DNA of 64,000 nucleotides from Oceanispirochaeta sp. GTDB taxonomy: Bacteria; Spirochaetota; Spirochaetia; DSM-2461. The notes beneath the pieces were generated by a model. It was not told the DNA's origin. It searched no databases and worked only from the letters and a program-made list of their open reading frames with translations. A program made the position numbers and the translations under genes. Shown here piece after piece: positions 1-64,000 of the stretch (within the stretch, counting starts at the first letter, position 1; each line of letters opens with the position of its first letter). The DNA is taken from assembly GCA_963663385.2 (NCBI GenBank), contig CAXXXD010000001.1, positions 352,001 through 416,000 on the forward strand, written 5' to 3'.

Positions 1-301
1 GTTCCAGACTGTTACAGAAAACACAGAAAGGAATATCATAGGTAAAGATTTTATCTACCGATGAATAATCCCCCCTGGCTTCAAGCTCTTTCAGGTACTC
101 ATATTCCGCTCCGCCGAAGACCTGAATCCGATTGGGAGTAAAGGTTTTAAAAAAACCCGTCAGAGCCAAACCGGGCCGGTTGAGCTCTATATTATCAATA
201 TTGTGTACCAGACCCTTCCTGCCTGCCAGGCATTTGACTTTCAGGGCATTATAATCCTGCAAGTCCAAATCAAGAAGATCCAATACTGTAAATTTCCCCA
301 T
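1..301 (-). CDS. hprK: HPr kinase/phosphorylase, N-terminal part (runs off window start)
   Basis: Manual translation from ATG at 301: MGKFTVLDLLDLDLQDYNALKVKCLAGRKGLVHNIDNIELNRPGLALTGFFKTFTPNRIQVFGGAEYEYL; NRPGLAL.GF...RIQ.FG..E..YL is the HprK N-domain motif; lies downstream of hpf. Confidence 0.9.
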   Translation of the reverse strand, partial: MGKFTVLDLLDLDLQDYNALKVKCLAGRKGLVHNIDNIELNRPGLALTGFFKTFTPNRIQVFGGAEYEYLKELEARGDYSSVDKIFTYDIPFCVFCNSLE

Positions 302-398
302 TAATAATCCCCTGAGGTTCCGAACGACCCCGGCTTATTGATTTTACATAAAAAAAAACAATCTCGCTACCTTTTTATTCAGCATTTTGCGATAAAAG

Positions 399-431
399 AA
401 AACAGGCTGCCCCCTTTCAGGAGCAGCCTGT
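399..431 (-). terminator. Intrinsic terminator-like hairpin after hpf
   Basis: ACAGGCTGC (402-410) / GCAGCCTGT (423-431) inverted repeat followed by T-rich tail on the minus strand. Confidence 0.65.
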
Positions 432-457
432 ATAAAATCAGTTAGACTATTCTCACC

Positions 458-751
458 TTAATGAGTCTGTATTTTTTCTTTTTCTCTGGTTGATTTAATC
501 TCAATCTTATCAAAACAAAGATCAATGGCTTTGTACAAATCCCGGTCCTCTACCTTCACATGGCTATTCTGACCCCAGCGGAAATGAACATCACTCGACA
601 CGATATAGTAACCCTTCATTTCCCGGGATAAAGTCAGATGCAGGTCCACAATCAACTCTTCTACATGTTTCAATCGGCGGAGTTTTTTATCGATATACTC
701 CTTGGTTTTTTCAGTTACATCGTAATGAACGCCTTTGAGATCTACAGTCAT
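458..751 (-). CDS. hpf: Ribosome hibernation promoting factor (HPF/RaiA, sigma-54 modulation protein)
   Basis: 97 aa with D-L-Y-x-A-I-D motif; immediately downstream of rpoN. Confidence 0.9.
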   Translation of the reverse strand: MTVDLKGVHYDVTEKTKEYIDKKLRRLKHVEELIVDLHLTLSREMKGYYIVSSDVHFRWGQNSHVKVEDRDLYKAIDLCFDKIEIKSTREKEKIQTH

Positions 752-768
752 AGAAGCCTCCTATAAAT

Positions 769-2139
769 TTACCGCCTGAAAGAAGAATGGATGTCCAGTT
801 CTTTTCTGTACTTAGCCACCGTCCTCCGGGCGATATTAATCCCCCGTTTACTTAGAAGATCAGAAATCTTCTGATCGGATAATTTTTTTCCATCTGTATT
901 TTCCGCAAGGATTTCTTTAATTACCTCTTTTACGCCTTCCTTTGAAAATCTGGACCCGCTGGATCCTGCTCCTGAAATGGAATTAGTGAAGAAATACTTC
1001 AACTCATATATACCCCATTCGGTTTGAACGTATTTATTTGTGGTAATTCGTGATACCGTCGCTTCATGAACGCCGATTTCCCCGGCTACATCTTTCAATG
1101 TCAGGGGATTCAGGTATTTTGGTCCTTTCCTGAAAAAATCCCTCTGGAATTCCAGAATAGCCGTAGCCGTCTTAAGCAGAGTCTGATTCCTCTGATTGAT
1201 ACTATTGATAAACCAGCGGGCATCTCTGACTCGTCCATTCACAAATTGCTTCACTTTCTTGTCGTCAGCAACGCTACCCCCGTCCTGTATTTCTTCAAAA
1301 AAAGGATTAATCCTCATTACCGGAATTTCTTCATCATTCAGAATAATGACGAATTCGCCTTCCTTCTTCCTGATAATCAAATCCGGAATAACATAATTAT
1401 ATGAAGCATCAGAATAATCTCCCCCCGGATAAGGATTGAGGGATTGCAGGAAATTCAGCATTTCCTCCCAGTCATCCCGGGTAATTTTCATCTGCCTTAT
1501 AATTTCATTATATTTCCCTTTCTCCAGCAATTCCATAAAATCTGTCAGTAATCGATCAATTTCCTCCGGCATATCATCCCTTAAATGAGATTGAACCAGC
1601 AGGGATTCCCGATGATCTACCACGCAGACGCCGATGGGATCAAACTCCTGGATGATATGAATCATATGTTCAAGGATATCCCTATCGTCCTGCTTTACAA
1701 GGGTTTCCGGATTTTCAAGATGGAACCCGTTGCTGTCCAGATTACGAATAAGAAGTTCTCCTATCTCCATTTCCTTTTCTGAAAGAACAGTAACGTGAAG
1801 CTGCCATAGAAGATGATCCTGAAGCGACTCTTTTCTATAGACAGCCCCTTCCAGAAACTTCCGCTTTGTATCTTCTCCACTTTCGGCCGTCCTCTGATAG
1901 CCGGGATCCGAAGTATTTTCGAAGGGATCGAAATCTTCATTCTTCCTAATTGGAATATCATCCAGAGAGAGTGTTTTATTGTCTTCTACCAGTTCGAGAG
2001 CAGGATTTTTTTCAACTTCTTCAGAGATTTTTAACTGAAGGTCCTGTATAGGTAGTGCCATCAGCTGTATGGATTGATACAGCTGAGGACTCATCTTTAG
2101 CCTTTGTTCCTGCGTCAGAACCGGTCTTTGTACCTGCAA
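769..2139 (-). CDS. rpoN: RNA polymerase sigma-54 factor
   Basis: RpoN box ARRTVAKYR, HEATVSR helix-turn-helix, Q/L-rich N-terminus; TTG start with GGAGG RBS. Confidence 0.97.
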   Translation of the reverse strand: MQVQRPVLTQEQRLKMSPQLYQSIQLMALPIQDLQLKISEEVEKNPALELVEDNKTLSLDDIPIRKNEDFDPFENTSDPGYQRTAESGEDTKRKFLEGAVYRKESLQDHLLWQLHVTVLSEKEMEIGELLIRNLDSNGFHLENPETLVKQDDRDILEHMIHIIQEFDPIGVCVVDHRESLLVQSHLRDDMPEEIDRLLTDFMELLEKGKYNEIIRQMKITRDDWEEMLNFLQSLNPYPGGDYSDASYNYVIPDLIIRKKEGEFVIILNDEEIPVMRINPFFEEIQDGGSVADDKKVKQFVNGRVRDARWFINSINQRNQTLLKTATAILEFQRDFFRKGPKYLNPLTLKDVAGEIGVHEATVSRITTNKYVQTEWGIYELKYFFTNSISGAGSSGSRFSKEGVKEVIKEILAENTDGKKLSDQKISDLLSKRGINIARRTVAKYRKELDIHSSFRR

Positions 2140-2199
2140 AGTTTCCTCCTGACACTTAAAATTGTATCATCTTTCCAAGAATAAGCAATACTGACAATA

Positions 2200-2931
2200 T
2201 TACATTGAAAACCCGTGACCCAGATAGATTGTCCGGGCCAGTTCGCTTTTTAACAGCTCTTCTTTCGAACCGCTGACAATAATTTCACCAAGGTTTGTAA
2301 TATAGGATCTATGGGTAATTTCAAAGGTATCCCTGACATTATGGTCCGTAATCAGAATGCCGATGCCCCGTTCCGACAAGTGTTCAATAATCTTTTTGAT
2401 CTCGTAAACAGCAATGGGATCAATCCCGGCAAACGGTTCGTCCAGAAGCAGAAAACGGGGATCCGTAGCCAGAGCACGGGCTATCTCCGTACGGCGCCGT
2501 TCGCCTCCTGACAGCGTAAAGGCTCTCTGCTTTCGCACCTTCTGCACTCCCAGATCCTCAATAAGATGTTCCATCTTATCAAGCTTTTCCTGCTTATGCA
2601 TACTTTTTCTTGTTTCCAGGATAGCCCAGATATTTTCTTCCACTGTCAGTTTTCTGAAAACGGACGGTTCCTGGGGCAGATAGGAAATTCCCAGTCTGGA
2701 GCGCTGAAACATCGGTTCATGGGTAATCTCTTTTTCATCCAGCAGGATCCTGCCGGCCGTGGCCTTGATAAATCCGGCAATCATGTAAAAACAGGTAGTT
2801 TTTCCCGCCCCGTTCGGACCGAGAAGCCCTACGATTTCCCCCTGTTCCATGGAGAAACTCATTGTTTTAACGGCTGTCTTTTTTCCGTAGACTTTTTTTA
2901 CACCATCAACGGTCAGTCGGGTTTTACTCAT
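2200..2931 (-). CDS. lptB: LPS export ABC transporter ATP-binding protein
   Basis: GPNGAGKTT, YLPQEPSVFRKL, LSGGERRRTEIARALA, DEPFAGIDP, ITDHNVR; upstream of rpoN. Confidence 0.95.
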   Translation of the reverse strand: MSKTRLTVDGVKKVYGKKTAVKTMSFSMEQGEIVGLLGPNGAGKTTCFYMIAGFIKATAGRILLDEKEITHEPMFQRSRLGISYLPQEPSVFRKLTVEENIWAILETRKSMHKQEKLDKMEHLIEDLGVQKVRKQRAFTLSGGERRRTEIARALATDPRFLLLDEPFAGIDPIAVYEIKKIIEHLSERGIGILITDHNVRDTFEITHRSYITNLGEIIVSGSKEELLKSELARTIYLGHGFSM

Positions 2932-3619
2932 CTGTCATAACTCCCGTGTTTTCTGAACTGTCCTCTCCGTTCTCTTCAGGAGCATTTTTCTCTTTAGACT
3001 CATCAGTGTCCTCTTCTTCAGAAAGAAGGGAGCCCTGAACCTCGCCCTCCATTTTAATCTCATCAGTATCCAGATTGACAGTTATTCTGGACGCACGAAA
3101 TACATCATCATTCCGGTACACCACAGGCAGGCCGGTCAGTTCCAGCAGATTCTCATCTCTGTAATAAACGGCGAATTCACTCCGGCAGGCCAGATCCTCC
3201 TTCAATATACGCACTCCGATCTGAAGGATAATCATTTTTTCCTCTTCCCGGTTCTCCATAAAGCCGCATTTAATGATCAGCTCATTTTTACGGTCCTCCA
3301 TTATACTTGAGGCATTGATGCGTATAATTTTATTATCATTATCATAATGAAATACGGGCGCCGTAAGAAGAAAATCGTTTTCAAGATCCTCAACCGCTAC
3401 ATTCCCTTCGCAGATAAAGTAGTTGAAGTCTTTGCCGATAAGCTTTACCTTATCCGCCGCTATGACTTTACTCTCGGAGGAGATAAGGACATCCCCTTCC
3501 AATAGGGTAATCTCTTTGCCCTCAGCCATCACCGAACTCAGATAATTGCTGGAAAAAGAGTAGTTTTCTGCCGCTATAAAAACCGGCAGAAACAATAGAA
3601 TAAGAATACTTTTATTCAT
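2924..3619 (-). CDS. lptA: LptA/OstA-family beta-jellyroll periplasmic protein
   Basis: Signal peptide from ATG 3619, repeated L.G.V/P-type strands, position between lptC and lptB. Confidence 0.75.
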   Translation of the reverse strand: MNKSILILLFLPVFIAAENYSFSSNYLSSVMAEGKEITLLEGDVLISSESKVIAADKVKLIGKDFNYFICEGNVAVEDLENDFLLTAPVFHYDNDNKIIRINASSIMEDRKNELIIKCGFMENREEEKMIILQIGVRILKEDLACRSEFAVYYRDENLLELTGLPVVYRNDDVFRASRITVNLDTDEIKMEGEVQGSLLSEEEDTDESKEKNAPEENGEDSSENTGVMTDE

Positions 3620-4160
3620 GATCAGATCCTGATTCGATATTGCCTTCAACCCGGCTGGAAAAGCCTATGGTCTCAGTATAAAAATCTGCAGAAAACCCGG
3701 CACCCTTAAGAACAGTTCCACCATCCAGGGAGATGATTACAAGTCCGTCAATGGAACTGCTTAACTCACGGGTTTCGTCTTTCCAATCCAGATTCTCTGC
3801 TTCGATGGAAGCTTCATTCCGGATGGAACGTCCGGAGATTCCGCCTTTAATAGAAGCATCATTATTATCATTTATCAGAATATAATCTGCCACTCCATCG
3901 GTTATGATCTCGCGGTTTTCATCAAATTCAAGGAACTGTACCGAATAGAGTTCTGTTTCTTCTTTTTCACTCCAGAGATAGGCTTCCTGTGCTGTAAAGG
4001 AAGCTTTCGGATTCCCGTTTTTAACCTGAATCTGTTCTACATTGAATAAAACAGAAGAGGGAACAGATTCGGAAAGTTCATCACGAACGGATGTATCATA
4101 CTCTAACTGGCAGGAGGCAATAATTATCAATGAGACAAGAAAAAAAACGGGTTTCTTCAT
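3612..4160 (-). CDS. lptC: LPS export protein LptC-like lipoprotein
   Basis: Lipobox IASC, I.AE.L.W and L.G.GF.AD motifs, synteny with lptA/lptB. Confidence 0.75.
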   Translation of the reverse strand: MKKPVFFLVSLIIIASCQLEYDTSVRDELSESVPSSVLFNVEQIQVKNGNPKASFTAQEAYLWSEKEETELYSVQFLEFDENREIITDGVADYILINDNNDASIKGGISGRSIRNEASIEAENLDWKDETRELSSSIDGLVIISLDGGTVLKGAGFSADFYTETIGFSSRVEGNIESGSDHE

Positions 4161-4272
4161 TCTCCGGAAATTATCTTTTTATCTTAGACCTATGTCAATT
4201 GATGAAAACAAAATAATTAATAATCAATCCGGTCATATCGGGAGACCCGGGAAGGGATTTTTTTCAATAGTA

Positions 4273-4302
4273 TTGACAGCTCGGTTTAGGTAGAATTAGA
4301 CT
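4273..4302 (+). promoter_or_regulatory. Candidate sigma-70 promoter for cheR-cheB
   Basis: TTGACA-N18-TAGACT about 30 bp upstream of the cheR ATG. Confidence 0.4.
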
Positions 4303-4332
4303 CATTAAAAGGCAAAGGACGGTAATTATAGA

Positions 4333-5154
4333 ATGTCAGACTTTCTGAATGAGTCGGATTTCCAGAAAATCAGAGATCTAATATACAACGAGAGCGGAAT
4401 CCATTTCTCTGATTCCAACAGAACCATACTGGAAAGTCGTTTGAAAGAGAGATTGAAATTACTGGATTTGTCCAGCATTGGAGAATATTACAAACTGCTG
4501 ACCGGTGATGACGGGGAGATGAAGGATTTTCTTGATTCGGTTACCACCAATTTGACCCGTTTTTTCAGAAATCAGGCTCACTACGATACTTTTATTAATT
4601 ATGTCATTCCCGATCTGATACAAAGAAAACGGGAACTGGGACAAAAGAAAGTAACCATCTGGAGCGCCGGCTGTTCTACCGGTGAAGAGCCCTATACAAA
4701 TGCCATGGTTCTGAAAGAGAACCTTCCACCGGATTTTAAAATAGAAATTGTAGCCTCCGATCTGAGTTTAAAGTCCCTGATGAAAGCCAAGGAGGGATTT
4801 TATCTCAACAACCGCGTCAGTGGGATTGAAGATAAGTACCTTAATAAGTATTTTATAAAAAAAGAAAATGGTTATCAGGTTAAACCTGAAATAGTAGATC
4901 TGATCCGTTTCGATTATCATAACCTGAAGTTCGGTGCTGCCCACAGGAATCTGGACGTCGTATTCTGCAGAAATGTCCTTATTTATTTTGATGAGGCTGC
5001 TCAGAAAAACGTAATTGATAATTTCTGGAATTCCATGTCTTCACACTCCTATCTTTTTATAGGTCATTCGGAATCCCTTTTTGGAATGGATACACAATTC
5101 AAGTTTATAAAAACGGATTGGGCATGCATCTATGGAAAAATATTAGATAAATAA
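4333..5154 (+). CDS. cheR: Chemotaxis protein-glutamate O-methyltransferase
   Basis: TTNLTRFFRN, IWSAGCSTGEEPYT, FCRNVLIYFD, GHSESL motifs. Confidence 0.96.
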   Translation: MSDFLNESDFQKIRDLIYNESGIHFSDSNRTILESRLKERLKLLDLSSIGEYYKLLTGDDGEMKDFLDSVTTNLTRFFRNQAHYDTFINYVIPDLIQRKRELGQKKVTIWSAGCSTGEEPYTNAMVLKENLPPDFKIEIVASDLSLKSLMKAKEGFYLNNRVSGIEDKYLNKYFIKKENGYQVKPEIVDLIRFDYHNLKFGAAHRNLDVVFCRNVLIYFDEAAQKNVIDNFWNSMSSHSYLFIGHSESLFGMDTQFKFIKTDWACIYGKILDK

Positions 5155-5166
5155 AAAGAGGCCCCT

Positions 5167-6306
5167 GTGTCAGATAATAAAATATCAGTAATGGTCATAG
5201 ATGACTCCGCTTTAATGAGAAATTTAATCTCCCGCTTGATCGAACGGGATTCCAACCTGGAGGTAGTCGGAACAGCCATGAACGGCCGTTTCGGTCTGAC
5301 TAAACTCCCCCGCCTGAATCCGGATGTTATTGTTCTGGACCTGGAAATGCCGGAAATGAACGGGATCGAATTCCTGAAAGAACTGCAGAACCAGAATATT
5401 AAAATTCCTGTTGTCATTCTCTCATCCATAGCCACGAAGGGTGCCAGAATAACCATGGAAGCCCTGGCCCTGGGAGCCTCAGACTTCATAACAAAACCCA
5501 GGGGGGGAGAGTCGGATGAGCTGAACAATATCGGTAACCAGCTGGTGCAATTATTAACTGTATATGGAAACAACTATCGTAAGAAGAAAGGCAGTACCCC
5601 AATTTCTCCAATAAATACAACAAACAACAGGGACGATTATGAGGAAAAGCCCATCACAGCCTCTGCCAGAATGAATAATCAAAGCATACAGAACCCGGAA
5701 TGGGAAAAAATCACACCCCGGAGAGGACCGGTTAAAACAGAGATTATCGCAATAGGGATCTCAACAGGGGGGCCGAATGCTCTGCGGAAAGTTTTTGCCA
5801 TGCTGGATCCGAACCTGCAGCTTCCGATTGTTGTGGTACAGCATATGCCCGCAGGGTTCACAAAGGAATTTGCCGCCAGTCTGGACAGGATTTGTCCACT
5901 GGAGGTTAAGGAAGCGGAAGAGGGAGACATTGTAAAACCCGGCAGAATTCTGATTGCCCCGGGAGATGCTCATATCGAGATAGAGAAAAAAACTCTGGCA
6001 TCCGTAATTCATTTGAATAATCAGGAACTGGTTAACGGTCATATGCCTTCGGCGGGTGTTCTTTTTAATTCAATAGCCAGAAGCTATGGAAACAGCGCCA
6101 TGGCAGTAATAATGACAGGGATGGGAAAAGACGGAGCCCGGGAGATTGGAGAGATTTACAGGGAGGGCGGTATAACCATCGCCCAGGATCAGCAATCCTG
6201 TATTGTATATGGAATGCCCCGGGTTGCTGTAGAGCACAATTACATTCAGCATATCGTCCCGCTGGACGATATGGCTGAAAAAATCAGTTCTCTTCTGGTC
6301 TGTTAA
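5167..6306 (+). CDS. cheB: Chemotaxis response regulator protein-glutamate methylesterase
   Basis: N-terminal receiver (IDDS, LDLEMP) plus esterase motifs GISTGGP, QHMP, MTGMGKDGA. Confidence 0.96.
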   Translation: MSDNKISVMVIDDSALMRNLISRLIERDSNLEVVGTAMNGRFGLTKLPRLNPDVIVLDLEMPEMNGIEFLKELQNQNIKIPVVILSSIATKGARITMEALALGASDFITKPRGGESDELNNIGNQLVQLLTVYGNNYRKKKGSTPISPINTTNNRDDYEEKPITASARMNNQSIQNPEWEKITPRRGPVKTEIIAIGISTGGPNALRKVFAMLDPNLQLPIVVVQHMPAGFTKEFAASLDRICPLEVKEAEEGDIVKPGRILIAPGDAHIEIEKKTLASVIHLNNQELVNGHMPSAGVLFNSIARSYGNSAMAVIMTGMGKDGAREIGEIYREGGITIAQDQQSCIVYGMPRVAVEHNYIQHIVPLDDMAEKISSLLVC

Positions 6307-6774
6307 TCAGCCGCAGCCCTTACATGACTGACAGGCGCTGTTGCAGCTTTTCCATTTCCGGATTTCAGCTTTGCTGAGAATTCGTTCAATACTCGGCATC
6401 TCTCCCGGGCCGCGGAATTTCCGAATTAACGCATTGACGAGGAAGCCTCCTGCCAGTCCAATCGTTCCCATAAGATAGAGAAGCACTTCTTCCTGTATGA
6501 CTTTGGCTGCAACTGTATACACCAGCAGAAAACAGAGCAGGGGAAAGATAAACATCATAAACGCTGCTTTCATGGCGCCTGCCGGATTAACCAGGATTTC
6601 TACCATATCCCCTTCCTGTACGTTCAGGACATGAGCATTTGATGCGGGAAAAGGTTTCTCCTTAACGCCCCAGAAAGAGCGAGAGGTCCGGGACTTCTCT
6701 GAACCGGGATTCGGGTATATTACATAAACCGCACCGTCCTCTTCGAGATGGTGCACTTTAACCGGCTGTTTCAT
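6307..6774 (-). CDS. RseC/MucC-family membrane protein (SoxR-reducing system-like) with C-terminal Cys cluster
   Basis: V..GD.VEI......KAAF..FIFPL..F followed by two TM helices; ends CNSACQSCKGCG. Confidence 0.65.
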   Translation of the reverse strand: MKQPVKVHHLEEDGAVYVIYPNPGSEKSRTSRSFWGVKEKPFPASNAHVLNVQEGDMVEILVNPAGAMKAAFMMFIFPLLCFLLVYTVAAKVIQEEVLLYLMGTIGLAGGFLVNALIRKFRGPGEMPSIERILSKAEIRKWKSCNSACQSCKGCG

Positions 6775-7564
6775 CGGGTACCTCCAGACAGGGTATTCGC
6801 AGGCTCTCTATTGACACTGCTTTTCCTGAGTCATCCAGATCAATCAGAACACCCTGAAGCTCCAACTGATCCCATGTATCCTGAGATCTTTCCGGGATTT
6901 GCGTCATAAATTTCCTGAGCTCCAGCTCAGGCTCCAGACCTCCGATGGAATGGAGACTCCCGGTTCGGCCGGAATCCGTTATGATTGCGGTCCCTTTGGG
7001 CATGAGACCGCAATCAGCCGTTATGGCTTTTGTTCCGGAACCGACAACGGCACTGACCTTTCCATCTATCAAATGAAAAAGAGTCTGTTTTTCCGCTGTG
7101 GTCGTTGCGTGAAAATTCACGATAATATGATCGGTCTGCTCACGAACCTTTTTTACAATCTCGGGAAGATAGGAAAAAGGGTTGGAAAGGTGCACACGGT
7201 AATAACCGGACTGACCCAGAATATTGATTACACCTACCCGCTGATCTCCAACATTGAATACCCCCCAGCCTCTTCCGGGACTTCCGGGCGGGTAGTTTGC
7301 CGGACGCAGTAAAAATGATGCTTTTGTAATAAATCCGACCATATCTTTTTTATAGAAGACACATTCTCCGGATGTAATAACATCCAGTCCCAGCTTCTTC
7401 AGATAAAGGGCGTGATTTTTACCTATACCGAAACCGCCGGTAACACCGTTTCCATTGGCAATAACAAAATCAACCCCCTTTTCCTTTCGGATTTTCGGGA
7501 GCATTTTTTTAACAGTAAAGACACCTGCCTTACTGACAATCTCAGCAATAAAGAGAATTTTCAT
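6758..7564 (-). CDS. YmdB/TIGR00282-family metallophosphoesterase, degenerate metal-binding motifs
   Basis: LLRPANYPPGSPGRGW, FHA..T.EK, ITD.G.TG and LQGV motifs match YmdB; several canonical metal ligands are replaced. Confidence 0.85.
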   Translation of the reverse strand: MKILFIAEIVSKAGVFTVKKMLPKIRKEKGVDFVIANGNGVTGGFGIGKNHALYLKKLGLDVITSGECVFYKKDMVGFITKASFLLRPANYPPGSPGRGWGVFNVGDQRVGVINILGQSGYYRVHLSNPFSYLPEIVKKVREQTDHIIVNFHATTTAEKQTLFHLIDGKVSAVVGSGTKAITADCGLMPKGTAIITDSGRTGSLHSIGGLEPELELRKFMTQIPERSQDTWDQLELQGVLIDLDDSGKAVSIESLRIPCLEVPDETAG

Positions 7565-7636
7565 TACCCTAAAATACTAAAATAACTCATAAGAAACAAT
7601 CATCCGAATCCGCAAACCCAATTGTTTTGATGTATT

Positions 7637-7650
7637 ATCCGGCAATATTG
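7637..7650 (+). repeat. 14-bp direct repeat copy 1 (ATCCGGCAATATTG); second copy at 20249-20262
   Basis: Exact 14-mer seen at both positions. Confidence 0.6.
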
Positions 7651-7729
7651 CTGAAATATAACTGAAGTTCCTTCATAAATTGAGCTCCGGAATGTTCAGT
7701 AAAAAAGGAGGCTGCGATTCCCTGAAGTC

Positions 7730-8635
7730 TCAGTCTTTCATGATGTCATCGACGAGACCCATGAACCGCCTGCCGTATTCCACATAATTCTCGTATTTCA
7801 CCTGTTCGGAAGAGCGACTGTCGTCATCGTGATAGACCAGAGCCATATGGGGTTCTATGGAGAATCCTCCGTCGTATCCTCTTTTAAGCAGATCGTCAAC
7901 AATCTCCCGTACGCTGCCCTCTCCCTCTCCGGGGAAAGTCCATTCCGAATCATTGAATATTTTATCGGGCCTGAGTCCCACAAACCGGCCGTCTTTGATA
8001 TGGACATAGGCGACAAACTCCCGTACATTGCAGTAGAAATCCCAGGCATTCTGCATGCGGTTGCCCCTTTCTTTACCGTAGTCAACGGAGTTGACCGGAT
8101 TGCCCGTATCGAAAAGCAGCTTGAACCGGGGAGATTTCACATTATCCAGAAGCCTGAGCGTATGCTCCGGGGACATACCTCCGTAGTTGGCGCAGTTCTC
8201 GTGCATGTAGTCCACGCCGGCGTCCTCGCAGATCCTGACAATCCTGTTCATCTTGCCGAATAAGTTTTTCTCCAGCTCATCCGTATAGAGCGACGCGTCC
8301 CTCAAGCGGGTAAAACTCATCCCCCGTATCATGGTACAACCCAGCCGTTCCATCCGGGGCAGAGCCCTTTTCAGATCGTCGATGCTTTTCGCGAAGTCCT
8401 CTTCAGATCGCGGGTCACGGCTCCAGTTGGCAACGGTACTGCCGAAACAGTTGATAGAAATACCGCTGTCCTCCAGTTTGCCGGCAGCTTCATCGAAAGC
8501 AGCGTCACTCAGATCATGAATATTGACGCCGTCGATATTTCTCGACTCGATACAGTTCCAGCCCAGCTCCTTCGTTGCCCTGATCTGGGCATCAATTCCT
8601 TTTCCCGCCTCATCGGCAAATCCCGTGTAGTACAT
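7730..8635 (-). CDS. Sugar phosphate isomerase/epimerase (AP endonuclease 2 / xylose-isomerase-like TIM barrel)
   Basis: GFADEA, HEN, LFDTGN, VHIKD, PGEGEG, SIEPH metal-binding motifs. Confidence 0.88.
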   Translation of the reverse strand: MYYTGFADEAGKGIDAQIRATKELGWNCIESRNIDGVNIHDLSDAAFDEAAGKLEDSGISINCFGSTVANWSRDPRSEEDFAKSIDDLKRALPRMERLGCTMIRGMSFTRLRDASLYTDELEKNLFGKMNRIVRICEDAGVDYMHENCANYGGMSPEHTLRLLDNVKSPRFKLLFDTGNPVNSVDYGKERGNRMQNAWDFYCNVREFVAYVHIKDGRFVGLRPDKIFNDSEWTFPGEGEGSVREIVDDLLKRGYDGGFSIEPHMALVYHDDDSRSSEQVKYENYVEYGRRFMGLVDDIMKD

Positions 8636-8661
8636 TATTTAACTCCCGTATGTCCTTTCAT

Positions 8662-9825
8662 TCAAAAGGAGCGGCTGAAATTTTCTTCCGCCGTTTTTTC
8701 AACTTTTTTTCTGAATACCGACTTTGCAATCAGCTCCTCCAGCTTTGCCTCGAAGGCCTCTTCATCCACAGGGATTTCCACCATTTTTCCCTCAAAGCTG
8801 GAGAGCATAATGGCATTGTCCATGGCGATGGAGCCGATGCCCTCTGCAGCAGGCGCTATAAGCTCGGCTCTTCCGGCGATGGCGTCGCAGAAATTCTCAA
8901 GGATGATCCGATGCTCTCCCCCTCCGGCGTCAAAGGGTATATCAACGGTCCAGCACTCGGGCTTTTCAAAACCCTTTTCAGCGTTTTTAAGATGATTGAG
9001 AAGCGATTCCCTGTTCCGGAGAAAGGTCAGTCTGTCTCCTTCCCAGATCAGCCGACCCTGCTCTCCCGCAATTTCCAGACGGTTCGTCCCGGGAGCCTCT
9101 CCGGTCGATGTAATGAAATGCCCCACCATACCGTTATCGTATTCAAAGTAGGCCGTTACTTCGTCTTCCACTTCGATGTCATGGTATTTCCCCAGCGAGG
9201 CGAAGCCTCTGACTCGGTCGGGACAGCCGGCGAACCACTGAAACATATCGAGCTGATGGGGACACTGGTTCATGAGAACCCCGCCCCCCTCACCGGCCCA
9301 GGTGGCCCTCCAGCCTCCCGAATTATAGTAGGACTGAGTGCGGTACCAGTCGGTAATAATCCAGGTCATCCGGATCAGTTTCCCCAGTTCCCCCGCATCG
9401 ATCAGTTCCTTGATTTTCCGGGCGGCCCCCCGGGTCCTCTGCTGGAACATGGCGGAGAAAACCAGGCCGGGGGTCTCTTTCCGGGCGGCCTCCCAGGCGG
9501 AAATCATCTTCCGGATATCCTTCACATGGACGCCGACCGGTTTCTCTGTCAGAACGTGGATCCCTCTGGCAAAGGCCTCTACAGCGATGGTCGTGTGGGC
9601 GTAGTGGGGGGTGGCGATGACGATGCCGTCAATCCCGCCGGCGCCGAACAGATCTTCGGTCGAGTTATATCCCCTGCAGCCGTATAAGGCGGCAGCGGCG
9701 TCGGTCTTTTCCGCAGCAATATCGCAGACAGCAGCCAGCTCGGCGGTATCCATAGAAGTGATATCCCGGCAATGGCAGGTTCCCATATTTCCCAGGCCGA
9801 TAACGGCCAGTCTGATTTTATCCAT
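8662..9825 (-). CDS. Gfo/Idh/MocA family oxidoreductase
   Basis: GLGNMG Rossmann motif, IATPHYAH, HVLTEKP, EGGGVLMNQCPHQLD. Confidence 0.93.
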   Translation of the reverse strand: MDKIRLAVIGLGNMGTCHCRDITSMDTAELAAVCDIAAEKTDAAAALYGCRGYNSTEDLFGAGGIDGIVIATPHYAHTTIAVEAFARGIHVLTEKPVGVHVKDIRKMISAWEAARKETPGLVFSAMFQQRTRGAARKIKELIDAGELGKLIRMTWIITDWYRTQSYYNSGGWRATWAGEGGGVLMNQCPHQLDMFQWFAGCPDRVRGFASLGKYHDIEVEDEVTAYFEYDNGMVGHFITSTGEAPGTNRLEIAGEQGRLIWEGDRLTFLRNRESLLNHLKNAEKGFEKPECWTVDIPFDAGGGEHRIILENFCDAIAGRAELIAPAAEGIGSIAMDNAIMLSSFEGKMVEIPVDEEAFEAKLEELIAKSVFRKKVEKTAEENFSRSF

Positions 9826-9884
9826 TTATCTCTCCTATAAAAAGTCAATCATAAGCCTATTAACAAGCTTACAATTGAACCGGA

Positions 9885-10997
9885 TTACCCAGTTTTTACG
9901 GCATTGAATGCAGCCGCCTGCATCTTCAAGTACTTATCATCCGGAACCATCTTCAACGGATCAAAGGGTTCACGGGTTTTCAATATGGAGTACACTACCG
10001 TACTCATCTTTCTTGCAGAGGCGATAATACTCGTGCCGCTGCCCTTGTTCTTCTTCATCGCTCTGTACTTCGTCATGATACGGTAATTGCCAGTCGTTTT
10101 CCGAGTTCTAACCATTCCCATAACACACTGAACAAATGCCGTTCTCAGTTCTACAGCCCCTCTCTTTGTTATATGCCCATGATGAATCGTCTCATTGGAG
10201 TTCTGCACCCATGGTACAAGACCGGCATAAGCCGAATACTTCTTGGCACTGGCGTACCGCTTGATATCATCCGTATAGGCCCTAATAGTCGATGCCGTTA
10301 TCAATCCGACTCCCGGGATCGTCTGCAATAACTGTACATCCTCATCTTCCTTTACAAGTTCCAGCAGGACTTTCTCTAACTGCTTGACCTGGTTCGAAAC
10401 CTGATCTATCGTAGAAAGCAGCGGTTCTATCGCTTTGGCAGCGCTTCCGAAACTCCTATGGTCCACGAGACCGATGAGGATGCGCTGCCTTTCTTTTTTA
10501 CTCTGCAGCGCAGCTCTTTTTGTTTCAATTCCATACCCTAGAAGCAGTCCGTGAACCTGATTCTTCAAAGATACGACTGATTTAACAAGGATAGTTCTGG
10601 ATTTAAGAACTCTACGGATATCCTCACTCTCCTGAGAACAAAGCTGTGATTCGGGAAGCATATCTTTTTCCAAGAACTCTGCTAGAGTTCTGGCATCATG
10701 CTTATCCGTCTTTTTCACTGATTCATTTACAACTTTGAATTTCAGTGTATTCACAACCACCACCTCAATCCCTGCTAGCAATAGCTTGTTACGGAAGAAC
10801 CGGGCATTTCCTGTTGATTCCACTGCAGCCCTAACATCAAGGCCCTCTTCTGTATAGGACACTGCTTTCTCAAGAAATGCTCTGTAACCGTCCTCAGAGG
10901 TCGGATACATTCCTGATTCACAAATGCTTCTATCATCACTCAGGAAACAGACTGTTAACTGGGATTTGTGCAGATCCACTCCGATACTCATCTTCAT
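9885..10997 (-). CDS. IS110-family DEDD recombinase/transposase
   Basis: GVDLHK, AVEST, KTDKHDA (RuvC-like DEDD), LQTIPGVG, AYAGLVPWVQNS (catalytic Ser position), ARK; start at 10997 chosen for the AGGAG RBS 7 nt upstream. Confidence 0.95.
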   Translation of the reverse strand: MKMSIGVDLHKSQLTVCFLSDDRSICESGMYPTSEDGYRAFLEKAVSYTEEGLDVRAAVESTGNARFFRNKLLLAGIEVVVVNTLKFKVVNESVKKTDKHDARTLAEFLEKDMLPESQLCSQESEDIRRVLKSRTILVKSVVSLKNQVHGLLLGYGIETKRAALQSKKERQRILIGLVDHRSFGSAAKAIEPLLSTIDQVSNQVKQLEKVLLELVKEDEDVQLLQTIPGVGLITASTIRAYTDDIKRYASAKKYSAYAGLVPWVQNSNETIHHGHITKRGAVELRTAFVQCVMGMVRTRKTTGNYRIMTKYRAMKKNKGSGTSIIASARKMSTVVYSILKTREPFDPLKMVPDDKYLKMQAAAFNAVKTG

Positions 10998-11019
10998 ACC
11001 TTCGCTCCTATTGCCTAAA

Positions 11020-11175
11020 ACAGCGCCTGTACGGTGAATTGATTCCATTCTCCTATCCGGTCTCGAAGACCATTGAATGTTTCGGTCACGGCTCTTCATT
11101 CTCCTGTACGGTCTCGGAGACCAGTAAAAATGGCGAACAGTAACCTGGCTGTTCTAAACGATGTTTAGAACATTG
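11020..11175 (-). ncRNA. Putative IS110 bridge RNA in the non-coding left end
   Basis: 10-bp hairpin at 11150-11172 plus two homologous modules GGTCT-ncg-AGACC-[guide]-AATG carrying TACAGGAGA (target match) and ATAGGAG (donor match); boundaries approximate. Confidence 0.6.
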
Positions 11176-11177
11176 TA

Positions 11178-12314
11178 TCAATCCACAAGCCTATGAAGAC
11201 TTTTTATCATTCCTCCTGTATATTCCAGTATTCGCGGTTCCACCCATGTTTCGAGAGGAATGGCAATCGGGCAGTTTTGAAAATGAGACTGGTAGAGAGC
11301 CAGTACGGTTTCCGTTGTCTCAGCCAGATCCGCCAGGCTCACGACAGGCTCATAGATCTCTCCCTTTTCCCTCATTTCCATAGCGGTTAAAATATCTCTG
11401 TAGTTCTCTCTGTGAAGCGCCCCGTAACAGGATTTTCCCGGGGCTTCAGACGTTCCGTTATCTGTAAAGGGTTCCAGCCTTTCAGTCAGTTCGGGATCTG
11501 TGCAGCTGAATCCACTGCTCCCGGTCAGAGTCAGAATCCCCCGGTCAAACCGCAGGGTCAGCCGCGGATCCCACGGAGTAGTAAGGTCATTCTCGAAATG
11601 CAGACTTATCTTCTGCGATTTCACAATGTCCCGGGGATAGCAAAGTTCTCCCGATCCTTTATCTTCCACTTCGATGGATGCGATTTTCTCTCTGTACAAG
11701 CGGTATTCCGCCGATTCCGGCCGGCCGATCAGATAGTGAAGGAGGTCCAGTGTATGAATCCCCTGATTGATGAGAGTCCCGCCCCCCTCCTCAAGCCATG
11801 TTCCCCTCCAGGAATCGCTTTCATAATAGGCGGGAGGTCTGGTACACAGGAATGTGATATCTCCCCCCAGAGTCTGTCCCAGAGTATTTTCCCGGATAAG
11901 ATTTCTCACTTCTCCGATCAGAGGGGAGAAGCGGTGCTGAAAGATCCCGAAAGAAAAGATTCCCCGTTCTTCCGCATTCAAGGCGGCAGTTTTCATACGG
12001 GCAAGCTGCTCCAGCGAGACAGCAAGGGGTTTTTCGCATATAACATGTTTGCCCGCTTCCAGGGCGTCAACCAGCGCCTGTTCATGAAGGTGGTGAGGAA
12101 GACAGAGCGCCACGGCCTGAATATCGGCAGAACACAGCATTTCCTTCCAGTCACTGTAAAGCCGACAGTTCCGACGGGAATCTAGTTTTGACAGTTTTTC
12201 CGGGTCTGTATCGCACAATGCCGACAACAAGGCCCGACCGTCATTCTCTATAGCCCAGGCATGGCTTTCCGCAATACTGCCGCATCCGATAATACCGATC
12301 TTCAGTTTCTTCAT
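11178..12314 (-). CDS. Gfo/Idh/MocA family oxidoreductase (last codons supplied by the IS end)
   Basis: GIIGCGSIA, CLPHHLH, HVICEKP, EGGGTLINQGIHTLD; start at ATG 12314. Confidence 0.9.
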   Translation of the reverse strand: MKKLKIGIIGCGSIAESHAWAIENDGRALLSALCDTDPEKLSKLDSRRNCRLYSDWKEMLCSADIQAVALCLPHHLHEQALVDALEAGKHVICEKPLAVSLEQLARMKTAALNAEERGIFSFGIFQHRFSPLIGEVRNLIRENTLGQTLGGDITFLCTRPPAYYESDSWRGTWLEEGGGTLINQGIHTLDLLHYLIGRPESAEYRLYREKIASIEVEDKGSGELCYPRDIVKSQKISLHFENDLTTPWDPRLTLRFDRGILTLTGSSGFSCTDPELTERLEPFTDNGTSEAPGKSCYGALHRENYRDILTAMEMREKGEIYEPVVSLADLAETTETVLALYQSHFQNCPIAIPLETWVEPRILEYTGGMIKSLHRLVD

Positions 12315-12409
12315 ATCCCTACCATAATTCCGGTTCCAGCATTTATGAATGACTGTATTCTGAAGAAACATGGACTTTTTCTGACTATTTACTATAATCT
12401 AGGAGTATT

Positions 12410-13237
12410 ATGAGAGACAGAGAACCTTTTTTTAAAACCATTCCCTACCGAAACAGCATTCTCGATATAGATACGGATCCCTATCCCCAGGTTCAGGGGG
12501 CCGAGTGGTCCATTGAGAACAGGACCATGAACGATTACGACCTTTTCATCTGCCAAGAGGGGAGCGCCCGCTTTGCCATCGGATCAGCGACCTATGACCT
12601 CAGGCCCGGAATGGCACTTCTGGTTCCGCCGAACCAGCTGATCAACGCTCGTCGAACCAGCGACAAGCCTTTGAAGATGATCGCCCAGCACTTTATGCTC
12701 TACCTCTTCAACAGAACGGATTTTTTCAGCCTTATACAATACTGCCCCTGTGTTTCTCTGCCTAACTGGAATTTTCTCTCCTCAATCTGTCTGGAGATCT
12801 GGAAAATCAGATCGTCCGCAGGCGAAAAATGGACTCCTTACGATACAAGCTCCCTTTTCAGGATTCTTCTGGACGCCTATATAGACGAAGCATACGAAGG
12901 AGAGGATTTCCGGGAGGAACGGAAGAGTTCCCTGGTTCTCAGGATGATCGGAGCGATCGAACAGGATTACAGGAATCCTCTGCTGCTGGAAAAGCTCATG
13001 GACCGTTCGGCCTTCGGTTACAGCCATACGGCCAACACCTTCAAAGAGTATACGGGTCTCTCACTGAAGGCTTACATAATAGAAAGACGAATCGGCGCAG
13101 CAAAAGAGGCGCTTCTGAAGGGGGGCAGCGTACGGGAGAGCGCGGAAGCCGCGGGATACGAAGATGAGTTCTATTTTTCGCGCATCTTCAAAAAATACAC
13201 GGGAACCTCTCCCCGGGATTTCAGAAAGAGGATCTAA
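12410..13237 (+). CDS. AraC family transcriptional regulator
   Basis: Cupin-like N-terminus; C-terminal GYEDEFYFSRIFKKYTGTSPRDFR; divergent from the oxidoreductase operon. Confidence 0.92.
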   Translation: MRDREPFFKTIPYRNSILDIDTDPYPQVQGAEWSIENRTMNDYDLFICQEGSARFAIGSATYDLRPGMALLVPPNQLINARRTSDKPLKMIAQHFMLYLFNRTDFFSLIQYCPCVSLPNWNFLSSICLEIWKIRSSAGEKWTPYDTSSLFRILLDAYIDEAYEGEDFREERKSSLVLRMIGAIEQDYRNPLLLEKLMDRSAFGYSHTANTFKEYTGLSLKAYIIERRIGAAKEALLKGGSVRESAEAAGYEDEFYFSRIFKKYTGTSPRDFRKRI

Positions 13238-13720
13238 CACTGTCGAAAGGGATTCTCCTGTTCTGTCGGTTGAACCGCCTGACCATCAGGTTAAACTCCT
13301 TCCGAGACTCTGATTACACAGACTTCTCAGAAAGTACGATAGCCGAAGTAAATAGACAGCATTATTTTAATTGTCATAAAAATACTACAAATGTCAGAAA
13401 TTAATAATTGATAAACTATAAAATCGAAAACGATAATGATTAATAAAGTAATCCATTTGCATATTACGACTTTTTCCACTTCATAAGAAACTTGTGATAC
13501 CGGAGATACCGACAGAAGTGATTTCTGTTAACCTTATATAGAGAGAAATATCTGCTTATTCAATAATTAGGTTATAATCAGAATTTCATCGAAGGAGTGC
13601 TTCTGTGGTATTATACATCACACGACAACGTGATAGGAGAAATATTCCTGCCAGGCTGACTTTTGAATCTAAAGATGTTTATGTGTCTCCAGCAGATTTT
13701 ATATGGTACTCTTTTCTCCC

Positions 13721-16075
13721 ATGAAGATTTTCAGCCGTCAATCCAGGAGTAACAGGAACTACCCCTATTATTACAAAATCCTTTTCAGCATACTGCTCTT
13801 ATCATTGATCCCTTCTACGATAATGACACTCTATTATTCGCAGAGTTCTCTGTCTCTCATTCGGGAGAAGGCAAAAGAAACAAACCTGCTATATCTCAGA
13901 CTGATGAGTAACTCTCTGGAAATCGTCATTGAAAACATACTTGATTTTTCCAATTTACTAGCCATAGACAATGTTTTCAGTGATTATGTACGGATCGCCG
14001 ATAAAAAATACTTTGAACAATTCAGCGAAGTATCCCAATACTATTCCGAACAGGATTTCAAAAGGTTTTATGAATACCTGAACATTCGTGGTGAGATATA
14101 CGATACATTGGAAACCATGACTTTATCCAATGAGTTTATTGATTCCATATACTTTCTGGATTCATCCAGAGATATGGTCTTTCGAAACGGAAGGTTACCC
14201 GAACCATTTAAATCCTTTCCCGACAAAGCCTGGAAAAGAGTCCTTGACAATAATGAACTGCTCCCCCATATCATGTCGATTCGCAGAGTGGAAGGGGAAG
14301 ATAAAAACAGCAAAAACATTATTTCCATCATTTCCGAAAATATAGAAGAGGAGATCCCCTTTATTATTAACCTTGATGCGGAAGTCCTCTACCGGGCTAT
14401 TATCAGCAGCGTCGACTGGGATCCCGATAATATCTTTTTTATCCTTTCGAAATCCGGAGAACCACTCCTCTATTCATCAAAGGATCGTCATGTTATCAGT
14501 AAGATTTCCATTCTTTCCGAAAATAAATATCTTACCGATTCTGATTTTCTGACCATCGGAAACAGACAGTATATGATCAACAGTCTCAAGATAGAGCCTC
14601 TGGGATGGACTGTTTATTCCGCATCTGATGTTGATAAATTCAAGAAGGCCGTACACCCGCTTCGAGTAAAAGTATTCGCGTTAGCAATGCTCTTTTTTCC
14701 TTTATCATTGCTTCTTGCCTACTATCTGGGACAGAAATTGTACCGTCCTATAAGAAAACTCTCCGGTTACGTGCAGGCATATTATACAGATCCGGAGACA
14801 GAGGAAACAACGGATCATGGGGATTTAAGTATAATATGGCGATCGCTTAAAACATCCAGACAAAGAGAGATGAAGCTTGAAGAGAAGTTCAGGGAAAGCC
14901 TTCCATCCTATCGCAATGATTTTTTAAAACGATTACTGCTTGATCACAATTATCATATTGATGAAATCCTTGAGCGATTAAAGTATATCTCTTCACCTCT
15001 TAAGGCAGAAAATCTGGCCATTATAATAATCCGACCCGATGATTCCCATAACAGTTCATTGTCAATTTCGGAAAAAATGGTTTTCGGTCTGAAGATCGAG
15101 CAGATTGTTTCAGAAGATTTTTTTACCGCTTTTCCCGGAGAGTTCCTATCCATGTCTTCATCTGAATACTGTGTAATCTTCAATTCTCCTCAAACCGGTT
15201 TAAATTCTGTAGTTTCTGAAATTGATGCCCTGATGGATTCTCTGAAAAATCGATTATCTATGGAGTTTACTTTCGGAATCGGTTCTCCGGCAAGAAGCAT
15301 ATTTGACCTGAATATGACCTATACCGAGGCCTTGGATGCCATCAGACTCAGATCTATAGCCGATACAGGCCATGCTATCTTTTATGAAGACATGAAAATC
15401 GGCGATATTCAATCTAACGTATATGATCCGACAAACAAAACGTCCCTATTGAAAGATAGCATTAAAATGGGAAATATCGACGAATCCGTACGTGTTATAA
15501 ATGAAATCGATAGTGATTTACGACTATTAAAAGATTCCCTGAGCTTCAGGAAAGCAAAACAGATATACATAACGATTCTGAATGAACTCTTATATACTCT
15601 GAATGATCTGGGGTTGGAATCAGAAAGTGTATTGAATAGCACAAGTCCTTTTGAAGAACTGTTTGCCCTTAGTACGATAAAGGATATTAATACCTGGATG
15701 ATTGAGCTGGTTACAGATCTGGCAACACAGATAGGGAATCTTTCCAGAGAGAAAAAAAACAGAAAAATTGAAGCGGTACTCTCGGTTGTAGAAAATGAAT
15801 GCGGTCAGGATATCAATTTGAATATAATTGCAGACAGGATTAATTTAAACCCGTCATATGTAAGCCGATTGTTCAAGGAGCATATGAACAAGTCCTTTAT
15901 TGATTATCTGACTGATGTAAGAATGGATAAAGCTATGGTCCTCTTGAAGGAAACAGACTTGAAAATCAGTGAGATCGGTACAGAAGTCGGTTATTTCAAC
16001 AGCAATTATTTTATTCGGATATTCAAAAAGAAAACGGGCCGAACACCCGGAGAGTATAGGCAGCTGTTTCAATAG
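13721..16075 (+). CDS. Membrane-anchored AraC-family regulator (YesS-like: two TM, sensor domain, C-terminal HTH)
   Basis: Two hydrophobic segments; C-terminal LNPSYVSRLFK...VGYFNSNYFIRIFKKKTGRTPGEYR. Confidence 0.88.
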   Translation: MKIFSRQSRSNRNYPYYYKILFSILLLSLIPSTIMTLYYSQSSLSLIREKAKETNLLYLRLMSNSLEIVIENILDFSNLLAIDNVFSDYVRIADKKYFEQFSEVSQYYSEQDFKRFYEYLNIRGEIYDTLETMTLSNEFIDSIYFLDSSRDMVFRNGRLPEPFKSFPDKAWKRVLDNNELLPHIMSIRRVEGEDKNSKNIISIISENIEEEIPFIINLDAEVLYRAIISSVDWDPDNIFFILSKSGEPLLYSSKDRHVISKISILSENKYLTDSDFLTIGNRQYMINSLKIEPLGWTVYSASDVDKFKKAVHPLRVKVFALAMLFFPLSLLLAYYLGQKLYRPIRKLSGYVQAYYTDPETEETTDHGDLSIIWRSLKTSRQREMKLEEKFRESLPSYRNDFLKRLLLDHNYHIDEILERLKYISSPLKAENLAIIIIRPDDSHNSSLSISEKMVFGLKIEQIVSEDFFTAFPGEFLSMSSSEYCVIFNSPQTGLNSVVSEIDALMDSLKNRLSMEFTFGIGSPARSIFDLNMTYTEALDAIRLRSIADTGHAIFYEDMKIGDIQSNVYDPTNKTSLLKDSIKMGNIDESVRVINEIDSDLRLLKDSLSFRKAKQIYITILNELLYTLNDLGLESESVLNSTSPFEELFALSTIKDINTWMIELVTDLATQIGNLSREKKNRKIEAVLSVVENECGQDINLNIIADRINLNPSYVSRLFKEHMNKSFIDYLTDVRMDKAMVLLKETDLKISEIGTEVGYFNSNYFIRIFKKKTGRTPGEYRQLFQ

Positions 16076-16204
16076 CACTATTCCCGGAATAATAGAACTT
16101 TTTCAACTTTAAGAAACTGTATCTGAAAAGTCAAATTATCATCAGATACCAAATCTCCCCGGAGGTGTAATGTGATTTATCAAACATTTTCAAAAGGAGA
16201 AAAA

Positions 16205-17734
16205 ATGAAAAGAGTACTGATTCTATTCACAGCCTTTCTGCTTTCAACCAATGTCTACTCTTCCGGTTCTCAGGAGACCGGAGAGGAACAAGTCACACCA
16301 AAAATCGTTATCTACAATAATAACGGTGTTATCAGCGGTGCAGGCGGAGAGACCGCCAGCTCTCCGGAAATTCTGGAAAAAATGAAAGCCTGGGTTCTCA
16401 CGGAAACCGGTATAGAGGTAGAAGTTATCGCTCCTGTTGTGGGACAGGAATCACAGAAACTGAACCTGCTCCTCGCCTCCGGAGCGCAGGTTGATGCATT
16501 CTGGGGTAACTGGCCGGATTTTGCCTCAAGGAACATGATTCTTCCATTGAACGATTTATTAAAGGATCACGGTTCAGCCATTCTGGGAGCATGGCCAGAA
16601 GAGTCTTTTAATGCCATGTCCGACCCCAAGGGGACATTGTGGGGGATTCCCAGATCGACACCCTTTATGGGAAATCCTCTTTTTGTGCGAGCCGACTGGG
16701 CTGAAAAATTTGGAATGGGCATTCCGGAAACAATAGAAGAACTGGATGCTTATTTTGCTGCTGTCAAGAAAAATGAACCAAACGCAATTCCTCTTCTGGC
16801 GGAAATGAAAGGGAAACATGGTTCCAGTGGTATATTCCAGACATTCCTTGGCGCCTTTACTGAGTATGGAGCCAGTAACTGGCTGGATAACGATGGGAAG
16901 ATTAAACCTCAGGAATTACAACCGGGATATAGGGAATTCATAGTAAAAATGAATGAGTGGTACAAAGCCGGATATATTTATCCGGAATTTGCCTCTCTAA
17001 ACCGTAATATTATCAGGGATTTGATCAAATCCGGTAAAGTTGCAGCCAATGCCACATGGTACTCCAATGTAACGGTACCCTACGCAACAACTGAAGCTAA
17101 TAACCCGGGAATCGATATGCAATTCCCCGAAGGCGGTCTTGTCGGACCTTCCGGAAAAGCGGAAACAATTAAACCCGCCGGAGTTGAAGGCATGCTTATT
17201 TCCGCAAGATGCGAGAATCCGGAAGCGGTTATTCAAGTAATGGATTTTTTCTATTCTGATCCTGCCAATCATCAGGTTGCTTACATGGGCCCCGAAAACG
17301 GATTGTGGAAATGGACTGATAAAGAGAATCTTCAGTTTGAAATTCTTAAAGAAAGAACAGGATACCTTGGAGATTATGCCTTTGCAATGGGACTTCCCAT
17401 GGAACGTGCCGTATCAACAGACAGCCCCCAGATGGCAAAACACTTTGGATACCTTGGAGTGGGAACTGTCGGATCGGGAATCACTCCTGACGGACTGGAT
17501 TACTCAAGAGGCAAAATGCCTGTTGATGCGGGAGTTGTATACGACCCCCAGATCATAGAAAAAGAGATCCCCGGTTATACCGATCTGCAGCGAATGAGAG
17601 AGGAAGAAGTCATCAAATTCATTATGGGCGCAAGACCTATCGGAGAATGGGACTCTTTTATCGACGAGCTGTATTCCATCGGATTGAATGACTGGATTGA
17701 TGCTCATACAGAAATGTACAAATCTCAGAAATAA
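16205..17734 (+). CDS. Carbohydrate ABC transporter solute-binding protein (LplA-like)
   Basis: Signal peptide plus GSQE; KLNLLLASG, VRADW.EK.G..IPETIEEL, KFIMG.RP..EWD motifs. Confidence 0.88.
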   Translation: MKRVLILFTAFLLSTNVYSSGSQETGEEQVTPKIVIYNNNGVISGAGGETASSPEILEKMKAWVLTETGIEVEVIAPVVGQESQKLNLLLASGAQVDAFWGNWPDFASRNMILPLNDLLKDHGSAILGAWPEESFNAMSDPKGTLWGIPRSTPFMGNPLFVRADWAEKFGMGIPETIEELDAYFAAVKKNEPNAIPLLAEMKGKHGSSGIFQTFLGAFTEYGASNWLDNDGKIKPQELQPGYREFIVKMNEWYKAGYIYPEFASLNRNIIRDLIKSGKVAANATWYSNVTVPYATTEANNPGIDMQFPEGGLVGPSGKAETIKPAGVEGMLISARCENPEAVIQVMDFFYSDPANHQVAYMGPENGLWKWTDKENLQFEILKERTGYLGDYAFAMGLPMERAVSTDSPQMAKHFGYLGVGTVGSGITPDGLDYSRGKMPVDAGVVYDPQIIEKEIPGYTDLQRMREEEVIKFIMGARPIGEWDSFIDELYSIGLNDWIDAHTEMYKSQK

Positions 17735-17800
17735 TATTTAGAACTATATTCTATTATCTGCTGTCCCGGATTCCCGGGGCAGCTCTTTCCTGGAGTAAAA

Positions 17801-18751
17801 ATGTCCACAATCGCAGGGAAAAAAACCCCTAAATTTTTATACCTCTTACAGAAAACTCGCAAAGACAGGTTCCTTTATCTGCTTATGCTGCCCGGGCTGC
17901 TGTATTTTCTGTTTTTTCGCTATCTCCCTCTGATGGGAACTCTGGTTGCATTCAAAGATGTCGCCCCTTTTGACAGTGCGGCTACCATCATTACCTCGAA
18001 ATGGGTGGGGTTGAAACACTTTAAAGCCTTCATTTCTTCTCACTATTTCTGGAATATTATGAAGAATACTTTCGCTCTTGCCGGATTGAGAATGATATTT
18101 GAATTCTTCTGCCCCGTTATTCTGGCACTGCTGATTAATGAAGTTCGGAATAAATATCTGAAAAAAACCATTCAGACCATATCTTATATGCCTTATTTTA
18201 TCTCCAACATTGTTCTGGCTGGAATTGTTTTTCAGCTGTTAACGATGAACAATGGAATTATCCCAGCTCTCGTCGAGAGCCTGGGGGGTAACTCGATCTA
18301 TTATCTGGGAGATTCCCGTTACTTCAGAACAGTTCTTGTTTCGGCTATAGTCTGGCGAAATATCGGCTGGGGTACCATTGTTTATCTGGCGGCCTTGTCC
18401 GGTATTGATCCCCAGCTCTATGAAGCTGCCAGAATTGACGGGGCCAACCGGTTTAAACAGACTCTCTACATAACTCTTCCCGGAATCTCATTTGCCATTG
18501 CCATCATGTTCATTCTCAGAATCAGCGTCATTCTCAATCAGGGGTGGGAGGAAACCCTTCTTCTCTATAATCCCGGTGTGTACAGCGTGGCGGATATCAT
18601 TGATACCTATGTCTGGAGGATGGGACTGGAACAGATGCGGTATTCCTTTGCGACAGCCGTTGGATTTTTTAAATCGATTCTGGCTTTGCTTCTTGTCGTC
18701 ATTTCCAATGCAACCGCCAGAAAATGCGGTCAGCAAAGCATGTATAAATAA
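17801..18751 (+). CDS. Carbohydrate ABC transporter permease (LplB-like)
   Basis: WVGLKHF, QTISYMPYFIS, IDPQLYEAARIDGANR EAA loop. Confidence 0.93.
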   Translation: MSTIAGKKTPKFLYLLQKTRKDRFLYLLMLPGLLYFLFFRYLPLMGTLVAFKDVAPFDSAATIITSKWVGLKHFKAFISSHYFWNIMKNTFALAGLRMIFEFFCPVILALLINEVRNKYLKKTIQTISYMPYFISNIVLAGIVFQLLTMNNGIIPALVESLGGNSIYYLGDSRYFRTVLVSAIVWRNIGWGTIVYLAALSGIDPQLYEAARIDGANRFKQTLYITLPGISFAIAIMFILRISVILNQGWEETLLLYNPGVYSVADIIDTYVWRMGLEQMRYSFATAVGFFKSILALLLVVISNATARKCGQQSMYK

Positions 18752-18760
18752 GGATGAAAC

Positions 18761-19642
18761 ATGACTGAAAATTTCGAATCAAAAGGAGAAAAGGCATTTC
18801 GCTTTGCCAATGCCGTATTTCTCCTTATTATTACAGCATTCTTTTTATTGCCCTTTCTGATTACTCTGGCCGGATCTTTTATATCGGAGAGTGAATTCCT
18901 CAAGCGGGATGGGTTAATTCTGATTCCCAAGAACCCTGATATTTCCGCCTATCAAATGCTTCTGACCGAAGGAAGCGCTGTCTTTACAGCCTTTAGAATA
19001 ACCCTCTTCAGAACTATTATCGGAGGGTTCTTTCAGATAATGACAACGGCGGCCCTGGCGTATGGATTATCAAAAAGAAACCTGACGGGGAGGAAATTCC
19101 TGATTTCAGCTCTTATGATCTGTCTGGTTTTTCCGGTTCAGATTATCCCCCAGTACCTTGTTGTAAAAAACTTCGGCCTCATTGATTCTGTATGGTCTCT
19201 GGTTTTTCCCTGGCTGATCAATACACAATATGTTTTTATCATGATGGCTTTCTTCCAGCAGATTCCCGAGTCCCTGGAAGAAGCTGCGGTTATAGACGGA
19301 TGCAGCCATCTGACAATATTCATTAAGATTATACTGCCCCTCAGTCTGGCCTCGATTGCAACAATTGGCCTCTTCTACGCGGTCTGGCAGTGGAACTCCT
19401 GGTATGATGCGGCTATGTTTATCAATGATTCGGAAAAATTTCCCGTACAGAATTTACTGAGGACAATACTGGTTTCGTCAACGATGGATTCCGTACTGAC
19501 GGAAAACAATACCAATCCGCCCCCCTCTGAGAGCATCAAGGGGGCAATCATTGTTATTACCTCTCTCCCCATACTCTGTGTGTACCCTTTTGTCCAGAAA
19601 TACTTTGTCAAAGGGTTTATGGTCGGTTCGGTAAAGGGATAG
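18761..19642 (+). CDS. Carbohydrate ABC transporter permease (LplC-like)
   Basis: IPESLEEAAVIDG, WNSWYDA, YPFVQKYFVKGFMVGSVKG. Confidence 0.93.
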   Translation: MTENFESKGEKAFRFANAVFLLIITAFFLLPFLITLAGSFISESEFLKRDGLILIPKNPDISAYQMLLTEGSAVFTAFRITLFRTIIGGFFQIMTTAALAYGLSKRNLTGRKFLISALMICLVFPVQIIPQYLVVKNFGLIDSVWSLVFPWLINTQYVFIMMAFFQQIPESLEEAAVIDGCSHLTIFIKIILPLSLASIATIGLFYAVWQWNSWYDAAMFINDSEKFPVQNLLRTILVSSTMDSVLTENNTNPPPSESIKGAIIVITSLPILCVYPFVQKYFVKGFMVGSVKG

Positions 19643-19686
19643 ATATAATTATTATGACGATCTTTTCGGAGATCGTTTTTTAAACA

Positions 19687-20133
19687 TCATTCAATCCGTT
19701 CAAGATAATCCAGAAGCTCCTCCTGGGAGTCCAACACTTTATCCATAGGAGAACTGAGCATGGGATTCAACCTGGAATCAAGGAATGAAGCCCGCATGTC
19801 AGAATGCAGTCCTATTATATGAATGTTCTTCTCCTTCAGGAATTTATACGTATAGGCCATACCGAGAGCGACACTGGCGCCCTCATCGGGAACCCGCCCA
19901 TCCAGAACAAACAGAAAAATATCCGTTTTAAAAATTCTGTCCCTGTCCATCAGGAAGATTTTTCTGTTTTTATCACTGATGTCCTGATTTTTCTGCAAGG
20001 GAGAATCCTCGATGATTCCATCCCTTTGAGGAAGAAAAACCTCATATCCGAGGGCTTCAATTTTTTGTGCCAGTTTTGCATTGAAGTTTCTTTCAGATTC
20101 ACTGAATAGAGGGGCTGCGAAGTATAGTTTCAT
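19687..20133 (-). CDS. Nucleoside 2-deoxyribosyltransferase family protein
   Basis: MKLYFAAPLFSESERNFN, VFLPQRDG, IF.MD, LDGRVPDEG...LG.A, NPML; start at ATG 20133. Confidence 0.8.
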   Translation of the reverse strand: MKLYFAAPLFSESERNFNAKLAQKIEALGYEVFLPQRDGIIEDSPLQKNQDISDKNRKIFLMDRDRIFKTDIFLFVLDGRVPDEGASVALGMAYTYKFLKEKNIHIIGLHSDMRASFLDSRLNPMLSSPMDKVLDSQEELLDYLERIE

Positions 20134-20259
20134 GAAAACTCCTTTGGAACTACCGCTTTCCATCCTGTGTTTTTTTCTCATCTCTCTTATTAGATAATTC
20201 TTAAGAGAAATCATCCGAACCCACAGTTCTGAATTATTCTAACTTATAATCCGGCAATA

Positions 20260-20288
20260 TTGACAAAATAAAAAGGGCTACCTATACT
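20260..20288 (+). promoter_or_regulatory. Sigma-70 promoter of tRNA-Leu copy 1
   Basis: TTGACA-N17-TATACT ending 12 bp before the tRNA. Confidence 0.75.
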
Positions 20289-20300
20289 AAGTCCACGTCT

Positions 20301-20384
20301 GCCTGGATGGTGAAATTGGTAGACACGCTAGTTTCAGGGACTAGTGCTCGCAAGGGCGTGGAGGTTCGAGTCCTCTTCCAGGCA
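20301..20384 (+). tRNA. tRNA-Leu(CAG), copy 1
   Basis: GCCTGGA/TCCAGGC acceptor stem, CTAGT-TTCAGGG-ACTAG anticodon arm, long variable arm, GGTTCGAGTCC T-arm; CCA not encoded. Confidence 0.97.
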
Positions 20385-20385
20385 T

Positions 20386-20425
20386 AAAAAGACCCGGTTA
20401 CCGAAAGGTGACCGGGTCTTTTTTT
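20386..20425. terminator. Bidirectional intrinsic terminator after tRNA-Leu copy 1
   Basis: AAAAAGACCCGGTTACC-GAAA-GGTGACCGGGTCTTTTTTT. Confidence 0.88.
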
Positions 20426-20457
20426 GTTTCAATGATAAAGGTCTCGATTGATTATCA

Positions 20458-22485
20458 TCAAACCTCCAAAACCAGGCACATAGTCGTTTTAGCCGGAAAT
20501 CCTCCGTTCACCCTGTAGGAGTTCTTCCCCAGCCCTTCCAGCAGGAGGGACTCGGCCTCGCCGTTTATTCTGGAAATACGGGATGCTTTCTCTGTATGAA
20601 ACGGCAGACTCAAATCAACGGATTCATAATCGTCGGAGCCGAAGTTGGACAGCAGCATAATCTGTCTGCCTCCCCGGTCAAAGTGGTTAACTGTAGTATA
20701 AGGCAGGTTTTTAACCATTACCGGAAACCGGTCCATTGATTCCAGAAGCAGGGATTGGAGAATCTCCTGCCTAACCGGATGAAGGAATGATAGATAGTCT
20801 TCCCGGAATCTCCCGAAGGGGAAAATTATAAGGTTATTATACCTGACGACTCCCTGACCGACAGGCTCTCCCTGGGGGGAGTGAAGCTTCGTTAAAGCCT
20901 TGACATCCGTATTATAGGTAATATCCAGCCAGTCTCCGGACTCAAGAGTCTCCGACAGACCCTGAACGGACATCCGTGCCTCGGGTAATCCGTGATAAAC
21001 CTGTCCATTACAGACCTGTTCAAAGCTATGGTATCCCGAATTCAGGCAGTGCCATTCGATGGATTCAATGGGCAGCAGATGCCCCAGATCCATATCAATA
21101 AGGGTTGCAACAGCCTCGCCATCCAGCATTGCACGGTTGCTCTCAAGGAGGAAACGAACCTGCTGCTCAGTGAGATTACGGAAATACTGACCGCTGACAG
21201 CAATTGTTACACCGGTGATGGAGGGATCGGTACAGTAACAGTTGGCGATGCCGAAAGCTGATAAGTATTCGGCCCAGAAGGTTTCCCGGGGACGAAGCGC
21301 ATCGGGGGACTGGCCGCCGGAGGTTTTGAGGGTGTAGGATGACCGGGGATCGACCATAACCCTGACACCCTCTTCGTCACATCGCGCCAACTCCAGACGG
21401 TTAACACCGTCGAGATAGGGGCGGATTCGCTTAAGGTATGTCTCGTTTTTCTGCTCAAAAGCGATTCCGTTCCCGATCATATCGGAGATATTGATGCTGA
21501 TCCCTTCGCTGCACAGAGCCAGAGATGCCTCAATCTGGAAGGAAGCGAAACGGTGGGATTTGGAAAATGTCGTATGGGGAAAGTTATCCAGCTCCGGCCA
21601 TAGCTCGGTCTGACCGGGAAGGAAGGCGGCGGTGAGGCGGGAGTATCGCTGAAACTCCAGACAGTATTGCGACCCGGCGACCTCCCGGTACGCGGGCAGA
21701 TGGGGGCGGTTCAAATATCGGTGAGTCCCGGACAGGTTTGACAGAACCCGATCCCAATCCCGGCCTTCAACGCAGTGGGCCTGGGGAGCGCTGCTCATAA
21801 GGCCGATCCGGCTTTCCGGAGCAACAGAACGCACCGCATGGCCGATTTTCCGGCCGAAATCAGCCATTGTACAGCCCATCACATCGAGCCAGATCTTGCG
21901 GGAGGGATGGACCTCGCCGGGCTGCAGCATTTCCCGGATAAAGTCCTCTCTGGTTAAATCCCGTCCCGCCTCTTTGGAGAAAAGGTTCATATGTTTGTCG
22001 CAGAAGCACCCGCCCCATTCCAGGGGAGCATGATTATGGAGGCGGAAATCATCCTCCACCCAGATGGTATCGAATCCCATTTCGGCGTAACGGGCATAGA
22101 TTTTAGTCAGGTAGTCGGTAAAGTTTTCACACAGGGGACAGGCCACCGCATCCGCATCCCGGCCCTTATAGTCCCGCATGGTTGTAAAGGCCTGACCGGG
22201 TTTGAGCTTTCTTCCCCGATCGGTATGCAGGGTGGTTGTCCATGGATTCAATGAGAAGGAAATCCCCTCCCCCTTCAGCCGCTCCCTGAAGGATGCCAGC
22301 ATTTTCAGCCATGGTTCGGTCTCTTCAAACGTCAGATGCCCCTGATTCACCTCTTCCATGTTCATATGAAACTGAATATCGTTTATTCCTGCCTCCCGGC
22401 AGAATGCTAAAACTTCTTCAAACTTTTCCTGGCTGCGAAAGCCAGGACAGACACCTATCCGCAGACTGTAAACAAATTTTTTCAT
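20458..22485 (-). CDS. Uncharacterised protein, probable glycoside hydrolase (TIM-barrel-like N-terminus)
   Basis: Last gene of a sugar ABC operon; CP, IWVEDDFR, GCFC..H and WPELDN motifs resemble GH-type barrels; family not assigned. Confidence 0.55.
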   Translation of the reverse strand: MKKFVYSLRIGVCPGFRSQEKFEEVLAFCREAGINDIQFHMNMEEVNQGHLTFEETEPWLKMLASFRERLKGEGISFSLNPWTTTLHTDRGRKLKPGQAFTTMRDYKGRDADAVACPLCENFTDYLTKIYARYAEMGFDTIWVEDDFRLHNHAPLEWGGCFCDKHMNLFSKEAGRDLTREDFIREMLQPGEVHPSRKIWLDVMGCTMADFGRKIGHAVRSVAPESRIGLMSSAPQAHCVEGRDWDRVLSNLSGTHRYLNRPHLPAYREVAGSQYCLEFQRYSRLTAAFLPGQTELWPELDNFPHTTFSKSHRFASFQIEASLALCSEGISINISDMIGNGIAFEQKNETYLKRIRPYLDGVNRLELARCDEEGVRVMVDPRSSYTLKTSGGQSPDALRPRETFWAEYLSAFGIANCYCTDPSITGVTIAVSGQYFRNLTEQQVRFLLESNRAMLDGEAVATLIDMDLGHLLPIESIEWHCLNSGYHSFEQVCNGQVYHGLPEARMSVQGLSETLESGDWLDITYNTDVKALTKLHSPQGEPVGQGVVRYNNLIIFPFGRFREDYLSFLHPVRQEILQSLLLESMDRFPVMVKNLPYTTVNHFDRGGRQIMLLSNFGSDDYESVDLSLPFHTEKASRISRINGEAESLLLEGLGKNSYRVNGGFPAKTTMCLVLEV

Positions 22486-22488
22486 CAA

Positions 22489-23334
22489 TTACCCCTTTAT
22501 TCCGCCCAGAGTGATTCCCGAAGTCAGTTTCTTCTGAACAAAGCCGTAGAAGATCATCGTCGGAAGCATTACAATCACAAGACCCGCAAACATAGCCCCC
22601 CAGTCGGTGGCATATTTCTGAATCTCCATCAGGTTTTTCAGCCCGACCGACAAGGTTCTTTTGCCCGGAGTGGTTAACAGAGTCAACGCCAGCATGTACT
22701 CATTCCAGAAAGTCATAAACCCGAAGAGGCTGACAGTAACCAGCCCGGGCCGCGCCATGGGAACGATGATTCTGTAGAGAATCAACATATGACCGCAGCC
22801 GTCGATACTGGCCGCATCTTCATAATCTTTTGGAATACCCTTCATAAACCCGGAGAGTAAGTAGACATTGAAGGGTATGGCCGTAGCGGCATAAACGAGG
22901 CAGAGCATGAGCCTGTTGTCCAGGGTGTTCAGGTTCTTCATCAGTATGAACAGGGGAACCACAATGTAGTTGGCATTGATGAACAGCCCCGCCAGGATCA
23001 GGAGATTGATCACTCTGGAACCGAAAAAGCGTTGCCGCCCCAGAGCATAAGAGGCGGGTATCACCAGAAAGAGCAGAATCGCCAGTGAAAGCAGGGTCAC
23101 TCCGATGGAGTTAATGAAGTACAGTCCCATATGGGCCTTCTGAACCGCATTGATGTAGTTCACAAACTGGGGTTCCGCCGGGAGAATCCAGGGGGACTGA
23201 AGGAATTCCGCACTTGTCTTGAAGGATGTGACGATGGCCCAGAGAATTGGCCCCGCCACCACAGTACTGATTACCAGCATAACAACTCGCAGCAGGTTCT
23301 CTTTGAATATGCGATTCAATTTTCCTGTATTCAT
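22489..23334 (-). CDS. Carbohydrate ABC transporter permease (MalG-like)
   Basis: IPKDYEDAASIDG, WNEY, DWGAMFAG, GITLGGIKG. Confidence 0.93.
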   Translation of the reverse strand: MNTGKLNRIFKENLLRVVMLVISTVVAGPILWAIVTSFKTSAEFLQSPWILPAEPQFVNYINAVQKAHMGLYFINSIGVTLLSLAILLFLVIPASYALGRQRFFGSRVINLLILAGLFINANYIVVPLFILMKNLNTLDNRLMLCLVYAATAIPFNVYLLSGFMKGIPKDYEDAASIDGCGHMLILYRIIVPMARPGLVTVSLFGFMTFWNEYMLALTLLTTPGKRTLSVGLKNLMEIQKYATDWGAMFAGLVIVMLPTMIFYGFVQKKLTSGITLGGIKG

Positions 23335-23335
23335 A

Positions 23336-24253
23336 TCAGTTCTCCTTTTTACCGGTCAGAATGTTGACAATAACAGCCAGTACCAGGGAGAAGAGAAAAA
23401 TAAAGACAGCCACAGCCATGGAGTACCCGAAGTTTGCATTGGTAAATGCCTGCCGGTACATGTAGGAGAGAAGCACCTCACTGCTGTAGTTCTGGCTTGT
23501 ATTGGTCATTACGCTGACCACCAGAAAACTCGTAGACAGGGTGGAGGCGATGAAAAAGACAAGGGTTACCCGGATGATCTCCCATGTCAGGGGAACCGTA
23601 ATGGCAAAGAACTGTCTGAGCTTTGAGGCTCCGGCTATATCGGCTGCCTCGTAGACATCCTTTGGAATAGTATCCATCCCGGCAATATACATAACCATGT
23701 AGTAACCGAAAGCCTGCCAGATCATGGCCGCCGCAATGGCCCATAGCACAGTTTCGGACTCGCCCAGCCAGGCCCGGCACCAGGAATCCAGCCCCGCAGC
23801 CTTAAGCAGATTATTCAGAATACCCGTATTGGGGGCAAAGATATTCTTGAAGAGGGTGCCGATTACAACAAATGACAGCACATTGGGAAAAAAGAAAAGG
23901 GTTCTGTATAAACTTCGCTCCTTCAGTTTCGTCTTGCTCAATGTATAGGCAAGAAAGAGCGCCAGAACCATTGTGATACCGGTTACGACCACCATGAGAA
24001 AAATGGTATTGCGAAAGGCCAGCCAGAAAACCTGATCCTCCATCAGCCTCACAAAGTTCTCAATCCCTGCAAATCGTTTATGGGGAGACAGACCGCTCCA
24101 GTGGAATACGGAATTTCCAAAAACATTAAGGGTCGGGTATATCATAAAGATGAGATACAGAATCAGGGAGGGCAGAATGCAGTAGGCCAGGAATCCCCGG
24201 CGGCGCCACTCACCCCGGGTCCGGGTGTTGAATAGACTATTCAGAGTTTTCAC
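23336..24253 (-). CDS. Carbohydrate ABC transporter permease (MalF-like)
   Basis: FAGIENF, FFFPNVLS, IPKDVYEAADIAGAS, FGYSMA. Confidence 0.93.
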   Translation of the reverse strand: MKTLNSLFNTRTRGEWRRRGFLAYCILPSLILYLIFMIYPTLNVFGNSVFHWSGLSPHKRFAGIENFVRLMEDQVFWLAFRNTIFLMVVVTGITMVLALFLAYTLSKTKLKERSLYRTLFFFPNVLSFVVIGTLFKNIFAPNTGILNNLLKAAGLDSWCRAWLGESETVLWAIAAAMIWQAFGYYMVMYIAGMDTIPKDVYEAADIAGASKLRQFFAITVPLTWEIIRVTLVFFIASTLSTSFLVVSVMTNTSQNYSSEVLLSYMYRQAFTNANFGYSMAVAVFIFLFSLVLAVIVNILTGKKEN

Positions 24254-24323
24254 GATAATACAACCTTTGGGATATGAAAGGGACAGGATGAAAGATCCCT
24301 GCCCCTTTTAAGATAGGATAGGT

Positions 24324-25637
24324 TTATTTGACCAGGTGATCCTTAACCTGGGCACTCACTTCTTCGGTGTGGGCTATCCATTGTTCAACAGAGATTCTGC
24401 CGGACATAATGCCGCCGAGCTGATTGAAGAACTCATCCCGGGGAACCAGTGACGTATCAACAACCACGCCGAAGGGCTGTCCCAGCAGAGGCTGATACCC
24501 CTTGGTGAAGATCTGATAGGATTCGTAAGTAGCCGGAGAGACAGAGTTTTTCAGATACTCTACAGCACCTTTAATCGGGGGAACCCCTTTGGCCAGTTCG
24601 GCATTGAGCTTGATCGCCTCATCGGTGTACTGAAAGGCCAGGAATTTTTTAGCCATGTCTATGTTTTTAGCCGCCGCAGGGATGTAGATCTCTTCCAGAG
24701 AGGAGTATACGTACTTGTCATCCCGGGCATTCATAACAGGGGGAGCACAGAATCCGAATTCAAATCCATCTTCCCGGGGGGCGTCAGCCATTTCCCCTTC
24801 CACCCAGGCGCCGTTGGGATGAAGCAGGGCGTTACCCAACAGCCACTGGCTCTGGGCCTGCGTGTGGTCCAGGGCAACGGTGCCTTCCATCAGGTAACCA
24901 TCTGTCCCTATGCGGGCGATATTTTCCAGGACCTTCTGAATGTCATCATTTGTCCAGGCACCGGCTTCATAATCGGCACAGGCGGTAAAGCCGGCGGGTC
25001 CGGTGGCAGCAGCGATGGCAGGATAAATCAGACTCTCGTTATAGGAAGGATAGATCCCCTGATAAGTGTAGAGAGAACGGCCCAGCTGTATGGCTTTTTC
25101 TCCGAGGAGAAAAAAGTCATCCCAGGTTACAGGAGGTGTCAGATTATTCTCATCGAAGAAGTTCCTGTTGTACCAGAGTCCCATGGCTGAGTAGTACATG
25201 GGAGCCAGATAAACCCGACCGTCTCCATAAGGCTGGCAGGCAGGGTTATTGATGAATCCGGGGAGGAACCGGTCACTGATGGATTCGATAACATCACTGA
25301 TATCCGTTAAGGCCCGGTCTTTGATCAGAGCCTGGGCGACACCGGAACTGTTGCTGGTTGCCATGTAGATAAAATCCGGGGGATTGCCCGCCAGGATGTT
25401 GGGTCGGATAATATCTCCGATTTCAGGATTGGCGGTGACATTAACGGTTACACCGGGATTTGCCTTTTCGAAAGCCTCCGCAACGGCATCCCAATAGGCC
25501 CGTCCATAGCCCCCTTCAAATACAGCGATTTCCAGAACCGTCCCTTCGGACTGTCCGTCCCGCTCTTCCTGGGTTCCGCCGGCGAACAGCATGGAGGCTG
25601 CCATGACGAAGGACAACAACAAGGTTAATCTTTTCAT
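24324..25637 (-). CDS. Carbohydrate ABC transporter solute-binding protein (NgcE-like)
   Basis: Signal peptide plus GGTQE; FEGGYG..YW, AGNPPD, PVTWDDF, DHTQAQ..WL.G.A...PNG.W. Confidence 0.88.
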   Translation of the reverse strand: MKRLTLLLSFVMAASMLFAGGTQEERDGQSEGTVLEIAVFEGGYGRAYWDAVAEAFEKANPGVTVNVTANPEIGDIIRPNILAGNPPDFIYMATSNSSGVAQALIKDRALTDISDVIESISDRFLPGFINNPACQPYGDGRVYLAPMYYSAMGLWYNRNFFDENNLTPPVTWDDFFLLGEKAIQLGRSLYTYQGIYPSYNESLIYPAIAAATGPAGFTACADYEAGAWTNDDIQKVLENIARIGTDGYLMEGTVALDHTQAQSQWLLGNALLHPNGAWVEGEMADAPREDGFEFGFCAPPVMNARDDKYVYSSLEEIYIPAAAKNIDMAKKFLAFQYTDEAIKLNAELAKGVPPIKGAVEYLKNSVSPATYESYQIFTKGYQPLLGQPFGVVVDTSLVPRDEFFNQLGGIMSGRISVEQWIAHTEEVSAQVKDHLVK

Positions 25638-25898
25638 TTCTACTTTTCTCCTTTTTTTGTTTCCGTTGCACGGATTACCAGTATTATCCGGGCCATCCTG
25701 TTATTTGAAAATCAACAAATCGAAGGAATCCCTTCACATTTTCGGCAATTAATGCTCCTGCTTACACTATTCATCCTATTTCTTATCCTATCCTGTCCAG
25801 AGGGAAATTATTACCCGGGAATGGTGATTATACCCCTTGCGCCGCCCGATGAAGGATGTATACTGACGGGTATTATTCCGTTTTTCCTGCAGGGACAG

Positions 25899-27671
25899 AT
25901 GATGAAACCGAAGATTCGCCGCTATATCCGCAGAATACCCATCTCAAAAAGAGTTGTGCTCCTGGTATTTCTGGGCAGTATCGTTCCTATTATCCTGGCT
26001 AATCTATTTGCCTATTCCCAATCCCGCTCTGCCGTTGTGAATACCGCTATGGAATACAACGTGCAAATGATGGATCTGATCAGACAGAACCTGAGGCTGA
26101 GCTGCGATAAAGGTCGGAATCTGGTGGATGAGATACTGGTGGATCCCATAATCAAAACAGCTTTAAGAGAGTTCAAATCCCTTGAGGACAGTGACAAAAA
26201 TGTGATGATCCGGAACATCGCCAAAGGGATCAAACAAAATGTAAATATGCTGGAATATGTCCAGGACATCCGGTTGATGACACCGGACAACACCCAGATC
26301 TATACCTTTTCCCATCGTTATACCCGGCAGGAAATCCTGGATGCCAATTTTAATATGATTCGAAACAGCAATGAGAATGAACTCTGGCAGATTTCCAACA
26401 GAAAGGGGCGTCCGGTTATTAACCTATCCCGCAAAATCATCCATCTGGGTACACTGGAAGCTCAGGGATATCTGCTGCTGACCATCGATATGACCCTGAT
26501 CAATAATCCCAAATTCAGATTCACCGGATATGATCGATTGAAGTTGATGCTGATAGACTCTTACGGCAACACCTATCATTTCGGAGAAGAGGAGGAACCG
26601 GGAATCAGTCAGGATGTGATCGACACACTCACATCAATGGAACAGAACAGTAATATCGCCAGATTCACCGGAGACAGGGAGAACTTTATAACCTCATTCC
26701 GGGATCCCGAACTGGACTGGACGGTTGTCTCTTATATTCCCTACGCGGAGTTGAATTTTTCCACCAAACACATTCTGTGGACGACGATCCTGATGGCCGC
26801 CCTTCTTCTGGCAATCTGCCTGGGAATCTCCCATATAATCATTCGCAGCATCACATTTCCGCTGAATGCCCTGGTCAACTCGGTAAACAGGGCGTCCACA
26901 GTGAAATTCGAAACCCCCCTTGTGGATGAAGCGAATGATGAACTGGGATATATGGCCAAGGCCTATAATGAGGTTGTTCTGGAGGTGAAAGACCTGATCA
27001 GCCAGGTTGAAGGTGAGCAGAAGGCCAAGCGAAAGGCTGAGGTAAAAATGCTACAGGCTCAAATTAATCCCCACTTTCTGTTCAACACCCTGGACAGCCT
27101 CAGGTTTGCCGCTGCCATGAGCAATGCCCATTCGGTAAGCAACGGATTATCCGCTCTATCCCATCTTCTCAGAAACTCCATTGTCAGCAGTGAACCGATA
27201 ATCTCACTGGATCAGGAAATAAAAAACATACGAGATTACCTGACCATTCAAACCATCCGATACGGGAACTGCATCGACTTTACTGTTGACAGGGATAGAC
27301 AGTCAGGCAATGCCAGGATCATGAAACTCCTGCTGCAGCCGATTGTTGAAAATTCCATAATTCATGGTTTGAAAAACGATGATGAAAGTGAAATAGAAAT
27401 CAGACTTTCTGCAGAAGTAAAGGAAGGAATGACCTGTATCACCATAACCGATGACGGGATAGGGTTTGATCCCCTGGAGAAAATTGACAGTGTGACGAAT
27501 CGGTTCAAGTCGAGTAAATTATCGGGGATCGGTCTGGAAAATGTGAAGGAGCGGCTGAAGCTGCAGTACGGGTCATCCCAAAGCTTCACCTTAGAGAGCA
27601 GCCCGGGCGGAGGCACCACAGTACGAATAGCCTATACCTGGGAGTTGGCAGAAGGAGCGGATAGTGTATAA
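25899..27671 (+). CDS. YesM-like sensor histidine kinase
   Basis: Two TM, HAMP (DELG), LQAQINPHFLFNTL, LLQPIVENSIIHG, DDGIG, GIGLENV. Confidence 0.93.
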   Translation: MMKPKIRRYIRRIPISKRVVLLVFLGSIVPIILANLFAYSQSRSAVVNTAMEYNVQMMDLIRQNLRLSCDKGRNLVDEILVDPIIKTALREFKSLEDSDKNVMIRNIAKGIKQNVNMLEYVQDIRLMTPDNTQIYTFSHRYTRQEILDANFNMIRNSNENELWQISNRKGRPVINLSRKIIHLGTLEAQGYLLLTIDMTLINNPKFRFTGYDRLKLMLIDSYGNTYHFGEEEEPGISQDVIDTLTSMEQNSNIARFTGDRENFITSFRDPELDWTVVSYIPYAELNFSTKHILWTTILMAALLLAICLGISHIIIRSITFPLNALVNSVNRASTVKFETPLVDEANDELGYMAKAYNEVVLEVKDLISQVEGEQKAKRKAEVKMLQAQINPHFLFNTLDSLRFAAAMSNAHSVSNGLSALSHLLRNSIVSSEPIISLDQEIKNIRDYLTIQTIRYGNCIDFTVDRDRQSGNARIMKLLLQPIVENSIIHGLKNDDESEIEIRLSAEVKEGMTCITITDDGIGFDPLEKIDSVTNRFKSSKLSGIGLENVKERLKLQYGSSQSFTLESSPGGGTTVRIAYTWELAEGADSV

Positions 27672-29184
27672 AGCGGTCATAGTGGATGACGAGAAGATTG
27701 TCAGGGTAGCCCTGAAAACAATGCTGGACTGGGATAAGGCCGGTTTTGAAATCTGTCAGTCCGTAGGCAGCGCCGAAGCCGCCTTGAAGGCGATCCACCG
27801 ATTCAGTCCCGATCTTGTAATCACCGATATTGTGATGCCCGATATGGACGGACTGGACCTTATCCGTTCCGCCCGAAACGCCGGATTTGCCGGTGATTTT
27901 ATAATCCTGACAAATTATCAGAATTTCGATTATGCCATTGAAGCCCTGCACAACGAAGTTCTGGATTATATAATCAAAACCGACATCTCCCCCGAAATCA
28001 TAGGAAAAGCTGTCCGGAAAGCCGGGGAAAAGATCGGCAGCCGGCGAAAATCCGCTCACAGCGAAGAAGGAGAAACCGTATCAGATGATGATACCGATCG
28101 GATCAGGAGACACCTGCTTAATCCGGAAAAGCCTTTTATTTTTTCAGCCCCCTGTCATGCTCTGTTCATCTTCCTGCCTTCCAGTCTTGAATCCTCTCCG
28201 CCGGAAATCTCCCCGGGACTCCTTCAGAACGTTACAGGTGAAGCCGTTAAGGATCTCCATGATCGTCTGATATCCCTCACCCCGGATACTCTGCTCATCC
28301 CCCTTTCGATAGACTTCGCTGCAAAAATATCGGAATCAGGAAACAAAATACTCCCCCGCATTCAAAACCTTGTCCAACTGTACATGAACAGCGAATGCGG
28401 TTTTGTACTGACATCCTCTCTGGGCAGCACCTCTGATCTGGATAGAGCTTTAAACCGGTGCCGGGTCTCCGCCCGCGCGGTATTATACGATGGGTTCTCA
28501 ACCCTGCTGCGGGAAGAACACGCAACCCGGTTTTCTTCGGGAGATCTCAAGGGAAAGAAAATCTATGCGGATCTTACCCATCTGATTAATGAGTATCAGT
28601 ACGATAGTGCAAAGAATCTGATTCGGGAACTGGCTGATCACTGCCGGAATATGAGAATTGATCCGGGGATTGTCTCAAACCTTTTCCAGGCCCTTCTCCG
28701 GCTTCTCCATATGGATTATATGGTCTGGTTTCCCCGGGAGGAGCCGGAACAAAGAACTCTCCATAAACTCTCTACTCTGGAGCAGTACAACCACGCTCTG
28801 GAGGCCATGGTTGATGCCATCGGAAAAAACAGGATTGATTTTTCAGAAACCGCCTGCCGCAGAGAGGTCTTACACATCGACAACCATATCAAAGAAAATA
28901 TTGAACAGAAAGTCACCTTGTCCGATCTGAGTAAAAGTGTGAACATGTCGGAAAACTATATCAGCCGCCTTTTTAAGGTCGAGACAGGTATCAACATAAT
29001 CCAGTACATAAACCTGATCAAACTGGAGAAGGCCAAGGAACTTCTGCTTATCAAGGACAATTCGATTAAAGAGGTGGCCTACAAGGTCGGATACGATACG
29101 CCCTCCTACTTCAATCGACTATTCAACAAGCTTTACGGTATCAATCCTACCGATTACATCCAGATGATAGAACAGCTGAGTTGA
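27664..29184 (+). CDS. YesN-like response regulator (receiver + AraC HTH)
   Basis: IVDDE, ITDIVMPDMDG; C-terminal YISRLFK...VGYDTPSYFNRLF. Confidence 0.93.
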   Translation: MYKAVIVDDEKIVRVALKTMLDWDKAGFEICQSVGSAEAALKAIHRFSPDLVITDIVMPDMDGLDLIRSARNAGFAGDFIILTNYQNFDYAIEALHNEVLDYIIKTDISPEIIGKAVRKAGEKIGSRRKSAHSEEGETVSDDDTDRIRRHLLNPEKPFIFSAPCHALFIFLPSSLESSPPEISPGLLQNVTGEAVKDLHDRLISLTPDTLLIPLSIDFAAKISESGNKILPRIQNLVQLYMNSECGFVLTSSLGSTSDLDRALNRCRVSARAVLYDGFSTLLREEHATRFSSGDLKGKKIYADLTHLINEYQYDSAKNLIRELADHCRNMRIDPGIVSNLFQALLRLLHMDYMVWFPREEPEQRTLHKLSTLEQYNHALEAMVDAIGKNRIDFSETACRREVLHIDNHIKENIEQKVTLSDLSKSVNMSENYISRLFKVETGINIIQYINLIKLEKAKELLLIKDNSIKEVAYKVGYDTPSYFNRLFNKLYGINPTDYIQMIEQLS

Positions 29185-29261
29185 ATAGTTCAAGAACTGG
29201 ATAGTATCGTCTATTTCCTCCTGAAAAATAAGGTCCTACAATGCCCCCAGGAGGAAGAGCC

Positions 29262-31484
29262 ATGCAACCGAGATCTCTGTGTAATCTGAATTTTAACCAC
29301 CCGATTCAAACCTGGGACGAGGCAATACCCCTGGGGAACGGTCTAATGGGAGCATTGATCTGGGGAAACGGAAACCCGCTGAAATTCAGTCTGGACAGGG
29401 TGGATCTATGGGACAGGACCCGTCACCCCAACCTTGACCATCCCGATTACAATTTCAGTCATCTTATATCCCTTGTAAAAGATGGAGATACTGAAGAGAT
29501 CGACCGTTTTTTTGAAGCCCCCTACCTTTCTCCGACACCTACAAAGCTGCCGGCGGGGCGTCTTGAATTTAATTTCGGAAACCAGCTTGAAACCAGCAGC
29601 TCACTGGACCTTGCCGCAGCGGAGGCTAAGATTAAACTTTCTGATGGTATTCGGACAATCTGCCTATATTCATTTTGCCATGCCATCACCGGTACTGGAT
29701 TCATAAAAATCACAGGGCTTCCCGGGGATTCAGAATTGGACTACGCCATTAGGAACCCTCAGTTCAACTTCTCCTCGGAGAAGAAGAGCGATAACATCGA
29801 AGTGGATTCTGTCGTTACTTCGGGCCTTGATGTCCTGACCTATCCGGCTCCTGTTATCTGTGATTCCGGAGAGTTTCGATACTACATTCAGGAGATAGAC
29901 CAGGCATTCCGTTATGGTATTTTCACAAAGTATTTACGAACGGAAAAAGACGTCCTCCTTGCCTACCGCATAGTCAGCTCCAATGACGGTGATAATCTGG
30001 TAAAACTGGCGGAGGAATACCTGGATGCCGCCCTTGAAGAAGGGTATGAGGATGCCTTTGAATCCCACAGAAACTGGTGGCAGACCTTCTGGAACAAAAG
30101 CGGACTGCGCATCCCCGATCCCCTGTTTGAAAAGAACTGGTATTTATCCCAGTATTTTTTGGGTTCGGCATCGCGTAAAGGGCAATATCCCATGCCTCTC
30201 CAGGGAGTATGGACCGCCGATGATGACAAACTCCCCCCCTGGAAAGGGGATTATCACCACGACCTGAACACACAGCTTGCCTACTCCTGCTACCTTAAGG
30301 CCAATCACAGGGAAGAGGGGGAAAGCTTCCTTGATTTCCTCTGGAACCTTCAGCCTGAGGCCCGGGAATTTGCCAGACGGTTTTACGGGGCGGAAAAAGG
30401 GGCCAGCCTCCCCACAATGATGACCATCGACGGAGAGGACCTGTCAGGCTGGGTTATGTATGCCTACTCTCTGACCAGCCAGATCTGGCTCAGCCAGCTC
30501 TTCGAGCGGCATGCGCTTATGACAGGAGATGAATGGTTCCTGCGGGAGCGGGCCTATCCGTATATGAAAGAAACCGCCGATTTTATCCTCTCTGTGGTGA
30601 AGGAAAAGGACGGCCTGTATTTTCTCCCCGTTTCTGCCTCACCGGAGGTGCATGACAACACTCTGAAAGCCTGGTTCACCCCGAACACAAACTACGACCT
30701 GGCCCTGATGCACTGGCTTTTCAGGCATCTGTCCTTCCATGCCCGGACTGTCGCCCGGGAGGATACAGCTCAATGGCAGAGAGTCCTGGAAAAAATGCCG
30801 CCCCTGGCTGTAAACGAAAAGGGCGTGTTGAAACTCAGTCCCGATGAAGATCTGAAAGAATCCCACCGGCATTTTTCTCACCTCATGGCGATTCATCCCC
30901 TGCGACTGCTGAACTATCATAATGAGGACAGTAGAAAAATCATCGACGCTTCAATTTCCGACCTTGAACGATTAGGTTCCGGATTATGGGTCGGATTCTC
31001 CTTTGTCTGGATGTCCCAGTTATACGCTATTTCCGGAAATGGCGAAGGGGCCGCCTTTCAGCTGGAACAGTTCTGGCGTCACACCTGTTCTGGAAACGGT
31101 TTCCATCTCAACGGCGACTTTCGAAATACGGGGATCACAACCTGGCACTACCGGCCCTTCACTCTTGAAGCAAACCTGTTTGCTGCGGATGCCCTGCAGG
31201 AGATGATGCTGTACAGCGAAAATGGAGAAATGGAACTGTTCCCGGCTCTGCCTGAACGATTCAGAAAGGAGATCTCATTCGATGGGTTTCTGGCGGAACA
31301 GGGCCTAATCGTTGGAGCGGAAATGGAAAACGGGGTTGTGACGGCTCTCTCTTTAAGGTTATCGCGGCCAATGATCATAAAGATTCGAAAATGGGAGACG
31401 TTAAAACACCTGAAAAATTCTATTCCCGGTACATTGATCGAAGAGCACACAGACTGGGCCTTATTTGAGCTGTATGCTCCATGA
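29262..31484 (+). CDS. Glycoside hydrolase family 95-like (alpha-L-fucosidase/alpha-L-galactosidase)
   Basis: WDEAIPLGNG.MGA, LQGVW, WKGDYHHDLNTQ, SASPE, SHRHFSHLMAIHP, LFPALP. Confidence 0.85.
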   Translation: MQPRSLCNLNFNHPIQTWDEAIPLGNGLMGALIWGNGNPLKFSLDRVDLWDRTRHPNLDHPDYNFSHLISLVKDGDTEEIDRFFEAPYLSPTPTKLPAGRLEFNFGNQLETSSSLDLAAAEAKIKLSDGIRTICLYSFCHAITGTGFIKITGLPGDSELDYAIRNPQFNFSSEKKSDNIEVDSVVTSGLDVLTYPAPVICDSGEFRYYIQEIDQAFRYGIFTKYLRTEKDVLLAYRIVSSNDGDNLVKLAEEYLDAALEEGYEDAFESHRNWWQTFWNKSGLRIPDPLFEKNWYLSQYFLGSASRKGQYPMPLQGVWTADDDKLPPWKGDYHHDLNTQLAYSCYLKANHREEGESFLDFLWNLQPEAREFARRFYGAEKGASLPTMMTIDGEDLSGWVMYAYSLTSQIWLSQLFERHALMTGDEWFLRERAYPYMKETADFILSVVKEKDGLYFLPVSASPEVHDNTLKAWFTPNTNYDLALMHWLFRHLSFHARTVAREDTAQWQRVLEKMPPLAVNEKGVLKLSPDEDLKESHRHFSHLMAIHPLRLLNYHNEDSRKIIDASISDLERLGSGLWVGFSFVWMSQLYAISGNGEGAAFQLEQFWRHTCSGNGFHLNGDFRNTGITTWHYRPFTLEANLFAADALQEMMLYSENGEMELFPALPERFRKEISFDGFLAEQGLIVGAEMENGVVTALSLRLSRPMIIKIRKWETLKHLKNSIPGTLIEEHTDWALFELYAP

Positions 31485-31607
31485 TTTACGAAATGAGCAC
31501 CGGGGATACGGATGAAAGGAGAAAGACTGATCGGAAGCCGGTTCTGGAACCCTCCCCCAGAAGCGTATAACATCAGCAGATTGATAAAATGTCCGTCGTA
31601 TATCAAT

Positions 31608-32516
31608 TTACAGGGAAAAGAGCTGCCGGCCTTTGGCCGTCAGGCCAATAGCCTTTTTCTCATCATCGGTCATTCCTTTCTTCTCTGACAGGAGTTCCGG
31701 ATTTTCTACATACTTCTTCAGCAGTTTGATTGTTTTACCTGCATAAAGACCATCGATGATCCGATCGTCATAAGCAAACTGGATTCTCATCCTCTTTCTG
31801 GTCCGCATCCTATCATCTTCATCAATGATTTTTTCTTTATGAACAATTCCGAGTGCAACAAATATACCGTTGGTTCCCATATCAAAAAGATGATGGAGAG
31901 GGCTGTCCAGCTGGACAGAACCCAGATTGGCCAGAAAAACGGATGAATAGAACGGAAAAACCCTGAGCATTGACGCAGTAACCAGGTTATGATTATCCAG
32001 AAACCTGTAAACAGCTAGAATCATTTTCAATAAGGGGACAGGAAATTTCTCAAACACATCAACCTTCTCACTGCTGTCGTTTGATTGTCCTTCCTTTATA
32101 TTATTCACGACCTGTGTAAATCTCTCGTTGACAGATTCGAGATTGTCATCCGGTTCAAGAGGGATTATGACATTCACTTCTTCCGCATCTTCACTTAGAC
32201 TGACTTTTGTAACGAAAGATGCGGAGATATGATTTCTCTGGTAGTAGCGGCTGTTTATTATAAAACGGTTCATCCTGGGTTTTTCACCGAAAGCCCGACC
32301 AACCGCGCAAAGGAAGATCTGAAATACCGATAACCTCCTGGTTCCTTCCTTTCTTGATGTATTGAAATCCCGGATAAAATCCATTGTTTTATCAAGATAG
32401 AGATCCTGCTCAAAGAAGATTGTGGATTTGGTTCTTGAACCTGAAACCATAGGCATCAGTTTTGTAAAACCGGGGACTTTCACAGGTCGTCCGTCAGGTC
32501 TATTCCTAATTATCAT
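31608..32516 (-). CDS. Stand-alone 2-oxoacid dehydrogenase E2 catalytic-domain-like acyltransferase
   Basis: RPDG N-terminus, P.MNRFI, FLANLGS, DDRIIDG, YVENPELL; no lipoyl domain; start ATG 32516 with GGAG RBS. Confidence 0.75.
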   Translation of the reverse strand: MIIRNRPDGRPVKVPGFTKLMPMVSGSRTKSTIFFEQDLYLDKTMDFIRDFNTSRKEGTRRLSVFQIFLCAVGRAFGEKPRMNRFIINSRYYQRNHISASFVTKVSLSEDAEEVNVIIPLEPDDNLESVNERFTQVVNNIKEGQSNDSSEKVDVFEKFPVPLLKMILAVYRFLDNHNLVTASMLRVFPFYSSVFLANLGSVQLDSPLHHLFDMGTNGIFVALGIVHKEKIIDEDDRMRTRKRMRIQFAYDDRIIDGLYAGKTIKLLKKYVENPELLSEKKGMTDDEKKAIGLTAKGRQLFSL

Positions 32517-32580
32517 ATGTATCTCCATTCGAAAGAGAGTCAGTTCCTCTCCGTTATTTTCGACATTTAATCTCACATCT

Positions 32581-33417
32581 TCAATGAAAGGAAGTATCCG
32601 CTGTCTTTGATCGGTAGTTCTTCCTGTATTTGGCAGGAGTCTGTCCGTACCGATCCTTGAAGCATTTATAAAAATAGGCGGTGCTTCTGAAACCGAAATC
32701 ATCCGCAATTTCCAGCAGGGGACGGTCTGTATGACGAAGCAGATGCAGGATTCCTTCAAAGCGGATATCCCTGATCAGTTCAGTCGTCGATTTGTTCAGT
32801 TTGCTTTTGACAATCCGGCTGATATACTCCCGGCTGTAACCGCTCAGCCCGGCCAGCCCTTCGACGCCCCGGCCGTACAGGCGCCTGTCGTGAAAAGTCC
32901 GGAGCGATTCCCTGAGCCAGTCCGGCAGCCCGTCCATGGAGTTTTCCAGGGGGTCCTTCAGGAATTTCAGCAGCTGAAGAACAAAAAGATCATGATCCAG
33001 TCTGGACTGGCAGTCGACGGTTTCCCGGAGGTTGCCGAGGATCTGAATCTGCCGCTCGGTCAGGCGAAGCGTTCTACTCCGGTTCGTCTGCCAGGGCCAG
33101 AGGTCATCTCCGATGGCGTAGTGCTCACGAATCCGCTCAAGGGTGGATTTTTCCAGAGACAGGTTCACATGAACCATCCTGTCGGACTTAACAGCTTCGC
33201 CGCTATGGCGGTCTCCGGGAATGAGAAACACCATGTCGCCTCTTCCCAGAAGAGCCGCTTCTCCGTTCAGCCGGTGCAGGCAGTATCCCTCTTCTATCCA
33301 GAAAACCTCATAGAACTCATGGGAGTGCTCGCTCCAGCCCTTCCCCCTGTCGTGGGTTCTCTGGAAGAGATCCAGTGTAATGTCCAGGCCATGCCAGCCC
33401 CATTTTATGGCGCCCAT
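32581..33417 (-). CDS. AraC family transcriptional regulator (ChbR-like)
   Basis: HSHEFYEVFWI cupin; C-terminal GFRSTAYFYKCFKDRYGQTPAKYR; divergent from the GH38 gene. Confidence 0.9.
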   Translation of the reverse strand: MGAIKWGWHGLDITLDLFQRTHDRGKGWSEHSHEFYEVFWIEEGYCLHRLNGEAALLGRGDMVFLIPGDRHSGEAVKSDRMVHVNLSLEKSTLERIREHYAIGDDLWPWQTNRSRTLRLTERQIQILGNLRETVDCQSRLDHDLFVLQLLKFLKDPLENSMDGLPDWLRESLRTFHDRRLYGRGVEGLAGLSGYSREYISRIVKSKLNKSTTELIRDIRFEGILHLLRHTDRPLLEIADDFGFRSTAYFYKCFKDRYGQTPAKYRKNYRSKTADTSFH

Positions 33418-33522
33418 AGGCTCAATGTCACATATGAGTAGTATTTATGCAACCTCTGAGGAAGATGATTCGAAAAATCGGTAGTAATGTGAACGTATCA
33501 TCTTATTCAGGAGGCTGTTCCT

Positions 33523-36500
33523 GTGCATGAAATCAGAAAAGAACAGAAGATCAAGAGAATAAAAAGCTTTGAGAAGTCAATATCCCGTAATATCCTCTCA
33601 TGCGGGATTCCCGTTTCGGCAGAATACAGATTATGCGCTGATCCGGTTCCCTTTGAGGATCGTAAAAAGGGTGTCTTCCGGAAAATTGAACAGGGCGAAA
33701 TATGGGGAAAAACCTGGGAGAGCGGCTGGTTCCGGATCACTGCTGCCATTCCGACCGAGTGGGAAGATGGAAATTTTGCCCTCCATCTCGATTTCAACGG
33801 GGAGGCCCTTGTTTTCGACAGCGAAGGGATCCCCCTTTACGGCCTGACGAACGGTTCGGTATTCGACAGGCATTACAGCAAGGATGTCTACCGGCTGCCG
33901 GCGGCATGCCTGCCCGGCGATACCGTCGAAATATGGGTAGAAACGGCGGCGAATCACCTCTTCGGTGTTGACAGGGACGAGGATATGTCCAGTGTCACGG
34001 ACAGACGGGAGGGAAAGCATACGGGGCGGGTCAATCATATGGAGATTGTTCAATTCGACGAAACCCTCTGGCACCTCTGGCTCGATGTTCAGGTGCTTGC
34101 CGATCTCATTGACTACCTGCCGGAAAACAAACCCAGAAGAGAGAAGATCATTCACACCCTATGCCGGATGATGGATCTCTACGGCGACGATCCCGCCCGC
34201 AGCGGCGAGTGCCGGGAACTACTCAAGCCTCTGTGGACCGATGCCAATGCCTCGGATCTGAATGTTACGGGTATCGGCCATGCCCATATCGATACGGGTT
34301 GGCTCTGGCCTGTCAGGGAAACGGTTCGAAAATGCGCCAGGACTTTCGCCAGCCAGGTACATCTTCTGGAGCAATACCCCGAATACGTCTTCGGCGCTTC
34401 CCAGCCTCAGCACTATCAGTTCGTCAAAGACAATTACCCCGGCCTGTACGAAAAGATAAAGACGCTCGTAGCCAGCGGGCGATGGGAAATTCAGGGCGGG
34501 ATGTGGGTCGAGGCGGACTGCAATATCATCAGCGGGGAATCAATGGTCCGTCAGTTTCTTCTGGGGAAAAACTTCTTTAAGGATGAATTCGGAGTCGATG
34601 TCACAAATTTATGGCTTCCCGATGTGTTCGGTTATTCCTCCGCCCTGCCTCAGATTCTCAGGAAATCCGGTGTCGATTTTTTCATGACCCAGAAAATTTC
34701 CTGGAATCAGTTCAATAAATTCCCTTTTCATCTGTTCAACTGGAAGGGTATTGACGGCACGGAAGTGGTAACCCACTTTCTCCCCGAAAACGATTACAAC
34801 GCCAAGGTAAATCCCTCGGCTCTCGGGCGGGCCCAGGATCGCTTCAACGAAAACCATATCTGCGATGAATTTGTTTCGCTCTTCGGCATCGGCAACGGAG
34901 GCGGGGGGCCCAAAGAGGAATTCGTCGAACGGGGACTGCGCCTGCGGAATCTTGAGGGCTCTCCCAAATGGAAATTCGGCAAAGCAGGTGAGGCTTTTGA
35001 TCGAATGAAGGCTCTGTCTCCCCAGCTGGCTACATGGTCCGGCGAACTCTATCTGGAACTTCACAGAGGCACTCTGACCAGCCAGGCTCTTGTAAAAAAA
35101 TACAACAGAATGCTTGAAAACAAACTGAGGGCTGTGGAATACCTCTGGTCCGCTTTGCCTCCGGAAGAATACCCATCGGAAGAGCTGGACAGGATCTGGA
35201 AAAATCTGCTTATGAATCAGTTTCACGACATCATTCCCGGTTCCAGTATCAGGCTGGTATACGAGAGGGCCCACAGAGAGTATGAAACCATGCTCGGCGA
35301 AGCCGATGCCCTTCTGTCCCGTGCCGCCGACGCACTGTTCGAAAAAGAGGAAAACAGCCTTGTAATAGTCAATGTTCTGTCGAGCGAATACGGGCTCCCC
35401 ATACCTCTTCCCGCCTGCTGGAAAGGCTGCACCGTCCGTAATGAGCGGGGAGAGGAGATTCCCGTTCAGCAGGAAGAAGCGTGCTCCTATATCCTGAAGC
35501 CTGTCGAGCCGAACGGCTCGCTCTGCCTTATCAAGGGGGAGGAAATCTCAGTTGCTCCCGGTCTGACAGAAGGGCTTGTACTGGAGAATGATCTGATCCG
35601 GTATGAGCTGGACGAAACGGGCCGGGTGCTGCGCGCCTACGACAAAGACGCGGATTTTGAAATTATGAAAGAACCCGGCAATATACTGTCCCTCTATGTG
35701 GACCGTCCCCTCAAATGGGATGCCTGGGATGTGGACATCGATTATGAAAACATGCCTGTCGGAACAGTTGATCCGGTAAAGGTAACGCCTCTGACCGCAG
35801 GGCCGGTGCGAAAGGGGATTCGGTTTGAAACAAGGATAGGCCAGTCCTCCATTTGCCAGGATGTTTTTCTTGCCTCCAACTCCAAAAGAATCGATTTTAT
35901 AACGACGGTCGACTGGAAGGAAGATCACAGGATGCTCAGAACCGCATTCCCCGTTAATGTCTTCTCCGATGAAGCCAGTTTCGACATCCAGTACGGGTAT
36001 GTCAAACGGCCGACCCACAGGAATACCAGCTGGGACATGGCCAGATTCGAGGTGGCGGCCCACAAATACGCCGATCTTTCGGACAGCGGATACGGAGCGG
36101 CCCTTCTGAACGACTGCAAGTACGGGCACAAGATTCACGGAAATACGCTGGATCTGAATCTGCTTCGTTCTCCCGCCGATCCCGATCCCGAAGCGGACAG
36201 GCACGTTCATACATTTACCTACAGTTTCCTTCCTCACAGGGGGACACTCGTTGATTCATCAGTTATGAGCGAGGCGGCTTCCCTGAACAACCGGGTTCAG
36301 GTATATGACGGCTTCAGGACAGGATCCTTCAGATCTCCCTGCCGGGTCATCGGTTCCGGCGTCTCTCTGGAAGCGGTCAAGAAAGGAGAAAAAGAGGATT
36401 GCCTCATACTCCGTCTTGTCGAAACGGAGGGCCGGAGGAACCGGGTCAAACTGGATTTCGGCGGACGTGAGGTTTTGCTTGCGGAAACCGATCTTATGGA

Positions 36501-36591
36501 GTGGGAGGAAGGAACCGGAGGAAGCGAACCTTTTGCTCTGGAATTCTCGCCTTTTGAGATCAGGACGTTCAAAGTCAGACACAGTCATTAA
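33523..36591 (+). CDS. Alpha-mannosidase, glycoside hydrolase family 38
   Basis: GHAHIDTGWLWP, GGMWVEAD, WLPDVFGYS, GELYLELHRGT, NQFHDIIPGSSI, LLNDCKYG. Confidence 0.96.
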   Translation: MHEIRKEQKIKRIKSFEKSISRNILSCGIPVSAEYRLCADPVPFEDRKKGVFRKIEQGEIWGKTWESGWFRITAAIPTEWEDGNFALHLDFNGEALVFDSEGIPLYGLTNGSVFDRHYSKDVYRLPAACLPGDTVEIWVETAANHLFGVDRDEDMSSVTDRREGKHTGRVNHMEIVQFDETLWHLWLDVQVLADLIDYLPENKPRREKIIHTLCRMMDLYGDDPARSGECRELLKPLWTDANASDLNVTGIGHAHIDTGWLWPVRETVRKCARTFASQVHLLEQYPEYVFGASQPQHYQFVKDNYPGLYEKIKTLVASGRWEIQGGMWVEADCNIISGESMVRQFLLGKNFFKDEFGVDVTNLWLPDVFGYSSALPQILRKSGVDFFMTQKISWNQFNKFPFHLFNWKGIDGTEVVTHFLPENDYNAKVNPSALGRAQDRFNENHICDEFVSLFGIGNGGGGPKEEFVERGLRLRNLEGSPKWKFGKAGEAFDRMKALSPQLATWSGELYLELHRGTLTSQALVKKYNRMLENKLRAVEYLWSALPPEEYPSEELDRIWKNLLMNQFHDIIPGSSIRLVYERAHREYETMLGEADALLSRAADALFEKEENSLVIVNVLSSEYGLPIPLPACWKGCTVRNERGEEIPVQQEEACSYILKPVEPNGSLCLIKGEEISVAPGLTEGLVLENDLIRYELDETGRVLRAYDKDADFEIMKEPGNILSLYVDRPLKWDAWDVDIDYENMPVGTVDPVKVTPLTAGPVRKGIRFETRIGQSSICQDVFLASNSKRIDFITTVDWKEDHRMLRTAFPVNVFSDEASFDIQYGYVKRPTHRNTSWDMARFEVAAHKYADLSDSGYGAALLNDCKYGHKIHGNTLDLNLLRSPADPDPEADRHVHTFTYSFLPHRGTLVDSSVMSEAASLNNRVQVYDGFRTGSFRSPCRVIGSGVSLEAVKKGEKEDCLILRLVETEGRRNRVKLDFGGREVLLAETDLMEWEEGTGGSEPFALEFSPFEIRTFKVRHSH

Positions 36592-36621
36592 GGTTCTGTA
36601 ATTAAAGTCCCCTTAATTGCG

Positions 36622-36668
36622 AAAAAGCCGGGAGTTCATGATTTTACGGAACTCCCGGCTCCTCTTTT
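36622..36668. terminator. Bidirectional terminator between convergent genes
   Basis: AGCCGGGAGTTC (36626-36637) / GAACTCCCGGCT (36649-36660) with A- and T-rich flanks. Confidence 0.75.
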
Positions 36669-38085
36669 ATTCTTTTATAAGCTCCCAGCTCTGCCCGGTC
36701 ATACCGCAATACTCTTTCATCGTAACTCCCGATCCAACAGAATCTCCTGTCAATGTTAAAGCTTTCCCGCTTTCCCTTGATATCAGGACATAGGAGCCAT
36801 TCGCCCTGCGGCTGAGTTTCCACATCTGGTTGAGTTTGTCATTGATGCTGTACTGATGAACACGCGCATCCTCAAAATGTCCTTTCTGGTTATACTGATC
36901 TCTCTGCAAGTAGGCATCGTAAGCTGTAAATGGATCGGAGGGATTGTCTACTTCAAGCCTTTTTCCGCTATGGAGCGCCTCGAACCGATAGTACTCTCCG
37001 GTTCGATTAACAATAAATTTCTGTTCCTGGCCTCCGCAAAGAACATCGCCTACAGCAGAAGCTCCATTGCTGGCAGATCCTTCTGATATCGTCAGATAGA
37101 GATTGCAGTCTCTGTTTCTAATAGTTAGTGACGTCCCTTCGGGGAATGTTTCAGCAGGAAAGGGAATCACTCCGGAGCCGTAGCTGTACTCTCTTTCCGA
37201 AACAGTCAGTCCGCCTCTGGTTGAAACAGTTTCACAGGTCATGGAAATTCCTGCGACCTCTGAAAGGGGATTCAGGCTTTTCAGGCTGTAATACGCTCCT
37301 CCGAACCATATTGTACCGGGAAAGGAATACCATTGATCGGAATACCCGATCTGACTGATTTCAACACCATTGTTTTCATAAATCAGTTCCCATTGAAGTT
37401 CTTCCCCGGAAGGGAGGTTTCGTACAAGACCTTTATAGATCGGGTAGGAGTTTATCTTCTCCGATACGGCTATCAGATCGCCGGTATCGCAGAAATCAAT
37501 AAGGAGATGCATGGGTTTTCGTCCGGTATTCAGCCAGCTCCTCTGGGTAAATCGCAGGAGGAAATCGTATTTGTTGTTATTAATCGATTCATCATAGGCT
37601 CCAGTTCCGATAGTATCGTCCTTTGAAAAGCACATCAGGATATTGGTCTGTTTCCGGGACATAAAGGAACTGTCGTAGTTTTCAAGATTCCATGTGTTAT
37701 CAAAATCATCGGGGTTGTTTTCCGAACATTCGCTGAAAGATCTAAGGTCGTTGAAGCCAGTAATAATTAGTCTTTTATTTGCATTCTGCAGATCACCGAT
37801 TGTCGGCATGGAATCTCCGGAGTGATTGTAGAGGTATGAAGCCAAACCGGCTTTTACAAGTTCCTCTTCAACTTCTTCCGATGAGACATTCCAGGCATTC
37901 CCCCCCGGATAGTACTCAAGTTTGAGATTGATAATTTCTTCAGGATTGGTATCCAGGAAGTTTTTAATCGGAAGAAGGATCTCCTGAACAGGCGTCGTTC
38001 CTCCAAGGAGATTTACGCCTCCTGTATTGTGGAGTCCGTGGGCTGTTCGTATTTCCCTCCGGGACGTGCACTTATAAATCCCGCC
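36667..38085 (-). pseudogene. 5'-truncated PI-PLC X-domain-like protein with C-terminal ricin B lectin domain
   Basis: Frame stays open upstream of the called TTG (37845) to a TGA at 38086-38088 with no ATG/GTG, encoding TAHG...ILLPIKNFLDTNPEEIINLKLE; C-terminus has ricin-type QxW/QxF repeats (QKF, QMW, QSW). Confidence 0.6.
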
Positions 38086-38127
38086 TCACTATCTGTTCTG
38101 CGGAATATCCTCCTTTTGGATTTTGAC

Positions 38128-38718
38128 TCAGCTGAAAATCAAACTCTCAATTACGCCCAGTTCTTCCGCAACCTGCCGGGCCATATTCTGATTCAGCCAG
38201 TGCGGCTGGTGGGCATCCGAACCAATTACATACCTGAAACGATGCAGAAACGGAGTATAAAACCGACGCCAATCGTCCCTCCATACATAGCGGTTGTTGA
38301 TTTCCAGATAAACTCTGTCCGGAAGCTTCTCCGGTTCGGTACCATGAGCCATCGGGTGAGCTACAATGACCGGCTTGCCTGTCTCCAGGAGTATTTCGAT
38401 ACCTTTGTAATCCGCAGCTCTGTCACTGCAGTGGCAGATATAGTATTCAAAATCTATTCCCGCCGCATCGCGGGCATATTCTCCCCGGCAGATCTCGGTA
38501 CCTGTATGGAAGCCATAGGATTTAACACACTCTAAATACCCGTCAGGATCGGATATCTGCTCGAAATGATCACTGATGCCCATCGTCTCGGCATAGCGGA
38601 ATTCTTTAATCAATCCGACTGTTTGTTTCGGATCGATTGACTCATCCTCTTCTGAAAACACCGAGTGTATGTGAAGGTCCTGGGGTATGAGTTTTCTATT
38701 ATATTTTTGATCAGCCAT
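38128..38718 (-). CDS. PHP-domain phosphoesterase
   Basis: DLHIHSVFS, ISDH, AHP, LEINN, GSDAH. Confidence 0.88.
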   Translation of the reverse strand: MADQKYNRKLIPQDLHIHSVFSEEDESIDPKQTVGLIKEFRYAETMGISDHFEQISDPDGYLECVKSYGFHTGTEICRGEYARDAAGIDFEYYICHCSDRAADYKGIEILLETGKPVIVAHPMAHGTEPEKLPDRVYLEINNRYVWRDDWRRFYTPFLHRFRYVIGSDAHQPHWLNQNMARQVAEELGVIESLIFS

Positions 38719-39228
38719 AAACGTTCCTGTTGTTTCTGTATGCTATAGCGGTATCAGTCTGAAGTTATGCAACAAATGGCATTTCCAGATTCCCGGGAGT
38801 TGCCGATTCATCATAATTCCTTCTGAATCAAAAGAATAAGAGATGAATACTTGTAAAAGTAGTACCTAGAATTATCCACATAGGCTCAAAAATTAATATG
38901 TTTTTGACCTCGGAACCGATTTTCATCTCCGGGGAGACAGAATATCCGTACACATTAAAACACTCTGACTCTAATTCCTTTCGTCATAGATACTAGCATC
39001 ACGATAGGGATCGGTTTTAACGTATGACAGCTGAGGATTAAATCCCGGGTACATTACGGGTTAAATAGTTCCCCGCAAAAGTGATAATGACGTACGGAAC
39101 ACACTGGCATATTAATTTTTTGGCCAACACGCATAATATCAGGTACTTTTTTTCGGTTATTTCTTCATTTAATCTATAAAGATCAGTATTTAGGAATTGT
39201 TGCGCAATAAGACCTTAAGGAGGAAAAA

Positions 39229-41223
39229 ATGTTAAAGAGAGTAACCTTGTACTTTTGGATGGCTGCCATTCTTGCACTGTTTGCAAGCGGGTGTTCCAGA
39301 GAGACAAAACAGGAAAATAGAGAGAATACAGAAGTATCGGCTTCAGAAAAACAGGGGAGTGCCGGAAATGATGTGATGAAAAACAGCCAGGCTCCGGAGT
39401 TTCAGGAGCTTGTTGATATGGGGAAACTGCCTCCCCTGGAAGAGAGATTGCCGAAACCGGGTAATATTTTCATCGAAGAAGCAGATGAAATCGGCGTCTA
39501 TGGAGGAACCTGGGATTTAGTCTGGAGGGGAATCGATGATAAATGGACTGTAGGAGGTATCGCTGCGGAAGGTCTGTTTCATTTCGGACCCGACGGCAAA
39601 ACCATATACCCCAATGTCGCCAAAGACTATGAAATCAATGATGATTCCACAATATACACCATTTACTTGCGCGAAGGACTGAAGTGGTCAGACGGCGAGC
39701 CTATGACATCGAAGGATATTACTTTTTACTACAATGAAATGCTTTTAAAGGAAACATTCGGTAAATCCCTCTATCAGTGCTACTACTCGGTCAATCCCGA
39801 AACCGGTGTCAAATCCAGAGCGGAAGTAATTGCGCTGGATGACTATACGGTCCAGATCAAGTTCAAAGACCCCGCTCCAATGTTCCTCAAGAGCATGATT
39901 GTGGATAACCGCTGGTTTTTCTGCCCCTCCCATTTTTATGAAAAGATTCTCCCGGACTTTGTGGGAATGGAGGAAGCGGAAAGAATCGCTAAGGAAAAAG
40001 GATTCAGCGATATCAAAGGATTGGGTAAATGGTATGGCTACTATTACTGGGTCTGGAAAGACAGACCGACATTGAGACCCTGGGTGGCCGCTTCCGACCC
40101 TAATGGTGAAGTCTTCACAATGAAAAGGAATCCCTATTACTGGAAAACCGATTCAAATGGGAATCAGTTGCCTTATATAGACGAAATAAAGTTTAAAAGG
40201 GTTTCCAATAAAGATCAGTATGTGATTGAAGCCATTGCCGGGAATATCGATATGCAGGATTTCTCGATGAACGACTTCACCATGCTGAAAGAAAATGCGG
40301 ACAACGCAGCCAATTATACCTTGAAACTCTATCAGGGCACAAGTTGGGCCGGTTCTGCAATCCAGCTCAATCAGGCTGTAAAAGATAAAAAATATAGAGA
40401 AGTATTTGCCGATATACGATTCCGCGAAGCTCTTTCAATCGCTGTTGACCGGAGATATGTAAGCGAAATCGTAACATCGGGCATTGCTGAGGAACTACAG
40501 ATTGCCCCTCCTGTGGGATTCCCGGGATACGATGAGGAATGGAGTAAAAAATGGATTGAGTACGATCCTGAAAAGGCAAACAGGCTTCTAGAGGATATGG
40601 GCATGAAAGTTGGTGCGGACGGATTCAGAACATTCCGGGACGGATCGAAATTCACACTGACCATCGAAACCGATGACAGCACCAGCGACGGAGCGAACTT
40701 CCTTGAACTGCTGAAGAAATTTTATGAGGATGCGGGAATCCGGACAGATATCAAAGTCATGGAACTTTCTCTTATGAACGAGAAAAAATACGGAAACGAT
40801 ATGATGGCGATTGCCGGAACAACCGGGGATTCGGTTATGCGGTCACTGGATATACTGCTGCGCCCTGATTCCCTGATTCCAATCAGACCGATAATGGTAT
40901 GGTCCAGCGCCTTTGGCGACTATGTCTCGACCGGAGGAGAAAGAGGCGTTAAACCGGAAGGCGACATCGCCGCCATTGTCGAGCTTTGGGATAGCATCAA
41001 AGGGTGCAAAACAGAAGCCGAAGCCAGAAAATATGCCGATCAGATTCTGAATTTACATAAGAAAAACATATACATGATCGGCTATACTTCTCAGACCCCT
41101 TTTGTATTCCTTGTGAAAAACACAATCCGGAATTTACCTGAAGAAGCAATTATGTGTGATGAATTCAGAGCCTGGACAACGCTTCGGCTAAGTAAAGTTT
41201 ATTTTGAAAATGGTGAAGGATAG
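39229..41223 (+). CDS. ABC transporter family-5 solute-binding lipoprotein (DppA/OppA-like, possibly oligosaccharide-binding)
   Basis: Lipobox ASGC, GKLPPLEERLP, LREGLKWSDGEP, RNPYYWKTD..GNQLPYID. Confidence 0.9.
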   Translation: MLKRVTLYFWMAAILALFASGCSRETKQENRENTEVSASEKQGSAGNDVMKNSQAPEFQELVDMGKLPPLEERLPKPGNIFIEEADEIGVYGGTWDLVWRGIDDKWTVGGIAAEGLFHFGPDGKTIYPNVAKDYEINDDSTIYTIYLREGLKWSDGEPMTSKDITFYYNEMLLKETFGKSLYQCYYSVNPETGVKSRAEVIALDDYTVQIKFKDPAPMFLKSMIVDNRWFFCPSHFYEKILPDFVGMEEAERIAKEKGFSDIKGLGKWYGYYYWVWKDRPTLRPWVAASDPNGEVFTMKRNPYYWKTDSNGNQLPYIDEIKFKRVSNKDQYVIEAIAGNIDMQDFSMNDFTMLKENADNAANYTLKLYQGTSWAGSAIQLNQAVKDKKYREVFADIRFREALSIAVDRRYVSEIVTSGIAEELQIAPPVGFPGYDEEWSKKWIEYDPEKANRLLEDMGMKVGADGFRTFRDGSKFTLTIETDDSTSDGANFLELLKKFYEDAGIRTDIKVMELSLMNEKKYGNDMMAIAGTTGDSVMRSLDILLRPDSLIPIRPIMVWSSAFGDYVSTGGERGVKPEGDIAAIVELWDSIKGCKTEAEARKYADQILNLHKKNIYMIGYTSQTPFVFLVKNTIRNLPEEAIMCDEFRAWTTLRLSKVYFENGEG

Positions 41224-41268
41224 ATAATGGAATGGGGGGGGTTACCCCCATTCTGAATAGGAGAAAAT

Positions 41269-42264
41269 ATGGTTAAATACATATGTAAAAGATTAATTGC
41301 CATGTTTATTACCGTCTTGCTGATTTCGTTTTTTGTTTTTGTTATTATTCAGCTTCCACCCGGAGATTATGTCAGTTCCTACATTTCGAGAATGCAGCTT
41401 GAAGGTGAAGTGGTTGACCATATGGTAATTGAACAGTTGAGAGCTGATTTCGGACTGGATAAACCGCTTATCGCTCAGTATTTTTCCTGGATTACAGATA
41501 TAATCCTTCGCTTTGATTTCGGATATTCATTTGCCTATCAGAGACCTGTGACAGATATTATCGCACAAAGGTTGGGTATGACTTTATTAGTATCCTCCCT
41601 TACGATGATTTTTACATATATGCTATCGATTCCCATAGGTATATACAGTGCCATAAAACAGTATTCCATAGGAGATTATGTTTTTACAACTATCGGATTC
41701 ATCGGGATGGCCACTCCGAATTTCCTTTTTGCCATTATCCTGATGTATCTGTCCTTTATATGGACAGGAGACCCGATGCTTGGCCTGGTTTCTACTGAAA
41801 TGATGGATAACCTGATGTCTTTCAGTACTTTTATAGAATTTTCAAAAAGGATGATAATTCCGGTAATCGTCATCGGCACAGCCAATACATGCGGTCTCAT
41901 TCGTACCATGAGAAGCCAGATGCTGGACGAAATTACAAAACAGTATACATTGACAGCAAGAGCGAAGGGACTGCCTGAAGGTAAAATTTATTTAAAGTAT
42001 TGCGCCCGGGCAGCTATCAATCCCATTGCGGCAAGTCTGGGTTGGTCATTGGCTGCGATCTTCACGGGATCAACCATTTCCGCCATTGTTATGAACCTGC
42101 CGACTCAGGGGCCGGTTATGCTCCAGGCTCTAAAAACTCAGGATATGTATCTGGCAGGGAGTCTGCTATTAATCATGTCAGTCCTGACTGTTACAGGCAC
42201 CCTGATTTCAGATCTGCTTTTAGCCTGGCTGGATCCCATGTTGCGTAAAGAAGGGTGGCGATAG
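41269..42264 (+). CDS. Dpp/Opp-type ABC permease (DppB-like)
   Basis: LPPGDY, GLDKP, TARAKGL, LLAWLDP. Confidence 0.93.
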   Translation: MVKYICKRLIAMFITVLLISFFVFVIIQLPPGDYVSSYISRMQLEGEVVDHMVIEQLRADFGLDKPLIAQYFSWITDIILRFDFGYSFAYQRPVTDIIAQRLGMTLLVSSLTMIFTYMLSIPIGIYSAIKQYSIGDYVFTTIGFIGMATPNFLFAIILMYLSFIWTGDPMLGLVSTEMMDNLMSFSTFIEFSKRMIIPVIVIGTANTCGLIRTMRSQMLDEITKQYTLTARAKGLPEGKIYLKYCARAAINPIAASLGWSLAAIFTGSTISAIVMNLPTQGPVMLQALKTQDMYLAGSLLLIMSVLTVTGTLISDLLLAWLDPMLRKEGWR

Positions 42265-42357
42265 AGCTGTTTGCGTTATATGCAACTGCTACCGGCGGCT
42301 CTGGAAATCATGGGGCATTGATGCTCTGTGCAATTATAGTAATTAAGGACTTTTATT

Positions 42358-43560
42358 ATGTCTTCTCTACAATATGTAATTAATAATAGAAAGACTCGAA
42401 TTATTTCGATTCTACGTAATGTAATAGTTAAGAAGTGGTATAAACCCCGGAAAAAAGAGAATGAGAATTTAGATTATTACTTTTCTTCCCAGTGGCAGCT
42501 TATGGGAAGGAAACTTGTTAAGCACAAGCTGGCCAGATGCAGCATTATAATACTGTCCATTCTGTATACCGGTGTATTCTTTGCGCCCTTCATAGCGCCA
42601 TACAGTCTGTTCAGTTATAATCCCGACACCATTAATTGTCCTCCCACGACCGTACACATCTGGGATAGGGAGACCGGGAAAATAACATTTCCCTTTGTAT
42701 ACGGATTAAAGACAGAACGGGATTCTGAAACCTACAGAAAACTGTTTGTCGATGATGTAACTCAAAAATATCCTATCAGGTTCTTTGCGGATGGGGAGCC
42801 GTACAAGTTGCTTGGATTGTTTCAAACAAAGAGACACCTGTTTGGTATCGAAAGGGGTGATACCCTGGCCGGCTTGTTTCTATTCGGGACTGATGCTATG
42901 GGCAGAGACCTGTTTTCCCGTATTCTGCTGGGAAGTCAGGTATCCCTGACGATTCCCTTTATCGCGACTTTTATCAATTTTGTATTGGGTCTTTCGATCG
43001 GCAGTATTTCGGGATATTTTGGAGGAATCGTTGACCGGATCATACAAAGGCTTATCGAAGTTATAATGTCCTTCCCTACCATCCCCCTGTGGATGGCTCT
43101 GGCGGCCGCTATCCCTGCCAGAGTTTCAGTTGTAATGATGTATCTGCTTATCACAATAATCATATCCTTTATAACATGGACAAAACTGGCCAGAACCGTT
43201 CGAAGCAAGTTTATCTCATTGAGAAATAATGAGTATGTTCTAGCCGCAAAAGTAGCTGGTGTTACCGATTTTAAAATCATAACCAGACACTTAATCCCCG
43301 GATTTATGAGCTATCTCATTGTGGATCTGACGCTAAGTATTCCCGGTATGATTCTGGGAGAAACGTCAATGAGTTTTCTGGGGCTGGGCATCCGCTCTCC
43401 TGCAACCAGCTGGGGGGTCCTTCTACAGGAAGCTCAGAATATTCAGAATGTAGCTCTCTATCCCTGGAAGCTTATCCCGCTGCTCTTTGTAATCATTGCG
43501 GTTCTCGCCTTTAATTTTCTGGGCGATGGCATTAGAGATGCTGCAGATCCATATAAATAG
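42358..43560 (+). CDS. Dpp/Opp-type ABC permease (DppC-like); start uncertain
   Basis: SQWQLM, FGTDAMGRDLFSR, SFLGLG, SWGVLL, FNFLGDGIRDAADP. Confidence 0.9.
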   Translation: MSSLQYVINNRKTRIISILRNVIVKKWYKPRKKENENLDYYFSSQWQLMGRKLVKHKLARCSIIILSILYTGVFFAPFIAPYSLFSYNPDTINCPPTTVHIWDRETGKITFPFVYGLKTERDSETYRKLFVDDVTQKYPIRFFADGEPYKLLGLFQTKRHLFGIERGDTLAGLFLFGTDAMGRDLFSRILLGSQVSLTIPFIATFINFVLGLSIGSISGYFGGIVDRIIQRLIEVIMSFPTIPLWMALAAAIPARVSVVMMYLLITIIISFITWTKLARTVRSKFISLRNNEYVLAAKVAGVTDFKIITRHLIPGFMSYLIVDLTLSIPGMILGETSMSFLGLGIRSPATSWGVLLQEAQNIQNVALYPWKLIPLLFVIIAVLAFNFLGDGIRDAADPYK

Positions 43561-43574
43561 ACAGGAGGGATGGG

Positions 43575-44561
43575 GTGTTAAAGGTTAAAGACTTGAAAAT
43601 TGATATAAAAACCGATGACGGAGTGCTGAATGCCGTGAGGGGAATCAGTTTCAGATTAAAAAATGGAAGCACATTGGGACTTGTCGGTGAATCGGGATGC
43701 GGAAAAAGCCTGACAAGCAAATCCATTCTCGGGATAAATCCCAAAAAATGCATTGCTTCAGGAGAGATTCTATTCCGTAAAGGGGACAATGAGTTTGATC
43801 TTTTACAGCTCAAACAGGGAGGAAAAGAGATACGTTCAATCCGTGGTTCCGAAATTTCAATGATTTTTCAGGAACCCATGACAGCGTTTTCTCCCATGTA
43901 TACAATCGGTAATCAGATAATGGAAAACGCATTGCTGCATATAACCGGAAAAAAAGCGGAAGCCAGGGAAATCTCTCTGGCCATGATGAAACTTGTGGGC
44001 ATAGCAAACTGCGAAAAGCGCTTCAATCAGTATCCCCATGAGTTTTCCGGCGGGATGCTACAGCGGGCATTAATTGCCATGGCCCTTATCTGTAAACCAA
44101 GTCTGCTAATCGCAGATGAACCGACGACAGCTCTGGATGTTACGATTCAGGCCCAGATTCTGGAATTGATGCAGGAGATTCAAAAAGAGCTCGGCATGTC
44201 AATTCTGTATATAACTCACGATCTGGGAACTGTTGCCTCAATGTGCGAATCTGTCGCCGTTATGTACCTCGGTGAAATTGTGGAATACGGCAATGTGGTG
44301 GATATTTTCCACAATCCCAGACACCCCTATACAAGAGGATTACTGGATTCAATACCCAAAATGGGTAATAAAGACAAACCTCTCACATCCATTAACGGTG
44401 TTGTGCCTGTTCCCTATAATCTACCCCCCGGCTGCGGATTTTACAACAGATGCAAAATGGCGATTGAAGGGCAGTGCAATGTCGGTAATATTGACAATAT
44501 TGATTTGGGTAATAACCACTATGTTAAATGTGTTTTATGGAAAGAAGGAGATTCCAAGTGA
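43575..44561 (+). CDS. Dpp/Opp ABC ATP-binding protein (DppD-like)
   Basis: [31 protein letters not shown]-terminal Cys cluster. Confidence 0.94.
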
Positions 44562-45541
44562 ATGAAGTGCTGCTGGATGTGGAAAACTTATCCAAAAACT
44601 TTGAAAGCAACAGGATTACTGTAAAAGCGGTCTCTGATCTTTCATTTAAAATATATAAAGGGGAAACCTTCGGACTTGTCGGTGAATCAGGATCCGGTAA
44701 AACAACTGCGGGCAGATGCATTGCAAGAGTTATCGAATCTTCTGCCGGAAAGGTATTTTACAATGCAGAAAACAACTCAAAGTATGATTTCCTGAGTATT
44801 TCAAAAAAAGAGTACTCTAAACTCCGGCGGGAAATCCAGATGATATTTCAGGATCCCTTCGCCTCTCTTGATCCCAGAATGACAGTATACGATATTATCG
44901 GCGAACCCCTCTCGGCCAATTTCAAACTGACAAAAGCGGAGTATGATGATAAAATCCGGCGTATGGCAGAAAAAGTCGGATTGAATGTAAGTTACCTTAG
45001 GCGCTATCCGCATGCTTTTTCCGGAGGTCAAAGACAAAGGATCGGAATAGCGAGAGCATTAATTACGCTGCCTCGTCTGGTTGTCTGCGATGAAGCAGTT
45101 TCCGCTTTGGATGTTTCAGTACAGGCTCAGACAATAAATCTGTTAAAAGAGCTTCAGACCGAATTCGGGCTTACCTATATCTTTATTTCCCATGATTTAT
45201 CTGTAGTGGAATATATATCGGATAAAATAGGCGTTATGTATCTCGGGAAACTGGTAGAGATGGCGGAGACAAATGAATTGTTCAGCAATACAAAGCATCC
45301 CTATACTCAGGCTTTGCTCTCTGCTGTTCCGGTTCCGGATCCATTGAACAAAACAAAGAGAATCCCCTTGGAGGGGGAAATCCCCAATCCTGCGAATCCC
45401 CCTTCTGGCTGTCAATTCCATACAAGGTGCCATTATTGTCAGGACATCTGCGTAAATGAAATTCCGGAAATGCAGGAAATTGCAGAGAATCATTTCGTTG
45501 CGTGCCACCGTGCCCGTGAATTGGCTCTGAGCTCACAATAA
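44558..45541 (+). CDS. Dpp/Opp ABC ATP-binding protein (DppF-like)
   Basis: GESGSGKTT, YPHAFSGGQRQR, CDEAVSALD, PSGCQFHTRC; GTG start overlapping the dppD stop, with AGGAG RBS. Confidence 0.94.
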   Translation: MNEVLLDVENLSKNFESNRITVKAVSDLSFKIYKGETFGLVGESGSGKTTAGRCIARVIESSAGKVFYNAENNSKYDFLSISKKEYSKLRREIQMIFQDPFASLDPRMTVYDIIGEPLSANFKLTKAEYDDKIRRMAEKVGLNVSYLRRYPHAFSGGQRQRIGIARALITLPRLVVCDEAVSALDVSVQAQTINLLKELQTEFGLTYIFISHDLSVVEYISDKIGVMYLGKLVEMAETNELFSNTKHPYTQALLSAVPVPDPLNKTKRIPLEGEIPNPANPPSGCQFHTRCHYCQDICVNEIPEMQEIAENHFVACHRARELALSSQ

Positions 45542-45557
45542 ATACCAGGATATAAAA

Positions 45558-47435
45558 TTGTTGAATGTAGTGATCAGAATTATTCGAAAAATGAAGATCT
45601 ATCCCCGTCTGATCGTATCGTTTATCGTAATTATGATCACTGCAAGCGCAATTATTTCCGGTTTCAATGCCAGGAATTATGTTAATAAAGTTAAGTTGAG
45701 TTACTACAAGAAAATGGAATATACCATAAATATTTCAACGGCTTTGATACAGTCAATTCTGAAGAGATATGAGGAGCTGGGATACAGAATCTTTGATGAT
45801 AATAGAGTAATGGGGATTTTGAACCTGGCGGAAAGGAAGGCTCAATTAATAGATGGAAGCGATTACGGCCTTTTATATGAACGGCAGTATCAAAGCTATA
45901 AACACAATCTGGGCAATCAATTATACGAGATATACAAGAAGGATAACTATATCAAAAGCATTTTCTATCTTGTTGAAGACAGACAGTATGAAATGTACGA
46001 TATTACTTTTGAACGGCAGGGGGGTCACATCAGTGATGTAGAGGGATTCATCAGATCAGAGGGTTTCAAACAAATACTGGATAGTCAGAAGTCTCCAGTC
46101 TGGTCAGAACTCAATTATACCTATTTTGATTTCTACGGGGACTATGGAAAACAGAAACCTGTCCTGATGCTCGCCATGAATAACTATGACTTCAATGACG
46201 AATTTAACGGAACTCTCATTATATGCATTAATATGGCAGCCATAACGGATGTATTCTCATCCTATCGTTATGATGGGGACGGTAATGTGCTTTTAGTAAC
46301 TGAAACATCTAAACATATTTCCCTTCAGGAAAGTAAAGAAAACACAACAACTCCTGCTGATTATGAATTTCCGGGATTAATTGGACCGGATGATCGTTCC
46401 ATAAAAGAAGAGAAGATCAACGGCATCAAAAGTATTGTTGCCTACGCGCGAATTCCAGGCACAGGCATGTATACTATTAATATTGCGGATTATTCAAACC
46501 TGCTAAAGGGCTTTGAAACCATAAAGTCAAGTAATTATTTAATGATACTGGTCGTTATCGTATTATCAATGATTATCCACTATTTTATAACTCTCAGTAT
46601 TACAAGACCCCTGAATAATCTGAAAAAAACGATGGATATGACAACTGATGATAATTTTGATAACCTTTATTTAGATAGTACAGGAGATGAAATAGCATCA
46701 ATCGGATACCATTACAATAAGCTGGTCAAACGGATAAAGATTCTGATTGATGAAGTCTATAAGGCGGAACTGCATCAGAAGGAGTTGGATTTCAGAAAGA
46801 AAAATGCCGAACTGAATGCTCTTCTGGCACAAATCAATCCTCATTTTATATATAATACCTTGGATATTATCAGGTGGCAGGCTGTAAAAGAAGTCGGTAC
46901 GGATAGCAAAGCAAATCGGATGATAATTGATTTCTCGAATATGCTTCGGATCGGGACCGATAAATCCAATGATATAGTTCCGATTATTGAAGAGATCGAG
47001 CATGTCAAAGCCTATGTGAAACTAGTCAATTATAAGTATATAAAAAATCCCATCAACTTTACGATATCTCTGAATTTCGATACGTGCAATCAGTTCCTGA
47101 CAAAGCTCACTCTACAGCCCATTGTCGAGAATTGTGTCCTCCACGGTTTTGAAAACAATATTGAGGATAAACGGATCAGAATTGCCGGAGAAGTATTGGG
47201 CGACAAACTTCACATTTCTATCGAAGACAATGGCGGTGGAATGACCGAAGATGTTCTGCATACTGTCAGAAGAAATATAAATACCGGTGATTGGAATAAT
47301 ACCAGTATCGGTCTCCGGAATGTATGCGAAAGACTGAAATTATTTTTTAAAGAAGATAGTTATCTGATGATTGATAGTATGATAAATGAGGGAACTAAAG
47401 TAACAGTTGTTGTTCCATATAATAATAAAATATAG
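45558..47435 (+). CDS. YesM-like sensor histidine kinase
   Basis: Two TM, HAMP, AQINPHFIYNTL, LQPIVENCVLHG, EDNGGG, SIGLRNV. Confidence 0.92.
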   Translation: MLNVVIRIIRKMKIYPRLIVSFIVIMITASAIISGFNARNYVNKVKLSYYKKMEYTINISTALIQSILKRYEELGYRIFDDNRVMGILNLAERKAQLIDGSDYGLLYERQYQSYKHNLGNQLYEIYKKDNYIKSIFYLVEDRQYEMYDITFERQGGHISDVEGFIRSEGFKQILDSQKSPVWSELNYTYFDFYGDYGKQKPVLMLAMNNYDFNDEFNGTLIICINMAAITDVFSSYRYDGDGNVLLVTETSKHISLQESKENTTTPADYEFPGLIGPDDRSIKEEKINGIKSIVAYARIPGTGMYTINIADYSNLLKGFETIKSSNYLMILVVIVLSMIIHYFITLSITRPLNNLKKTMDMTTDDNFDNLYLDSTGDEIASIGYHYNKLVKRIKILIDEVYKAELHQKELDFRKKNAELNALLAQINPHFIYNTLDIIRWQAVKEVGTDSKANRMIIDFSNMLRIGTDKSNDIVPIIEEIEHVKAYVKLVNYKYIKNPINFTISLNFDTCNQFLTKLTLQPIVENCVLHGFENNIEDKRIRIAGEVLGDKLHISIEDNGGGMTEDVLHTVRRNINTGDWNNTSIGLRNVCERLKLFFKEDSYLMIDSMINEGTKVTVVVPYNNKI

Positions 47436-47446
47436 GTGGTGACAGT

Positions 47447-49003
47447 TTGTATAACCTTTTAATTGTTGATGATGAAGAAATTATACTCAATGGATTAGAA
47501 GAATACATCGACTGGAAGGCTCTGAATATCAGTAATGTCTATACGGCAGGTTCTGCGGATATGGCTCTTTCCATTCTTTCAGAAAAGGATGTTGATATTG
47601 TATTAACCGATATCAGGATGCCAGTACATGATGGACTCTACTTAACGGAAAGAATTAAAAGGGAATATGAAAATGTAAAGGTCCTGATATTGAGTGGCTA
47701 CAGTGATTTCGAATATGCAAAAAGTGCGATTCATCTTGGGGTGGAAGACTATTTGCTGAAACCGGTTGATTTCAATGAGTTAACCAAATCCGTTATTCTT
47801 ATTCTGAAGAAAATCGAAGAAGAAAGAAAGATTTGTCAATTAAAACAGGATTTTGAGGGCCAGAAAATTGATCAGTTTTTTAACGATCTGATTTTTGGAA
47901 ATCCCCACTCAAAACCTCTGAATTCTGTTCAGTTTGTTATGCCCCGCGGTAAATTCTATGTTGTGCGAATTGTTATTTTAGATAAGGGGATGCTCAGTGA
48001 GTATAAGAAGAAGCTGAAATCCTCTATTACGGCAGCGTCAAATTTGAATAGAGGAATTAGTGCCTACTATCTGTTTAATAATATGGCTCAGGAATTGACA
48101 ATGGTCGTATACACCCAATCTGAAAAAAACCTGGAGAAGCTGGCATCGGATATTTTAAGCCATATCAGCTTTTCTGCCGTGCTTGGAGCAAGTTCACAGA
48201 AAGAATCCCTGACACTTATTTCCAGAGCCTATGACGAAGCGGGAGAAGCTACCAATTATCAGTTCGTTGATAAAAAAAGTCATATTATTTTTTATTCCAG
48301 AATTAAACAGGCTTTTGTAAAAACAATTTCAGAGAATAAACAGATTCGAAAATCTGTTATAGAATTATTGCCCCAGGGCAGAAATAAACTCAGTATTTAT
48401 CTGGATTCCATATTAGAGAAATATAGAAATGGATCGCAGGTTGATTCTGCAGTCTACGGAGAGTTGGTTCGAGCCTACATCTGCATATACAATTATCACC
48501 TCCGGTTACATGAAGAAAATATGATCGATGTCTATATCCATATTAAAAGACTCTTTTCTTCAGGAACGTATAAGGAAATAAAGCTGGCAATTTCAGATTA
48601 CCTGGAATGCTGTGACAGGTATGAATTGCATGATGATTCTATCCAGACCAACATCATTGAGAAGGCAAAAGATCATATAGAAAACTATTATTATCAGAAT
48701 ATCACGTTAAATCATCTTTCTGAAATATTATATATTCATCCCAATTACCTGAGTCGATTGTTTAAAGATAAAACCGGGCAGAATTTTTCAAAATACCTGA
48801 TGAATGTCAGAATTGAAGTAGCCAGGAAATTACTATCAAATAATAAATTAAAAGTTTATCAAATCGCAGAAATGGTAGGATACGGAAGTAACAAGTATTT
48901 TGTAAAAGTCTTTAAGGAATCAACAGGTCTTGTCCCCAGAGAATACAGGGATAAGTATGCGTCCCCGACTGGCAATGATTTACAGATTTTTCCGGGTGAA
49001 TGA
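47447..49003 (+). CDS. YesN-like response regulator (receiver + AraC HTH)
   Basis: IVDDE, LTDIRMP, YLLKP; IHPNYLSRLFK...VGY...YF.KVFK. Confidence 0.93.
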   Translation: MYNLLIVDDEEIILNGLEEYIDWKALNISNVYTAGSADMALSILSEKDVDIVLTDIRMPVHDGLYLTERIKREYENVKVLILSGYSDFEYAKSAIHLGVEDYLLKPVDFNELTKSVILILKKIEEERKICQLKQDFEGQKIDQFFNDLIFGNPHSKPLNSVQFVMPRGKFYVVRIVILDKGMLSEYKKKLKSSITAASNLNRGISAYYLFNNMAQELTMVVYTQSEKNLEKLASDILSHISFSAVLGASSQKESLTLISRAYDEAGEATNYQFVDKKSHIIFYSRIKQAFVKTISENKQIRKSVIELLPQGRNKLSIYLDSILEKYRNGSQVDSAVYGELVRAYICIYNYHLRLHEENMIDVYIHIKRLFSSGTYKEIKLAISDYLECCDRYELHDDSIQTNIIEKAKDHIENYYYQNITLNHLSEILYIHPNYLSRLFKDKTGQNFSKYLMNVRIEVARKLLSNNKLKVYQIAEMVGYGSNKYFVKVFKESTGLVPREYRDKYASPTGNDLQIFPGE

Positions 49004-49239
49004 AAGGATTCGCTTCAATATTCTTTCTGTCTTACAGATACAACACCGGCAGACGGATGGGCTCTGACCCTACGGATCCCATTGGTTATTAGAGCAGTCT
49101 GGCAGATTCAGTGCCGGTACGTATTGAATTCTGAAAAATCGTTTTATGCTTCCGGTTTACAGTAACTATTTACCATACATTAATCTCTCTATATAATAAC
49201 GGCTTTTACAGAAACACTTTAATAAATGAGGAACATTCA

Positions 49240-49815
49240 ATGAGCAATGAAATGTCCATCATGGACAGAACTTCGAATCCCGCCCCCCTGGGACTGATGG
49301 GGTTCGGGATGACAACGGTTCTTTTGAACCTGCATAATGCCGGATTTTTTCCCCTGGATGCCATGATCCTGGCCATGGGGATCTTCTACGGAGGATTGGC
49401 TCAGGTCGTCGCCGGCATAATGGAATGGAAAAAGGGGAACACCTTCGGAACAACCGCCTTTACCTCCTACGGCTTTTTCTGGCTTACCCTTGTGGGACTG
49501 AAAACCATGCCCCTGATGGGACTGGCTGATGCGCCCGGTGTGTTTGCCATGGCATCCTATCTGATTATGTGGGGTATTTTTACCGGGGTACTGTTTATAG
49601 GAACCCTTAGACTGAACAGGGCCCTTCAGGTTGTATTCGGTTCCCTGACAATCCTGTTCTTCCTGCTGGCTGTCGGTGATATTACGGGGAATACGTTCAT
49701 TAAACATTTTACCGGCTTTGAAGGAATATTCTGCGGACTGTCTGCCATCTACGCAGGACTCGGGCAGGTTCTGAACGAAGTATACGGAAAGAAAGTCTGT
49801 CCTCTAGGGGATTAA
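49240..49815 (+). CDS. satP: Acetate uptake transporter, GPR1/FUN34/YaaH family
   Basis: [43 protein letters not shown]. Confidence 0.93.
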
Positions 49816-49819
49816 ACAG

Positions 49820-49849
49820 CCTCCCCTGCCCCTCCTTCAAAGGAGGGGA
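49820..49849. repeat. REP-like palindrome / terminator between convergent satP and lepB
   Basis: CCTCCCCTG-CCCCTCCTT-CA-AAGGAGGGG. Confidence 0.5.
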
Positions 49850-49867
49850 GGAATTGCCTGCCCCTAA

Positions 49868-51616
49868 TCAGGGAAGCCCTATCCTGTTAACCGGAAACAG
49901 TCTGAACACGACAAACCCCTCAATTCCGGACTCATCAATTGTCATGGGATTCAGAAGGGATCTGTATACAAGAGATGATTCCTTTCCCCGGATAAAATAA
50001 CGATCTTTCGAGTGTAGACCATGCCTGAGATCTACTGAGTTATATCGGTTATCTCCCATAAGAAAATAATGTTCATCTTCAATCACCGTTCCATAAGGAA
50101 AAGGCGGTAAATTCCTGAAATCATAATAACGGATAATATAGTTGAGGAATTCCCCTAAAGATTCCTCCTGAGATTCAATGGAGTCCTGAATATTGATCAG
50201 CTTCTGATCACTTCCGGCAATGAGAAACTCCAGGTATTCCAGATTAATAACGATCCATTCACTCACCAGCATCTTATACATTGTGTCTGTTTTACACGCG
50301 ACAGTTCCAAACATATCACGGGAATCAGCAGTACAGGAGGAGGACAGGAAATCCCAGCCGGAATTCCATAGAGTATCGTCTTCCAGATTATACAGGAAAT
50401 GAATCTGATCCTCCCTGAGAAATTCAAGCTTCTGCAGAGGGGCATACCCTTTATTAATGGAAAGATTAGCCGTATTCAGACTGCTGAACTGCCCCCGCAA
50501 TCCGCCTTTGACCGCTTCTATATGGCCTTTGATCAGAAGCGCCCTGACAGCTTCAGCCTTTTCGGCATTAGATTGGATAGCTTTGAGAGCCTGTGCCTGA
50601 TCCAGAGTCTCAATAGCCGCATCCCATTTTGTCAGAACATCACGCATCTGTGCATTAATAGGCAGATAGCGCAGCTTATCCAGGGTATCTCCAGGTAAAT
50701 TATAAAGATCTGTTTCGGAGTGAATATCCTCCTCAAGCAGAACAAAGTCATCTTCAAGAACCCGACGATGGTAGATTTTGTCATTTATTATCTGCAGCTG
50801 CTCTCCGGGAATTCCGACAACCCGTTTAACAAGAGGATCGGCTTTTTCATTCCCATATTCATCATAACGGTCAAGGTTAACACCGGTAAAGGTAACCATA
50901 TAGAGAAACTGGGAGAAAAGATGTTTCAGCTCACTTTCAACAGTTTTTTCATATTTGGGATTCCGGAATGTTACAATATCGCCCCGTTTTATCGTCTGCA
51001 GGGGAGGAATCCGGAAACGGGTAAAAGGAAGGGCCGGACCCCGTGTAATTTTGTCGACAACAGGTCTGTCTTTTACCAGAAAGACGGGAAACATGGACTC
51101 CGAAGGGATACTGTAAATTTGAAACAGGAAGATATTGATCAGCAGAACAAAAATTACGGCGGAAAGAAGAGCGTCCACCCAACTGAAGATTTCTGCGACC
51201 AGCCCTCGCTTCTTCTTCCCTTCCTCCTTTTCCTTCCTTTTAAGCTCCCTTGAATACATAAAAATCTGATATCCGTTCAATATTAAAGCAATGAGCAGTA
51301 AAAACTCCAAAAGAATGGGTGCGCCCAGAACTTCCGGATTATCGGAAATAAGAGAAACTTTCATACAGTAAGTCATATAGAACAGGAAAGTTGAAAATAA
51401 CAGATAACTGTTAAAAATCCTCAGTAATTTATCACTGAATCGGGAGGACAGGAAGAAAACAAAGAAAACATTCGCCGACAGGATCAACGCGGATAAGAGG
51501 GCATATACAGATGCCCTGGATGAAACATCCATCTTCCAGGAGAACAGGATCTGAATCAGAAAGTAGAGAATAGTACTCACAGCGAGAAGCTTGCTGTATT
51601 TATTGAATTTCTGCAT
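49868..51616 (-). CDS. lepB: Signal peptidase I with multi-TM N-terminus and large insertion
   Basis: Box B YSIPSESM, box C RGDIVTF, box D LVKRVVG.PGE, box E YFLMGDNRYNSVD. Confidence 0.9.
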   Translation of the reverse strand: MQKFNKYSKLLAVSTILYFLIQILFSWKMDVSSRASVYALLSALILSANVFFVFFLSSRFSDKLLRIFNSYLLFSTFLFYMTYCMKVSLISDNPEVLGAPILLEFLLLIALILNGYQIFMYSRELKRKEKEEGKKKRGLVAEIFSWVDALLSAVIFVLLINIFLFQIYSIPSESMFPVFLVKDRPVVDKITRGPALPFTRFRIPPLQTIKRGDIVTFRNPKYEKTVESELKHLFSQFLYMVTFTGVNLDRYDEYGNEKADPLVKRVVGIPGEQLQIINDKIYHRRVLEDDFVLLEEDIHSETDLYNLPGDTLDKLRYLPINAQMRDVLTKWDAAIETLDQAQALKAIQSNAEKAEAVRALLIKGHIEAVKGGLRGQFSSLNTANLSINKGYAPLQKLEFLREDQIHFLYNLEDDTLWNSGWDFLSSSCTADSRDMFGTVACKTDTMYKMLVSEWIVINLEYLEFLIAGSDQKLINIQDSIESQEESLGEFLNYIIRYYDFRNLPPFPYGTVIEDEHYFLMGDNRYNSVDLRHGLHSKDRYFIRGKESSLVYRSLLNPMTIDESGIEGFVVFRLFPVNRIGLP

Positions 51617-51723
51617 TGTCTCAGAATAGGGAAATGCCGGTTTTCTTTCAAGCTTTTCTATATGAAAAATACAACAAACCCCTCCCTAAAGGAAAAATCC
51701 ATGTTTTTTTTATTATTCCCTGT

Positions 51724-52554
51724 TCAGGAATTACTTATTCTCCTTAGCTGCGAGAGATATTCACCCGGTGTCATCAGGTATTGCTTTTTGAATTTTCTGA
51801 TAAAATAGGATGGATCTTCAAAACCGGACCTGTCGGCCGTTTCCGAAACAGAATAACCCTCATTCAAGATTTTCAGGCTGTTTTCCAGTCTTAGATTATT
51901 CAGATATTCCCCGTAGGTTGAACCGGTTTTCTCCTTGAACTTGCGACAGAAATGATAACGGCTCAGGTGTACTGCATCTGCAGCCTGGTCGATAGAGATA
52001 GGCGTCCGGTAGAATTCTTCACTATAATCTTTAATCCTATGAAGGAATTCGTCCCTTGGCGAGAGATCCTCCAACCCTTTATCAGAAGGGTAGATCAGAG
52101 CGATAGTACCCATGGCTAATGATGAGCTTTGAATTCCCGAAGAGAACGGCCCTTTATAAAGCTGTTCAAGAAGATGAGAATCGGCCTTTTTATAATGCAG
52201 AAAGTACGGGTAAGTACGGGCCAGGTCCGTCTTCAGGGCTAGTGCGTCGACGTAAGATAGAAAGTTCAGCCCAATATGCCAAACCGTAATTTGTCCTCCG
52301 TTACCCTGAATTCTGTATGAGTGGAGTGTTTCGGGCTGCAGCACAAAGAGGGAATTTTCCTCCATAGGGTAAGAACAGCCCTCGACATGAATAAAACCCG
52401 CTGCATTTTCACAATAGTTGATCTCCAGACTGCTGTGATAGTGCATCCTGACAACCGTATCTTCATGATAAGTTCTTACATTCATTACAACAGGGTTTTC
52501 CGGAGAGAGACTTTTCTCTTCGAATTTTATCCCGTTTCCCTGATTCTGCATCAT
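51724..52554 (-). CDS. AraC family transcriptional regulator
   Basis: MHYHSSLEI cupin; LSRYHFCRKFK...GFEDPSYFIRKFKK; start trimmed to ATG 52554. Confidence 0.9.
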   Translation of the reverse strand: MMQNQGNGIKFEEKSLSPENPVVMNVRTYHEDTVVRMHYHSSLEINYCENAAGFIHVEGCSYPMEENSLFVLQPETLHSYRIQGNGGQITVWHIGLNFLSYVDALALKTDLARTYPYFLHYKKADSHLLEQLYKGPFSSGIQSSSLAMGTIALIYPSDKGLEDLSPRDEFLHRIKDYSEEFYRTPISIDQAADAVHLSRYHFCRKFKEKTGSTYGEYLNNLRLENSLKILNEGYSVSETADRSGFEDPSYFIRKFKKQYLMTPGEYLSQLRRISNS

Positions 52555-52660
52555 AAGGAAGTTTATCAAATACAGCAATATTGTTCTATATATAAGCAAC
52601 TTGATCGTACAGACATCTGCATTTACAGCAATATAATACATGTAAATAGGAGAAAATAGG

Positions 52661-53719
52661 ATGAAAAACAACTATAAACCCGATTACAATAGAGTCATTT
52701 CGGCTGCTCTGAATAAAACAACAGATTACCTGCCCCTGTATGAACACAATGTAAGCTGTAATATTATAGAGGAGCTGTGCGGTTTAGAACTGGATTCGAA
52801 AATGGAGAGCCGCGACCCTGATCTGATTGATCAGGCCTTCAGGCATATTGCCGAATTTCACATTTCACACGGATATGACACCTACTCATTTGAAGGGTGT
52901 TTCACCCATATTATTCAGCAAGGTAAGGGTTTGACCGGAGAAGCCGGTCCCCTTATCAGGAACAGAGAGGATTTTGAAAACTTTCCCTGGGAGACACTGA
53001 CAGCAAAGTACTTCGACAGCTTCAAAATCTATTTCGACTCCATAAGAAGGACCCTTCCCGAAGGGATGAAAATTACCGGCGGTGTGGGTAACGGGATATT
53101 TGAAACGGTTCAGGATTTTATCCCTTATACAGAATTGGCCTACCTGGAGATCGATGATCCTGACATGTTCGCTTCCATATGGCAGAAGGTGGGAGACGCC
53201 ATCCATAAGGTATGGATCGAATTTCTGGGGGAATACTCGGAAATTCTGGCTGTTGGCAGGTTCGGAGATGATCTGGGTTTTAAAAGTGCCCCTCTGTTGA
53301 GCCCTCAGGTTATCCGAACACATGTCCTGCCCCAGTACAAAAAGATTGTAAAAGAGGTTCAGTCCAGAAACATTCCCTTTCTGCTGCACTCCTGCGGCTG
53401 TATTTTTGATGTGATGGATGACATTATCGATGATGTCGGCATTAATGCCAAACACTCCAATGAAGATGCCATTGCCCCCTTCCAGAGATGGGTGGAGGAT
53501 TACGGTCAGAGAATCGGAAATTTCGGCGGACTGGATATGGACGTTATCTGCCGGGAGTCTGAAGAAAATATCCGTCAGTATACACGCAATACACTTGGCA
53601 AACTCAAGAAAAGCGATAAGGGACTGGCCATCGGTTCGGGCAACCAGATAGCCAGTTATGTTCCTCCGGCCAATTTTGTCGTTATGGTAGATGAAATCAG
53701 GAAATTCCGGGGAGCCTGA
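52661..53719 (+). CDS. Uroporphyrinogen decarboxylase / MtaA-CmuA-like family protein
   Basis: FGDDLGFK, LLSP, LLHSCG, GNFGGLDMD, GSGNQI. Confidence 0.82.
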   Translation: MKNNYKPDYNRVISAALNKTTDYLPLYEHNVSCNIIEELCGLELDSKMESRDPDLIDQAFRHIAEFHISHGYDTYSFEGCFTHIIQQGKGLTGEAGPLIRNREDFENFPWETLTAKYFDSFKIYFDSIRRTLPEGMKITGGVGNGIFETVQDFIPYTELAYLEIDDPDMFASIWQKVGDAIHKVWIEFLGEYSEILAVGRFGDDLGFKSAPLLSPQVIRTHVLPQYKKIVKEVQSRNIPFLLHSCGCIFDVMDDIIDDVGINAKHSNEDAIAPFQRWVEDYGQRIGNFGGLDMDVICRESEENIRQYTRNTLGKLKKSDKGLAIGSGNQIASYVPPANFVVMVDEIRKFRGA

Positions 53720-53738
53720 TTTTTTACAGGCAAAGTCA

Positions 53739-53767
53739 TTGACAGAAAAGCCTGTTTTAGCTAATAT
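53739..53767 (+). promoter_or_regulatory. Sigma-70 promoter of tRNA-Leu copy 2
   Basis: TTGACA-N17-TAATAT ending 15 bp before the tRNA. Confidence 0.65.
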
Positions 53768-53782
53768 CCCTGAGTACCAATT

Positions 53783-53866
53783 GCCTGGATGGTGAAATTG
53801 GTAGACACGCTAGTTTCAGGGACTAGTGCTCGCAAGGGCGTGGAGGTTCGAGTCCTCTTCCAGGCA
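53783..53866 (+). tRNA. tRNA-Leu(CAG), copy 2 (identical to copy 1)
   Basis: Same 84-nt sequence as 20301-20384. Confidence 0.97.
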
Positions 53867-53868
53867 CT

Positions 53869-53907
53869 AAAAAGACCCGGTTACCGAAAGGAGACCGGGT
53901 CTTTTTT
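53869..53907. terminator. Bidirectional intrinsic terminator after tRNA-Leu copy 2
   Basis: AAAAAGACCCGGTTACC-GAAA-GGAGACCGGGTCTTTTTT. Confidence 0.85.
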
Positions 53908-53952
53908 GTTTCATATGATAAGGGGAGAGAACTCCCCATTGAATAAATAAGA

Positions 53953-55209
53953 TTACCAGCCGTATACCTTCAGGATATCATCTTTTGACGCATGAAGGGG
54001 TTTCCCGTAGTAATTGAGTGCAACATCCGTCCTGTTGGTAAAAATTCCATCAACACCGTTGTTCTGCACCATTTTCATGTCTACCTCTTCATCAATTGTA
54101 TATGCATGAACAAACATGCCCAGGTCATGGGTCATCTCATTCATCCATGGCTTGACAGTATCCATATAGCTCTGTTCGCCTTTTACCGGATCATTGAAAC
54201 CCGCAAGCTTTGCTCCGGGACCTGTGCATGTAGCGCCATTATCCTTTGCCCACTGCAGCCACATCTTGTAATTATCCTTTGACAGGGCTTCCCATTTAGC
54301 AGAAAACTGAGCATAGGTTTCTCCTTCTGCCTGTTTTTCCGGCTGATCCGCTCGTAAGGGTCCATAGGTTTTACTGAGATCTGCACCAGGTATACTCTGG
54401 TCAATTTTTTCTACTCCCCATTCCATGGCTTCCTTATTGGTATAAAGCCAGACAAGGAAACACTTGGGGGTCTCTGGCATGAACTTGTTCAGCAGGGGCA
54501 GGCTTGTCGGTTCAAAGGTCTGCAGAATTGTACGGCCTTTAGTGAACTGGACACCAACATTTTCTGCCGGATTAAAACCCTCAGGTGCTTTTTTTTCTGA
54601 AGAACCAAGCCATCCGCGGCTTTTCAGCTTTTCATAGAGATCTTTCTCTATTCCGGGAAAGAGTGTTGAAACCTTTGTTTCAATATACACACCGGGACGG
54701 TTGCCATTGTCATTGGGGTCCGGTGTCCCGTCAGCCAGTTTACCTTCTGCAATGTTGAGCATCTCATCAAGGGTACAGATTTTTGCTCCTTTATACGAGT
54801 CACGAGCCTGTTCCGGGTGAGCACTGTTGAACCAGGATCCAGCATCAAGTTTTTTGAGTTCCGCCAGAGTGAAATTGCTTATGGCATCACCGGCTCGGTC
54901 GGGATAGAGTTCTGCAACATTGCTTGTTCTTTTCAGATTATTATCATGGAGGGCTATAAGCACGCCATCTTTTGTTCGCTGAAGGTCGCATTCAAGATAT
55001 TCAGCCCCCATCTGTCGAGCCATAATATAGGCGGCTTCAGTTTCTTCTGGAGCATAGTAAGAAGCACCTCTATGGGCAATAACGGCATTGTAGGGTACCT
55101 CAGCTTGTTTGCAGATAGCTTTTTCGCTTGATCCTCCTGCGAAAACTGCTGATACAGAAAACAGCAGCAATACACAAAGTACAAGAATCATTGAAGATCT
55201 TTTTTTCAT
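53953..55209 (-). CDS. Exported glycerophosphodiester phosphodiesterase
   Basis: Signal peptide; IAHRGAS..APEET, ECDLQRTKDGVLIALHD, YIETK, GVDGIFTN. Confidence 0.92.
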   Translation of the reverse strand: MKKRSSMILVLCVLLLFSVSAVFAGGSSEKAICKQAEVPYNAVIAHRGASYYAPEETEAAYIMARQMGAEYLECDLQRTKDGVLIALHDNNLKRTSNVAELYPDRAGDAISNFTLAELKKLDAGSWFNSAHPEQARDSYKGAKICTLDEMLNIAEGKLADGTPDPNDNGNRPGVYIETKVSTLFPGIEKDLYEKLKSRGWLGSSEKKAPEGFNPAENVGVQFTKGRTILQTFEPTSLPLLNKFMPETPKCFLVWLYTNKEAMEWGVEKIDQSIPGADLSKTYGPLRADQPEKQAEGETYAQFSAKWEALSKDNYKMWLQWAKDNGATCTGPGAKLAGFNDPVKGEQSYMDTVKPWMNEMTHDLGMFVHAYTIDEEVDMKMVQNNGVDGIFTNRTDVALNYYGKPLHASKDDILKVYGW

Positions 55210-55408
55210 TTGTTCCTCCGATAAGAATAATATTTGCCTTTATCTCTACCAGAATGTGAAAGAATGGGGCTAATAAACTATATAATCTGATAAGGTCAAA
55301 AAGAAACTGAAAATAATCTTCATTAGTTTAATATTCTGAACCGGATGTGAATAACTTTATTCTCTTCAGAGAAATATCAGAGATATTGTCAGATGAGATC
55401 TATGACTT

Positions 55409-56347
55409 TTAAGATTGAGCCGGGCCCTCTACTTCAAATTCTGCAAACGAAACAGAGGACTTCGTTCTCCTTTCCCACGACCTCTGGGAGATAACCACAG
55501 CACCCAGAATGCAGATAAACCCCAGGCACTGAATCCCGTTATACCTCTCCCCCAGCAGAATAAAAGACAGGGTAATCGTAAAAATCGGAACCAGGTAGAT
55601 AAACTGACTGGCCCTGACTGCCCCGATGGATTTAACCGCATAGGACCAGAAAATAAAACAGAACCCCGAAGCCAGCACCCCGAGGAACAGGAAATGACCG
55701 AATAATGGAAGTTGAAATACTCTTTCCGCATCCGGAACCTGACCGGAAGCCACTGTAACGGCCGCAATGACAATCCATCCGTAAAATACAGACTTGCGCG
55801 TAATAACCAGAGAGGAGTACGCACCGCTGATCTTTCTGAGAAGAAGCGTATAAAAGGCAAAAACAAAGGAGGCGCATAAAGCCAGAACATCTCCTTTTAC
55901 CGAAACTCCCTGGATGGTACCGGACTGACTGAGGATCGCCAGAAAACCACCGATGGAGAGAATAAATGAAACGACATATTTTATACTGAATTTTTCATCC
56001 CGATAAAATACAGCGCCCAGTACACTGGTTATTAAGGGAATGCTGGTAACAATAACGGATACATTGGACGCATAGGTATATTTGGTTGCCAGATTTTCCA
56101 GAAAATAATACAGAAACATCCCCGTTATACCTGTCATGGCAAACAGAATTTCATCTTTCAGACAGATTCTGTTCCTGCTGGGCGGTGCGAGCAATATAAG
56201 AACGCCCAATCCTATTGAAAACCGAACAAAGGAAATCTGCAACGCAGAAAAATTCTGAACCAGCAGTTTTGTAGAGATATATGTTGAACTCCAGATAATG
56301 ATAGCAGAAAGAGCGGTTATAAAGCCTGTTTTTATATGTTTATCCAT
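55409..56347 (-). CDS. DMT/EamA family transporter
   Basis: About ten TM helices, IWSST, two EamA repeats, ILLGE. Confidence 0.9.
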   Translation of the reverse strand: MDKHIKTGFITALSAIIIWSSTYISTKLLVQNFSALQISFVRFSIGLGVLILLAPPSRNRICLKDEILFAMTGITGMFLYYFLENLATKYTYASNVSVIVTSIPLITSVLGAVFYRDEKFSIKYVVSFILSIGGFLAILSQSGTIQGVSVKGDVLALCASFVFAFYTLLLRKISGAYSSLVITRKSVFYGWIVIAAVTVASGQVPDAERVFQLPLFGHFLFLGVLASGFCFIFWSYAVKSIGAVRASQFIYLVPIFTITLSFILLGERYNGIQCLGFICILGAVVISQRSWERRTKSSVSFAEFEVEGPAQS

Positions 56348-56372
56348 TCCTATCCTCCGGATTAAAACTATA

Positions 56373-57158
56373 TTAATCCGAATTGGTCGTATTGGATAAA
56401 ATTGCCTCCCTGTAATCCTGCGGTTTCATCCCGGAATATAGTTTAAACTGCCTGATAAAGTGACTCTGATCCGAAAAACCGCAGTCCAGAGCAATATCCG
56501 CCAGAGATCTGTCTGTTTCAAACAGGAGTATGGCCCTTTGAATCCGCATATTAATCTGATCTGCATGGGGCGTCAGCCCGTACCGCCGGGCATACTGCCG
56601 GATAAAGGAAAATTTACTCCTGTTTATCTGCGCCGCCATTTGATCAATGCTGCTGATTACTTCAGGAAGGTCTCTGATTCGGACGTGTACGGAATCCAGA
56701 TCATCCTTTCCCTCGGGAACATCTTTCACTTCCAGTCGCCCCTCTGTTATACCCTTCAACCCTTCGAGGACTTCCGATTCCAGCACATGGCAATCATCCG
56801 CTTCGATTCTTACAAACAATTCAATCATATCCGCAGAGGACGGTGCGGCATAGATATAAAAATTCTTTGATGGAAAGTGGAGATTCTTTTCCCACCAGTC
56901 CGGGTCAATATAGAACATAAGAAACTCAAACTGCTCCTCCCTATGGGGAATACACAGATGCGCTGTTTCCGCCGGAATCAGCACAAAGTCCCCGGGAGTC
57001 AGGTTATACTTCTGTCCCAGAATTGAGATGGTTGTGTCTCCTGATTTAATAAAACCGAGAGAAACCTCCGGGTGGGAGTGGAGGCGTTTGGCATACTCAC
57101 TCCGCCGGTTCTTGGATTTCATGGAAAGAAAGGGCAGGTCCCGATAGAATTGAATCAC
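56373..57158 (-). CDS. AraC family transcriptional regulator
   Basis: HSH cupin; LADIALDCGFSDQSHFIRQFK; GTG start at 57158 with GGAGG RBS. Confidence 0.9.
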   Translation of the reverse strand: MIQFYRDLPFLSMKSKNRRSEYAKRLHSHPEVSLGFIKSGDTTISILGQKYNLTPGDFVLIPAETAHLCIPHREEQFEFLMFYIDPDWWEKNLHFPSKNFYIYAAPSSADMIELFVRIEADDCHVLESEVLEGLKGITEGRLEVKDVPEGKDDLDSVHVRIRDLPEVISSIDQMAAQINRSKFSFIRQYARRYGLTPHADQINMRIQRAILLFETDRSLADIALDCGFSDQSHFIRQFKLYSGMKPQDYREAILSNTTNSD

Positions 57159-57287
57159 AGTTTCCTCCAAAACGCCTGAAAAAGCCCAGGGAATTATCAT
57201 CGCTACAAGGATGTTCCCTTTGATAATACTCTATATTTCCATTAAAATTCAGTTTATATAATTTCATAGCTGAATCGGAGGTTTACC

Positions 57288-58793
57288 ATGAAACCATTAC
57301 GATCTCTGCTGTACGCAATCCTTATCGTTTCGTTTTTTTCCTGCAGTATGATTGAAGAAACCTTCTTCCCCGAAAAGAAGGAGGATGAGGCTCCGGAAGC
57401 CTCAGATGATTTTATAGATGCGGCCACATCCGTATTTGAAGGAATCGGACTTGTATTCGACACAGAGTCGTCGGACCCCACCCAGGGGACCTTTCCTACC
57501 GGAATGACCGTTGCCTGGGTAACACAGGATGTGGAACTTACCATTACCCTTGTATCCTGCCAGACAACGATTGCAACAGATGTCCTTTTAAGCGGTACAA
57601 TAACCATAACCCGCAGAGATGCCGATGAGACTGCAACCCTGACCATATACGGCGTTATGACCACAGGCAGCGGTACTCAAGTCACTATCGACGGCTCTGC
57701 AAGCTGGCCGGCACCGGGCGGAGAAATTGTTATGAGTGATGAACCGTTTTCCACCAGCGGTTCAATTACCGTCGGGGATGAAACCCTCAGCATCCGCGAT
57801 GCCATGGAATTGGTCAACCTGGATGAAGAGGATGAGGACAATCCCCCGACTGTTGCCAATATCCGCTTCCTCACAGCAGGAAATTATACGATTAATGCCA
57901 CAGACAATGGTACGACCTGGGAAGAAGTGTACTCATGGGATGGTAATTTCTGGGATGTCAGCAGCAATTCCACCAACCACAGTGTAGCCGTAGGTAAAGC
58001 AGCAGACGGCAGCGGTTATATTGTATACTCTTCCAATTTCCGAAACTGGACGGCGGCCGTATCAGGTGTAACACAAAGTATTATGTGTGTGGAAGCCGTG
58101 GGTGATATGTTCTATGCCGGGATAGAGGGTGCCGCGGAAGTTCTGGTTTCTTCCGATAACGGGGCCACCTGGTTTACCCAGGCCATCAGCGGCATGACCG
58201 CCATATATGACTTTGCCTCCGACGGCAGCAGAATCATAGCCGTCGGCGGTGGCAGAACCTGTTATACCGCCGATCAGGGAGCCACAACCTGGCTTGATCT
58301 CACAGACAGCGACAGCAGTGTTTCCTTTAATGAATACACGATCCGGGCGGTTGATTATTTCAACTCCCACTGGGTTATGGTTGGAAAGTCAGACAGTGAT
58401 AACACCATCGCCGTCTTTTATTCGGAAGACGGACTGGACTGGGTAAGGGATCCCGGTTTCAGTGCCCAGACAGGATATATGACATCCATTGCCAATGACG
58501 GCAGCGACAAAGTAATTATTTCCGGTCACACAGGATCAGAGTATGACTACGGCAACCCCATCCTTTATATGAGTTCTACCGGGGGAGAATCCAATTCATG
58601 GACCTCTGTCAGCACCGGAGTTACCTACCCGATTGTAGCTGCTGCCTACGGAGAGATGGGCAACGGAATATCCAACTGGATGATTGTATCCAATACAGGT
58701 AAAGCCTATTTCTCTACCGATGGAACAACATGGATAGAACGAAGTTCCGACTACGGCACTCACGGAGCCACCTACGTCCCCATCCTCCCATAA
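57288..58793 (+). CDS. Lipoprotein with C-terminal Asp-box/BNR beta-propeller
   Basis: Lipobox FFSC; repeats ATDNGTTW, SSDNGATW, TADQGATTW, SEDGLDW, STDGTTW. Confidence 0.75.
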   Translation: MKPLRSLLYAILIVSFFSCSMIEETFFPEKKEDEAPEASDDFIDAATSVFEGIGLVFDTESSDPTQGTFPTGMTVAWVTQDVELTITLVSCQTTIATDVLLSGTITITRRDADETATLTIYGVMTTGSGTQVTIDGSASWPAPGGEIVMSDEPFSTSGSITVGDETLSIRDAMELVNLDEEDEDNPPTVANIRFLTAGNYTINATDNGTTWEEVYSWDGNFWDVSSNSTNHSVAVGKAADGSGYIVYSSNFRNWTAAVSGVTQSIMCVEAVGDMFYAGIEGAAEVLVSSDNGATWFTQAISGMTAIYDFASDGSRIIAVGGGRTCYTADQGATTWLDLTDSDSSVSFNEYTIRAVDYFNSHWVMVGKSDSDNTIAVFYSEDGLDWVRDPGFSAQTGYMTSIANDGSDKVIISGHTGSEYDYGNPILYMSSTGGESNSWTSVSTGVTYPIVAAAYGEMGNGISNWMIVSNTGKAYFSTDGTTWIERSSDYGTHGATYVPILP

Positions 58794-58803
58794 AAATAGA
58801 ACA

Positions 58804-58948
58804 CCTCTCCCTCTGGGAGAGGGGATTAAGGGGTGAGGGTTTCCAGAAAAAGTCGCTTCCCGTAACTCTGCGAGGAAATCCGAGGGAGAGAGATTTCATC
58901 AACCATCCTGCCTTACACCCTCTCCTGAGGAGAGGGATTGGGAGAGGT
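58804..58948 (+). repeat. Pair of REP-like palindromes
   Basis: CCTCTCCC-TCT-GGGAGAGG-ggattaaggggtgaggg (58804-58839) and CCCTCTCC-TGA-GGAGAGGG-attgggagagg (58918-58947). Confidence 0.65.
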
Positions 58949-58958
58949 TTGGAGAGGC

Positions 58959-61571
58959 CTACAGACCTTTCGTCTTCACCCTCTCCAGAGCCCAAAGGGT
59001 ATATTTTCTAACCTTCTTGTCCGGATCCTGTTCCAGCTCCTGCAGGATCTGCTTTCCCTCTTCCGTATTCAGGGCTTCCAGAGCTTTTGTCACACTGACC
59101 CTTACTTCACTGTTAGGATCCCTTGCGGCCAGTACAATTCCCCGGAATGCCGCTTTGGTCCGGACTACCGAGAGAAAATCGGCCGCATTTTTTCTGATTT
59201 TCGGATCCCTGTGTTTCAGCAGCCTGATATTAGACTCCACATACCCCGAAGATTCCAGAACTTCCGCGATATAGTGATGGAGGGACGGGATATCTTCTTT
59301 CAGGAGCTCCACCATCAGACGCTCCCCGTCACTACCCATCATTTCAACAGACCGGCTGATATCATCCCGCAATTGAGGCCCGCCGTCTTTAAACTGTTCA
59401 ACCAGAACACTAAGACTCTTTTTATCCCGTTTCAGGCTGATCCCCTCCATACACTCATATTTAAGTTCGCCATCCTGATCCAGTTTACTGCAGAGGATCT
59501 CGACGGATTTGGTATTCACGGACAGAGACAGACCAATAATCGCGGCCTTTTTTACAGACTCCACCTCGTTCTCATCATTCATAAGAGCTTCCAGCTGCTT
59601 CAGAACGGAATCGGTTCCGAAGGCTCCCAGGGCTTTTGCCACTTCAATCCGGACATTTTCAACAGGATCCCTCAGCATTTCAATGCTTTTATTTAACTGT
59701 TTGGTGTCATTGTAATCGATCAGGGCCCATATACAGGCAATTCGAACTTCCGGATTCGCATCGTTCAAACCTTCCTGTATATATTTCAGAAAGGTTTTCT
59801 TGCCGGTAGCCGGAAGGCAGACAATAACAGAGGCCCTGCACTGTGCATCTACCGATTTCAGTATGGATTCCACTCTTTCATCAAACAGATCTTCTGCATA
59901 ACTGCTCAACATCCTGGCAAACTCTTTTCCTTCTTCCAGAGGAAGAATAGACAGATTTTCCAGAATTATCTGCAGACAGTACTCCTTTTTCAGATCACCC
60001 AGTAGTTTCAGCGCCTGAATCCGTACAGGATGGGAATATTCCGCCCTCCCCGCTTTGATTATATCCAGAACCATTTCCATCACATCCGGTTCCGGCATTT
60101 TCAAAAGAGTGGCACGCAGATCGTCCTTCAGGGGAAAATCGGGATCTTTCAAATACGATTCCAGAGTTGGCAGAAGAATACTGTGACTGCGGGAAGGGAT
60201 TCGCTCCAAAACCGACTTCAGCAGGATTTCATCTTTTCTGACTGCCTGTGCTTCTTTCTTCAGAAGATGAAATGATTCATCATTACCATGAAGAGAAATG
60301 CAATCCAGAGTATTACCGTAGATTTCGATCACTTCCGGATCTTTTTTATTTTCCCTATCCAGTTTAAAAACCTTTGAAGCAAGACAGTTGACAGCGGTCT
60401 GATTACCAACGTCTTTCAGTAAACGGGAAGCAACAAGGAGAGACCCGGGGTTATCAACCTTTTCAACATCCTGCAGAAAAAGGGTAACATTTACGTTAGC
60501 GGCATTCCGCAGCAGTTTATAGTTACGCTCCAGGTCTTCTTTATCATTAAGGTGACTTTCTCGGAAGAGCCGGCTTAAAACACCGCAGTCCTGAAGAAAA
60601 CGGGCAGCATTCTGCCTTAATTCCAGGTTCTCACTTCCCAGAATCGTCATTCCGAAATCCTGATCTTCCTGAGAGTTCTTATCCAGAAGCTGTACAATAT
60701 GTAAAGACTGCTCGGTGCCAAGATCCTCTTCCGACCATGTGTAAAAGGAGTGAAAATCCTTCAGAATCCGTTCTTTTGCCGCCCGGCGGACTTCCCAGAC
60801 AGGATCGTTCAGGAGCAGGTCCTTCAGAATATCAAACAGATAGGAACCGCTGATACTTTTCTGTTCCGTATCAAAGGGTTTTGTATCCTTGTCGATTTCC
60901 CTTACAACGGTCGATCGAACCAAACCATGAGAGTCATAAAAGGAGTCCCAGATGGCCCTGTCTGAACGAGCTTCACCATCATGCAGCAGAATCTTTACAG
61001 CCAGGTAACGGACCGCCCATTCAGGGTCGCCTGTTAATTCCCGGATTTCATCCATTCTATCCTGAAACAGAATCATTGCTTTATTCCCGTCAAAGTCCCG
61101 CCCGCGGCCTGAAAGGGCAATTCTTCTAAGAATCAGAAAATCCTTACTTTTATCTATAAAGGCAAAAAGGCCATCGGCAACTTTTTTATCATCCAGGGCT
61201 TTTTCAAATATGGAAAACAGACCCAGATCAGGAACAAATTCAAGAATCCAGTCCTGGAAATATTTCCTCCCGCTTTTCTCAAACTGCCTGATCCAGACCC
61301 CCCCCAGCTCCAGCTGTTCCGGCAGATTTACCCCCTGACACCTGGAAAGTTCTACAATCTGTTTTGATTTCTTACACAGCGAATCATACCCGTATCGGTT
61401 CATCAGGGGCTGAATGTTTTTACTGATTCCGGCTTCTTTCAGAAGTTTCAGAAAAACCTTTTTCCTGCGGTTCAATGCTATAAAGAAAACAAGAAGCGCT
61501 GTGATTACAACTGCTGCGGCAATGTAATAGTAATAAGGGATTCCTTTTAGAAACGGTAAAATGTTATTCAT
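58959..61571 (-). CDS. Membrane-anchored HEAT-repeat protein
   Basis: N-terminal TM followed by repeats such as L.DP...VR..A..AL (GDPEWAVRYLA, NDPVWEVRRAA, RDPVENVRIEVA, QDPDKKVRKYT). Confidence 0.85.
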   Translation of the reverse strand: MNNILPFLKGIPYYYYIAAAVVITALLVFFIALNRRKKVFLKLLKEAGISKNIQPLMNRYGYDSLCKKSKQIVELSRCQGVNLPEQLELGGVWIRQFEKSGRKYFQDWILEFVPDLGLFSIFEKALDDKKVADGLFAFIDKSKDFLILRRIALSGRGRDFDGNKAMILFQDRMDEIRELTGDPEWAVRYLAVKILLHDGEARSDRAIWDSFYDSHGLVRSTVVREIDKDTKPFDTEQKSISGSYLFDILKDLLLNDPVWEVRRAAKERILKDFHSFYTWSEEDLGTEQSLHIVQLLDKNSQEDQDFGMTILGSENLELRQNAARFLQDCGVLSRLFRESHLNDKEDLERNYKLLRNAANVNVTLFLQDVEKVDNPGSLLVASRLLKDVGNQTAVNCLASKVFKLDRENKKDPEVIEIYGNTLDCISLHGNDESFHLLKKEAQAVRKDEILLKSVLERIPSRSHSILLPTLESYLKDPDFPLKDDLRATLLKMPEPDVMEMVLDIIKAGRAEYSHPVRIQALKLLGDLKKEYCLQIILENLSILPLEEGKEFARMLSSYAEDLFDERVESILKSVDAQCRASVIVCLPATGKKTFLKYIQEGLNDANPEVRIACIWALIDYNDTKQLNKSIEMLRDPVENVRIEVAKALGAFGTDSVLKQLEALMNDENEVESVKKAAIIGLSLSVNTKSVEILCSKLDQDGELKYECMEGISLKRDKKSLSVLVEQFKDGGPQLRDDISRSVEMMGSDGERLMVELLKEDIPSLHHYIAEVLESSGYVESNIRLLKHRDPKIRKNAADFLSVVRTKAAFRGIVLAARDPNSEVRVSVTKALEALNTEEGKQILQELEQDPDKKVRKYTLWALERVKTKGL

Positions 61572-61584
61572 TGTCACTTCCTTT

Positions 61585-63159
61585 TTAAGCCATACCGGCA
61601 ACATTATATATTTGAATAGGTTTAATCTTACCCTTAACTTTAACAGGAGCTCTTTTCTCCAGGATAAAACGGTCATCCAGATAGCTTCTGGTGTCTTCGG
61701 TGATTATAATTTCACCTGCTCCGGATACACCTTCCAGCCTGGCCGCCAGATTCACCGTATCCCCAATAACCGTATAGTCCATCCGCCGGGAACTGCCCAG
61801 GTTACCTGCTACCAGATCTCCGGTATGCATCCCGAATCCGACTGCCAGATGCTCAGCCCTTCCTTTAAAAAAATGTCTGTCCTTTGATTTTACAAGATCC
61901 TGAATCTCTACGGCACAGGAAACGGCTTTTACAGCATCCTCCTTCTCATTGACCATGGGCACACCCCAGGCCGCCATAATGCAGTCACCTATGAATTTAT
62001 CGATGTAACCGCCGTATTTTATAACAATCTCTACGGCTTCCCTGAAGTATTCATTCAAAACCTCGATGATATATTCGGGTGTCTTATCCTCGGAGAATGA
62101 TGTATACCCCCTGATATCAGCAAAAAATACAGTGGCATGTTTCGTTCCCCCCCCGGGTTTAACCAGTTCCGGAGCATCAACAAGATTCTGAACAATGTCA
62201 TTTGACAGGTAACGGGCAAACATATCCTTGATAACACGACGGTCCTCTTTTGCAATATCCGCTGTAGCCTTCAGTTCCCTTTCTTTTGACTGATCCGTAA
62301 ACAGAAGTGTCAGACCTTTATGCTTTCCCCTTATCCCTCTCAGAGGTGATATATTCAGGGAAAAATCCATATCGCTGTCACCCGGGGAGTGCTTGAAGAT
62401 TCCCTCCAGTCCCAGTTGTTCCCTTCCGGATTCCTTGACTTTCTGAAGAGAGTTTAAAATCTTCTTACTCATATTTTTCCTGAATACAGTCTGAATTTCC
62501 TGTCCGATATGAGCCTCTGTTAAATGAAGACTCTCCTCGGCCTGTCTATTAAAGTATTCGATCCGGTCCTTTTCGTCTGTGGTAATCAGAAGATTTGTCA
62601 TGGATGAAAAAATACCGGTCTGATACTGTTCCAGCTCCTCCACCTGCTTAACATAATCCTTTAATTCCCTGAACAGCCTGGCATTGTGAAGCATCCCGCT
62701 CGCCTGCCTGGAAAAGGAGTTGGCAAAATTAAAACGGGCTTTAGTATAAAAATTCTCTTTTCTGGAATTCAGAAAAAGAACTCCTATATTCTGTTTCTTC
62801 GTAATAATGGGAAGAGCGATGCCGCTGTTCATCTGCTCATTCAGAAAAAGGTCATGAAAAGCCAGTTTCTTTCTTTCCTGTAAAACAAGTGCTGAGGGAC
62901 ATTCCTGAAGGAACTCAATGACTTCCGAATTCCCCGGCATCCCCACGGGGATCGGAAAGTTTCCTCTTTTGTAAATCATCTTGAGATCTGAGCAGGCAGC
63001 CTCATGATCTATATAAAGGTACAGGGCTGCAATATCGGAATGAGTAACATCCAGAGATTGCTCAACCAAAACCGAAATCAGTGGTTTAAGCTCGAATTCA
63101 CCGGACAGAAGAGTACTGGCTCGAACAAGTTCATCCAGAACACTTTGTTCATCAATCAT
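61585..63159 (-). CDS. Class III adenylate/guanylate cyclase with GAF and PAS domains
   Basis: FADIRGYT, IDKFIGD, MDYTVIGDTVNLAARLE, VKGK; N-terminal GAF (IALPI...IGVLFL) and PAS (YFNRQAE). Confidence 0.92.
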   Translation of the reverse strand: MIDEQSVLDELVRASTLLSGEFELKPLISVLVEQSLDVTHSDIAALYLYIDHEAACSDLKMIYKRGNFPIPVGMPGNSEVIEFLQECPSALVLQERKKLAFHDLFLNEQMNSGIALPIITKKQNIGVLFLNSRKENFYTKARFNFANSFSRQASGMLHNARLFRELKDYVKQVEELEQYQTGIFSSMTNLLITTDEKDRIEYFNRQAEESLHLTEAHIGQEIQTVFRKNMSKKILNSLQKVKESGREQLGLEGIFKHSPGDSDMDFSLNISPLRGIRGKHKGLTLLFTDQSKERELKATADIAKEDRRVIKDMFARYLSNDIVQNLVDAPELVKPGGGTKHATVFFADIRGYTSFSEDKTPEYIIEVLNEYFREAVEIVIKYGGYIDKFIGDCIMAAWGVPMVNEKEDAVKAVSCAVEIQDLVKSKDRHFFKGRAEHLAVGFGMHTGDLVAGNLGSSRRMDYTVIGDTVNLAARLEGVSGAGEIIITEDTRSYLDDRFILEKRAPVKVKGKIKPIQIYNVAGMA

Positions 63160-63299
63160 GTTACATCTCCATAGGTAAACGACTGTTATTATAGAAATAT
63201 ACGAGAGATAACTTGTTCTTACAAGGTTTTAGCGAAACTCTTATAATGACCTCTCACCTTCTTTATGATATCATATCTGAGTCAAATCTGGAGAATGGA

Positions 63300-63680
63300 A
63301 TGAAAGAAGAAACAGTAATACAGGAAAACCCCGGAAAAAGGAATAGAAAGACCTTCCTTACAGGACGTGGAATATTGGTCAGCTTATCCTCTGCAACCCT
63401 GGGCAGGACCTATATAGTTAATCAGGAGAACATAACGATAGGACGGGATTCTTCCTGCGACATCTGTCTGGATGATCCCCTTGTCAGCAAAGTGCATAGC
63501 CGGATTACTGTAGAGGACCAAAGAATATTTAAAATTGAAGATCTCGGATCTACAAACGGTACCTACCTGAACAAGAAAAGATTATCCAGACCGACTCAGA
63601 TGTATTATAGTGACAGAGTTGTGATAGGCAGTTCCATCTTCAGATTTTTTATTGAAGAAACCCTTGATAAAACTATGTAA
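63300..63680 (+). CDS. FHA domain protein
   Basis: IGR....DI.L.D..VSKVH, DLGSTNGTYLN. Confidence 0.9.
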   Translation: MKEETVIQENPGKRNRKTFLTGRGILVSLSSATLGRTYIVNQENITIGRDSSCDICLDDPLVSKVHSRITVEDQRIFKIEDLGSTNGTYLNKKRLSRPTQMYYSDRVVIGSSIFRFFIEETLDKTM

Positions 63681-63695
63681 TTTCAGGAGAAAAAC

Positions 63696-64000
63696 ATGTC
63701 CGAAGGCAAATTACCTGTACTGGTTCAGCAAACATATAACGGAATTAAAAAAATCATTGATCTTGGAGGATATGATTCTCATGGGCAGCTTCCCTCTGAG
63801 AACATACTGTCGGAAAAGCTGAATGTAAGCAGGGCAACCATCCGGACAGCCCTCGCCAGACTCGAATATGACGGAATAATCAAAAGGATTCATGGAAAGG
63901 GAACTTTCATAAGGGAAAAATCCATTAACCTCGAAACTCCACTTCAGGAAAAGTGGGACTTTATACCCATGCTGGAAGAGAAAGGACAGGTTGTTAAAAT
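63696..64000 (+). CDS. GntR family transcriptional regulator, N-terminal part (runs off window end)
   Basis: Manual translation from ATG 63696 (AGGAG RBS): ...QLPSENILSEKLNVSRATIRTALARLEYDGIIKRIHGKGTF. Confidence 0.88.
   Translation, partial: MSEGKLPVLVQQTYNGIKKIIDLGGYDSHGQLPSENILSEKLNVSRATIRTALARLEYDGIIKRIHGKGTFIREKSINLETPLQEKWDFIPMLEEKGQVVK

Follow-up and report, generated by a model that had tools for sequence, protein, structure and literature searches.

IS900, an IS110-family element of Mycobacterium avium subsp. paratuberculosis, reportedly targets ribosome-binding sites (RBSs), a property said to have been described by Doran et al. in 1997. According to PMC8141618, it inserts at translation initiation signals with the motif CATGNNNNNNTCTCCTT and rarely interrupts coding sequence. 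This motif is the reverse complement of a Shine-Dalgarno (SD) sequence followed by 6 nt and an ATG, and, as the motif orientation reads in that paper, the IS900 host gene is antisense to the transposase. IS621 and ISCro4, in contrast to the element described here, target a REP sequence. Their left end encodes a structured RNA of ~150-180 nt that forms a 5' hairpin and two internal loops, of which one corresponds to the target and the other to the joined ends. In the IS1111 group, the RNA is found downstream of the gene for the transposase and the right end is long; subterminal inverted repeats of 7-17 bp are given for its seekRNA elements (ISEc11, ISPa11, ISKpn4).

The 64,000-nucleotide window (the whole stretch of Oceanispirochaeta sp. 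DNA that was analysed) contains an IS110-family element that resembles IS621 and ISCro4 in its DEDD RuvC-like and Tnp domains and in the layout of its RNA, as well as in having a common core at both junctions and -35-like and -10-like hexamers that would meet across a circle junction. Its target is an SD sequence. As in IS900, insertion takes place at the SD or the start codon or between the two (10 of 10 copies, and 72 of 76 junctions in the clade), but the host gene is co-oriented with the recombinase in all copies. IS900 also has an element-spanning antisense ORF (hed), whereas the longest antisense ORF here is 88 aa; the IS900 host belongs to a different phylum, and the comparison with IS900 draws on its published description. 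The 10 bp subterminal inverted repeats are of IS1111-group length and longer than those of the IS110 group, for which 2-3 bp have been reported. Unlike in the IS1111 group, the RNA lies upstream of the recombinase gene and the right end is short (about 50 nt from stop codon to AGGAG). The principle of RBS homing has already been described for the mycobacterial relative IS900; the bridge-RNA-guided, co-oriented variant is new. In the literature examined, no link was found between IS900 targeting and a bridge RNA, nor between any bridge RNA and an RBS, including in Durrant 2024 (whose supplementary target-motif tables may list AGGAG-type targets), Siddiquee 2024 and the CazIS110 and large-IS110 preprints. 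The single mention of "ribosome" in Siddiquee 2024 concerns a cargo gene. The element is very probably an active IS110-family insertion sequence with a bridge RNA set to the SD sequence, and the interpretation offered in an earlier note on this DNA, that a guide reads an RBS, is supported.

The element and its host operon

The AGGAG-flanked IS110 insertion described in the earlier note is real. Ten copies with identical ends are present in the genome (99.4-100% identity), and the length from AGGAG to AGGAG is exactly 1386 nt in all ten (1381 bp with one pentamer), so the span of 9821-11230 first assigned to the element contains it but was generous. A 1389-nt contig of run X7 covers 9831-11219, i.e. 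the whole element. AGGAG is present at both junctions as had been noted (Table 1), is the same at both ends in every copy and is the sole sequence that the two junctions have in common. It holds AG (CT on the opposite strand), and the crossover point within it is not readable from sequence; because crossover falls inside the left-junction pentamer, this pentamer is not assignable to host or element.

There are no long terminal inverted repeats; the repeats ATAAAAAGTC and GACTTTTTAT lie just inside the junctions. GATAAAA at the left end is invariant among 23 relatives, and the right end TTGACTTTTTATAGGAG is kept in relatives. In a circularised element, TTGACT and TGATAAAAA would stand 17 nt apart across the pentamer, where, by analogy with IS621, they would form a promoter. 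For the conserved TGATAAAA at the left end, a -10 element is a better interpretation than the start of an ORF; a ten-codon left-end ORF (MIKSLHRLVD) was rejected, as some relatives lack its ATG (CACG) and only 1-2 nt separate this ATG from the SD. Relatives show a hairpin at the place equivalent to the right-end terminator-like hairpin, with differing sequences (judged by eye), and this structure may exert polarity on the downstream gene.

The recombinase has the conserved domains PF01548 (DEDD_Tnp_IS110, the N-terminal DEDD RuvC-like domain; residues 5-155, E-value: 8.7e-21) and PF02371 (Transposase_20, the C-terminal Tnp domain; E-value: 4.6e-19). Its PDB matches are IS621 (8wt6; residues 202-349, E-value: 9.2e-16) and ISCro4 (9t56; E-value: 1.2e-15); the catalytic Ser was judged by eye only, from the 8wt6 alignment. 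The sequence ATAGGAG at 11005-11011, ahead of the recombinase ATG, does match the donor core as had been pointed out, but this match is not conserved in relatives. It was thus ruled out as a meaningful donor match and is most likely just an SD.

The two genes flanking the element both encode Gfo/Idh/MocA oxidoreductases. The upstream gene has gained the new tail that had been noted, its final 11 codons and stop (11212-11178) being derived from the element, while the downstream gene keeps its RBS. With the element and one AGGAG removed (read by hand), the upstream gene ends in ...EYTGEING and a stop codon overlapping ATGGATAA, which reproduces the coupled junction previously proposed. Orthologous operons in two other genomes agree with this reconstruction: the two oxidoreductase genes abut over a single AGGAG at the predicted place with overlapping stop and start (G019 ...AAAGGAGAGAAAGCATGA...; G023 ...AAAGGAGAGATACAATGA...). 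The claim that both neighbours remain translatable holds for the sequence signals and covers those signals only. Neither a joint across the element (a same-species empty allele) nor a circle junction was present in the contigs of four runs (X6, X7, X9 and X10), and 20 nt taken from the left flank matched nothing in a metagenome scan. In same-genus genomes, which are too diverged at the two sites tried, the best DNA match to the copy 7 site is 82% over a short internal segment and that to the copy 4 site is 72% over nearly the whole query. Inspection of same-genus loci was confined to copy 4, where upstream synteny is lost, so these loci are of no use as empty sites.

Table 1. Positions in the window of the features of the element and its neighbouring genes
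Feature	Position	Strand	Description
Upstream Gfo/Idh/MocA oxidoreductase gene	11178..12371	-	Ends ...EYTGGMIKSLHRLVD and stop
Left-junction AGGAG	11213..11217	-	CTCCT on + strand
Element-specific DNA	9837..11212	-	IS110 family; 1376 bp (1381 bp including one AGGAG)
Left-end subterminal inverted repeat	11207-11198	-	ATAAAAAGTC; overlaps extended -10-like TGATAAAAA (11209-11201)
Bridge RNA body	11034..11186	-	5' untranslated region, two-loop; single-sequence fold z -3.6
Bridge RNA outer stem	11186-11177 with 11043-11034	-	Encloses 5' hairpin, target and donor loop modules
Bridge RNA 5' hairpin	11171-11151	-	
Bridge RNA target loop module	11145-11084	-	
Target loop 5' strand	11123..11132	-	CAUUUUUACU; complement of AG+TAAAAATG
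Target loop 3' strand	11101..11109	-	GUACAGGAG; same sequence as flank (T)ACAGGAG
Donor loop 5' strand	11075..11079	-	CAUUC; complement of first five element bases GAATG (11212-11208)
Donor loop 3' strand	11050..11056	-	AUAGGAG; same sequence as right end ...TATAGGAG
Recombinase gene	9885..10997	-	370 aa from MKMSIGVDLHK; ATG 10997-10995
Terminator-like hairpin	9845..9878	-	15 pairs, only 3 G-C; followed by CTTTTTAT
Right-end subterminal inverted repeat	9846-9837	-	GACTTTTTAT; overlaps -35-like TTGACT (9848-9843)
Right-junction AGGAG	9832..9836	-	CTCCT on + strand; SD of downstream gene, 6 nt ahead of ATG (9825-9823)
Downstream Gfo/Idh/MocA oxidoreductase gene	8662..9825	-	Intact

The bridge RNA and its guides

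The fold of the bridge RNA is conserved. An alignment of 23 relatives has 28 consensus pairs, 12 of them changed on both sides, and 96.6% of cells at these pairs are paired compared to 19-42% when the alignment is slid; none of 500 shuffles reaches the observed values. Against Rfam, the element gave no family match, the sole hit (E-value: 0.49) falling outside it.

A guide that reads the RBS, as had been suggested, is visible in the target loop: among relatives, positions -1 and -2 of the flank change together with its 3' strand. Among 66 sites with 27 guide types, the guide matches the left flank at -1 in 61, at -2 in 49 and at -3 in 29, whereas non-cognate guides match at frequencies of only 0.37, 0.34 and 0.33, respectively. 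Over 15 guide triplets, 29 of 45 bases match the flank (shuffle mean 16.7; 0 of 20000 shuffles reach 29). In related elements, TAC, CAA and TTC guides go with TAC, TAA and ATC flanks. Throughout the clade the AGGAG of the guide is fixed, and the two preceding bases are its variable part.

The A-rich spacer that lies to the right of the SD may be read by the target loop's 5' strand. Occupied right flanks fit this strand at 4.4 of 6 positions compared to 2.95 of 6 for free sites in SD context, a value reached by none of 20000 resamples. The strand varies among elements but does not covary with the right flank across the clade, so that it is only a candidate for reading this side.

In the donor loop, the 3' strand is invariant in relatives, which makes covariation impossible there. 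The 5' strand is fully complementary to the left end in 21 of 23 relatives, and the covarying pairs are of three types (GAATG/CAUUC, GCACG/CGUGC and GCATG/CAUGC). Unlike in IS621 and ISCro4, target and donor have 7 of 8 bases in common on one side. The order of strands within each loop is also reversed: in IS621, the bottom-strand guide (LTG) is 5' of the top-strand guide (RTG), whereas here the top-strand complement comes first (by covariation in the donor loop).

Two further pairings were considered and rejected. AAUGA, which follows AGGAG in the target loop, could have been a handshake guide for the left end GAATGA, but it is kept where the left end is GCACG and belongs to the basal stem. 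A fixed pairing of the start codon with the target loop's invariant CAU was also rejected: the registers need the ATG at 5 nt (tried) or 4 nt (donor-inferred) after AGGAG, distances found in 12 and 1 of 72 junctions, respectively, and the observed mode is 6 nt.

Insertion sites and alternative explanations

In all ten copies, an ATG lies 6-8 nt past the right-hand AGGAG and opens a co-oriented ORF of 98-689 aa; accordingly, alignment of the flanks, which the earlier note had proposed, places none of the nine remaining copies at a non-RBS site. The left flank has AC before AGGAG in eight copies and C at -1 in nine, and six copies are inside apparent operons. Related elements, whose recombinase identity goes down to 32% and whose contigs are labelled Spirochaetota, Desulfobacterota, candidate phyla, Chloroflexota, Bacteroidota, Lentisphaerota and Clostridia, have an ATG 3-10 nt after the pentamer in 72 of 76 usable right junctions. 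Sixty-six of these junctions lead into an ORF of 50 aa or more or extend past the end of the locus, and none of the 76 is clearly within a gene. Only 7.7% of free AGGAG sites in the host genome (1187/15331) and of free ACAGGAG sites (112/1454) precede such an ORF, so the occurrence of 10 of 10 copies ahead of an ATG-started ORF is not due to chance. A 16S 3'-end motif had no match in the genome.

This pattern could also reflect survivorship, the guide reading only ~7 nt (NNAGGAG) and being blind to gene context. Such an explanation is unlikely, although it carries some weight: the target loop 5' strand and the right flank do not covary across the clade, and eleven free ACAGGAG sites fit that strand at 6 of 6 positions with none of them ahead of a gene. 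Ten of these eleven are in open frames of 151-988 codons, where insertion would break a gene, and one is in a 79-codon frame. Modelled base pairing therefore cannot alone explain the all-RBS pattern. On the other hand, 72 of 76 junctions in many hosts lie by an ATG, though 92% of the NNAGGAG sites in the genome are non-RBS, and the chance for the eight ACAGGAG copies is (120/1462)^8, or ~2e-9. Among RBS sites, moreover, the A/T content of the right flank is 0.88 for occupied sites compared to 0.63 (0 of 20000 resamples), which selection against gene disruption leaves unexplained. As to how true RBSs may be distinguished from similar sequences, right flanks rich in A are preferred, and insertions that fall within genes are probably selected against as well.

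It is very improbable that the element is instead a mobile expression cassette, retained for giving or improving the RBS or transcription of the downstream gene. Every right end brings TATAGGAG to its natural spacing and six of ten copies are within apparent operons, as such a cassette would have it, but element-free orthologues already have AGGAG at the same spacing, the gene strand of the right end showed no promoter facing outward, and ten near-identical copies at unrelated genes resemble recent transposition rather than selection at each site. That the two AGGAG pentamers belong to a non-RNA-guided element preferring AT-rich intergenic DNA, as its fixed termini or as a duplication of its target, can practically be dismissed: the pentamer is identical at both ends of every copy, as this would require, but the bases before it vary among relatives and track the RNA loop, orthologous empty sites already hold one AGGAG, and the recombinase belongs to a family shown to be RNA-guided (Durrant 2024).

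Proposed model for insertion at Shine-Dalgarno sequences

The model of an RNA-guided element set to the SD builds on what was observed of the copies and their junctions, of the fold of the RNA, and of the covariation of guides with sites and with element ends. The proposed sequence of events is as follows. The RNA, which the left end encodes upstream of the recombinase, would recognize the site (T)ACAGGAG through GUACAGGAG in its target loop, and the donor loop would read the joined ends (...TATAGGAG from one, GAATG... from the other). Because AGGAG is common to target and donor, recombination within the pentamer would leave AGGAG at both junctions, and the right end would supply the downstream gene with an SD at the original spacing. 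By analogy with IS621, the crossover dinucleotide would be AG on the gene strand and CT on the other; in the IS621 frame, the CT core of the present element would fall on the opposite strand to the recombinase gene. The geometry of the guide would set the orientation, such that the recombinase always points along the host gene; the co-orientation claimed previously is seen in all ten copies. Integrated copies would presumably be expressed by host read-through. The restriction to true RBSs would result from the preference for A-rich right flanks together with the loss of insertions in genes.

A broader reading is put forward tentatively. The element may represent a deep IS110-type clade in which half of the target guide is permanently fixed on the SD, a universal, strand-specific mark of transcribed non-coding DNA. 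Insertion would place the RNA and recombinase under a host promoter, and the right end would rebuild the RBS so that the host gene is spared. Such elements would combine the loop strand order of IS1111 with the RNA position of IS110 and would be a mirror image of IS900, which reaches this signal from the opposite strand. If this is correct, the strategy of homing to translation starts would be an ancient one that RNA-guided recombinases have retained repeatedly.

The target loop would be a natural bridge-RNA loop aimed not at a repeat but at a functional signal ahead of more than 1000 genes per genome. As the element carries a replacement signal in its own end, it offers a model, open to test, of how "safe harbour" transposition can do little damage and of how an integrated IS110 copy can be expressed, as well as a possible RNA-level explanation for the old observation on IS900. 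The natural guide variants, with two programmable bases and a fixed pentamer, bear on how short a bridge-RNA target can be; if the guide model is true, a UAC to CAA swap would retarget the element to CAAAGGAG. With regard to annotation, operon insertions of this kind need not be gene disruptions, and the mechanical ORF call extends the recombinase here through the RNA gene to 11099.

Junctions, genomic copies and empty sites

The genes of this region are all on the minus strand. In this orientation, the insertion of the IS110-family element has the structure ...GAATATAC-AGGAG-GAATGATAAAAAGTC...[element]...GACTTTTTAT-AGGAG-AGATAA-ATGGATAAA..., with an AGGAG at both junctions exactly where an earlier note on this DNA had placed them. 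The gene next after the two flanking oxidoreductase genes encodes a xylose-isomerase-like TIM barrel. As that note had proposed, the downstream gene keeps its ribosome-binding site (as a sequence signal): its AGGAG is retained at the original spacing and changes are confined to bases farther upstream. The upstream gene has the expected new tail from the IS end, its last five residues being replaced by twelve.

Features at the insertion (window coordinates)
Feature	Position	Strand	Remark
AGGAG, left junction	11217-11213	minus	
AGGAG, right junction	9836-9832	minus	
Upstream ORF, Gfo/Idh/MocA oxidoreductase	11178..12371	minus	end ...EYTGGMIKSLHRLVD*
Downstream ORF, Gfo/Idh/MocA oxidoreductase	8662..9825	minus	start six bases past second AGGAG

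Both oxidoreductase genes are adjacent without the element in two genomes from another genus of the same family (G019 and G023). Their junctions, ...CCATACAAAGGAGAGAAAGCATGAAAC... (upstream protein end PYKGEKA*) and ...TTCAAAGGAGAGATACAATGAGA... (DFKGEIQ*), respectively, each have a single AGGAG within the final codons of the upstream gene and an overlapping stop and start. The pre-insertion junction reconstructed earlier (...EYTGEING*) agrees with them in both respects. No same-species empty allele was found in the run contigs, a metagenome scan or same-genus genomes. Sequencing run X7, which is labelled with a different organism code (C), contains the element at 100% identity on a 1389-nt contig of its own. 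At each end the element connects to two or more other flanks, and those on the right again align up to the CAT of a start codon. As this contig covers 9831-11219 and has other flanks, it marks the same element boundaries independently.

The genome containing the window (5.3 Mb, four contigs) carries ten copies of the element (BLAST, 99.4-100% identity), which are its only DEDD_Tnp_IS110 matches. The AGGAG-to-AGGAG length is 1386 nt in all ten. The check suggested for the other copies came out in favor of the earlier note: 10/10 are at an AGGAG, and 6-8 nt past the right-hand repeat lies an ATG that opens a co-oriented ORF (98-689 aa). The triplet before the left AGGAG is TAC in six copies and AAC, CAC, GGC and TAA in one each. 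For six of the ten, an open frame of 100 codons or more in the same orientation ends at most 70 nt before the element or overlaps it, so these copies lie within what appear from sequence to be operons; in two of them, the window copy and copy 9, the insertion removes the end of the preceding frame.

Bridge RNA and its covariation

The recombinase, 370 aa long from MKMSIGVDLHK, contains the two Pfam domains found in IS110 transposases and matches those of IS621 and ISCro4, whose structures are solved (E about 1e-15). The fold of the 215 nt from the left AGGAG to its ATG beats 200/200 shuffles (z -3.6). A consensus fold built on an alignment of 23 related left ends consists of an outer stem and two modules, each with a distal hairpin: the target module, which also has a basal stem, and the donor module. 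Both sides have changed in 12 of its 28 pairs, and paired cells make up 96.6%, compared with 19-42% with slid partners; the observed values were reached by 0/500 shuffles. A 5' hairpin is found in every sequence of the alignment, yet is not alignable. The target module (...CAUUUUUACU-[hairpin]-GUACAGGAGAAUGA...) and donor module (...ACAUUCAAU-[hairpin]-GGAUAGGAGAAUGG...) are near-repeats. The 3' strand of the former is identical to the insertion site TACAGGAG and that of the latter to the right end ATAGGAG, while the donor 5' strand, CAUUC, is the complement of GAATG, the first five bases of the element. A mechanical ORF call (window 9885-11099, minus strand) gives a 404-aa frame beginning within the bridge RNA; the recombinase start is conserved at 10997 (MKMSIG...). 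Automatic annotation could absorb the bridge-RNA gene into the recombinase ORF. In a related locus, L073, a GTGAAGGAGA segment is duplicated in the target loop.

In a same-genus genome, a 75%-identical element carries guide UUCAGGAG and is inserted at ATCAGGAG. A 71%-identical element of another genus (six fetched copies) has the guide CAAAGGAG and the sites TAAAGGAG (four copies), AAAAGGAG and TATAGGAG. Scanning a single genome for each species added 76 loci (protein identity 79% down to 32%); in nearly all, the ends are the same and the target loop has a strand of the form G-NNN-AGGAG. Where both guide and flank are available, they agree at -1 in 61/66 sites, at -2 in 49/66 and at -3 in 29/66 (non-cognate guides: 0.37, 0.34 and 0.33, respectively). 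When the flanks for each guide triplet are reduced to one consensus, 29/45 positions agree compared to 16.7 expected, a value that 0/20000 shuffles reach. The donor-loop 5' strand is fully complementary to left-end positions +1 to +5 in 21/23 elements, with pair types that change together (GAATG/CAUUC, 17; GCACG/CGUGC, 3; GCATG/CAUGC, 1). Covariation in both loops indicates that the RNA reads the Shine-Dalgarno sequence, two programmable bases and both element ends. The suggestion of a guide that reads a ribosome-binding site is thus upheld, as the target-loop strand matches the site and covaries with its flank and the donor loop covaries with the left end.

The loops are those defined in Durrant 2024 and Hiraizumi 2024. 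In IS621, as described in the latter, the stem-loop has the bottom-strand guide (LTG) on its 5' side and the top-strand guide (RTG) on its 3' side. In the present clade this order is reversed, as covariation shows for the donor loop; put another way, adopting the IS621 frame places the CT core on the other strand from the recombinase gene. Siddiquee 2024 describes "top-strand complement first" as the IS1111 pattern and IS110 elements as opposite. By this rule the clade mixes traits of both groups: its RNA is upstream (IS110-like), whereas its strand order and 10-bp subterminal repeats are IS1111-like.

Restriction to ribosome-binding sites and expression

The genome contains 1462 ACAGGAG and 15341 AGGAG sequences, and 7.7% of the free sites of either kind have an ATG 4-9 nt downstream that opens an ORF of at least 50 aa. 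By our own arithmetic, sites drawn at random from the ACAGGAG set would be in this context in 8/8 cases with a probability of about 2e-9. Compared with free sites in ribosome-binding context, occupied sites are richer in A/T over the six right-hand bases (0.88 vs. 0.63) and fit the U-rich target-loop 5' strand better (4.4/6 vs. 2.95/6); in each comparison the observed value was reached by 0/20000 resamples. This bias speaks for a flank that is read to some extent or for preferential insertion into DNA that opens easily. No covariation of the 5' strand with the right flank was detected, though the strand varies among elements, and the 11 free sites that fit it 6/6 are mostly within long open frames, with 0/11 ahead of a gene; both results speak against pairing as the whole story. 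The proposed model is that NNAGGAG with an A-rich right side would be recognised and insertions within genes would then be lost.

The right end has a 15-pair A/U-rich hairpin followed by CUUUUUAU, and no -35/-10 pair was found in it on the gene strand. Read from the sequence, a circle form would set the right-end TTGACT and left-end TGATAAAAA 17 nt apart across the pentamer. The same hexamer arrangement across the circle junction is described for IS621, and it would account for the conservation of GATAAAA and TTGACTTTTTAT. Every copy is in a transcribed leader or intercistronic gap and shares the orientation of the gene, so read-through transcription from the host could drive expression of both RNA and recombinase in an integrated copy. 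The hairpin just before the right-end TTGAC (window 9845-9878, minus strand) recurs clade-wide with differing sequences, and in Treponema-labelled elements it pairs with TTGAC itself; a terminator, a recombinase site and promoter occlusion are candidate functions.

Translation-start targeting is not new in the IS110 family. The IS900 motif given in PMC8141618, CATGNNNNNNTCTCCTT, is a Shine-Dalgarno sequence, 6 nt and an ATG on the other strand; the same paper describes the antisense hed ORF and cites Doran et al. in the IS900 context. Ribosome-binding sites go unmentioned in the main texts of the bridge-RNA papers searched, and the literature searches found no paper tying the two together. The original observation is confirmed and its interpretation supported; what is new is a bridge-RNA element with a guide fixed on the Shine-Dalgarno sequence and co-oriented with host genes.

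Related elements across hosts

This element belongs to a wide clade sharing the same behaviour. From 93 sequences examined for right junctions, ten without a recognisable right end and seven at a contig edge were dropped. In 72 of the remaining 76, an ATG follows the right-end pentamer by 3-10 nt, most often by 6 nt, and in every case on the same strand as the recombinase; 66/76 open an ORF that is 50 aa or longer or runs off the locus. The four exceptions to the ATG rule are the degenerate L075 and L087, L049 (repeated GGAGG at the site, ATG 14 nt off) and L070. The last, on a Leptospira-labelled contig, is the sole relative with the guide GAGAG in place of AGGAG; in this single case the left junction is at TAGAG and no start codon follows the insertion. 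Record titles include Spirochaetia, Treponema, Leptospira, Desulfobacterales, Gracilibacteria, WWE3, Dehalococcoidales, Dysgonamonadaceae, Lentisphaeria/Victivallales and Clostridia, labels only as reliable as the binning, since many contigs are short metagenome bins. The closest named element among plasmid records is ISLin1 (30% identity).

A Spirochaetia genome (contig OY776510.1) carries 15 copies of an element with 79% identity. Directly ahead of several full copies is a mini-element of 110-145 bp (L024:1175-1287, L025:1140-1287, L031:1142-1287) whose left end is the same (AGGAGGAATGATAAAA) and which finishes with a right-end-like ...TTTTTATAGGAG, an ending shared by most of the remaining left flanks in this genome. 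From these sequences, the rebuilt ribosome-binding site appears to have been hit again, stacking elements at one gene start. In L048, about 30 nt of the right end is in tandem duplication (two ...GACTTTTTATAGGAG).

Follow-up and report, generated by a model that had tools for sequence, protein, structure and literature searches.

Guide RNAs of the bridge-RNA kind were first described in 2024. Bridge recombinases are under development as programmable genome-writing tools and, to our knowledge, nearly all mechanistic work on them has been carried out on IS621 and a few relatives. Mycobacterial IS110 elements of the IS900 type are said to insert between the ribosome-binding site and the start codon of a target gene, with their transposase gene antiparallel to that gene. 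These IS900-type elements contain a hed open reading frame, which, in the portion of PMC8141618 that we drew upon, has neither a ribosome-binding site nor a start codon of its own. The guide layout of IS621 was given by Durrant 2024 (PMC11208160; consulted in part). In the sections of Siddiquee 2024 (PMC11187229) used here, the seekRNAs of the IS1111-family elements ISEc11, ISKpn4 and ISPa11 carry the top-strand guide before the bottom-strand guide, ISEc21 showing the opposite order, and in IS1111 elements the non-coding region lies downstream of the transposase gene, with ISMtsp17 and 'a few' others as exceptions that have it upstream. A 2026 preprint, COMPASS, presents in its accessible part 86 bridge-RNA covariance models, many of them deviating from IS621, and the RNA family described below may already be among these 86.

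At the locus studied here, the non-coding left end of an IS110-family element would encode a bridge RNA (seekRNA) that tells the DEDD recombinase of the element which two DNAs to join, by the mechanism known from these systems; we put the probability of this reading at roughly 0.88. The evidence that carries it is the covariation, across relatives, of two guide segments with the left flank and with the first bases of the element, which argues for a bridge RNA. An earlier note on this DNA had proposed the same interpretation, and it is sustained by z values of 5.4-9.9 for the left guide, by z values of 4.7-9.5 for the right donor guide and by compensatory changes in the predicted helices.

The element is 1381 bp long and occupies positions 9832-11212, on the minus strand, of the window, by which we mean the whole 64,000-nucleotide stretch of DNA analysed; all features below are on the minus strand. 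Its limits rest on the comparison of ten copies in this genome, which are all 100% identical and have common ends, and no other genes of the element's family were found in the same genome beyond these ten. The left and right boundaries shared by the ten copies are those that the earlier note had reconstructed, and the individual sequences which that note had placed in the left end were all found where it put them, namely the arms of a perfect 10-bp hairpin, TGTTCTAAAC and GTTTAGAACA (11172-11163 and 11159-11150), TACAGGAG(A) (11108-11100) and ATAGGAG (11056-11050). By convention, the left AGGAG is treated as flank and the right AGGAG as element sequence, so that in 10/10 copies the left boundary reads AGGAG followed by GAATGATAAAAAG, and the element closes with GACTTTTTATAGGAG. 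The non-coding left end measures 215 nt, versus 53 nt for the right end. In public DNA contigs, a repeat unitig covering 9832-11217 has a depth about 5-6 times that of the flanks; these contigs hold only the collapsed repeat, with no joint across the element, and so neither an empty site nor a circle junction was seen in them. A search with left-flank DNA found no uninterrupted orthologous locus among 40 relatives. In 3/4 public DNA runs, a contig departs from the element at window position 10364, inside the transposase gene, and may represent a truncated or interrupted copy.

The transposase (recombinase) gene (9885-10997, 370 codons plus stop) was assigned from Pfam and NCBIfam, its product matching the domains DEDD_Tnp_IS110 (E 8.7e-21) and Transposase_20 (E 4.6e-19) as well as NF033542, 'IS110 family RNA-guided transposase' (228 bits, the cut-off being 140). 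The protein is nearer to the transposase of IS4321 from plasmid R751, the sole IS1111-type reference compared (78.6 bits, 31% identity over 237 amino acids, residues 58-291), than to that of ISEc21 (30.4 bits) or that of IS621, which it resembles in the C-terminal domain only (E 9e-16). In the IS4321 alignment, the conserved S/T-G dipeptide is S-N in this transposase. Right after the stop codon, a terminator-like hairpin of 15 pairs with a T-run occupies 9878-9845, overlapping the candidate -35 box and the right inverted repeat described below; a comparable hairpin is present in relatives, and if it terminates transcription, read-through into the downstream host gene would be lost.

Both ends of the element carry a subterminal inverted repeat of 10 bp, 5 nt from either end, of which an 8-bp core is kept in relatives. 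The left repeat, ATAAAAAGTC (11198-11207), read from the sequence, contains the 8-nt core ATAAAAAG, near-invariant in alignments of relatives, and a candidate extended -10 box, TGATAAAAA (TAAAAA at 11206-11201); the right repeat, GACTTTTTAT (9846-9837), was likewise read from the sequence. The right end, TTGACTTTTTATAGGAG (9832-9848), defined from the sequence and from the right ends of relatives, begins with a candidate -35 box recognised by its motif, TTGACT (9848-9843), and finishes with ATAGGAG (9838-9832), which the sequence and the relatives identify as the left donor and which is also the new Shine-Dalgarno sequence of the gene downstream. Judging from these motifs, the right-end TTGACT and the left-end -10 box would form a promoter in an excised circle, with a spacing of 17 nt across the circle junction (counted by hand), from which the left end would be transcribed. 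In one relative (L039:2620-2680), the last ~29 nt of the right end are present as a tandem duplicate, giving two right-end motifs 29 nt apart.

Relatives of the element were collected with its transposase. Species-representative genomes gave 76 loci, most of them from assemblies of Spirochaetia and Desulfobacterota (51-79% identity), with a further group at 32-39%; metagenomes gave 259 loci, of which the best 80 were taken. End motifs, located by regular expression, were found at the left in 141/166 loci and at the right in 130/166, the remainder being cut contigs or members of the distant group. Two modules could be parsed in 134 loci, while parsing failed in 2 others; 7 with irregular hairpin parses were dropped, and the 127 kept loci correspond to 122 unique insertion events and 77 distinct RNAs. 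Guide covariation was assessed by permutation tests with one row per distinct RNA, and the structure alignment comprised 74 distinct left ends, 13 of 87 being left out for insertions, irregular parses or near-duplication.

In the first of the two modules, the segment ACAGGAG (11101-11107) follows the left flank of the element, which identifies it as the left target guide. Identity between guide and flank forms a clean diagonal, with z values of 9.7, 9.9, 5.4 and 6.5 at positions -7 to -4 (n=69 distinct RNAs) and off-diagonal cells mostly below z 3; positions -3 to -1 of the guide never vary. The guide equals the flank at 7/7 positions in 72/106 events and at 6/7 in 30/106, at least one mismatch being present at 34/106 insertion sites, and at the two variable positions the mean number of matches is 1.72, against 0.91 +/- 0.05 after shuffling (maximum of 1000 shuffles, 1.08). 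An independent check in two related genomes gave a 7/7 match of guide and flank in 6/7 further elements, and a same-genus relative has the guide TCAGGAG next to the flank TCAGGAG. Homologues with different targets thus carry different guides when distinct RNAs are compared, a check that the earlier note had named. As the guide carries the sense of the flank, it would pair with the bottom strand.

The length of this guide is 7 nt. The earlier note had rightly taken the module-1 segment for the target guide but had drawn it as the 9-nt TACAGGAG, and position -8, the T of that segment, was rejected as a guide base, having z values of -0.4 to 1.3 and never matching in six copies of one relative; this lack of covariation is what limits the guide to 7 nt. 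In the 64-kb window, TACAGGAG occurs 6 times against 1.4 +/- 1.26 expected, and two of the occurrences, in the left end and the left flank respectively, are separated by 112 nt. Among the ten copies in this genome, the left flank is TACAGGAG in 6/10 and ACAGGAG in 8/10. At the locus itself, the left target ACAGGAG (11213-11219), established from the sequence and from copy comparison, lies in the Shine-Dalgarno region of the downstream oxidoreductase gene, which the insertion has split. Only two guide positions vary freely, and other determinants of site choice are therefore possible. A further observation concerns a Spirochaetia assembly with 15 copies (L011-L024, L029) whose target guide is TTAGGAG; here the left flank nevertheless reads ATAGGAG, the donor-guide sequence, in 9/15 copies and TTAGGAG in only 4/15, and several of these flanks come from a single repeated stretch of host sequence similar to the element's own right end.

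The second module contains two segments that correspond to the two ends of the element itself. The first, CATTC (11075-11079), on the 5' side of what would be the donor-binding loop, is the right donor guide and reads the right donor GAATG, the first 5 nt of the element (11208-11212): across 77 distinct RNAs, this segment and the first five bases of the element covary along a Watson-Crick antidiagonal with z values of 9.5, 4.7 and 6.9. With wobble allowed, guide and right donor pair at 5/5 positions in 36/42 distinct combinations, among them CGTGC/GCACG, CATGC/GCATG, CATAC/GTATG, CGTTC/GAACG and CACTC/GAGTG. CATTC had been offered in the earlier note as one candidate right-hand guide, and this covariation bears it out; a correction concerns the CATT/AATG 'stems' of the modules, which overlap the guide. 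We also weighed whether the A-N-TG that comes after each left guide might read the element's first bases, and rejected the idea because, by eye, this segment remains AATG where those bases differ (for example GCACG). The second segment, ATAGGAG (11050-11056), is assigned as left donor guide by its concordance with the last 7 nt of the right end, in agreement with the earlier identification of this segment with the circle-junction sequence. It is present in 118/122 events and the right end is ATAGGAG in 111/111; as both are invariant, they agree but cannot covary. The same count marks the right AGGAG as part of the element rather than a target duplication, since among relatives the left flank sometimes ends in TGGAG, CGGAG or AAGAG and the right end is ATAGGAG in all 111 readable cases. 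AGGAG is shared by target and donor and present in both left guides, and CATTC is followed by bases, mostly AA, that lack complementarity to AGGAG. In three metagenome contigs (L147, L149, L151), the left donor guide of module 2 is interrupted between ATAGGA and G by ~25 additional nt forming a small hairpin; these relatives may be inactive copies, or the insert may be a tolerated expansion.

The proposed bridge RNA would run from about 11194, a 5' end placed by the -10 box, to about 11013, its course otherwise resting on fold and covariation. The range of 11020-11175 given in the earlier note thus located the RNA but fell short of its extent, as the covarying helices alone span 11186-11013. 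The 220-nt left end folds at -65.7 kcal/mol, compared with -51.5 +/- 4.3 in shuffles (z -3.3; 0/200 as good). A search of Rfam with 9700-11400 returned five matches at E up to 10, none of them in the left end and none at gathering score. In the structure alignment, a further check that the earlier note had suggested, the hairpins and two longer helices proved to carry compensatory changes: in the five helices kept in this way, 90.5% of cells are paired versus 83.7% after shuffling (0/500 reached), and 27-46% when the partner is slid as a control, with changes on both sides in 27/42 pairs among the 74 left ends; over the two helix comparisons made, such pairs numbered 27-29.

The outermost of these helices, P1, joins GTGGATTGAT (11177-11186) to ATCAATTCAC (11034-11043) in 10 pairs, of which 9 are changed on both sides (86.9% paired). 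It encloses the 5' hairpin (11150-11172; arm A, TGTTCTAAAC, and arm A', GTTTAGAACA; 10 pairs, 8 changed on both sides, 82.8% paired) and two loop modules. P3, whose 5' strand GGTTAC.GTTC (11135-11145) pairs with 11094-11084 (10 pairs, 4 changed on both sides, 95.3%), forms the target-binding loop's basal stem, and this loop has hairpin 1, TGGTCT-CCG-AGACCG (11109-11123; 6 pairs, 3 changed on both sides, 93.2%), at its apex; hairpin 2, TGGTCT-TCG-AGACCG (11058-11072; 6 pairs, 3 changed on both sides, 97.5%), is the apex of the donor-binding loop. This helix map makes module 1 an internal loop, bounded by P3 and by hairpin 1, and places the loop of module 2 beneath hairpin 2 and within P1. Additionally, arm A' has an alternative partner, A2, CTGTTTTAGGC (11013-11023), with which positions 11159-11149 form 11 pairs, 10 of them changed on both sides (84.6%), and which ends 3 nt before the Shine-Dalgarno sequence of the transposase (11009-11005). 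Pairing of A' with A2 excludes the 5' hairpin and crosses P1, and may represent a pseudoknot or a switch.

The two modules resemble each other closely. The motif GACCG-NNN-AGGAGAATG, common to both, is present at two places in the 64-kb window and was absent from all 100 shuffles, and it is plausible that a single module was duplicated internally. After P1, CACCGTACAGGCG (11024-11036) closely repeats GACCGTACAGGAG of module 1, and the pattern ACC-G-N-A-N-A/C-GG is kept in relatives at 11024-11036; it may be a degenerate third module.

The remaining segment, the guide for the right flank, is the weakest of our part assignments. It is probably the U-run CAUUUUU in the 5' strand of the target-binding loop, GCCATTTTTAC (11124-11134), and would face the A-rich spacer behind AGGAG and possibly the start codon as well; the CCATTT suggested in the earlier note is part of this stretch and therefore survives as a candidate, less well supported than CATTC. 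When the module-1 5' strand is compared with the right flank, the best register, numbered 0, sets the base adjoining hairpin 1 opposite +1 (z 3.2, 98 events), and in distinct sets it gives z 2.7 in 61 loops and z 2.7 in 32 loops with a 6-nt spacer. These values were reached by 2-8 of 2000 shuffles and reflect a small effect of ~0.3 extra pairs out of 6. Other registers between -4 and +5, except 0 and -1, gave z values of 2.0 or less and were discarded, as was the register of the donor loop (i+j = -2), which has no signal in the target loop. In register 0, the U-run of CAUUUUUAC would face the A-run at +3..+6, and the near-invariant CAU (59/61 loops) faces ATG at a 6-nt spacer, the commonest spacing (50/98 events). 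In a relative whose guide base opposite +6 is A instead of U, T stands at +6 in 3/3 sites with a 6-nt spacer.

This assignment also draws on the nature of the sites occupied, for which this genome gives stronger evidence than the comparison across families. The target of the family is NN-AGGAG, 5-8 nt and ATG: AGGAG ends 106/115 readable left flanks, ATG follows 4-10 nt after AGGAG in 86/98 events (50 at 6 nt) against 10/79 in the control, and every insertion is co-oriented with a downstream open frame, the right end re-supplying AGGAG at its original distance from the start codon. At the present locus, the right target, recognised from the sequence, the open reading frames and the domains, is AGATAA plus the ATG of the downstream Gfo/Idh/MocA gene (9823-9831; open reading frame 8662-9825). 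In this genome, 1444 ACAGGAG heptamers are unoccupied, and ATG stands 5-8 nt behind only 129 of them (8.9%) but behind all ten occupied sites. As selection against insertion within genes could explain such a bias, we compared the occupied sites with likely gene starts, defined by AGGAG, a spacer of 5-8 nt and an open frame of at least 100 codons, which left 786 unoccupied and 9 occupied sites. The occupied sites have A at a mean of 3.11 of the 4 positions +3..+6, versus 1.48 in the 786 starts (1/20000 draws reached this value; one genome), the frequency of A per position being 0.67-0.89 compared with 0.33-0.45; selection on insertion sites could have produced part of this enrichment. One unoccupied likely gene start in this genome consists of ACAGGAG, GTAAAAAG and then ATG, and is a candidate free target; the first seven bases of GTAAAAAG are exactly complementary to UUUUUAC, the last seven of the proposed right guide strand. 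On the other side of the element, a Gfo/Idh/MocA oxidoreductase open reading frame upstream of it (11178-12371) ends inside the left end (11178-11212), which supplies its last ~11 codons and stop, so that the insertion rewrote the C-terminus of that protein.

Taken as a mechanism, these parts would work as follows. Module 1 would act as the target-binding loop, its 3'-side ACAGGAG pairing with the left flank's bottom strand, as the covariation shows, and the U-run of its 5' strand would, with moderate support, read the right flank. Module 2 would act as the donor-binding loop, in which the 5'-side CATTC, again by covariation, reads the first bases of the element and the 3'-side AUAGGAG matches its last bases, concordant and invariant as these are. 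The crossover would take place somewhere within the shared AGGAG, and an exchange there would put the element within a Shine-Dalgarno sequence and in the same orientation as the gene that follows, with the right end replacing AGGAG at the original spacing. More tentatively, and with the odds in our view somewhat against it, the target loop may read the entire translation-initiation region, seven bases covering the Shine-Dalgarno sequence on one strand and CAUUUUU covering the A-rich spacer and, at 6-nt spacing, the ATG on the other; in that case the element would carry an imitation of such a region in its donor junction, ATAGGAG-GA-ATG, and the two conserved, mutually exclusive partners of A' would serve as a switch coupling the folding of the guide RNA to translation of the transposase or to RNA processing. 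If the whole region is indeed read, the element would belong to a lineage of guide RNAs specialised for gene starts that re-supplies the ribosome-binding site it splits.

The data can be read in other ways, two of which dispense with a guide RNA altogether. The left end might serve the transposase mRNA as a structured 5' leader and nothing more, acting on translation or stability, with its AGGAG segments as internal Shine-Dalgarno-like decoys and its likeness to the flanks as a by-product of insertion into Shine-Dalgarno sites. AGGAG does occur in all three guide-like segments, and a conserved alternative pairing that ends 3 nt before the transposase Shine-Dalgarno sequence suggests that some regulation takes place; the variable bases beside AGGAG, however, follow the flank in 69 distinct RNAs (z about 10), and CATTC follows the first bases of the element by the Watson-Crick rule, and a leader would have no reason to track either, which makes this account very improbable. 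Still harder to credit is that the modules act as DNA, in the form of repeated subterminal binding sites for the transposase. They are direct repeats near an end, as found in many transposons, but the compensatory changes in hairpins 1 and 2 (3/6 pairs each) and in the long-range helices P1 and P3 point to a folded single strand, and sites in duplex DNA cannot account for helix partners that lie over 140 nt apart.

Closer to the bridge-RNA reading, and unlikely rather than remote, is that the guide RNA is made but does not read the right side, the 5' strand of module 1 being structural, with CAU closing the loop against UG, and the A-rich, ATG-proximal right flanks reflecting only the survival of harmless insertions. 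The right-flank signal across the family is small, the spacer varies from 5 to 8 nt, and CA and UG could pair inside the RNA, all of which would fit a structural strand. Against it stand the occupied sites, which are far richer in A at +3..+6 than the 786 gene starts (1/20000 draws), and the relative with A for U at the matching guide position, in which T is present at +6 in 3/3 sites with a 6-nt spacer. We retain the bridge RNA with a right target guide as the working interpretation, at the strength given above for that guide.

A distant sister family extends the comparison beyond the relatives aligned here. On a Lentisphaeria chromosome (L072-L085, 33% protein identity), the flank ends in AAAGGAG before ATGGTATGATAAAT, the right end closes with TTTTATCATAGGAG and is followed by a spacer and then ATG, and an RNA upstream of the gene carries AAAGGAG and TATAGGAG, each on the 3' side of a hairpin. 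That this group, at ~33% protein identity, shares the AGGAG target, the upstream RNA and an AAAGGAG guide indicates that the habit of homing to AGGAG is old and widespread.

If the bridge-RNA reading is right, several points would matter beyond this element. Its two-loop design would tolerate swapped guide strands in each loop with the RNA still at the left end, which would be useful for learning what in the RNA scaffold can be exchanged and how the layouts of IS110 and IS1111 relate. It would also be a natural example of a very short programmable guide, with two free bases beside a fixed AGGAG, aimed at ribosome-binding sites. An insertion that repairs what it breaks bears on how genomes hold 10-15 copies with little damage, and the repair of the Shine-Dalgarno sequence bears equally on polar effects on the genes behind.

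Like the IS900-type elements as we know them, this element homes to translation-initiation regions in one orientation. Set beside IS621, as far as the consulted sections of PMC11208160 describe it, the element has in common an RNA in a long left end upstream of a DEDD recombinase gene, the succession of a 5' hairpin, a target loop and a donor loop, and a promoter split across the circle junction (here a candidate promoter), without target duplication. Compared with IS621, as portrayed in the same sections, the guides have changed sides in both loops: of the covarying guides, the right donor guide lies 5' of hairpin 2 and the left target guide 3' of hairpin 1, whereas in IS621 and ISEc21, to the extent that the sources used cover them, the bottom-strand (left) guide lies 5' of the top-strand (right) guide. 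The same partial account of IS621 gives a 2-nt core, subterminal repeats of 2-3 bp and a right donor guide followed by core-complementary bases; the present element has the target NN-AGGAG with 5 bases common to target and donor, subterminal repeats of 8-10 bp and a right donor guide that is not followed by such bases. Similarly, it resembles the IS1111 seekRNAs, within the part of PMC11187229 on which we rely, in placing the guide complementary to the top strand before the bottom-strand one, and it resembles the IS1111 group in its long subterminal inverted repeats (10 bp here, 7-17 bp being the group criterion and 11 bp being read in IS4321), but it differs from these elements, going by the same part of that source, in that its RNA is upstream and not downstream of the transposase gene. 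The layout of its guides is a mirrored, IS1111-like one while the RNA stays at the left end. As each single feature has a precedent, the value of this element lies in the comparison with IS621 and the IS1111 group and not in a new principle.
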